A stretch of 37,698 bases of DNA from positions 1-37,698 of the forward strand of contig NW_021835938.1 in NCBI RefSeq assembly GCF_006345805.1. The letters run 5' to 3'. The DNA comes from Octopus sinensis. Lineage: Eukaryota. The translations under genes were made by a program, and so were the position numbers. The notes beneath the pieces are model-generated. The model was not told the DNA's origin, ran no database searches, and was given only the letters and a program-made list of their open reading frames with translations. The number at the start of each line of letters is the position of its first letter. Within the stretch, counting starts at the first letter, position 1. Below, in pieces: positions 1 to 37,698 of this stretch.

Positions 1-63
1 TTGCGGGGCCCCCGACTAGTAACTTGTAGAATGAACACCATCATGGATACGATATATATATAT

Positions 64-416
64 CGGGCCCAACCAAAGCCTTGTGAGTGGATTTGGTTGA
101 CGGAAACTGAAAGAAGCCCGTCGTATGTATGTATGTATGTATGTATGTTTGTATGTATGTATGTATGTATCTCTCTAGCATATATATATATATGTGTTTG
201 TGTGTCTTTGTGTTTGTGCCCTCCACCGCTTGACAACCTGTAATGGTTTGTTTACGTCCCTGTCACCTAGCGATTTGTCTTAAGAGACCGATAGAAATGT
301 ACCAGACTTTACAACTAAGGTCTGGGATCGACATGTTCGATATGTTTGACTAAACCCTTCAAAGCGGTGGTCCTATTATGATGGTTGCAGTCCAATGATT
401 GAAAGAAGTCAAAGAT
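64..416 (+). mobile_element. tRNA-derived SINE family A, 5'-truncated, diverged copy
   Basis: Aligns by eye to the full copies at 8209-8620 and 9802-10212 (ccttgtgagtggatttgg..gacggaaactgaaagaagcc, internal microsatellite, gcttgacaacc, gaccgataga, 3' gcagtccaatgattgaaa). Confidence 0.85.
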
Positions 417-654
417 TAATTTTGTTATTTGAGAAATTTGATCTTTTTATTAACTACTGACAGAAAAGTTTATGAATACATTATAACGCCCACCACAACC
501 ACCACTACCTCCAAGCGCTCCAATTGACAGTTGCAAATGATACTAATTAGAAAAATACTTCATTTAAATAATTATGTAAATTAGAAATGTATTTGGGGGA
601 AATATTATTTCCAGAATATATGACTCGGCTAATCGTCAACGTCATGTCTCTGTA

Positions 655-1128
655 TAAGTTAAGTTTAAGTTAAGTTAATTTTTTGGCTCAAAAAGCAAAA
701 AGCAAGGCCATGTAGGGGGACATGGAGTTATGTACATGGAGGGTGTTCATGCAAAGAGTTCAGGCCATTTCTGGGCAAGAGAGACTTTGAACCGAGCGGT
801 CGTCGGCATCTTCACTATCTCGTCCGGCAGCTTGTTCCACGGATCCACAACCCGGACGGAGAAAGCTCCTCTCCGACTGAGATGAAATCGTCGCGGATAG
901 AGCTTTTCGGAGTGATCCCGCAGCCGACGCTCTGGAGCAGGAGTGAAGAACAGCTCTTTCGAGAGGTTACACTTTCCGTTTATGATGTTGTGAGCAAGAA
1001 TGAGATCACCACGGCTTCGTCGTTTTTCTAGAGAATAAAGGTCGAGCGTCTTCAGCCCTTCTTCATAAGACAAATGCTTAAGACCTAGAACCATACGGGT
1101 AGCCAGCTTCTGGACTCTTTCGAGATAA
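655..1128 (-). mobile_element. 5'-truncated CR1/L2-clade LINE: ORF2 C-terminus, 3'UTR and (TAACT)n-like tail
   Basis: Minus-strand peptide LERVQKLATRMVLGLKHLSYEEGLKTLDLYSLEKRRSRGDLI..FSVRVVDPWNKLP is typical of the post-RT C-terminus of CR1/L2 ORF2. Stop at 747-749, short 3'UTR, tandem tail at 655-678. Confidence 0.9.
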
Positions 1129-1170
1129 TAAGAAGGTAATGAGCACAAATGTGATATTTGGCAATGTACA

Positions 1171-1380
1171 GGAGGGAAGGCAACGTTATCACACCAGGCA
1201 AAATGCTCAGCAATATTTCGTCCATCTTCTAAGTCCAAATTCCGACGAGATTGACTTTGCCTTTCTTTCATCCTTTCAGTGTCGGTAAAATAAATACCAA
1301 CTGATCACTGGCATCGATGTAATCGACTTAACCGCTCTGCTGTAATTGCTGGCCTTGTGCCAAAATTTGAAATCAATATT
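1171..1380 (+). mobile_element. SINE family C copy (core gactttgcctttcatcctt..taaaataaatacc)
   Basis: Similar to 1401-1615 and 24087-24196. Ends in tggccttgtgccaaaatttgaaa. Confidence 0.75.
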
Positions 1381-1400
1381 AGTTTCGGTTTTTAAGTCAT

Positions 1401-1615
1401 CGATCTGGCAGAATCGTTAGCAAGCCGGGAAAAGTGCTCAGCGGCTTTTCCTTCATCTTTACGTTCAGAGTTCAAATTCCACCGAGGTCGACTTTACGTC
1501 TTATCCCGCCAGGGTTGATAAAATGCGTACCAGTTAATCACTGCGGTCTATGTAATCGACGTAGCGCCTCCCTTGAAATTTTTGGCCTTGTGTGCCAAAA
1601 TTTGAAACCAATATG
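1401..1615 (+). mobile_element. SINE family C copy
   Basis: Head ctggcagaatcgttagc, B-box-like gagttcaaattcc, core gaggtcgacttt, tail ggccttgtgtgccaaaatttgaaacc. Confidence 0.8.
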
Positions 1616-1819
1616 TTGTGAAGAGGCAGACAGACAAACAGGCCTTCATGACATTGCAAGACCAGAAAACAATATCAGAACTCTTTTCCTGTACAGGGTA
1701 CATTAAAGTTCAGTTTCCAAGGTATTATTTGATTCGGTTACATAGGTTTCATAAATTTTTCTGTCAGTAGTTAATAAAGAGATCAAATTTCTCAAATAAC
1801 AAAATTAATCTTTTACTTG

Positions 1820-1955
1820 CCAGGGTCGATCTTACCTTTCATACTTTCGGGATCAATAAGATAAAATATCGGTCAAATTCTAGGGTCAATGGGATCGACT
1901 AACCCTATTCTTGAAAAATTGCTGATCTTGGGCCCAAATCGGAAATCATTATTAT
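1820..1955 (+). mobile_element. SINE family C, 3' half, diverged
   Basis: gggtcgatcttacctttcatactttcggg..gatcgactaaccc..cttgggcccaaatcggaaatc aligns with the family C core and tail. Confidence 0.6.
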
Positions 1956-2761
1956 TTATGTACTTTTTATAGTCCTCGCTTCTTTTCCTCGCACTGCTAT
2001 CTTTTTCCTCTTTCTTTTTCACGTTTTCTTCTTTTTCTCATTTCTCATTTTCTCTCTCATTTCCAATTTTTCTGTTCCCTTTTCCCTTTCATTTCTTTTT
2101 TTTATACTTATGCCTTTAACGTCTCTCTATTCTCTCTCTCCCTCTCCTTCACTGTCTCTCACTCTTAGCCACTTCTCGTCTCTCTATCAATTAAACTTTC
2201 AATGCTTCTCTTATTTTTACTCCCTCAGTCAACTCCTCTCCCTCAGACATTCACACCCTTAATCGTTCTCTTAGACCTCATTCCTTCAATAAGATAGCAT
2301 CTACCAGCTGGCTTATGTTCTACCACGTTCACCCCCCCACAGGCGGCTGCCTTTACTTTTGACTGTCCATATCTCCCCTTATCTTTACTGACGGATTACT
2401 ACTGCAACAACTGTGCAACTTTCCTTCTCACACACTTTTACACATGCGCACACATGCAGGCACAATTAAACACACTACACGCATGTTATACACATTTAAC
2501 ACACACACGAACACATACGCATACACATACACATACGTACACTTGTTGTTTACTTTGTTGTTTTTAACATTCTGTCCTGATTGTAATGAAGATTATCTTG
2601 ATGATGATGATGGTGATGATCATCATCATCAACATCATGAAGAGGAGGAGGATAGGGAGGAGGAGGAAGAGGAGGGGGAGGACCGTTTGTAATAATTCAA
2701 AGCCGATAACAGTGGTTTACTTTTCTTGTTCTTCAATTTCTCAATAATAATAAAAATTAAA

Positions 2762-2818
<57 letters not shown>

Positions 2819-3415
2819 CGATGCCCTGATGCAGTACGAAATGCCCCGATGCAGTACAAATGCCCCGATGCAGTACCAGGCAGTGACTCTCATGGCTTCT
2901 GATCTTAACCGATTGGAAGTGTTATCATGTACATTGTTTTGTCTTGGTATAAAAGATGGGCTACAGCAAATATTCTGCTCAGTACCACAGATTTGCTTGT
3001 CGATTGTTTGGCCTTAACCATTTGAGCATGTCCCTTGGTGGCTGACGATATAGGGGTCTCTGATCACGAGCAGAAGTAGTGGGTGAGCATCATAGCCATG
3101 TGTTGAGAGGAATTCTTGGAGGTTTGGATAAGTCACCTTTGGATCCATGGGGGCTTTGTTTAATATCCTTACACAACCCTTATTCAAGGATCTTTTGAGC
3201 GAGATGGGCTACTCAACCTGAAGAAAATTCTAACTGGCCCCACCTGCAAGGTCATGCGCTGTTTATCTGATATGAGATCACCATGTTGCGCACATAAGGT
3301 TGTGATGCATGTGCCTGGTGTACCTCTTATCAGACGGATTGTCATGATGGGTATATTGTACTTCGTATATTTCTACCTCAGTGTTACTTTGATGGCATGC
3401 ATTGCTCTCTCATTC
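2819..3415 (+). mobile_element. ~600 bp non-coding interspersed element embedded in (AAT)n
   Basis: Flanked on both sides by (AAT)n. Starts with three 19-20 bp repeats of atgccc(c/t)gatgcagtac. A diverged partial copy lies at ~23467-23620. Confidence 0.65.
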
Positions 3416-3461
<46 letters not shown>

Positions 3462-3516
3462 TCAAGAAGAAGAAGAGCAACAACAACAACAACTATAATA
3501 ATAATAAGCTTTACTA

Positions 3517-3632
3517 CTAAAGGTACAGAGCCTGAAATTTTGTTTTCGGAGGGGGGCTAGTCGATTACATCAATCCCAATGTTTCACTGGTACTTAATTT
3601 ATCGATTCCGAAAGAATGAAATGCAAAGTTAA
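3517..3632 (-). mobile_element. SINE family C, 3' half
   Basis: Reverse complement of the family C core and tail (agtcgattacatcaatccc..ctggtacttaatttatcgattccgaaagaatgaaatgcaaagt). Confidence 0.7.
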
Positions 3633-4409
3633 TGAGGACAGCATCTCTACCCCGCTTTCTGCCTCATCTTCATTTCAAAGTCGAACTTGCAAAAATCGAT
3701 GAAGTCTTGACCGAAAATGAAGTGTCTGTCTTTAGTCATTTCAGTCTTGTTCATCACTCAACCGATTTTGCCCATAGCAACCTAAAAGAAACTCTCTGCA
3801 TTCCATGCTCTAAGGAAATCGGCGTGGTGATCTTCGAGATAGACTCACCTACACGTCATAGCGGGTGTTCGAAATATCTTCAGAAACAATGCATCAGAAG
3901 AGACCGACTGCATGAAAACGGATCCGTTTCTCTGCGCACATCTGGGGCCGGTGCGGCTAACGGCAATACTATTATTCGAATCAACAATAATTTCCCCCAT
4001 ACCCAGTAGCACTGACGAGTTAGGAATTTCAGGAAATTATCCTTGGACCCTGGCTCGAAATCCTCCAGGAAATGCCAACCAGGTGATTTTTCATTGAGGC
4101 CCAGAGTTTCCCGAAGGACATCGTCGCTCTTACCTATCACTATTTAACCCAAGCGTCATACAATCTTCCCTTAGTTCGAATGTGTACTTTCACTATCAGT
4201 GACAATAGGATATGAGCCATCGATTATTTTCTTCGTAATCCCAAACTACTTAGAGAAGGCGTGTGGCTTTGTGGTTAGGGTGTTACACTCATGATGAGAA
4301 GTGTTATGATTTCGGTTACTTATAGGCTTTGGAAACCGGGTAATCGGCCTTATGAGTCCCAGGACTTGATACCGTAACGTCCAGACGTTGATGCCGAGGA
4401 TCATGTTGT

Positions 4410-4583
4410 TGATACGACGACGATACTGATGACGATGATGATGATGATGATGATGATGATGTTCATGATGATTAGGATGATGATGGGGAGGAGGAGGTGG
4501 AGGATGATGATGAAGATGATGATGATGGGTATAATAATGAGAAGGAGGATGAGCAGCTGGACGACGACGACGACGACGACGAC

Positions 4584-4614
<31 letters not shown>

Positions 4615-4664
4615 GGGATGATGATGGGATCGAGGAGGAACATGACGACGACGATGATGACGGC

Positions 4665-4699
<35 letters not shown>

Positions 4700-4720
4700 C
4701 GACCACGATGATGATGATCA
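4410..4720. repeat. (GAT)n/(GAC)n/(GAG)n compound trinucleotide microsatellite
   Basis: Directly visible. It produces the poly-D, poly-M and poly-I ORFs. Confidence 0.95.
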
Positions 4721-5427
4721 CCACCATACAGTCCCAGATCTTTTCAGTCATGTTTATATCTCTAGATGACGCAGTCGTGTTTGCTAACCCTCTCCGAACA
4801 TAAAAAAAGGCCCTCACACGACCATTGCGTGCACAATAAAATGATTTAAGGTCATTCGGCAAATATGTCGTAAGTTCAGTTCAGTTTCAATTACTATTGT
4901 TTATTTTAAGAACACTCTCTTCTCTCCTTTTCTCCCTCACTTTCTCTCAATCTCACTCTTTCACTCACTCGCTCTCTCTCTTTCCTTTTATCTCTCTCCC
5001 TCTCTGTCGCTCGCTCGCTCGCTCACTCTTTCTCATCTCACATGGGTGTCAGTTATAAAAACCTAAGAGTGCGGCCTTCATTTGAGATCCTGTGGTGAGA
5101 AATGAACAGATTTCTTTTTTATGAAACACAAAATAATATTGTTCCCGTTTCCTATTTTATTTTATATCTTTCAGGTAGAAAAGACCCCCTTTGGGTTTTA
5201 GTACGTTCGCAACAAGACAGTAGTAGATGGAAGGCGAAAGGTAGAATCGGAGGGTTAAATATGGTCCATAACAGGAAATATTCCACAGAGATTTAACCTC
5301 TGGTATGCACTCTACATTTATTGTACTGTGTGTCTGAGGTCACTGCGATTACTCCTTATGCGCGTACGTACACACTCACATACACACATACATACAAAGA
5401 CGTATTTATACATACATACATATACAT

Positions 5428-5501
<74 letters not shown>

Positions 5502-5589
5502 GCGTATGTGTGTGTGTGTGTATTTACTACATATATGGGAAATTCTGTGTGTGTCTAACTAATTACCTGTTATTACATAACTGACTTCA

Positions 5590-5791
5590 CAATTTGAGTA
5601 TTCATAACTTATCGGGAATTCCTAAAAACAAGATCCTGTGTAAGGGAGTTCGGTATTCTCTGTAAATGCACAAAATCCGTTTGAAGGACTACAAACTTTG
5701 TATTGTTGTTATTGGATTAGCAAAACAATCATGAGAATGAAACCAAGGGATAAGTCCCGCTTTCCCGGGAATTACCAGGTACATCAGCTAG
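5590..5791 (+). mobile_element. Probable Helitron 3' end
   Basis: GC-rich inverted sequences (gggataagtccc, ttcccgggaa) shortly before cagCTAG|T at 5788-5792, followed by (TA)n. The 5' boundary is not defined. Confidence 0.4.
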
Positions 5792-6193
5792 TATATATAT
5801 ATATATGTGTTCTCTAACCGATAAATTAACTGCAGCTAACTATTAGCTGCAGGCTAGTTTTCTCGGGTCTCATCGCGCCAAAATTAGAGACATTTGAAAT
5901 ATATATTTCAAATGTAATAGGCCGTACTCCATGCACGCGATATTTCGGTATTGTGTTGGCATTTAGTACAGCAAATTACATTTTATATGGCTGCACTTTT
6001 CCTTGCGGAAAATAACAGCCGAAACTGAATTTAGTACATGGGTAAATATTTATTTCGTATATTTTTCACTTGTTTATTGTTTTGGTTTTGTGTTGAGTTT
6101 GATCTGAGAACATAGACTTTTTGTGGAGAATGGCGATTTGACGTCTATATCTAGCATGTTGACTGTCCACTTTTTCGTGTTCAGTCCTTAATT

Positions 6194-6238
<45 letters not shown>

Positions 6239-6653
6239 GATATTAATTTAAACTACACTGCCGTATGCCCAAATTTGGCCAAATGCGTTTTTCGATATTT
6301 ATTTTCGTTTGCAATAGCCAGTTCTTTTGGTCAAACTATCGTATCTCCAGCTTCAGATGCCAAGATATCAAAAATTGTTAAGGTGTAGTAGAACGGAGTA
6401 GCATTTCTTAAAAGTGTAGTATGTCCCACATACGACAGTTTTGCAGCAATATTTCTGACTGAAAATATTATACATGCACGGAGTTACGATTTTATGCACC
6501 CAACTAAAGTATTATTGTTTGGCTAAAACCGTTACTAATGTAAAAAGAAATGGAATGGTGAAGCAATTTCTTCGTTTTCTGAGAAGCAACGTTTTGGACT
6601 TACGACACTTTTGCATAACAGCAACGTTACACACACGCACACACACACATCTA

Positions 6654-6712
<59 letters not shown>

Positions 6713-6714
6713 TA

Positions 6715-6906
6715 CCATGATAGATCGCTAGTCACTACACATTCTTTATTTTCTCTCCTTGTTTCTTTCTGTGTTCCTTTCTGTGGAAGAGCGTAGGCTC
6801 AAAACGTTAAAGACTTTTTTTCACTTCCCGAGCGTTATACTAATACATCTCTTTGTTGTCTACACCACCTGTCTTCGTCTTTTGTGGGTTTTTTATGAAT
6901 TCTCCC
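6715..6906 (+). mobile_element. Penelope-like pLTR fragment with degenerate minimal hammerhead
   Basis: Homologous to 14242-14445. Motif cttt-CTGTGGA-a-GAGC-gtag-GCTC-aAAA-CG-TT-aaag at 6777-6812. Followed by (TA)n. Confidence 0.7.
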
Positions 6907-6944
<38 letters not shown>

Positions 6945-6990
6945 ATATAATATATATATATATACATACATACATATATACATACATACA

Positions 6991-7040
<50 letters not shown>

Positions 7041-7231
7041 GTGTGTGTGTCTGTGCGTGTATGTATATATATGCACCCACACTCATGTATGAGTGTATGT
7101 TTTGTTAGGGTGTTTATCTCATATAGATTCAGGTTTATGGATTTGACGAAGAGAGAAAGAGAGAGAGAGAATAACGAGGGAGAAAGAGCAGAGATTAGTA
7201 GAAGAGAGATAAAGGGAGAGCTTAGGTACAG

Positions 7232-7420
7232 AGAGGTTTGGTCGATCAAAACCGAAAGAAGCTTGGCGTGTACGTGTGCATGTATGTATGTATTAATGTA
7301 CGTATATGTGTATTAATGTGTGTATCTATGTATCTATATGTGTGTGTGATTTTGTATTTGACTTCCGCCACCACTTGACAGCCGGTGCTGGTTTGTTTCT
7401 GTCCCGTAACTTGACAGTTG
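7232..7420 (+). mobile_element. SINE family A, internal fragment, diverged
   Basis: tttggtcgatcaaaaccgaaagaagc, then a microsatellite, then cacttgacagccggtgctggtttgtttctgtcccgtaactt. Confidence 0.6.
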
Positions 7421-7467
7421 GGCATATGAGTCCATCTGTACACATTCGCTCGCTCGCTCGTGTTTGC

Positions 7468-7514
<47 letters not shown>

Positions 7515-8208
7515 CGTGTGAAGTATATCATGCTATTCTCTAGTAACAATGTACGGATGGCGCGCTGCCTTACGCTGGTCGTGTGTACTTTGAAAACCAA
7601 ATCCGCATTTTGACATGCGTTGAATGTTATCACACTATTCAGGATAAATCGAAACTTCTTGATAAAATGGAGGTAACCGGCAGGGGGATATTCGAGAACA
7701 TTTTAATCTTCCGTCTTAAAATGTAATTTAATCTCCCTGAGGCGTTTACTAATATATGGGGAATCTTTTAAGGCTTAAGATACTAGCGATATCTATGCAG
7801 ATTATTGACGCTGCTGATACGCGCGCATCTGTAATATGTACTGCGTTCTTTTGAATTCAATGCGCATGAGATACATATTCGTGATATCATAGAATGTAAG
7901 GATTCAAGAAATCCAGGCGAATACAAGTTAGACATGGCCTGGGCCCATAGTGGCCGAAACCTATCAAAGTTATCAACGTAATACGCCAGTCAGCACTCCA
8001 TACGAAAAACCTGGCTTACGGAAAGTCAAGTGAAGAAGATGGGATTCCGTCTAGATTAAATGCACAAGCCAGGGTAAATTGTTTCAGTTATCAATGAATG
8101 CATCTTTTTAAAATTTATGCGCACAAACCAATTCTTGTAACCATTCGAAACGATTTTATTCTTGAATATCTAACATTGTCTTTACGTTTGTTACCTAAAA
8201 TACTTATA

Positions 8209-8620
8209 GGCGCAGGAGTGGCTATGTGGTAAGTAGCTTGCTAATCAACCACATGGTTCCGGGTTCAGTCCCACTGCGTGGCATCTTAGGCACGTGTCTT
8301 CTGCTATAGCCCCGGGCCGACCAATGCCTTGTGAGTGGATTTGGTAGACGGAAACTGAAAGAAGCCTGTCGTATTTATGTATATATATATATAAGTGTGT
8401 GTGTATATGTTTGTGTGTCTGTGTTTGTCCTCCCAACATCGCTTGACAACCGATGCTGGTGTGTTTACGTCCCCGTCACTTAGCGGTTCGGCAAAAAAGA
8501 CCGATAGCATAAGTACTGGGCTTAGAAAGAATAAGTCCCGGGGTCGATTTACTCGACTAAAGGCGGTGCTCCAGCATGGCCGCAGTCAAATGACTGAAAC
8601 AAGTAAAAGAGTAAAAGAGT
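8209..8620 (+). mobile_element. Full-length tRNA-derived SINE family A (~410 bp; size matches the octopus OK SINE as I recall it)
   Basis: A-box-like gtggctatgtggtaag, B-box-like ggttcagtccc, internal (TA)/(TG) tract and tandem tail (gtaaaaga)n. Near-TSD aatacttata (8199-8208) versus aatacatata (8621-8630). Confidence 0.92.
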
Positions 8621-8642
8621 AATACATATACCTAGGTATCTT

Positions 8643-8644
<2 letters not shown>

Positions 8645-8679
<35 letters not shown>

Positions 8680-8705
8680 CATCTATCTATCTATCTATCT
8701 GTCTG

Positions 8706-8742
<37 letters not shown>

Positions 8743-8767
8743 ATCTATCTATCTATCTATCTATCTA

Positions 8768-8822
<55 letters not shown>

Positions 8823-8827
8823 GTCTG

Positions 8828-8878
<51 letters not shown>

Positions 8879-8918
8879 GTCTGCCTATCTATCTCTCTAT
8901 CTACCTGTCTATCTATCT
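8645..8918. repeat. (TATC)n/(TGTC)n microsatellite
   Basis: Directly visible. Confidence 0.95.
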
Positions 8919-9201
8919 GTGTGTGTGCGTGCGCGCGCATGTGTGAGTATGTATATGATAATATACACTCACACACACAAACATGCACATATGTACATAC
9001 ATAAATATATACGTATATATAAGTACTAGGTCTGATCAATAAGCATCCGGACTATTGCCATAATAAGGAAGCTAAAGCACAGAGAGTGAAACCACTTGAA
9101 CCGGTGTACATGCGCTCTAAGTTTTAACGTCTTAGATCACTTTCGCTGTGTACAGCCGTGCTTGGAAGAAAGGTGTGAAGCGTGTGATTAGCGCACTGAC
9201 C

Positions 9202-9659
9202 ATGACAGATGAAGTTGTCATGGCCATACTTGCTCAGACGCCTATGCAATGTTGCAGAAAGTGTATGGAGAGGAGTGTATGAGCCGCACACAAGTGTACG
9301 AGTGGTTCAGACGTTTCCAAGATGGCGGAAAAAATGTCGATATTGACGAACGTTCTCGGAGAGCCGCAAACAGTAGAACTGAGAAAAAAATCACAGATGT
9401 GCCCGCTGCTGTGAGAGGAAATCGTCGAATCACCATCTGTGAGTTATCAGAGGCTGTGCAGATTAGTTACGGTTCATTTCAGTCCATTATCACTGAAGAT
9501 TTGTGTATAAGACGCGTGTCTGCCAAGTTTGTGCCAAAACTGCTTTCAGCTGACCAAAAAGACACTCGGGTTTCAGTTACACAAGATCTCCTTGATTGTG
9601 TCGAGAACGATGAAAACGTTCTGAAAACTTTGCACAGGCGTCTGAGCAGGTATCGCTAA
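9202..9659 (+). pseudogene. Truncated mariner (Tc1/mariner) transposase: HTH DNA-binding domain and linker only
   Basis: MLQKVYGEECMSRTQVYEWFRRFQDG..ELSEAVQISYGS..RVSAKFVPKLL (equivalent to the WVPHEL linker). It ends just before the expected first catalytic TGDE. The original ATG is at 9202, followed by a small deletion. The open stretch is 9249-9659. Confidence 0.88.
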
Positions 9660-9801
9660 GCTTTTGGCAAAATTTGATACAAATTTTCTACTCAACTTTC
9701 TCTGTCATGGTCAATGCGACGATCACACGCTACACGCCTCCATTCTAAGCACTGTTGTAAACAGCGGAAGTGGACTAGAACGTTAAAACTTAGTGCGTAT
9801 A

Positions 9802-10212
9802 GGCGCAGGAGTGGCTGTGTGGTAAGTAGCTTGCTAACCAACCACATGGTTCCGGGTTCAGTCCCACTGCGTGGCATCTTGGGCAAGTGTCTTCTGCTAT
9901 AGCCCCGGGCCCACCAATGCCTTGTGAGTGGATTTGGTAGACGGAAACTGAAAGAAGCCTGTCGTATATATGTATATATATATATATGTGTGTGTGTATG
10001 TGTTTGTGTGTCTGTGTTTGTCCCCCTAGCATTGCTTGACAACCGATGCTGGTGTGTTTACGTCCCCGTCACATTAGCGGTTCGGCTAAAGAGACCGATA
10101 GAATAAGTACTGGGCTTACAAAGAATAAGTCCCGGGGTCGATTTGCTCGACTAAAAGGCGATGCTCTAGCATGGCCGCAGTCAAATGACTGAAACAAGTA
10201 AAAGAGAGTAGA
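9802..10212 (+). mobile_element. Full-length SINE family A nested in the mariner right inverted repeat
   Basis: Near-identical to 8209-8620. Interrupts cttagtgcgtat|gcac with a short gtat duplication. Confidence 0.92.
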
Positions 10213-11014
10213 GTATGCACAGCAGAGTTCAAGGTCAATCTGTGCCAAGCAGCTTTACTCTGCGTGCTTTAGTGTCGTTACTATGGCAACAGTCCGGATA
10301 CATATTGATCTTGATCAGACCACGTATATAAAAATACAAAATATATGCATAAATTCATTGAATTAACAATGCAATTGATGTTCTTTAAATATGCAATCAG
10401 TTTCACAACCTTCTGTTATTAAATAGTTAAAACAAACTTACCGAAGCTGAGGGCAATGAAAATTGCAGGGGAGGTAACACATAAAAATAATAGTATGTAA
10501 AATCAATAAAGGATACAGCTAGTATGAAGCTATCCTAATTACTGTTCTATGTAGATAATCCCATCAGATGAGTTTTGTATTTCTTACTACGTATACAAAT
10601 TTTAATCACCAACATTTATCGGTAGTATTATTAACATATAGGAACAAGAGGAATACTTGATATTTCCGGAAATAATTTGTTTAATATAAGTGCAAAGATT
10701 TTTTTCCCATTCACAAGAAATGTTATTTCTAGCTATAAATATTTTTTTATCGTCAATTCATAATTTTCGTTTTTAACAAATCAAATATAGATTTCGCAGT
10801 TAAGACGTTTGCATATTTTAACTGTTGACGTTACAATTTACGGTTTGGCTCAGGTGAGAAATATTTTTAAGACTGAGTACGTCATTTAGTGTTATATCTC
10901 TTATGTTTCAAGAGTTTGTTTCTTTTTATTCACAGGCCTTTTCTCAATAACGTTAAATTTTGATGTCTAATGTTGTACACTTCTGTATTTCTTGGACAGT
11001 GTGCTGATGTGCAT

Positions 11015-11493
11015 CTGTCTTTATTTGTCACAGGGGTTTAGTACCAGATAAATACAGTGTTAGGAAAATCAGTGATAAATGAATCACCTCCACACACTTT
11101 ATAAATGGAACGAATGGTAGACTCGTGGCCCATAGTAGCGGAACTTCCTGTGCCACATATTTATTGTCTGTATTAAGGATGAGGTGCCTTCGTAATTTTT
11201 CTGTTTATTTGTTCTATATTGGTGGATGCTGGTACGTAAACTTGTATAAAAACATTTGCGGCCTCGCAGTACAGTCATGTAAACTCAATCCATAGCCAAT
11301 GTATTCTGGATAGCTAAGATTGTGGATGATCGCTGTGGCGAGCTTCTGCATCACAAACAACCAGTTTGATTGATCGCCGTCCAGCGTTATAACAGATCAA
11401 TCCGTGATATGTTGTAACATGATTCACGATTGAGCGTGCCGTGTTTATCCTGGATCAGTGACGAATGGCTCAGTGATAAACGAGGATATATGT
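11015..11493. repeat. Diverged interspersed repeat (probable DNA-transposon end), related to 31765-32235
   Basis: Shared blocks aaatcagtgataaatgaatca..actt..aatg(g/a)aacgaatggta, acagatcaatcc, ttatcc.ggat.agtga and gtgataaacgagg. Confidence 0.6.
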
Positions 11494-11814
11494 AGTATGT
11501 ACGAACCTTTCATATTTGCACAGTTGCTAAAAGAAGAAAAAAAGAATTTTACGCACCATGTCATCTTTCAGGCGAAAACTAAAATGAAATAGTGTATTAG
11601 ACTTCTCAGGAAATCAGTACACGATGCTCTACACATTATTTTTATAGAATCTAATGGGTTGGCTCAAAATGATCTACCTTAAGAGAAATGAGAACATACA
11701 AACAGCCACTACCTCAGAGTCCTCTCCAGATTATACAACAAAGAATAATAAATAAAAAATTACCTAGGGTAGAAAGAACTTCGTATGGACACCGACCGTC
11801 TATTGTTTTTTATA

Positions 11815-12097
11815 GGCGCATGGCTTAGTGGTTAAGGCATTTAGCTCACGATCCTAAGGTCGTGAATTCAATTCCCGGTGACGCGTTGTGTCCTTGAGCA
11901 AGACAATTAATTTCTCATTGCTCAAGTCCAAACAGCTGGCAAAAATGAGTAAGTAGTATCTGTATTTCCCTGAGAACTACGTTACGGTTACACGTGTCTG
12001 TGGAGTGCTCAGCCATTTGCATGTTAATTTCACAAGCTAGCTGTTCCGTTGATCGTATCAGTTGGGATCCTCGTCGTCGTAACCGACGGAGTGCTCC
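11815..12097 (+). mobile_element. tRNA-derived SINE family B (OR2-like, tentative), internally deleted
   Basis: Head ggcgcatggcttagtggtt..gaattcaattcccgg and tail cgtcgtcgtaaccgacggagtgctcc. Matches 25720-26045. Confidence 0.88.
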
Positions 12098-12908
12098 TTA
12101 TTATACCTATTACATTGTTTTTGCTTACTGATACAGCCTAATTCAAATTCATCATTAATTTATATTGTCGCATCAAAGATCGCATCGAGAATGTAACTCC
12201 GTACAGAGACGGATTGAATTAAAAGATGTGCACCAATAAATCTGTTAAAAAATACGAGTGGAGTATTCTCCGGTGACCTCCGTTTTTTTAACGTATAAGC
12301 TTATACACAAATACATATATATATATCTATAATATCTCTCTCTCTCTCTCTATATATATATATAAATGTATATGTGTGTGTGTCTGTATGTATGTAATAT
12401 ATATATATATATAATGTATATTTACTTCCATATGTAAGAATCCATTTGCCTGTACCAATGTGTACATATACATATATATACTTATGCATATATATGTATA
12501 TTTATGTGTGGGTGGGTGGGTGTGCGTATACATGCACATATATACCTATGTACATATGCATATATATGTATATCATACATATATATATACATACACATAC
12601 ACACATACACTCGCATATATCTCGCATATATGTGTGCGTGTGTTTGTGTGTGTGTATGTTTGTGTTTGTACGTACACATACATATATATATATATTTGTG
12701 CGTATATATAAACAGAAATTGAATGAAAGTCAGAAGCAGGTGTATATATGTACATCTGAGGACGTGAGTATAAGCGTATGTTTTCTTAGTATAATCACTG
12801 TATAGGCACACAATGAAAATAAATTCGATATGTATGCGTCTATAAATGTATGCGCATACATGTATGCATTATATATATATATATATTATATATATATATA
12901 TTATATAC

Positions 12909-13113
12909 GCGAGAAAGAAGCAACAAGAATGGATAAGTTTTTAGTACAATCGTTTCATACAAAGACAGGCTTATTAAAAGAACTCACATGTATTTTAGCT
13001 GATGAGTACGGGACACGTTTATATGCTGCAATTTTTGTAACTTTTAATAAAGCCTGTCTTTGTATGAAACGATTGTACTAAAAACTTATCCATTCTTGTT
13101 GCTTCTTTCTCGC
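12909..13113. repeat. 72/73 bp near-perfect inverted repeat with 60 bp spacer (PLE-type inverted pLTR)
   Basis: 12909-12980 is the reverse complement of 13041-13113 except for one indel. The left flank is (TA)n. Confidence 0.95.
12993..13083 (+). ncRNA. Type I hammerhead ribozyme (intact core), predicted cleavage after GUA at 13077
   Basis: Stem I UUUUAG/CUAAAA. CUGAUGA at 12999-13005. Stem II GUACGGGACA/UGUCUUUGUAU. GAAA at 13066-13069. Minimal stem III A-C-[GAUU]-G-U. Confidence 0.75.
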
Positions 13114-13224
13114 TTATAATCACCCCACATTACTGTATTGTTAAAACCGTATAGTTTTTTGGTGCATCTAAGTTAGGTACCATATTCAAGTAAATTCATT
13201 AAAATTGACTTGAATCTTTATTGC

Positions 13225-13451
13225 TTGGCTGACCGGTTTGCGGAACACCTTCGTGACATCCACCTTGCGAACGACACACCGGTCTCACGCCATTTCCGCT
13301 CCACCGGTCACTCCTTGCAACACCTATCTGTGTTCGGTTTGTCCTTACACAGAGGCCATCCGGATTCCCGTTTGCGCCGTGAACAGGAATTAATCTTCTC
13401 TCTTCGCTCTTATACGTCATTTGGTCTCAACTCTCCCCCCTCCTCATCTAA
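13225..13451 (+). pseudogene. Penelope-like element GIY-YIG endonuclease, C-terminal fragment
   Basis: LADRFAEHLRDI..PVSRHF..GHS..LSVFGL..RLRREQELIFSL..GLN matches the PLE GIY-YIG C-terminal pattern (RxxEH, PVxxHF, E, GLN). Confidence 0.85.
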
Positions 13452-13829
13452 CCCCCCTCCTCCCCCCTCCTCACCTATCCTTTCTCCCCCCGACCCCTAC
13501 TTCTTCAGTCCTTCATCCTTTCACCCCTACTCCCCTTCCCTTCTTCCCTCTTTCTCCCTCCCTCTTCCCTTCCCTCTGCTCCCTCACTCCCTCACTCCCT
13601 CTCTCCCCTTCTCTCTCCCCTTCTCTCTCCCCTTCTCCCTCTTCCTCCTTCATCCCCCTCCTCCCCTTCCTTCTCCCCCATCCTCTCCTCTTCCCCCTTC
13701 TCCTCCCCATCTTCTTCCCCTCCCCTTCTTCCCCCCTCTCTCCCCCTCCCCTCTTCCCTCACTACACCACATGACTTTACACATCACATCACATATGATG
13801 TGCCATACTAATACACACACCAACTAATA

Positions 13830-14145
13830 CATACTAATACGTACTAATATATACTAGTACAATACTAATACTTACACCAACCCTATACATACACACGTCC
13901 AGACCCCGCATACGCACTTATACTCTCTCACACACACACACACACCTATACATACCAATACGTACTAATACATACTAATACATACTAATACATACACCAA
14001 CCCCATACATACGCACGTCCAGACCAATCCTACGCACTAATACTCTCTCATCACACACACCACACACACACACACACACCTTATACATACTAATCATACA
14101 CCAACCCTATACATACACACATCCAGACCCCTCCCACGCACTATT
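13830..14145. repeat. Three imperfect ~100-125 bp tandem units
   Basis: Repeated catactaata..acaccaaccc.atacatac.cac.tccagacc..acgcact. Confidence 0.85.
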
Positions 14146-14313
14146 AGCTGGTCCCTCAACCCTTTATCAACCCTATTATCTCCCCTTATTTCGCTCTCGC
14201 GTCTCATGTTTGATCTTTGACCTCTGGCCGAAATCAGATCGCCATGTTGATTCGTTAGCTACTGCACGCATTTTTTTTCTCTCCTTCTTTCTGTGTTTTT
14301 CTCTCTCTGTGTA

Positions 14314-14351
14314 TCTTTCTGTTGAAGAGCGTAGGCTCGAAACGTTAAAGA
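14314..14351 (+). ncRNA. Minimal type I hammerhead-like motif (variant core CUGUUGA)
   Basis: Stem I UCUUU/AAAGA, CUGUUGA-A, stem II GAGC-guag-GCUC, then GAAA-CG-UU with palindromic ACGU in place of stem III. Confidence 0.55.
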
Positions 14352-14446
14352 CTTGTTTTTTATATTTCCTGAGCGCCATGCTAATACAATTGTTCATTTG
14401 TTTTCCACCTGCCTTCGTCTTTTGTTTATTTTCATAAAGCTTCCCG

Positions 14447-14558
<112 letters not shown>

Positions 14559-14679
14559 CTGTGTGTGTGTTAATATATATATCATACATATATATATTTT
14601 TTATGGACATAGACGCTCACATATATATGAATTTACATTGATATACATATTCGTATATCTATATATTTATATAAATTTG

Positions 14680-14710
<31 letters not shown>

Positions 14711-15289
14711 TGAGAGAGAGAGAGAGGCATATATATATATGTCTATATATATATATATATGTATGTATATGTGTATATATAATATTGCATACATTCATAC
14801 ACCTATTTACAACAAGTGTGTGTATGTGTAGACTGTCACTCGCTTATTAGAAATAGCTGTATGTATGCATGCAATAATTCTCAGGTAGCACGTACATAAA
14901 ACCAGAGAAAAGTTTTTCTCAATCTAAGATAAAACGTATCTCATGGGATAATCCACACTTAGTTGAAATAGCCACAGAGTAAAGTGAAAAGAAAGTGGAA
15001 TAGCAACAGCAACAACAACAGCAACAACAACAAAAAGCAAATAACAACAACGATAGAATGCTATTATTGATATAATGATATCGGCATGAAAAAAAAAAAA
15101 GAAAAGGATATCACATATCCAAATAATATTTTCTACGATATCAAATGGCAGAATTAATATACTGATTTCGATTATATGGAGTTGATATCTCAGGTTGCAC
15201 TTAAAAGTGAAGTTTGACTTCTATGATATAATTTCTAAATAGAGAAGTACGTTTGTTTTTTTTTGTTTTTTTTTTGTCTTGGTTGTGCT

Positions 15290-15327
15290 GATGATGTTGG
15301 TGGTATCGGTGGTAGTGCGGACAGAGG

Positions 15328-15364
<37 letters not shown>

Positions 15365-15960
15365 GGTGGTGGTAATATTGATGGTGGTGATTATAAATGC
15401 GATGAGACTGGCGGTGGTGGTGGTGGTGGTAGTGATGGTATCGCTGTTGTAACAAGAGCAATGGTAACGGTGTTCGCGGTTATGTGTGTGGTATTGGTGG
15501 TAGCAAATAGTGGTGATAATGTTAGCGGTGGTGGTGTGTGTGGTGTTGTTCTTGTTAGTGGGGGGGTGATGGTTGTGGTGGTGGTGGTGGTGGTAATGGT
15601 GGTAGTGGCTGTTATGTTGGTTGTGGTAGAGGTGGAGGTGGTGGTGGTAATGGGGTGGTAGTGTTGGTGGCGGTGGTGGTGGTGGTAGTAGTGGTAGTGG
15701 TGGTGGTGGCTGTTATGTTGGTCGTGGTAGTGGTGGAAGTAGTGGCGGTGGTAATACGGTGGTAGTGGTGGTGGCAGTGGAGATGGTGGTGGTAGTGGTG
15801 GTGGCGGTGGTGGTGGTAGTAGGGGCATTAGTAACTGTTGTAGCAGTAGTAACGCTGACTGCGTTCGTAGTTATGATGGTAGTATTGGTGACAGCATATA
15901 GTGGTGTCAGTGGTGTTTGTGGTAATGCTCGTGGTTGTGACCGTGGTAGGGATGAAAGCG
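15290..15960. repeat. Degenerate (GGT)n/(GTA)n low-complexity tract
   Basis: Directly visible. Confidence 0.9.
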
Positions 15961-16633
15961 GTAGTGGTGATTCCAGAAATAGTTAGCTGCTATAGCTTAC
16001 AGATTGAGTACCAACATAAAATCCTCTTTCATTGCCTTTATTTAGCTCCAGGTTGCACCGTATAGAAGCAAACATATGACCAAAAGTATGCTATCCATGA
16101 CCATCTCGTCGGTTATTCAGCGACAGCGTATCCCCGATTTTACTACCCAAGTATGCCTTTTCATGTTCAACAATAGGCTATAATTTGATGAAAACTTGAC
16201 TACAATTTCTAGCACACCAAGCGACAACAAGGAGTGTCTATCTATTTCGTGACTATCAACACTGTCTATCTATTTCGTCACACAAGGATTAGTACAAGCT
16301 GTAAGATAACATTTCTACATGTTTGAGAACAATGTCTGGTCGGTTGTCCGCCACGAAATCATTACATGTTATAAATCCTATCATCATATAGATATTTTGA
16401 ATCCGGTAGGCAGATGTCTCTAGACTTTATCACAGAGCTTTATGGATGTATTCCTGCAAACTGCCGCAGAAGGTAGAGTCCTAAACCATGTTTATGCATT
16501 TGTATTTATTTTGTTATCGTACTAAACTGAATATTGAACTTCTATCGAACTAGTAGCTTACACTATACGTTAATGCACTAAAAGATATTTAAATTATGCT
16601 GTGTGTGTGTGTATTTATGTGCGTGTATGCATT

Positions 16634-16664
<31 letters not shown>

Positions 16665-16680
16665 CTGTGTCTGCGTGTAC

Positions 16681-16713
<33 letters not shown>

Positions 16714-16736
16714 AATGGCCAGCTAGAAGGACAGGC

Positions 16737-16804
<68 letters not shown>

Positions 16805-16986
16805 GGCTAAGTAGGTAGGCAGGTAGGTAGCTAGCTAGCTAGATAGATAGATACAAAGAGAGAGAGAGAGAGAGAGAGAGAGACAGTCAGAGACAGAGAC
16901 AGAGACAGAAACAGAGATAGAGAGACAGACAGAGATGTCGTTTCAAGGCTATCTATCTATCTATCTATCTATTGACTATCTATCTG

Positions 16987-17057
<71 letters not shown>

Positions 17058-17090
17058 GTCTGTCTATCTTTGTCGATTGATTGATTGATT
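16681..17090. repeat. (GA)n, (GATA)n and opposed (TATC)n microsatellite cluster
   Basis: Directly visible. Confidence 0.95.
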
Positions 17091-17630
17091 AAAAACATAC
17101 GCACAAACACTTGACTGTCCCAGTTCCTATGATTGCTTGAAATATTCTAGCAGCCTTTGCCCGATTGTTTGTTGTAAGTGATATTTTTTAAAGAATGGCG
17201 GAACTGGTGTTGATGGGAAGGCCGCATAGTGGCGCTGCTATGGGACAAAGAATGAAAGACGGAAATTAGGAAGATGAAAAGATAAGGAAAACAACACGAA
17301 TGTAAAGTAAAGAATTGGATGAAAAGTGTGTGGAGAAGGCGCTGGAAGAGAATGGCATCATGTTTTTGGAGATATGAAGTCTGATTACTGTATATTAGAA
17401 GAAGCAAAGATGATGAGGAGATGAGTAACAAATAGATAAACGTGAAGAGAATTGATATGTGATGAGTAAGAACGCATGACCTTGTCTTAATAAACAGAGA
17501 AAATGGGATATATGCTGTGTGGTGGTAGGAATGACACGGTGAGCAGTGAAGGATGCAAAAGTAAAAAAAAATGGTGTAGATGGAGAGTGGCCATACGGAG
17601 ATTATCACACACGTATATGCACAAGACACG

Positions 17631-17689
<59 letters not shown>

Positions 17690-17877
17690 CATACATACAT
17701 ACATAGGTGCACATACTCTCATACACATGCATGCATTTTCATAAACGTAAATATGAGTATACGTGCATACACAGAAATTAGAATGTTTGTGTCCGAGTAT
17801 ACACGTTACACACACACACACATACATACACACACACACATGCACGTGCGCAAACACACACATACATTTATATATTT

Positions 17878-18295
17878 AGCGCAAGCGTGACTGTGTGGTA
17901 AGAAGCTTGTTTCACAACCACATGATTCCGAGTTCAGTCCCACTGCGAGGCACCTTGTGCAAGTACCTTCTACGTGCAAGCGTCTTGACCAAAGCCTTGT
18001 GAGTGGATTTAGTAGACAGAAACTGAAAGAAGCCCGTCGTATATATATATGTATGTGTATGTGTCTATGTGTGTGTGTTTTTGTGCTTGCCTTTGTCCCA
18101 CCACCACCTGACAACTAGCGTTGGTGTGTTTATGTCCCCAATAGCTTAGTGGTTCGGCAAAAGATATCGATAGAATGAGTACCAGGTTTAACAATAACAA
18201 TAAGAAAAGAACTGGGATTGATTCGTTCGACAACAATTCTTCAAGGCTGTGCCCCAGCATAGCCACAGTCTAATGACTGAAAGAAATAAAAGAGT
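17878..18295 (+). mobile_element. Full-length diverged SINE family A
   Basis: gcgcaagcgtgactgtgtggtaag..gagttcagtcccactgcg..gaaactgaaagaagcccgtcg..aatgactgaaagaaataaaagagt. Confidence 0.88.
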
Positions 18296-18299
18296 AATA

Positions 18300-18351
<52 letters not shown>

Positions 18352-18368
18352 ATATATATTATATATAT

Positions 18369-18400
<32 letters not shown>

Positions 18401-19592
18401 CTAGCATTATGACCCGTCGTTGCCTGGTCATAGTGCTAGTGCATGTATATATGTGTATATATATGTGTACCTGTTACATGTACATCTATATATATACATC
18501 TATACATAAAATACAAAATACAAAGTTATATCTTGATATCGCCAGTGATAACAATACTCGAAATATATAACAGACTGGAATTGTAAGCCCGTCTCTTGCA
18601 ATTTCGATCAATTGTATCTTGTCCTCCCTCTTGTATAGAAGTGTGGCTATAATCCAACCTACCTCAATTTCAAGGGGGTGGGGCATTTTAAATTTTTTTT
18701 TCCGGGACGTCCTACGTCCCAGATATAAAGGTAAAAATAAAATATGTCCACTTTGCAAATTCGAGTCGAGTACGCTCCGTTGACTCGAACCTTGCTTCTC
18801 TTGTGGCGAGGTTACCGCCTCTGGTCAGATATCTTTCATAGTCGCACCAAGACACTTTTCGATGGTGCTTTGCTCCAGGTGTTCATATCTTCTTTTTTCT
18901 CTACATTGTATACTTTATAGACAATAGTCTTTTCTTTAATTTAATTTTTTTAATCCATCTGGACTATTCCGTTTCTGCACGCTAATTTTATTTTTAATTT
19001 ATTCCTATTCATGTGAAACCACTTATTCAAGTTCAAGTCATTAATGCAATTTTATACCAATTGCTATTTTTACTTTTGTTATGTTACGATTATACTTTAC
19101 TTTAGTTTTATTTTAATTATTACTTACTACATATAATTCAGTTGTTATTACTATTTTTATTGTTAAAGTGAAAGTATCTGACATAAAATAGAGAAATGTC
19201 TTTGTTTCACTTTTAACACGTAATACTGAAATAGTGGAGAAGATATGATATTGCTATGGGCTCGCTCTAGGCAAGAAGTTGAACATTTGTTTTGCCCATG
19301 AAACTACATGGACCCTAAGTAAGGTATGTGTAAAGTTTGAATGAAATTGGTTGTGTAGTTCTCAAGTTTTAGGGAATCGTAGTGGAGAAGATATGATATT
19401 GCTGTGGGCTCGCCCTAGGCAAAAAGTAAAATATTGTTTTTGCCGATAACACTCCCCGGACCCCAAGTAAGGCATGTGTAAAATTTGAATGAAATTGGTG
19501 GTGTGCAGTTCTCAAGTTTTAGGGAAATACACAGACAGACAGACAGACAGACATACAGACAGACAGACACATTCTCAGTTTATATATATAGA
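18401..19592 (-). mobile_element. Non-autonomous Helitron
   Basis: The minus strand begins A|TCtatatatataaactgagaatgtgtctgtctg and ends with the hairpin gcactatgacc..ggtcataatg followed by CTAG|T. No TSD. Inserted in (TA)n. Confidence 0.8.
19232..19526. repeat. 148 bp tandem duplication inside the Helitron
   Basis: tagtggagaagatatgatattgct..agttctcaagttttagggaa begins at 19232 and again at 19380. Confidence 0.92.
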
Positions 19593-19596
19593 TATA

Positions 19597-19638
<42 letters not shown>

Positions 19639-19650
19639 TATTATATATAT

Positions 19651-19740
<90 letters not shown>

Positions 19741-19894
19741 TAGATATATAGATATAGATATAAATATAGATATAGATATAGATATAGATATAGATATATA
19801 TAGATATAAATATATATATATATATATTTTTATATCTATATATATATTATGTGTCCATATATATATACTTTATGTACCCATATCGCTACGATAT

Positions 19895-20151
19895 GGGTAC
19901 ATAAAGAAACTAACACCGGTTGTAAGAGGTGATGGTGGGTGGTGGTGGAAAGCGCAGGCACAACGACAAACATACACGCATATATATGTACATATACGAC
20001 AGGCTTCTTTCAGTTTCGGTCTACCAAATCCACTCACAAGCCATCGGTTGATCCGTAGTGGTTCTAGTAGAAGGCACTTCCGGAAGGTGCTTCGCAATGT
20101 GATTGAACTTGGAACCATGTGGTTGGAAAGCAAACCTTCTACCGCGCAGCC
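19895..20151 (-). mobile_element. SINE family A, 3'-truncated
   Basis: Reverse complement of the family A head and core (acgacaggcttctttcagtttc..ctaccaaatccactcacaag..ggaaccatgtggttg). Confidence 0.85.
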
Positions 20152-20249
20152 TCACCACGAATGTTGGTGCAGAGTCTTTTATTGAATTCTGTGCCAACTG
20201 AATGCGAAATTTGAACTCAGATATCTTAATCATTTACTTTTATCATACA

Positions 20250-20645
20250 CTAGCAGTATCACCCGGCCTTGCTTGGGTTTGCTTTCTTTTCGACCCTTTA
20301 GAATTGGAATTTTTGAAAAGTAAAAATTGTACATTATGTAGCTTGTTATTCTCTTTAAGTGAACATTTTTCTGGTTGAAATACATCGAAAAATGACGACA
20401 CAGCAGTGAAAAAATCGTAAAAAATAGGGATTTTCATAGAAAAAAAGCACCTTTTGATGTAAGTAATTTTTGGTGTTAACATGGTCCGATTTGAATTTTT
20501 TTCTTCTACGGAAGGAAGAGCAAGCCTTCTTCTATCATACACTCAATTTTGATCAACTTGCACCGCAGGGTCTCGGAGGAGATAGTGTTAGTTGAAGGCT
20601 ACCAAACCTGCCATACACAGACAACTTCAGCTTTATATAGAGAGA
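20250..20645 (-). mobile_element. Non-autonomous Helitron (~396 bp)
   Basis: The minus strand runs A|TCtctctatataaagctgaagttgtc ... acccaagcaaggccgggtgatactgCTAG|T. Confidence 0.75.
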
Positions 20646-21038
20646 TATTGGTTTATTACGAAGATAGAGACCGGATAACATCTCGTATTTTTAGAAACCG
20701 AATATTCTACAAGTGATCACCTTTTATTTTCAGTTTATTCCTTTACCTTCTCTTTCTAAGATAATACGATGTGACTTGCTTTGAGGGAATTTAACTGTTA
20801 TTTCTACGAGACCATTGCACCATAAATAAGCAACTTTTGCGGTTCTTTGACTTGTCGTGTGCTTCTACTCAAGGCCTATGTTCTTTCAACTGTGAACTTT
20901 TCTATCAATGAGCTATGCCCTCCAAACAAAGGTCATATTTTTTAGTGTTCTAGATTTGTCACTTCTGTAAATATTATAGAAAATTTATTTCAGCGTGTTT
21001 TGACTGCTATTTCTTCAAGATCGAGCGACCTTATAGAA

Positions 21039-21344
21039 CAACAGTTCTCAAGCATTTTGTACCTAGTGACCCCTTTGATTTCTATTTTACTCGGGTGGAC
21101 TTCATTCATCGCTTTAAAAAAATCTCATTCATTGTTTAGAAAAATCTCATATTTTCATAATTAAATATTATTGAGAGACATTTTCTTTTTGTGCCTTATA
21201 ATGTAACACTCACCGGTAAAATTTCCACTTATTTTCTTATTTTTATTTTCCTAAAATTTTCGTTGCGTAACGGACAGAGTCAAGACTATTGAAATTTTAT
21301 GTGGGCCCTCAAAGGGTCATGTGGACCGCTGTTGAGAACTATTG
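21039..21344. mobile_element. hAT-superfamily MITE (306 bp)
   Basis: TIRs caacagttctcaa and ttgagaactattg. 8 bp TSD ttatagaa (21031-21038) versus atatagaa (21345-21352). Confidence 0.8.
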
Positions 21345-21835
21345 ATATAGAAGCTTCTCGGCTTTTCGCCTTGTCATATCCGTTTGTAAGGGGACCAGGT
21401 TCATTAGACCGTAAAATATTCAATCAATAAGCTCTTCCCTAGAGACAAAGGTCATATTTCCTACTGCTTTACAGCTGGCTCTTTTGTAAATACCGAAGAA
21501 AGCTTCACGTTTCGTTTTATATCTTTTTGACACAGCGCTTCTCTCTCGTGGGAATGTTTCATTAGAGAATTACAGTTTTCACGAAAGAAGTTTTTAATGT
21601 GTTCGTTTCTTTGTCTATTTAATCGATTCCAGACCTTTGTCCTTTGTCTCATGACTATTTTCTCCGTCCCTGACATGAAATAATTTTGCGAACTGTGACA
21701 TATTTAATGCATAAAGCAAGAATTGTTGACATAAATTGTGTAAATTGTTACATCTTTGTCACACGGAGGCACGGGACGAGGGCATACGAAACTCACACAC
21801 AACGATACAAACATTTACATACACACACACACACC

Positions 21836-21867
<32 letters not shown>

Positions 21868-22805
21868 CAACACCACACCACCACTACAATACACAAAGGC
21901 ACATGTGCTCAAATATACACATGGATACAGACACACAAAGGCGCATGCTCATAATTGTACACAAATGCATTCACATATATACACACACAAATACACTTAC
22001 ACATCTACACATGCACATACACACATAAAAGCACACACACATATATATATACACACAAACACGCACAAAGGCACACACATAAGCACGTATATACACAATG
22101 CATATATATATACACACATACATAAACTAACACAAATGCATATATATACACACATACATAAAGGCACTTATACACACACACACGCACACGCACACACACA
22201 TATATATATATATATATACACACACTTGCACACACAGAAAGGCACATACACAAATACACAAACATATACACCCATGCAAGCCGTACGTATGCACATGCGC
22301 ATGCATATTTGACCCATTTTAATTTGTTGACCTCATCTTTAATTGATTTCCAATGAGGTTTGTGAAAATTGAGATTGGAACGAAGAGTTAAAAGGCGTTT
22401 GATGAGATATTTAATTACAGATTTTTTATTATTGTTGTTGTATTGTTATAGGTCACGTGATGTTGTTATCGCTATCGTTGTTGTTGTTGTTGTACAGCCC
22501 TAGATCTGCCATAATCGAGTAAACCTATGAAAAAACGACGTTCAATTTTTTAAGATTGGCGGCCATCTTTTACAAGTGTATCTTTTACAGGGTTTCATAT
22601 ATCAAGGACGCCATTTTTCAATAAAATTTTTTACTTTATAGTATACTTATATATGTGTGTGTCGTTTGAGGGCGATTTGGGCGCTTATTTCTAGCAATTC
22701 GACCAGCCACTTAGAGGCTCCTATATTAGTTAGCTCTTTACAGATGATTTTAATCAGCTGTGTCACTTGACTACGATATGCACATAAATTACACTATATA
22801 ACATA

Positions 22806-23043
22806 TGGCATAGTGGGCTACTAACCACAAGATTCCGAGTTCGATCCAGGCAGTGACCTGAATAATAATAATAATCAACATCCATTCATGAATTTATTTA
22901 TTTGTTAATTTGTTTTTAAATACATATTTTACCTGTGAATTTGCTTGTGTAATATGGGAATGCATACAATGAACTTCTCTGTTCTAGGTGTACGGAAAAC
23001 ACCTAGCAAGAAATGGAAGAAAATTTGAAAAAAAGAAGGAAAC

Positions 23044-23091
<48 letters not shown>

Positions 23092-23252
23092 CAACAACAT
23101 CGAAAAATACGTTAGGTATGAGAGCCCAGGTTCGAAATTTCCCCCAAGACACCGGATGAAGGTTGGAGGGCATTTCAGCCGAAACGTTGTGTTAAAAACA
23201 AACAAGATGAGGACAAATATCCGTCAAAATGTAAATAATGTAAATAATGTAT
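22806..23252 (+). mobile_element. tRNA-headed element with (AAT)n and a hammerhead-like PLE-type 3' module
   Basis: B-box-like gagttcgatcc at 22837-22847, (AAT)n tracts, hammerhead motif at 23148-23193, and a tandem aatgtaaat tail. Confidence 0.55.
23148..23193 (+). ncRNA. Minimal type I hammerhead-like motif (U4G substitution)
   Basis: Stem I GACAC/GUGUU, CGGAUGA-A, stem II GGUUGGAG/UUUCAGCC, then GAAA-CG-UU. Confidence 0.6.
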
Positions 23253-23466
23253 AACAAAAAATTTTTTTTTCTGTTGTGTTTTCGGTCAGTAAGTGTTATT
23301 TCCTATTTGTTTCTATCTAGAAATCAAAGGAAATGACTACCATTCCCTTCAAACTTTGCTTTTGTGACGTGGACATTAGTGTTTTGAAACTGACCTATTT
23401 TCCATTTCAGTTCAGACAGATTCAGCGCTCAGTTCCTATAGCAGAAATATCGTTATAACAAATATC

Positions 23467-23620
23467 CTACTCGATACTACAGATCTGGTTGTCAATCACT
23501 TGACCATAACCAGTTGAACATGTCCTTTCATGGCTGGCAATATGTGCATTCCTTATCATAAGCAGTTGTGGGGGAGCATCACAGCCTTTTTTGAGAGGGA
23601 TTCTTTGGGGTTTGAATAAA
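23467..23620 (+). repeat. Diverged fragment of the 2819-3415 element
   Basis: tactacagatctggttgtc..taaccagttgaacatgtcc..gagcatcacagcc..ttgagagggattctt aligns to ~2976-3130. Confidence 0.75.
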
Positions 23621-23825
23621 TGTAAAAAGTAAAGTTTGAAGGAAATATTAGCCATCTATCATAACAGTTGCTACCCTAGGACAAAAATCGTGTTACACAG
23701 TGTTGTGTTTCTCTTGATTGTTACAATTACTGAGGCACCACATTGGAAGGTTAAATGAATCAAATCGGTTGCAGTACTTGTTTTGTTCAAGTCTAACATT
23801 TATTCTATAGGAAACATTTACGGAA

Positions 23826-24196
23826 AGGCGGCCAACTGGCAGAAACGTTATGCGTACGAGGATAGCAATTTCGGGCAAGGATTAAATTTTTTACATCGAC
23901 TCCAGTATTTCACTGGTACTTTATTTTATCGATCCTCAAAGGATAAAAGACAAAATCCACCTCGACAATATTTGAACTGGGAACTTAAGGCAGAAATGAA
24001 TGCCACTTAGCGTTTTGTCCGGAGCAGCAATTTTGAAGAAGGGCTTAGTCGATAATATCGACCTCAGTATTTGACTGGTACTTGGAAGGCGGTAAGCTGG
24101 CAGAAACGTTAGGACGCCGAGCGAAATGCTTAGCGGTATTTCGTCTGCCGCTACGTTCTGAGTTCAAATTCCGCCGAGGTCGACTTTGCCTTTCAT
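23826..24196. mobile_element. Cluster of SINE family C fragments in both orientations
   Basis: A plus-strand head at ~23826, minus-strand copies at ~23860-24025 and ~24027-24082, and a plus-strand copy at 24087-24196 that is truncated at (ATT)n. Confidence 0.75.
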
Positions 24197-24205
24197 TATT
24201 ATTAC

Positions 24206-24245
<40 letters not shown>

Positions 24246-24399
24246 ATTATTATTATTATTATTATTATATCAAAACAGTTTGATTCGGACCCTGTGCAAC
24301 CCGGAATTTCGTAGGCCTCTCTCAGCGACCTAGTTCGTGGGGCTCAGGTAACCGAAACTTCATATAACCTTTAGTTACACGGAATCGAATCGAGCTTTA

Positions 24400-24614
24400 T
24401 GTGTTGTTTGTATTTGTATCCCACCACTGCTTCACAACTGGTGTCAGTTTATTTGCGTTCCCGTGACTTAGCGCTACGGCAAAACGGACCGATAAAATAA
24501 GTACCAGACTTTAAACAAAAAATAAGTTGTGGGGTCGTTAGGATCAGGCGCCTTCAAGGCGTTATCCCCGCATGGCAGCAGTCCAAAGAACGAAAAAAAA
24601 TAATAAAAAGATAA
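24400..24614 (+). mobile_element. SINE family A, 3' half
   Basis: cccgtgacttagcg..gaccgataaaataagtaccag..ttcaaggcg..gcatggcagcagtcc. Confidence 0.75.
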
Positions 24615-25163
24615 ACCGTAAAAATCTGTAAAAAGACGATACCAAATAGGCCAGGAAAAAAAACACAAAACGTAAATAAGGGAGACTTCGTTTGTTTTGA
24701 CAAGTCTTCTATGGCTTTTGGTGTATGCATCAGTGTGTGTGTGTGAGTATGCGTGTGTGTATGTGTGTGTGTAGGTTTGTGTTTAACATAAGGTAAGCTA
24801 GTCGGCAGACAGACCTGGTTATCTCCCTCTCTCCTTTGCCGGTTTCAAAACCCAGCTGTGACGGGATGTTACTAAGGTCCGGTTGTTTTGGGAAATATAT
24901 ATATTTTCCCGAATGTAACAAAAATAAAATAGATGGAAGTAAAACAAATCAAAGAAAAAAGAAGAAAACCATGGAAACACTTAAAAAAATACACTCCAAC
25001 TGTTATCGCTCATCTACATATAACAGACACATATCTACATATATGTGTTTCAGTACATAAATGATACGGGGTTTTTTTTCAGTTGCATGAAATAAAAGTG
25101 TGAGGGGATGGTATAAACTACCTGCATCAATTTGCTATAAAAGCAGGTAGTACATTGGCCACA

Positions 25164-25551
25164 GTGGAGGCGCAATGGCCCAGTGGTTAGGGCAGCGGAC
25201 TCGCGGTCATAGGATCGCGGTTTCGATTCCCAGACCGGGCATTGTGAGTGTTTATTGAGCGAAAACACCTAAAAGCTCCACGAGGCTCCGGCAGGGGATG
25301 GTGGTGATCCCTGCTGTACTCTTTCACCACAACTTTCTCTCACTCTTACTTCCTGTTTCTGTTGTACCTGTATTTCAAAGGGCCGGCCTTGTCACTCTCT
25401 GTGTCACGCTGAATATCCCCGAGAACTACGTTAAGGGTACACGTGTCTGTGGAGTGCTCAGCTACTTACGCGTTAATTTCACGAGCAGGCTGTTCCGTTG
25501 ATTCGGATCAACCGGAACCCTCGTCGTCGTAACCGACGGAGTGCTTCCTTA
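25164..25551 (+). mobile_element. Full-length tRNA-derived SINE (388 bp; OR1-like, tentative) with perfect 13 bp TSD
   Basis: TSD tacattggccaca at 25151-25163 and 25552-25564. Head tggcccagtggttagg..ggtttcgattccc. The 3' part is shared with family B. Confidence 0.93.
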
Positions 25552-25625
25552 TACATTGGCCACAATCTTAGTGCACATTTTCAGCAGTGCAATTCAATTT
25601 TAACAGTTATATTTGTAAAGCTATT

Positions 25626-26520
25626 ATGAAAAAAACAAGGGAGCGTATGCGGTATATTTTGCTTTTTGAGTTCAATAAAGGTAACAAGTGCGAGGAATAT
25701 TAATGCAGTATATGGGGATCGCGTGAAGGTGCGTGGCTTAGTGGTTAGGGCATTCGGTTCACGATTGTAAGGTTGTGAGTTCGATTCCCGGCGACGCGTT
25801 GTGTCCTTGAGCAAGACCCTTTATTTCACGTTGCTCCAATCCACTCAGCTGGCAAAAATGAGTAGTACCTGTGTTTCAAAGGGCCGACCTTGTCACATTT
25901 TGTCACGCTGAATATCCCTGAGTACTACGTTAGGGGTACGCGTGTCTGTGGATTGCTCAGTCACTTGCACGTTAATTTCATGAGCAGGCTGTTCCGTTGA
26001 TCGTATCAGCTGGGACCCTCGTCGTCGTAACCGACGGAGTGCTCCTATATGGGGATTGGACAATTAGTGTAAGCCAGTGTCGACAGTGCTTGCAGAAGTT
26101 CCGAGCCGGAAAGCACAGCCTAGAAGACGGGCCTTGTCCTGGAAGATCTGTAGAGGACATCCTGCAAACCCTGGTGGAACAAAATCCCTTCGTACCCGTT
26201 GAGGAACTAGCACAAAAGCTTGGATTTGGTCATAACCATTCATCGATACCTGCGTGCCACCGGAAAACGATTAGCTTTGGTTTCAAGAAGAAAGGTGTTC
26301 TTCGATCAGAATAATGCTCAGCCACATACACAAGCTGGAGCAGCTTGAATGGGATACGATGCCCCAGCCACTATATTCGCCGGAAATTGCCCCCATCTGA
26401 TTATCATTTATACGACAGTCTTCAAAATCATTTGGACGGAAAAAATATGAATTCTCTTAACGAGGTCAGAACAGTACTGGAAGAGTATTTTTCATCATGG
26501 ACAAGTGGATTTTGGAAGAA
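25626..26520 (+). pseudogene. Fragmented mariner transposase
   Basis: MKKTRERMRYILLFEFNKG / ARNINAVYGD [SINE] WTISVSQCRQCLQKFRAGKHSLED..EELAQKLG, then a deletion, then QNNAQPH..YSPEIAPSDYHLYDSLQNHL (equivalents of the HDNARPH and YSPDLAPSD motifs). Frameshifted. Confidence 0.88.
25720..26045 (+). mobile_element. Full-length SINE family B with perfect 11 bp TSD, inserted in the transposase ORF
   Basis: TSD tatatggggat at 25709-25719 and 26046-26056. A-box tggcttagtggtt and B-box gagttcgattccc. Confidence 0.93.
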
Positions 26521-26551
26521 CCGCATTATTTATGGGATGGCCCAATATTTA

Positions 26552-26937
26552 CAGTGATACCTCGCTGTACGAGTTTAATTCGTTCCATGACCAAGTTCGT
26601 CTTACGATTTACTCGTTTAGCAAATCACTTTTCCCCATTGAAATTAACTAAGATATAATTAATCTGTTCCAGCCTCACAAAACCACTCAAAAATATTTTT
26701 TTATGGATTTTAAAGCAGAAAAGGTTAAGTTACAAGTAAAATGACAATTATAAAAAAAGAAAATGCAAAAAAAATATGTAAACTAGTTTTATTAACTGAA
26801 TTACCTTAAAGATTGGACGATTTGTGTACTCGTACTACGGATTTCCGCTCGTACTTGAACACAAAAATTCGCACGAGTCTCGACTCGTACAGCAAATTAC
26901 GCGTACAATAATGCACCCGTACTGCGAGGTTCAACTG
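26552..26937. mobile_element. pogo/Tigger-like MITE
   Basis: TA|cagtgatacctcgctgtacg ... cgtactgcgaggttcaactg|CA, with subterminal ctcgtac-type repeats and an AT-rich centre. Confidence 0.8.
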
Positions 26938-27815
26938 CATTTACACTATATATATATATTTACTATAAGAAATAGTAAACCTTGGGGGACATAAACTTCT
27001 ACCATGAAAAAACAAATGGCCATTAGCACACGTGAGAACCAAAGCCACACCTATTTTCGCGATAAATGTGCTAACCGATTACACCAACATACTCAAAGTT
27101 TTTAAGCATTAAATTTAGGAATTATGATATCTTGGCGGTAAATTTGCAAACAAATACGTTTTGGTGACGAGTAAAAAAATTTTTGTAATTAAACGTTTTC
27201 ACCATTTGTATTGACTATAGGGTTCGATGGCCACGTGTACTAATACCTATGTTTTTCCGTCGTGGGCTTATATGCCCCAATATTAGACAATTCCCAATAT
27301 TCAATATATACGGTGAAGAGTTATAATCATAATTGTTACAATATGCGTGCGTTCATGCATGTACATGTGGGCGTGTTTAAGTGTGTGTGGGCGTATGTAG
27401 GTGCGCTTGTGTAACAGCTCTTCAAATGTGTGTGCATATGTGTAACAGTTTTTCAAATGAGGACATTGGTAGGTGTGACATTTTAATCATTAGTATTCAT
27501 GATCTCTCTCCTATTTATATTTCCTTATTAGTTATACATGTTAGAGAATGGATGACTTCCACCTGAATAAAATGAATATTAATAATTAAACAGAGTAATG
27601 TCGTATACAACAGATTAACAGTTGGAATAAATTAGCCAGAATTAACCATTCTCGAATTAACGAGAAACTTCAAAGATACACAAGGTAGTGTAATATACAA
27701 ATTTTAATGTAAGCATGATAGTTCTGAACTTCATGATATAAGCTTTGAAACTGGTCATGCATCGTACTTTATTTATAACTTGAAGAAATAACAGACTTGA
27801 GAGGTTGCAAGCTAG

Positions 27816-27881
<66 letters not shown>

Positions 27882-27923
27882 CAATAATAATTCTCTAAAA
27901 GAGATATAGACAGTAACTGCTCG

Positions 27924-28422
27924 ATAACATAAGGGACTAAAGCCATCTGAATATGGCTAGGGACAGGGCAGGGTGGTGGGGGTGTCACTGTTGCATTTAG
28001 CCCCAGGCGAACATCGACGTCGCCAGATAGGCTTGACACCATCACGGTGTCCTTTAACCTGCAAAGGGAGATAATTCCCCGATGAAGCAGAGAATTATTA
28101 TTGCTGTCGAACAGATTTTCGAAATCAGCAAATGTATTTTGCTTGAAAATCTATATATGAATATCCTGCAGAGTGAGATTTCGTCGAGGAAGCGGAGGCC
28201 TACCACACGTTGACGATAGGCAATACACCTTGAAACCATGGTCCGTGTGTGGTTTCCGCTTCATCGGGGAATTATCTCCCTTTGCAGGTTAAAGGACACC
28301 GTGATGGTGTCAAGCCTATCTGGCGACGTCGATGTTCGCCTGGGGCTAAATGCAACAGTAACACCCCCACCACCCTGCCCTGTCCCTAGCCATATTCAGA
28401 TGGCTTTAGTCCCTTATGTTAT
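27924..28422. repeat. 165 bp inverted repeat (1 mismatch seen) with 169 bp spacer, between (TA)n tracts
   Basis: 27924-28088 is the reverse complement of 28258-28422. There is an additional 17 bp inverted match between 27880-27896 and 28089-28105. Confidence 0.97.
28204..28249 (+). ncRNA. Minimal type I hammerhead-like motif with GUC cleavage triplet (C3U variant)
   Basis: Stem I CACACG/CGUGUG, UUGACGA, stem II AGG/CCU, GAAA, palindromic ACCAUGGU, then C at 28243. Confidence 0.65.
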
Positions 28423-28776
28423 ATATATATATATATATAATATATATATTATATATATATATATATACATATATATATAACAAAGAAAGGAAAATGCACA
28501 CACTTTACATAGCCTTAATATATTTTAAAAATTATTTTATATTGTTTGTCGACCGGTTCGCTTTCGCTAATCATGACATTGAAATTATTGTTATTTCGTA
28601 TTTTCTTAAGAAGATTTTAGCCCATGTTGTGTGTGAAGTTTGTGAATGAATGGATTCAACAAGTAGAAAAGTCTAAAGTATCAGAATCGAACTCAGTCGT
28701 GTTTTTCACAAAACACACACGCAATATGTGAGTACATGTGGATGTTTGCGTGCGCGCGGCATGAGTGTGCGTATAT

Positions 28777-28812
<36 letters not shown>

Positions 28813-28852
28813 CAGATAGATAGACAGCAGACAGACAGACAGACAGACAGAC

Positions 28853-28931
<79 letters not shown>

Positions 28932-28935
28932 CAGA
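28777..28935. repeat. (GATA)n/(GACA)n microsatellite
   Basis: Directly visible. Confidence 0.95.
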
Positions 28936-29233
28936 TATACACCGACATTTACAAACACATACACCAGTATATATAACTACCCACGCCTATGTAAGTAGAT
29001 TCACAGACGTGTATACATGTATGCATATAAATATATTTTTGAACACAGAATCGCTGACACACACGCACACACACACATATATACACACACTCACATACAT
29101 ACATATTCACACTTATATACATATAAACATACATATATACGCACATGCATAAAGAGAAATGCTTTTATGCATGTTTGTGTACGCATGTGTGTATGTATAT
29201 ATATATAGACTCGTGTGTGTGTTGATGTATGTC

Positions 29234-29279
<46 letters not shown>

Positions 29280-29512
29280 TATATATACATATATATATAC
29301 ATATATATATACATACATATATATTATATATATTATATATATATATATAGATATACATAGAATATCGGGGTATTTATGTGTATATATATATATGTGTGTG
29401 TGTGTTTATGTATGTTTGTGTACATATATATATATGCATATATATATATATAATATCAAAAGGGGGTGTTAATATAAACATATATTCATATACACACAAA
29501 CATATATGTACC

Positions 29513-29582
<70 letters not shown>

Positions 29583-30143
29583 GTATGTGTGTATATACAC
29601 AGCTCGTATTTTTCCTTAACGTCTAACCTGACATCACACTTACCAACACAGGTGGTGGAGATGAAACAAACATAAGTGCTATTCGATCTCTCAACCTCCC
29701 AGGCAGTGAGAACTTTATGTAAACAAGACTACCAATATTGAACTAGCTTCGCTGTTAGATTGGATTTCAATATTTTTTCTATCTCAACCGACTATTTTGC
29801 TTATTCGCTCAATTTAGATTAATTCAAACGTGTACCCTAACCTTTCACCATCACCACCACCACCACCACCACGTCACCGCTGCAGCCGCCATTGCCCACT
29901 TCCGTTGAAGCCACCACCGCCGCCGTTATCACCAACATCAACAGCACAACCACCAGGAAAGACTGGACAGAGATATAGATCAGTGTTTGATGATGGAGGA
30001 ATGTTGAATCACAGTTGGAGTTCCAAAAACGAGATGGAAACGTGAGTTGTGAATGTACAGGAATACCTCAACTTACGTCGGTAACTGGTGACAATACATA
30101 AGACTTAACTCGAAGTAATACGAAAAGCACTGAAGAAAACTTA

Positions 30144-30750
30144 TTAGCGAGTGTGGCTGTGTGGCGGAGGCGCATGCGTGGGTGTGTTGTATAGGCGCAG
30201 GCGTGGTTGTGTGGCGTAGACTCTGGCGTGGCTGTGTGACATAGGCGCAGGCGTGGCTATGTTGCGTAGGAGCAGGCGAGACTTTGTGGTAAGATATTTG
30301 CTTCCCACCCACATAGTCCCGGGTTCAGTTTCACTGCGTGACACCTTGGACAAGTGTCTTCCATTATAGCCACGGGCCGACCAAAGTTTTCTGAATGGAT
30401 TTGGTAGTCGGAAACTGAAAGGCCTTCGGATGTGTGTGTGTGTGAGTGTGTCTTTTTCCCTGTGTTTGACCCCCTACTTCCCATAACTCCCCCTTACATC
30501 TGTTATTATCTAAAATGAAACAGTCGCAGCTAGCTATCTTGTTTCCCATATAATTCTTAAAATTGACAAGCGGACAGCCAATGTTGGGTTGTTTAAGTCT
30601 CCGTCACTTAGCAGTTCAACAAATGACACTTATAACGTAAGCGCCAGACATAAAAAGGGGCATCTGTACTAAGGTCGATATTTGTTTGGCTAATACCCAC
30701 GAGGCGGTGCCCCAGCATGGCCAAAGTCCAATAATTGTAACAAGGTAACG
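30144..30750 (+). mobile_element. Diverged SINE family A with a six-fold tandem 25 bp head
   Basis: Units start at 30144, 30169, 30194, 30219, 30244 and 30269, followed by the normal body ending gaggcggtgccccagcatggcc. Confidence 0.85.
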
Positions 30751-31000
30751 ATATTTAAAATTTATTCCCCTCTGTAGAGTAGAATGAGCGCTGCTACCGC
30801 TGTTGCTGTTGTTGTTGTTGTTGTTGAGTTGTGTACCATGTCCATGTTGAAAAGCATTCAAAAAACTCATGGGAGAGAGGTATTTAAAGACGTCCTGCCC
30901 GTGGCTATCCCATTCTATTTCCAGATATAACGCCTCTAGAACTTCACTCTTTCGTTCGTTTAAGGTGGCAGGTTGAACTTTTAGCGAGATTTAATTATTA

Positions 31001-31733
31001 CTAGACTACCCGTGGGTCACCGGGAAACCCAGTTTCCCAGCAACGGAGTTTTGTTTCGTGGATCTTTGCTTTTCCAGGTTATTTTGCATGTTTTCAATGA
31101 CTGTGACATCGAAATCACGCATAAACAGCTCCTTTCCTTCGGAAGAGGAAAGATTTGGCTGCTATTTCTTGCACGCCCTGCTAGCTCGTAACGAGTATGT
31201 CGTATCTTTTATCGCAAATAGCTGTTACATAGTATTAGAGTGTGCTAGAAATAGCAGCCAAATATTTGGAGGTGAGATAACGTTGAATGCACTCCAAAAA
31301 ACTTATGGAAAAAACTATTTCACACCGAGGTTACGAAGTCCATGATATATATGTGTTTATGTATGTATGTATGTATGTATGTATGTATGTATGTATGTAT
31401 GTATGTATGTATGTGAGTATTTATGTATGTAAGTGTGTAGACGTGTCTGCGTATCTCTCTGTATGTATATGTAAACATAAGTTTGTTCCGTTTCAGGATG
31501 AAGTTAAATTCGGAACATTTCCACATTATGCACCGTTTTGGATATTTATATCACACACCCTGAATATCGCAATAGCTACTGCTCCAATTTACGCGACATT
31601 TGTTTCATTCCCTTCCTATTAACTTTTCAGGGTAAAACTTAATTCATAGTAGTTTCTTATTATGCGCCAGCTTGCCTGGGTAACGTTGCAAGCAAGCAAG
31701 CAAGATTGAAACTAACTTTTAATGTATTATAGA
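31001..31733 (-). mobile_element. Probable non-autonomous Helitron with internal insertions
   Basis: The minus strand runs A|TCtataatacattaaaag..(cttg)n ... cccggtgacccacgggtagtCTAG|T. That both ends belong to one element is inferred. Confidence 0.55.
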
Positions 31734-31764
31734 TTTATATCAGATTAAGCGTAGGTTGTGTGGT

Positions 31765-32235
31765 ATTTCTATCTTAATTTATCACGAGTGTTTGTTTTGA
31801 AGAAAAAACCTAGGTGATAAATAAATCAGTGATAAATGAATCATGTCTACTCACTTTGTGAATGAAACGAATGGTATTTTCATTGACATCAACTCGCGGC
31901 TCACGGCTACAAAGCTTTCACTCTTACGTATTTCTTTTATTATCTACCCTTTCTTATAGAGAATACTCATATCTCTGTCGTTTGTTAAAGTCAGACGGCT
32001 TCGAATATATTGTTCCTTGGTGACAAAAACTACGTAGCATCACATCACGGTCATATAAACACAAGCGATAATCAATGGATTTTGTGTAGCTGAGCATTGT
32101 GTTTTTACGCTGTTACGTTTATCACAGATCAATCCATTATAAGCATAGCATGTTTCACACTTAAGCGTAGCGGATTATCCCGGATGAGTGATAAACGAAT
32201 CAGTGATAAACGAATCCGTGATAAACGAGGCATCA
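31765..32235. repeat. Second diverged copy of the 11015-11493 repeat
   Basis: Shares the same blocks and ends with three 15 bp gtgataaacga units. Confidence 0.6.
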
Positions 32236-32618
32236 TGTTTGTGTATTTAGCGAGTACACAAGCCACGGTTATATGAACAGGTGCAGAACACAGTCCAAAT
32301 AACTTCCAGCGTAGTTTCCATGTATCAAACTTCTCAATCACACGATGTGAAACGTTATCCGTGTTTACTTACAGACAGAGGCTTATTTTGTTTAGTCGCT
32401 TTTGCTGTTGCTGCTGCCATTTTGAACCTTAAACTAAAGTCGATTAAGTCATCTGAGTACAGAGGACATGACAGTTCTTTCACGGACAATAATTAAATCA
32501 GCCGCAACAAAAAAAAAAGGATAACTACAATAACAACATCAAAACTGAAATGGAACGTTGGAATTATTTATTTTCTCCCACACAGAACGAAGTTTTTTTT
32601 TTTTTATAACTATTTTCG

Positions 32619-32996
32619 TTTACTTGTTTCAGCTTTTGAAATGCGGCCATGCTGGAGCATCGCCTTGAAGGATTAGAGTCAAACAAATCGACACCAGTGC
32701 TTTTCTTTTATATTTTAATAAAAATAAAGTCTGTTACATATTGTATCGCTAAGTTACGAAGACGCAAACAAACCACCACCGGTTGTCATGCAGTGGCTGG
32801 ACAAACACAATCACACACACACACATATCTATCTATCTATCTATCGATCTATCTAGCTATAAATATATATATATATATATATACGGCGGGCTAACACAGG
32901 GTCCATGGTAGAAGATTATGCACTGCGCTATGGGACTGAACCTGAAACCATTTGGTTGTAGAGTGAGATTCTTTACTACTCGGCCATGCCTGTCTA
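32619..32996 (-). mobile_element. SINE family A, diverged and internally deleted
   Basis: ttacttgtttcag..gcggccatgctggagcatcgcc..tgggactgaacctgaaaccatttggttg. Confidence 0.8.
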
Positions 32997-33055
32997 TTTT
33001 ATTTTATGTGATTTCTTAGCTTATGTTGTTGTTGTTGTTGTTGTGGTTGTTGTTG

Positions 33056-33094
<39 letters not shown>

Positions 33095-33484
33095 TTGTTT
33101 TTTGGTGTTCTATATTTAATTGTTGGATTTCTTGAGAAATAGTTCAAAGAAATTCCGGAACGAAGAAGGGAGTTTATTAAATGCTGAGGAAAGAGAACAC
33201 ATGAATGAGCTTTTCAACTTCAAAGATTAAGCTAGAACAACAAAAGTTACCTACACTAAATTATGGCCGAGGACCCGTTTCTTCAAACATCTCTATACCA
33301 TGACTATAAAATATATAGTGTATGTATTTCCGAAGAGCCATAAGTGAAACAATGTATATTTTGTCGAACTAATAATTATAGACTTAATGCTTATTCAATT
33401 TTAGACTTACCATCCAGTTCTTTATAGGAAAATGGCCTCTTTGGACTTGACAACAAGGCATCATGTGTCTATCTACTATCTATC

Positions 33485-33544
<60 letters not shown>

Positions 33545-33716
33545 ATATATATATATATATCTATATATATATATATATTATATAATATATATATATATAT
33601 ATATCTGTCGTCTGTCTGTCTCTATCTGTCTGTCTGTATATATATATATATAATGAGAGAGAGAGAGAGAGAGAGAGAGGAGATACTATCTATGTATCTG
33701 TCTTTCTATCTGTCTG

Positions 33717-33773
<57 letters not shown>

Positions 33774-34410
33774 ATATCTATCTATCTATCTAAATATCAA
33801 TCTATAACGATAAAATATTTCCGATTTTTGTAATCAACGGCGAGCTTATGTCGATGGAAAGGACACAAATTCCGTATAGATGTTAAACTTTCATTGTTAG
33901 CAAACTGTATACTGTCATTACTAAGAATAAGGGAAAAAATGTTTAATCCTATTGAGATAGCGCAAAGTTTGTACGAGATCCTATTGCGATGAAGAATGAT
34001 GAACGCCAATGCCATGAGATTTTAGCAACTAGTTGGTCAAGCTGTGTTACCTCCGTTATCGTCGTCATTGCCATTGGCTCTGAGGTTAGGGCCATAAAAC
34101 GGTCGTAACCGACCGGTTAAAAGCGTGTGCCACTGCTGCTTCCGACTCTGTTCGCTTGTGGCTGATACGAGCAAAACATAAAGCTGATACCCTCATCAAA
34201 CACAGCAGCCAAGAATGAAATTGTTTACAGGAATCCTGTTTACCGGATATCTGAGTGGTCATTATAATTTTTAATGACATCAATGATTGACTGAATCTCG
34301 TTCGTGTTGTCTAGTTGTTACTGCATCGAGTACAGTAATCCGGGTTCGATTTCTAGTTGATTGGGACTATCATACTATCCTAGTCATTATACTGCAAGAA
34401 ATTTCGTCAC

Positions 34411-34727
34411 ACGAATCGACCCCAGTACTGATTACATGTTTGTAACGCCTGGTACTTATTTTATTAGTCTCTGTTGATGAACCGTTATGCGACGGGGACG
34501 TAAATATACCAACACCGGTTGTCAGTTGGTAATAGGGAACAAACACACATACACATATGTATAAATATAGGACGGGCTTCTTTCAGTTTCCTTCTTCTGG
34601 CCCACCCACAAGTCTTCGGTGGGCCCGAGGCTTTAGTAGGAAACACCTGCTGTAGATACTGCGCAGTGAGACTGATCACGGAAACATTTGGTTGCAAAGT
34701 AACCTTCATATCGCACTGCCAGGCATG
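34411..34727 (-). mobile_element. SINE family A, diverged
   Basis: tcgaccccagtac..gacggggacgtaaa..gacgggcttctttcagtttcc..gcgcagtgagactga. Confidence 0.78.
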
Positions 34728-34981
34728 TATGTATGTAAACCGTGTAATTCCATAATTAATAATTCTTTACAGCATGTATTGAGTACATTTTCTAGATTTT
34801 TTTTAGGTTTAGCAGTAGTTCTACAATGTTGGTTATACACGATTATAAAATGAGTTAAGTGTATATGAATGTGTGATTGAGTCTTATACGTGTATATGTT
34901 GTATTTGTGAATGAAGTGGAGAGAGGTTCTTATATGTGTGCACGTGAGTACGTATATGTGTAGGAGGTGAAGGTCGTGCAT

Positions 34982-35020
<39 letters not shown>

Positions 35021-35284
35021 TGAGTGTGTATGTGTGCGAGCTTGCGTGATTGTGTGTATGTGTGTATTAGAGATGTGCGTGTGATCAAATACATATTTAT
35101 AAAACAGAGAAATTTTATTTTGGAAACTGGAAACACCTGCTAAATATATGAGTAATTTTCATAATTAACAGATGAATTTATGCGTATGTGTCTCGCTCTC
35201 CCCTCTCCCACACATGCATACACACATACACACACTAACATACACACACATATATACATATACCAAGGGTCGTTTGTGTGCGAA

Positions 35285-35329
<45 letters not shown>

Positions 35330-35344
35330 TGTGTCTACGTAGCC

Positions 35345-35680
35345 ATACATATATGGGAGCATGTGTGTGTATGTCTGTGTGTAGGTATATGTGTGAATGT
35401 ATGTATGTATGTATGTATGCATGCATGCATGTATGTCTGTATACATACATGCATGTTTGTATGTATGTTTATGCGCGTGTATATATGAGATTGTGTGTAT
35501 TAATACATATATGGGAGCATGTGTGTGTATGTCTGTGTGTAGGTATATGTGTGAATGTATGTATGTATGTATGTATGCATGCATGTATGTACGTATGTAT
35601 GCATGCATGTATGTCTGTATACATACATGCATGTTTGTATGTATGTTTATGCGCGTGTATATATGAGACTGTGTGTATTA
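35345..35680. repeat. Tandem duplication (158 bp + 178 bp) of microsatellite-rich sequence
   Basis: atacatatatgggagcatg..gcgcgtgtatatatgaga.tgtgtgtatta begins at 35345 and again at 35503. Confidence 0.9.
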
Positions 35681-35876
35681 ATAGGTAACTGTATATATAC
35701 AGACGTACAGCATACATTTTAGCAGCGGCTTTAGCGCAATCCTTTATAATGAAGTAATGAGGTGTATATACATACTTACGTAAATATTGTATGTATATGT
35801 GTGTGTATATAATCATATATAACTTGTATAAATGTTTTTAACCAATGTTAAAACGCATGCTTCAAATCTGCACATC

Positions 35877-35940
<64 letters not shown>

Positions 35941-36244
35941 CATATATATATGCATAGATACATAGTACATACATATACACGCATATATACAAACATGCAT
36001 ACATAAATATTGGCAATTTATTAATGAGCTAAAACCCATTAGCTGTTTGTATGCATATATATATATAAGTATTTACAAATATATATAATAAATAATAATA
36101 CGCGAATAATGAGAAAGACTTTTAGAAATATAATTACAAAATTATATTGATTCTAAACAAAATTATAATCCAGATAAATATCATTCTGTATTTGTTTTTG
36201 TTATTTTTGATGTTGTTGTTATTGTTGATATGATGATGTTGATA

Positions 36245-36275
<31 letters not shown>

Positions 36276-36394
36276 CGACGACGACGATGTTGTTGTGGTT
36301 CTTGTTGCTTTTAACGTATTTCGTTATCAAAATAACTTCATAAACTTATTTAGATAATTAATTTCTTTCATTTATAATTACGCTTATAACAGCC

Positions 36395-36446
<52 letters not shown>

Positions 36447-36479
36447 TAACAATATTAACAGTGTACATGTTGTTATCGC

Positions 36480-36539
<60 letters not shown>

Positions 36540-36550
36540 CATTATTATTA

Positions 36551-36593
<43 letters not shown>
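36395..36593. repeat. Opposed (AAT)n and (ATT)n microsatellites
   Basis: Directly visible. Confidence 0.95.
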
Positions 36594-36595
<2 letters not shown>

Positions 36596-36853
36596 ACCTA
36601 TCTCATGCATCTATTAGGTGTTCCTTTTCGCGTTGTAATGAACTGAGTTTTACACACTTTTAATTAACTTGAGTCAGCAATTAAAACCACGGTTTTAATT
36701 GAAATTCAATTCACAAACACACAAATATTCCATATGTATGCAAATGTATGTATGTGTATGCATGTATGCATATATGTGTGTGTGTTCGTGCGTGTGTTTG
36801 TGTGTGTGCTTTTGTGTGTTGTGTGAGTGTGTGCAGAGTGATATATACAATGC

Positions 36854-36897
<44 letters not shown>

Positions 36898-37015
36898 ATT
36901 ACATAAATTTATATATATTATATATGTATATATGTATGTATATGTTGATATATAAATAATATGCACGCACTTACACTCACCTTTACACACGTATATATTT
37001 GTGTGTACATATAAA

Positions 37016-37046
<31 letters not shown>

Positions 37047-37180
37047 GGTAGTATGTATGTTTGTGTATGAGTGCACTTGTGTCAGAGTGTATAGTAAATA
37101 CAGGTAATTAAAATCAGAGAATCTACAGAATTAACAACAACAACAATAACAACAAACATAACAAAGATAATGATATTCGT

Positions 37181-37231
<51 letters not shown>

Positions 37232-37304
37232 CAGCAGCAGCAGGAATGGTTATCATTATCATCATCGTCGTGTCGTCGTCGTCATCATCATCATCATCAT
37301 CATT

Positions 37305-37470
37305 GAATTTTGTCCGTCTTCACGCCCTGAGTTCAAAATCCGCTGTGATCGACTTTGATTCTTATTCTTTCGGTGTCCGCAGAATATGCTGCAGACGAGC
37401 ACTGCGAACGATGCTAAAAGATTAACCACATTTCCCAAAATTCCAGGCTTTGTGCCTATAGCAGAAACAT
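37305..37470 (+). mobile_element. SINE family C, highly diverged
   Basis: ctgagttcaaaatccg..tcgactttgattcttattctttcgg..ggctttgtgcctatagcagaaac. Confidence 0.55.
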
Positions 37471-37698
37471 TTACCATCATCATCATCATCATCACCATTA
37501 TCATCATCATAGTTATTCCTGTTGTTGTTGTTATTATTATTGTTGTTGTTGCTGCTGTTATAGATGTCGCACAGTATACAATATCGTGAAATTGTGCATT
37601 GAAGATATTGTGTCAACTGTCAAGGTTTTTACTGTCTGTCAAGTCACAACAAGGACCTCAGGCAGACCATACTTGACGCAATATGCATGCAGTTCCAT

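What the first reader, a model, noticed from the sequence alone, without database searches (positions are those of the whole stretch)
12909..13113. Intact hammerhead ribozyme preceded by its own antisense copy
Seen: a type I hammerhead with both catalytic boxes intact (CUGAUGA 12999-13005, GAAA 13066-13069), a perfect 6 bp stem I and a GUA cleavage triplet. Immediately upstream is a 72 bp inverted copy of the ribozyme's 3' half and downstream flank. Known: Penelope-like elements carry hammerheads in their pLTRs and often leave inverted partial pLTRs. Inference: a read-through transcript would form a ~72 bp duplex that hides GAAA and the cleavage site, while a transcript starting in the spacer could self-cleave. 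The duplex is also a candidate ADAR substrate, relevant if this is a coleoid.
Basis: partly seen in the sequence, partly recalled or inferred. Interest (0 to 1): 0.72.

Follow-up and report, generated by a model that had tools for sequence, protein, structure and literature searches.

The report
Penelope hammerhead sealed by inverted copy
This is the broken-off end of a Penelope-type jumping gene joined head-to-head to a shorter inverted copy of itself, as most of its sister copies are; its self-cutting RNA motif has an unusually long, conserved second arm and is predicted to cut only in pairs, and the antisense arm is likely a by-product of insertion rather than a switch.

Summary
In detail: an intact type I hammerhead (12993-13083) and an inverted copy at 12909-12980 (72/73 bp, one indel). 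Both are pieces of a young Hydra-clade Penelope-like element (RWK, DKT, CxCX5C, CxxC/CxH motifs in sister copies; 4.6-kb unit; (TA)n targets). A hammerhead-core pattern matches 3,124 times in the genome (control 1). The inverted arm is the family norm: 25 of the 29 closest copies have one, arms start at a fixed tailless end and stop anywhere from 50 to >1,500 nt, and 28 of 30 sampled arms cover the whole ribozyme. The layout is published, so an evolved antisense switch is unlikely. Stems I and II covary. Helix III alternates between palindromes, which points to dimer cleavage. Unusual versus published Hydra ribozymes: a 60-nt helix II (10-24 nt in print), missed by Rfam, and a ~115-nt tail. 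This copy's tail is fused through GCTT to a second, Neptune-like element. Cleavage, transcription and editing are untested; no laid contig spans the arm junction. This scan noted the same long-helix hammerheads earlier on other DNA.

The parts
12870..12907 (.). (TA)n microsatellite, left flank; likely the insertion target
   Evidence: sister copies are flanked by (TA)n
12904..12980 (-). Inverted, 5'-truncated, tailless copy of the element's 3' end (73 nt of element sequence); holds GAAA, helix III and the cleavage site but no CUGAUGA
   Evidence: the same tailless TA junction occurs 663 times
12979..12980 (.). 2-nt (AG) overlap at the head-to-head junction of the arm and the direct copy
12979..13226 (+). 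Direct 5'-truncated 3' end (pLTR plus tail) of a Hydra-clade Penelope-like element, family A; 98-99.6% identical to 29 other loci
   Evidence: upstream RT and endonuclease ORFs in longer copies
12993..13083 (+). Type I hammerhead: stem I 12993-12998/13078-13083, core 12999-13005 and 13066-13068, predicted cleavage after 13077
13006..13065 (+). 60-nt helix II with an inner hairpin; one private change (T13038, C in 29 of 29 closest copies) turns a G-C pair into G-U
13069..13076 (+). Helix III, self-complementary 8-mer ACGATTGT (ACGATCGT or ACAATTGT in other subfamilies); predicted dimer interface
13114..13226 (+). Tail (113 nt here, about 117 with TTTG in sister copies); lies upstream of the ORF in tandem copies
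13223..13226 (+). GCTT shared by the family A tail end and the family B interior; this junction occurs once in the genome
13223..14447 (+). 5'-truncated second Penelope-like element (family B, Neptune-like): end of the GIY-YIG endonuclease and 3' region, followed by (TA)n from 14448

Best explanation
This locus is the truncated 3' end of a young Hydra-clade Penelope-like retrotransposon joined head-to-head to a shorter inverted copy of itself in a (TA)n repeat, and the antisense arm is likely a by-product of insertion that would seal an otherwise intact hammerhead predicted to cut only as a dimer. Shown: family membership, the two fixed outer ends (tailless at 13113, tailed at 13226), the variable inner breakpoints, and covariation of helices I, II and III. 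Inferred: the element's enzyme nicks (TA)n and starts cDNA at two sites of a read-through RNA, each next to a TATA-like stretch. The two short cDNAs, or one cDNA folding back on itself, join through a short overlap (AG here). Inferred: the ribozyme is kept by selection on tandem master copies, where two motifs 4.6 kb apart could pair through helix III, probably with protein help. In this copy it is a passenger with no ORF and no partner motif. The tail later or simultaneously became joined to a Neptune-like element through a 4-nt microhomology.
For: Long sister copies carry RT plus a C-terminal endonuclease with the Hydra motifs (against the criteria). 25 of the 29 closest other loci have an inverted arm: 20 within 1.5 kb and 5 further out; L009 and L010 overlap one place. 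Of the first 100 of 3,124 core matches, 25 neighbouring pairs within 6 kb are head-to-head, 0 tail-to-tail and 5 tandem. In the first 30 of 663 tailless junctions, arms run from 50 to >1,500 nt and 28 cover the whole hammerhead; 21 have an adjacent direct copy, 9 of them with breakpoints symmetric within 10 nt. Covariation on 21 rows: 91% of cells paired against 83.2% shuffled (0/500) and 35-49% for slid controls; both-side changes in 3 of 6 stem I pairs and 9 of 21 helix II pairs. In 20 of 45 hits of a pattern without stem I, 3.35 of 4 stem I pairs form against 1.95 shuffled (0/2000). The layout is in print.
Against: No cleavage, transcript or editing data exist for this locus. The helix II base pairs 1-4 were fixed by my search pattern, and the rows are related, which inflates covariation; two of the five measures were not clearly above shuffles (26/500 and 217/500). 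RNAalifold prefers pairing the CUGAU core with helix III over the open core, and helix II closes with G-U rather than the conserved G-C, so this subfamily's ribozyme may be weak. Every ORF in the four long copies read is frameshifted. Pfam gave no hit for the RT or endonuclease pieces, so clade assignment rests on motifs read by eye, without a tree.
Confidence: 0.87

Rival explanations
1. Evolved antisense switch: the arm is kept to turn the ribozyme off in read-through RNA, while a transcript starting in the spacer cleaves.
For: The arm covers GAAA and the cleavage site but not CUGAUGA, and raises the cost of the hammerhead fold from about 7 to about 61 kcal/mol.
Against: Arm length is arbitrary across copies. 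The mirror case (intact motif on the arm, partial cover from the direct copy) occurs in 2 of 21 paired insertions (L128, L136). The copy differs from its sisters by about 1%, which leaves little time for selection. None of the 32 ORFs of 120 aa or more in the window looked like a host gene by eye.
Confidence: 0.04
2. The structure is real in kind, but this particular locus (arm junction or A-B fusion) is an assembly artefact on a small unplaced contig.
For: The window is a whole 37.7-kb unplaced contig. The A-B junction is unique, and this is the only one of 30 loci whose tail lacks the T-run and (TA)n.
Against: The arm ends at the family's own tailless junction (GCG-TATA), not as a mirror of the direct copy (GCT-TATA), which a read fold-back would give. 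The left flank has no second near-identical copy in the assembly. Microhomology junctions are described for these elements.
Confidence: 0.06
3. A MITE or other DNA transposon with 72-bp terminal inverted repeats and a TA target duplication.
For: Seen alone, 12909-13113 has long inverted ends in TA-rich DNA.
Against: The element continues 113 nt past the right arm, and upstream into RT and endonuclease ORFs in other copies; arm lengths vary.
Confidence: 0.01
4. The motif is a decayed, non-cleaving relic, and helix II is kept only as a protein-binding or packaging structure.
For: Low predicted monomer folding and a G-U closing pair. In the one PLE reconstituted in vitro, ribozyme mutants did not impair insertion.
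Against: All core positions except the cleavage nucleotide are invariant in 21 of 21 rows while surrounding helices change. The helix III palindrome is kept through G-C/A-U swaps. This rival concerns activity and does not conflict with the origin given above.
Confidence: 0.15

Closest known systems
Hydra clade of endonuclease-bearing Penelope-like elements (Craig et al. 2021, PMC8557442; passages, section 11, supplement part 2 and supplement search hits read), including Hydra-1_Obim and Penelope-13_HM
   Same: RWK, DKT, CxCX5C, CxxC and CxH motifs, C-terminal endonuclease, (TA)n targets, hammerhead near the 3' end. Penelope-13_HM is listed with a 5'-truncated inverted copy and a hammerhead on both strands.
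   Different: Unit of 4.6 kb against generally <3 kb. Helix II spans 60 nt against about 10-24 nt in the Hydra rows of File S2. Tail about 115 nt against 30-40. The hammerhead sequence differs from that listed for Hydra-1_Obim.
Metazoan PLE hammerheads (Cervera and De la Pena 2014, PMC4209133; parts 1-2 of 4 read)
   Same: Type I motif with a short palindromic helix III thought to act as a dimer; pairs of motifs on opposite strands 100-700 bp apart were noted in Schistosoma.
   Different: Much longer, multi-segment helix II; G-U at 10.1-11.1 in this subfamily (G-C in 11 of 21 rows).
PAc Poseidon element in vitro (Frangieh et al. 2024, PMC11167929; parts 1-2 of 4 read)
   Same: Two reverse-transcription start sites explain tailed and tailless ends; both DNA strands are cut and extended; the ribozyme needs the element's protein.
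   Different: Different clade. Here both ends lie next to TATA-like RNA sequence matching the (TA)n target, whereas PAc starts at sites not homologous to the target.
Adineta vaga Penelope elements (Arkhipova et al. 2013, PMC3846280; passages read)
   Same: Head-to-head inverted pLTRs, optional tail, palindromes at inverted junctions, microhomology joins, asparagine-rich inserts in the ORF.
   Different: Low copy number there; thousands of motifs here.
PLE-X1_sMoe hammerhead and 'HHR_half_core' Naiads (PMC8557442, File S2 and methods passage)
   Same: Precedent for a widely spaced core: a 53-nt helix II region in PLE-X1_sMoe; half cores 35-50 nt apart in some Naiads.
   Different: Other clades; no covariation or palindromic helix III analysis in the parts I read.

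Membership tests
Hydra-clade PLE | Single RT ORF with C-terminal GIY-YIG endonuclease | tested here: met
   RT then endonuclease in L032, L158, L160, in frameshifted pieces; read by eye, Pfam silent
Hydra-clade PLE | RWK motif and DKT in place of DKG | tested here: met
   RRIRWKTY and PADKTGN in L044 and others
Hydra-clade PLE | CxCX5C linker; CxxC and CxH around conserved E and N; no CCHH motif | tested here: met
   CKCRIKSKC, CQLC..E..N..CVH in L032; no CCHH seen by eye
Hydra-clade PLE | Insertion in (TA)n | tested here: met
   29 of 29 other loci end in (TA)n-like sequence; the window copy has it on the left only
Hydra-clade PLE | Generally short (<3 kb) | tested here: not met
   Tandem spacing 4,627 and 4,620 nt; a tendency in the paper, not a diagnostic
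Hydra-clade PLE | Placement in the clade by RT phylogeny | not tested
   No tree built; reference proteins were seen only as paper text
Type I hammerhead ribozyme | Core CUGANGA, GAAA, NUH with three helices, helix I open | tested here: met
Type I hammerhead ribozyme | Helices supported by covariation | tested here: met
   with the caveats on relatedness
Type I hammerhead ribozyme | G10.1-C11.1 pair | tested here: not met
   G-U in the window and 10 of 21 rows; G-C in 11
Type I hammerhead ribozyme | Match to an Rfam hammerhead model | tested here: not met
   None on the window or on 9 of 9 other loci; likely due to the long helix II
Type I hammerhead ribozyme | Self-cleavage | not testable with these tools
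   Needs an in vitro assay or raw reads
Non-LTR retrozyme | Short non-coding tandem repeats, each with a hammerhead | tested here: not met
   Single motif here; the family encodes RT and endonuclease; definition from part 1 of preprint 10.64898/2026.07.22.740005

The most novel reading that the evidence does not exclude
Several Penelope families in this genome share a distinct hammerhead class with a 45-70-nt conserved helix II and a palindromic helix III, invisible to Rfam. The long helix is the docking site through which the element's own RT-endonuclease switches on cleavage and picks the two nearby cDNA start sites. Because most insertions are head-to-head, the insertion mechanism itself seals their ribozymes and leaves cleavage to tandem master copies.
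Probability: 0.15. Interest if true: 0.6.

Novelty: new variant of a known kind. Interest (0 to 1): 0.3.

Why it matters
The finding as posed is ordinary for Penelope-like elements. What remains of value is that thousands of these motifs in one animal genome escape Rfam because of a long helix II. Natural swaps in the helix III palindrome also give sequence-level support to the dimer model. A young family with fixed tailed and tailless ends and hundreds of inverted junctions is good material for the open question of how PLE inversions form.

Tried and rejected
Rfam: no hammerhead hit; the miRNA-like hits are far below gathering scores and only reflect hairpins. Pfam: no hit for the family A or family B pieces. 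Expression: no RNA holder listed; only assembled contigs could be laid, so start sites, cleavage ends and A-to-I edits could not be examined. No listed contig of 4 runs bridges the arm junction at 12980, and none of the listed pieces in 4 runs bridges 13226; the tool states that such holes prove nothing. One run covers the left flank with another allele. No empty or duplicate site was found for the left flank. The promoter scan is bacterial and uninformative here. MITE and retrozyme readings were rejected (see rivals and membership). L084 and L099 gave no motif under my filter and were left out of alignment A1; the other 18 of the 20 loci were picked by me for distinct sequence. Literature: one search for hammerhead + octopus + Penelope listed only PMC8557442; searches listed no title on long-helix-II PLE hammerheads. 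I saw listings only for most of these, and bioRxiv supplements are closed, so absence from print is not established. The organism was not determined; 'octopus' comes from an earlier AI note on this genome.

Full report
Observation. CTGATGA, GAAA, GTA and a 6-bp stem I are present, and 12909-12980 is the reverse complement of 13041-13113 with one missing A. The hairpin is far more stable than shuffles (z = -23.6). Helix II spans 60 nt and closes G-U; helix III is 2 bp around GAUU. Rfam finds no hammerhead here.

The element. The stretch 12979-13226 is a young repeat: 1,725 candidates, with the 40 scored at 98-100% identity. In the 29 other loci fetched, it ends at the same place and is followed by a short T-run and (TA)n. 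Longer copies continue upstream through about 1.5 kb of non-coding sequence into an RT and a C-terminal endonuclease with asparagine-rich inserts. They carry RWK, DKT, CxCX5C, CxxC and CxH, the motifs given for the Hydra clade in PMC8557442, section 11. Tandem copies place hammerheads 4,627 and 4,620 nt apart, and the sequence after the hammerhead runs into the 5' end of the next ORF. All four long copies read are frameshifted, Pfam gave no hit and no tree was built.

The arm is the family norm. 20 of the 29 closest loci have an inverted copy within 1.5 kb and 5 more have one further out. All start at the same tailless end next to (TA)n; that junction occurs 663 times exactly. In the first 30 of these, arms run from 50 to more than 1,500 nt. 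28 cover the whole hammerhead and 2 only its 3' half; 21 have an adjacent direct copy, and 9 of those 21 break within 10 nt of the same position on both sides. A core pattern matches 3,124 times against 1 for its control. Among the first 100 listed, 25 neighbouring pairs within 6 kb are head-to-head, none tail-to-tail and 5 tandem. The window copy (arm 73 nt, direct 134 nt upstream of the tailless end, AG overlap) is the short end of this range. The layout is in print: inverted 5'-truncated copies and optional tails (PMC8557442 passages), Penelope-13_HM with a hammerhead on both strands (its supplement), opposite-strand motif pairs in Schistosoma (PMC4209133), and head-to-head pLTRs with junction palindromes (PMC3846280 passages).

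The ribozyme is conserved as a structure. In 21 rows (window, L037, L106 and 18 of 20 loci picked for distinct sequence), the core is invariant apart from the cleavage nucleotide. 91% of cells pair, against 83.2% in shuffles (0/500) and 35-49% when slid. Both-side changes occur in 3 of 6 stem I pairs, 7 of 14 outer and 2 of 7 inner helix II pairs. Two other measures were not clearly above shuffles (26/500, 217/500), the rows are related, and my pattern fixed the first four helix II pairs. A cleaner test used 20 of 45 hits of a pattern with no stem I information, several from other families: 3.35 of 4 stem I pairs form, against 1.95 in shuffles (0/2000), with helix II spans of 44-70 nt. Two of these 20 loci show related ORF pieces upstream. 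The helix III 8-mer alternates between ACGAUCGU, ACAAUUGU and the wobble form; these self-pair at -10.0, -6.4 and -5.8 kcal/mol. A two-base loop cannot close such a pair within one molecule (established RNA folding knowledge), so the swap favours the dimer model described in PMC4209133.

What the arm would do. In a read-through RNA the hammerhead fold costs about 61 kcal/mol; without the arm it still costs 6-7 kcal/mol as a monomer, because the core can pair with helix III. In the PAc element the ribozyme cleaved only with the element's protein and was not needed for insertion in vitro (PMC11167929). This copy has no ORF, no second family A core in the window and 12 nt between arm and stem I. 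Expression and editing could not be examined.

Mechanism (inferred). The enzyme nicks (TA)n and starts cDNA at two sites of a read-through RNA, giving tailed and tailless ends as shown for PAc. Here each end adjoins TATA-like RNA sequence (TTATAAT after 13113; TTTGAATATAT after the tail). Two cDNAs, or one that folds back, join at a short overlap. Arms longer than their direct partner (for example L128, L136, L145, L148) fit two independent cDNAs; symmetric breakpoints fit either model.

The right junction. The tail lacks its usual T-run and (TA)n and continues through a shared GCTT into a second young element, 99% identical to its sisters over 224 nt and extending to 14447 and another (TA)n. 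Its CX4CxxC linker and endonuclease look Neptune-like by eye. The junction is unique. A microhomology join at or after insertion of the second element is the simplest reading; a template jump or misassembly is not excluded.

Verdict. Real ribozyme motif, known layout, passenger copy. The differences from the published Hydra elements I read are the long covarying helix II (10-24 nt in File S2), the roughly 115-nt tail and the 4.6-kb unit. A long helix II has a precedent in PLE-X1_sMoe. Earlier notes of this scan reached similar readings on other DNA; I formed mine before reading them, and they are not independent evidence. Interest 0.3.

Noticed in passing
window 14314-14351 (+): Family B carries a minimal hammerhead (stem I TCTTT/AAAGA, 4-bp helix II, no helix III loop) whose core reads CUGUUGA instead of CUGANGA; the same core is in 10 of 11 sister loci. 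A search for 'A6U' found no occurrence in the 7 papers listed.
   Followed up: partly
window 13223-13226: Unique fusion of two young Penelope-like families through a 4-nt microhomology; the composite 12909-14447 is flanked by (TA)n on both sides.
   Followed up: partly
L105, L107, L110-L121, L123 (around 1500): Other families with long helix II (44-70 nt) share the helix III sequence GAAACGATYGT and have different, pairing stems I.
   Followed up: partly
L132, L133, L140, L143, L144, L146, L147, L151, L153: 9 of 21 paired insertions have near-symmetric head-to-head breakpoints, some at short palindromes such as CATATG.
   Followed up: no
L037:3473-4566: A second, diverged Hydra-like ORF fragment lies about 5 kb upstream of a family A copy.
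   Followed up: no
window 9213-9659 (+): Open frame resembling the N-terminal part of a Tc1/mariner transposase (recognised by eye).
   Followed up: no
window 747-1304 (-): Open frame resembling the C-terminal end of a LINE reverse transcriptase (recognised by eye).
   Followed up: no
window 13813-14067: A 120-nt tandem repeat and a pyrimidine-rich tract lie inside the 3' region of family B and are shared by its sister copies.
   Followed up: no

What the first reader, a model, noticed from the sequence alone, without database searches (positions are those of the whole stretch)
27880..28422. Young 165 bp inverted duplication enclosing a minimal GUC hammerhead, inserted in (TA)n
Seen: arms that differ at one of 165 positions, so the insertion is recent. 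The spacer ends in CACACG-UUGACGA-uAGG..CCUu-GAAA-CCAUG-GUC-CGUGUG, and a second 17 bp inverted copy of the spacer start lies outside the left arm. There is no ORF. Known: a palindromic stem III (here ACCAUGGU) marks minimal PLE hammerheads that act as dimers. Inference: a non-autonomous PLE- or retrozyme-like family unrelated in sequence to the other hammerhead repeats here. The double inversion may record template switches during integration.
Basis: partly seen in the sequence, partly recalled or inferred. Interest (0 to 1): 0.7.

Follow-up and report, generated by a model that had tools for sequence, protein, structure and literature searches.

The report
Penelope-type retrozyme with wobble hammerhead core
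The mirror-image repeat is one insertion of a young 361-base protein-free repeat that has the end pattern of Penelope jumping genes and is likely copied by their enzymes; its hammerhead (self-cutting RNA) motif never has the textbook core in this family yet sits in a lineage that keeps its pairings, so it likely cuts slowly, which is untested.

Summary
The palindrome is real (165-bp arms, 1 mismatch), but it is one inversion, not two. A 361-nt tandem unit lies forward (28089-28422) behind one inverted, 5'-truncated piece (27880-28088); the '17-bp second inversion' is read-through into the next unit, part of a 44-nt tail. Of 53 insertions sampled, 42 are head-to-head; 35 of those end one arm at site A and the other at site B, 44 nt on; none is A/A or B/B. 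That is the published Penelope-like (PLE) footprint, not a MITE. The hammerhead is a full type I, not minimal, with covarying helices and a palindromic stem III, in a clan of over 2,000 motifs in this genome. The core never reverts: UUGA in 132 copies, CCGA in 38, CUGA in 0. The U3·G8 wobble is held across several successive families while stem III keeps changing palindromes, so it is likely tolerated. No linked ORF; young RT+GIY-YIG PLEs with the same end pattern exist in the genome. Cleavage, circles and the driver are untested. The scan reported this kind of element, the two-end rule and a wobble core before on other DNA of this genome. New variant of a known kind.

The parts
27820..27879 (.). 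Left (TA)n microsatellite, insertion target
27880..28088 (-). Single inverted, 5'-truncated piece of the tandem unit (209 nt: unit positions 170-361, then 1-17 of the next unit); outer end is site B
27880..27923 (-).
27924..28088 (-). Left 165-bp arm
28089..28422 (+). Forward piece, unit positions 1-334 of the 361-nt unit; outer end is site A
28195..28256 (+). Type I hammerhead fold: stem I with internal loop, core UUGACGA (28210-28216, U3 opposite G8), U·U mismatch then 3-bp stem II with 7-nt loop, GAAA, palindromic stem III (28235-28242), predicted cut after C28243
28258..28422 (+). Right 165-bp arm (3' half of the unit, with motifs shared across the clan)
28423..28479 (.). Right (TA)n microsatellite

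Best explanation
This is one head-to-head insertion of a young, protein-free 361-nt tandem unit (a non-LTR retrozyme), likely pasted into a (TA)n run by a Penelope-like RT/GIY-YIG protein supplied in trans. Inferred steps: a more-than-unit RNA (uncut multimer or circle) is bound by the PLE protein; both target strands are nicked about 9-13 bp apart; one strand primes reverse transcription at internal site A and the other at site B, 44 nt downstream; both cDNAs stop early and are joined at their 5' ends. That gives the palindrome, with the tail on one side only. The hammerhead has a U3·G8 wobble in place of the C3-G8 pair and likely works as a slow, dimer-dependent ribozyme (about 55%) that insertion does not require.
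For: Shown: 361-nt period in a real tandem; 434 exact 3'-end matches in the genome. Census of the 53 insertions behind the first 100 of those matches: 42 head-to-head, 35 of 42 with ends A+B, 0 A/A, 0 B/B, 7 with at least one other end; (TA)n on both sides in 36 of 53; 9-13-nt direct repeats at four non-TA head-to-head sites; arms 24-806 nt. Arms of one insertion differ by 0.87% (83/9,496 sites, 51 insertions) against 3.3% between insertions, and share common variants in 131 of 135 cases, so they come from one RNA source. Published PLE features match: inverted 5'-truncated copy, 30-40-bp tail at one end, (TA)n bias (PMC8557442, passages); two internal RT start sites bound the tail and both strands are cut and extended (PMC11167929, parts 1-2 of 4). 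Young 781-aa RT+GIY-YIG elements in this genome, about 97-99% alike over most of their length, show two ends about 35-40 nt apart in (TA)n in the two copies read. Hammerhead: 15 of 19 pairs change on both sides across 15 clan members, 0/500 shuffles, slid controls far lower. Among the first 100 of 2,149 related motifs (hand tally) positions 3/8 are C-G 57, U·G 25, U-A 17, C·A 1. The U3 lineage forms one clade (23 of 39 rows, 100/99 with core columns dropped), within which stem III switches between palindromes.
Against: No autonomous partner shares sequence with the unit: blastn and a clan profile against 35 GIY-YIG loci hit only neighbouring insertions. No footprint of cleavage: 3 of 84 junctions fall in unit positions 150-170 (about 5 expected if uniform) and 50 of 84 arms read through the cut site. 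In the predicted ensemble stem II has probability about 0.05 and the monomer stem III about 0; the best fold pairs G5-A6-C7 with the GUC. The core carries a change at a conserved position plus a U·U at the base of stem II. Copies are not independent events, and the covariation shuffle ignores relatedness. The window's own junction was not seen in contigs of four other runs.
Confidence: 0.8

Rival explanations
1. Same PLE-type insertion, but the ribozyme is dead: the family spreads from uncut multimeric transcripts and the fold is kept for another use, such as RNA dimerisation or protein binding.
For: No canonical core in the family; no junction enrichment at the cut site; inactive fold favoured; hammerhead mutants do not impair PLE insertion in vitro (PMC11167929).
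Against: G5, A6, A9, GAAA and GUC stay invariant, and 3/8 combinations avoid C·A (1 of 100 listed) while allowing U·G and U-A; the youngest branch regains C3 opposite G8; U4C is reported to keep enough activity in a viroid (PMC3088659, passages).
Confidence: 0.35
2. An ordinary MITE with 165-bp terminal inverted repeats.
For: Long near-perfect inverted arms and no ORF.
Against: Arm lengths vary from 24 to 806 nt, junctions are scattered, 27 of 84 arms exceed one unit, and the two ends are not symmetric.
Confidence: 0.02
3. The palindrome at this locus is an assembly or library fold-back artefact.
For: The junction was not seen in contigs of four other runs; it lies on a small contig.
Against: A fold-back would mirror the right end exactly; here the left end carries 44 more nt and has a unique flank beyond the (TA)n, and 35 other insertions obey the same rule.
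Confidence: 0.03
4. A SINE-like repeat moved by a LINE, with the inversion made by L1-type twin priming (recalled model, not read here).
For: 5' truncation, target duplications and inversions also occur with LINEs (general knowledge).
Against: Twin priming on one RNA inverts without duplicating the 3' end; here both arms carry the 3' region and end at two fixed internal sites, without a poly(A) or repeat tail.
Confidence: 0.05

Closest known systems
Metazoan non-LTR retrozymes (Cervera and de la Pena 2020, PMC7229834, passages; Li, Clavereau and Pollet, bioRxiv 10.64898/2026.07.22.740005, parts 1-2 of 5)
   Same: Non-coding tandem unit in the 170-400-nt range with one type I hammerhead per unit; U·U at the base of helix II and a 2-bp helix III with tetraloop, as in axolotl HHR_Amex2; proposed PLE origin.
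   Different: Here most insertions are short head-to-head pairs with a fixed A/B end rule, and the core is UUGA or CCGA, never CUGA. Cleavage and circles are shown for the published ones, not here.
EN+ Penelope-like elements (Craig et al. 2021, PMC8557442, passages; Arkhipova et al. 2013, PMC3846280, passages; Frangieh et al. 2024, PMC11167929, parts 1-2 of 4)
   Same: Partial tandems, inverted 5'-truncated copy, tail at one end, (TA)n bias, 8-10-bp target duplications in rotifers, two internal RT start sites.
   Different: No ORF; tail 44 nt rather than 30-40; no sequence shared with the autonomous PLEs sampled.
Natural hammerhead core variants: U3-A8 (PMC4209133, parts 1-2 of 4; PMC3088659, section 8), viroid U4C (PMC3088659, passages), halophile U3...G8 with a 2-nt insertion (PMC7151607, passages)
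   Same: Deviation at positions 3, 4 or 8 with the rest of the core kept.
   Different: Uncompensated U3·G8 without insertion, held through successive multi-copy families, then replaced by C3-C4-G8. Searches found no such report, but three key papers could not be read.

Membership tests
Non-LTR retrozyme | Short (170-400 nt) non-coding unit in head-to-tail tandems | tested here: met
   361-nt period, arms up to 2.2 units, no ORF
Non-LTR retrozyme | Type I hammerhead secondary structure in each unit | tested here: met
   Covariation in stems I, II and the stem III palindrome
Non-LTR retrozyme | Consensus core CUGANGA | tested here: not met
   UUGA 132, CCGA 38, UCGA 1, CUGA 0; canonical in outer clan members
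Non-LTR retrozyme | Self-cleavage and circular RNA | not testable with these tools
   Only contigs of runs guessed to be RNA were available
PLE-type insertion | Inverted 5'-truncated copy head-to-head | tested here: met
   42 of 53 insertions
PLE-type insertion | Short tail at one end only | tested here: met
   44 nt; 35 of 42 A+B, none A/A or B/B
PLE-type insertion | (TA)n bias, short target duplications elsewhere | tested here: met
   36 of 53 with (TA)n on both sides; 9-13-nt repeats at 4 non-TA sites
Autonomous PLE | RT + GIY-YIG ORF inside the element | tested here: not met
   No tblastn hit in the window; only unlinked fragments in 2 of 111 family loci
Minimal PLE hammerhead (as defined in PMC4209133) | No helix III/loop 3, short helix I with poorly defined loop 1 | tested here: not met
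   6-bp proximal helix I, conserved internal loop, 2-bp helix III with palindromic tetraloop
MITE | Fixed terminal inverted repeats and symmetric ends | tested here: not met

The most novel reading that the evidence does not exclude
A natural hammerhead lineage has worked for several successive waves of amplification with an uncompensated U3·G8 wobble core and then moved to a C3-C4-G8 core by way of U3-C4, never the textbook CUGA. This would mean retrozymes are selected for slow, dimer- or protein-gated cleavage. The strict one-A/one-B end rule would then record two RT starts on one RNA by a PLE dimer.
Probability: 0.3. Interest if true: 0.6.

Novelty: new variant of a known kind. Interest (0 to 1): 0.42.

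Why it matters
It is a small, recent, protein-free substrate that shows the PLE integration footprint cleanly (two priming sites 44 nt apart, one per arm), so it could be used to test how PLE proteins build head-to-head insertions and move retrozymes in trans. The clan offers a natural series of 3/8 core states (C-G, U·G, U-A) and a U4C branch in one RNA context, which would show how much hammerhead activity a retrozyme needs. The class and the footprint are already described.

Tried and rejected
MITE, second inversion and 'minimal' hammerhead: rejected. Reversion to CUGA: 0 matches; the 5 CUGA motifs with a 7-nt loop II differ from this family. Rfam: no hammerhead among the 150 rows shown of 196. 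A second hammerhead on the minus strand: no NUH triplet. Junction enrichment at the cut site: none. Linked PLE ORF or shared 5' flanks in 14 one-armed loci: none, apart from one duplicated locus and unrelated repeats. Expression: no RNA holder listed. In two runs guessed to be RNA, from two studies, one 390-letter contig lies wholly on the tandem (one unit plus 30 letters, CC core); this fits a closed loop from a circle or a multimer, but contigs cannot show RNA, strand or ends, so I do not count it. The locus junction was not seen in contigs of 4 other runs, which proves nothing. Kinetic data for C3U were not found; Przybilski and Hammann 2007, Nelson and Uhlenbeck 2008 and Lunse et al. were not held, and no supplements were read, so U3·G8 variants may be listed there.

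Full report
Observation. The arms are 27924-28088 and 28258-28422, 165 bp with one mismatch, and the junction is clean at 28088/28089. The element lies between (TA)n runs. There is no ORF.

One inversion. A search of the own genome with the spacer gave 45 scored matches from 680 candidates, the top 40 at 98-100% identity. One locus (L018) holds a true tandem with period 361 nt, and the window's whole left piece matches it as one contiguous stretch. So the insertion is a forward piece (unit 1-334) preceded by one inverted, 5'-truncated piece (unit 170-361 plus 1-17). The 17 bp plus a 27-nt linker form a 44-nt tail.

Family census. An exact 23-nt 3'-end pattern has 434 matches. The first 100 (contigs C1-C3) fall in 53 insertions, which I took whole; extrapolating gives roughly 230 insertions. 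Of the 53, 42 are head-to-head. In 35 of the 42 one arm ends at site A (unit 334, within a few letters) and the other at site B (unit 378). None is A/A or B/B; 7 have at least one other end. (TA)n flanks both sides in 36 of 53. Four non-TA head-to-head sites show 9-13-nt direct repeats. Arms run from 24 to 806 nt and 27 of 84 exceed one unit. Across 51 head-to-head insertions (38 from the census, 13), arms differ by 0.87% against 3.3% between insertions and share common variants in 131 of 135 cases. This excludes a MITE and makes a fold-back artefact unlikely.

Match to PLE biology. Craig et al. describe partial tandems, an inverted 5'-truncated copy, a 30-40-bp tail at one end and (TA)n bias (PMC8557442, passages). 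Rotifer Penelope copies have 8-10-bp target duplications (PMC3846280, passages). Frangieh et al. show that a PLE protein cuts and extends both strands, starts at two internal RNA sites that bound the tail, and does not need hammerhead cleavage (PMC11167929, parts 1-2 of 4). The genome holds many GIY-YIG loci (147 matches among 150 scored). [quoted passage not shown] It shares no sequence with our unit, so the driver is a candidate only.

The hammerhead. It is a full type I: 6-bp proximal stem I, a conserved internal loop, a U·U then 3-bp stem II, and a 2-bp stem III with a palindromic tetraloop. Across 15 clan members 93% of cells pair and 15 of 19 pairs change on both sides. The double-hammerhead form scores -40.4 kcal/mol against -23.4 for two monomers. 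Both lie above the best folds (-57.8 and -60.6), partly because my drawn structures omit outer pairs, and stem II is rare in the ensemble.

The core. It does not revert: UUGA 132 matches, CUGA 0; CCGA 38 and UCGA 1. The CC variant also appears in contigs of other runs. A looser pattern finds 2,149 related motifs with a 5-6-nt loop II, control 0. In the first 100 listed, tallied by hand, positions 3/8 are C-G 57 (8 of them with C4), U·G 25, U-A 17 and C·A 1. These are copies from about nine families, not independent events. A tree of 39 units from 32 loci, rebuilt without the core columns, puts the U3 families and ours in one clade (100/99), with the CC branch nested inside it next to the single UC copy; grouping CC with the canonical families is rejected (p-AU 5e-10). 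Within that clade stem III moves between palindromes, including a double change inside our family. I infer that U3·G8 is tolerated. Published natural variants are U3-A8 (PMC4209133; PMC3088659 section 8), viroid U4C and a halophile core with U3, G8 and an insertion (PMC7151607). I found no kinetic data for C3U alone, and three relevant papers were not held.

Against cleavage mattering. Junctions are not enriched at the cut site (3 of 84 in unit 150-170) and 50 of 84 arms read through it. The template is therefore an uncut multimer or a re-ligated circle; these data do not separate the two.

Earlier notes of this scan, read after my analysis, describe sibling families in this genome with the two-end rule and one with a wobble core. 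They agree but are not independent evidence. They call the genome octopus-like; I did not test that.

Verdict. A real, young PLE-type retrozyme insertion. The architecture is known; the uncompensated wobble and U4C cores in an amplifying lineage are the unusual part. Interest 0.42.

Noticed in passing
L082:2236 (minus strand), about 500 nt after a 775-aa RT+GIY-YIG frame: This autonomous PLE copy has a hammerhead-shaped motif with a C3-C4 core (CCGAAGA) and palindromic stem III; one copy seen.
   Followed up: no
L057, L058, L067, L070-L073, L080, L081, L085 (downstream of GIY-YIG frames): A PLE family carries a U3-A8 hammerhead motif with palindromic stem III.
   Followed up: no
L085:5269-5515 (minus strand): A diverged clan member with a U3-A8 core, inserted next to a PLE.
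   Followed up: partly
L031-L032, L036, L037, L042, L043, L045, L050: A separate family with almost no stem II and the same stem III palindrome, also in head-to-head pairs.
   Followed up: partly
L076:1-653 and 5936-6591: The full-length PLE copy is flanked by a 656-nt direct repeat at 99% identity, far longer than a target duplication.
   Followed up: no
window 28494-28600: Another high-copy repeat begins just right of the (TA)n; many contigs of other runs lie on it.
   Followed up: no
window 30153-30289: GC-rich 25-nt tandem repeat, 5.5 copies.
   Followed up: no
L007 and L018: The same insertion and 1 kb of flank at 99.5% identity on two contigs: a duplicated or haplotype copy.
   Followed up: partly
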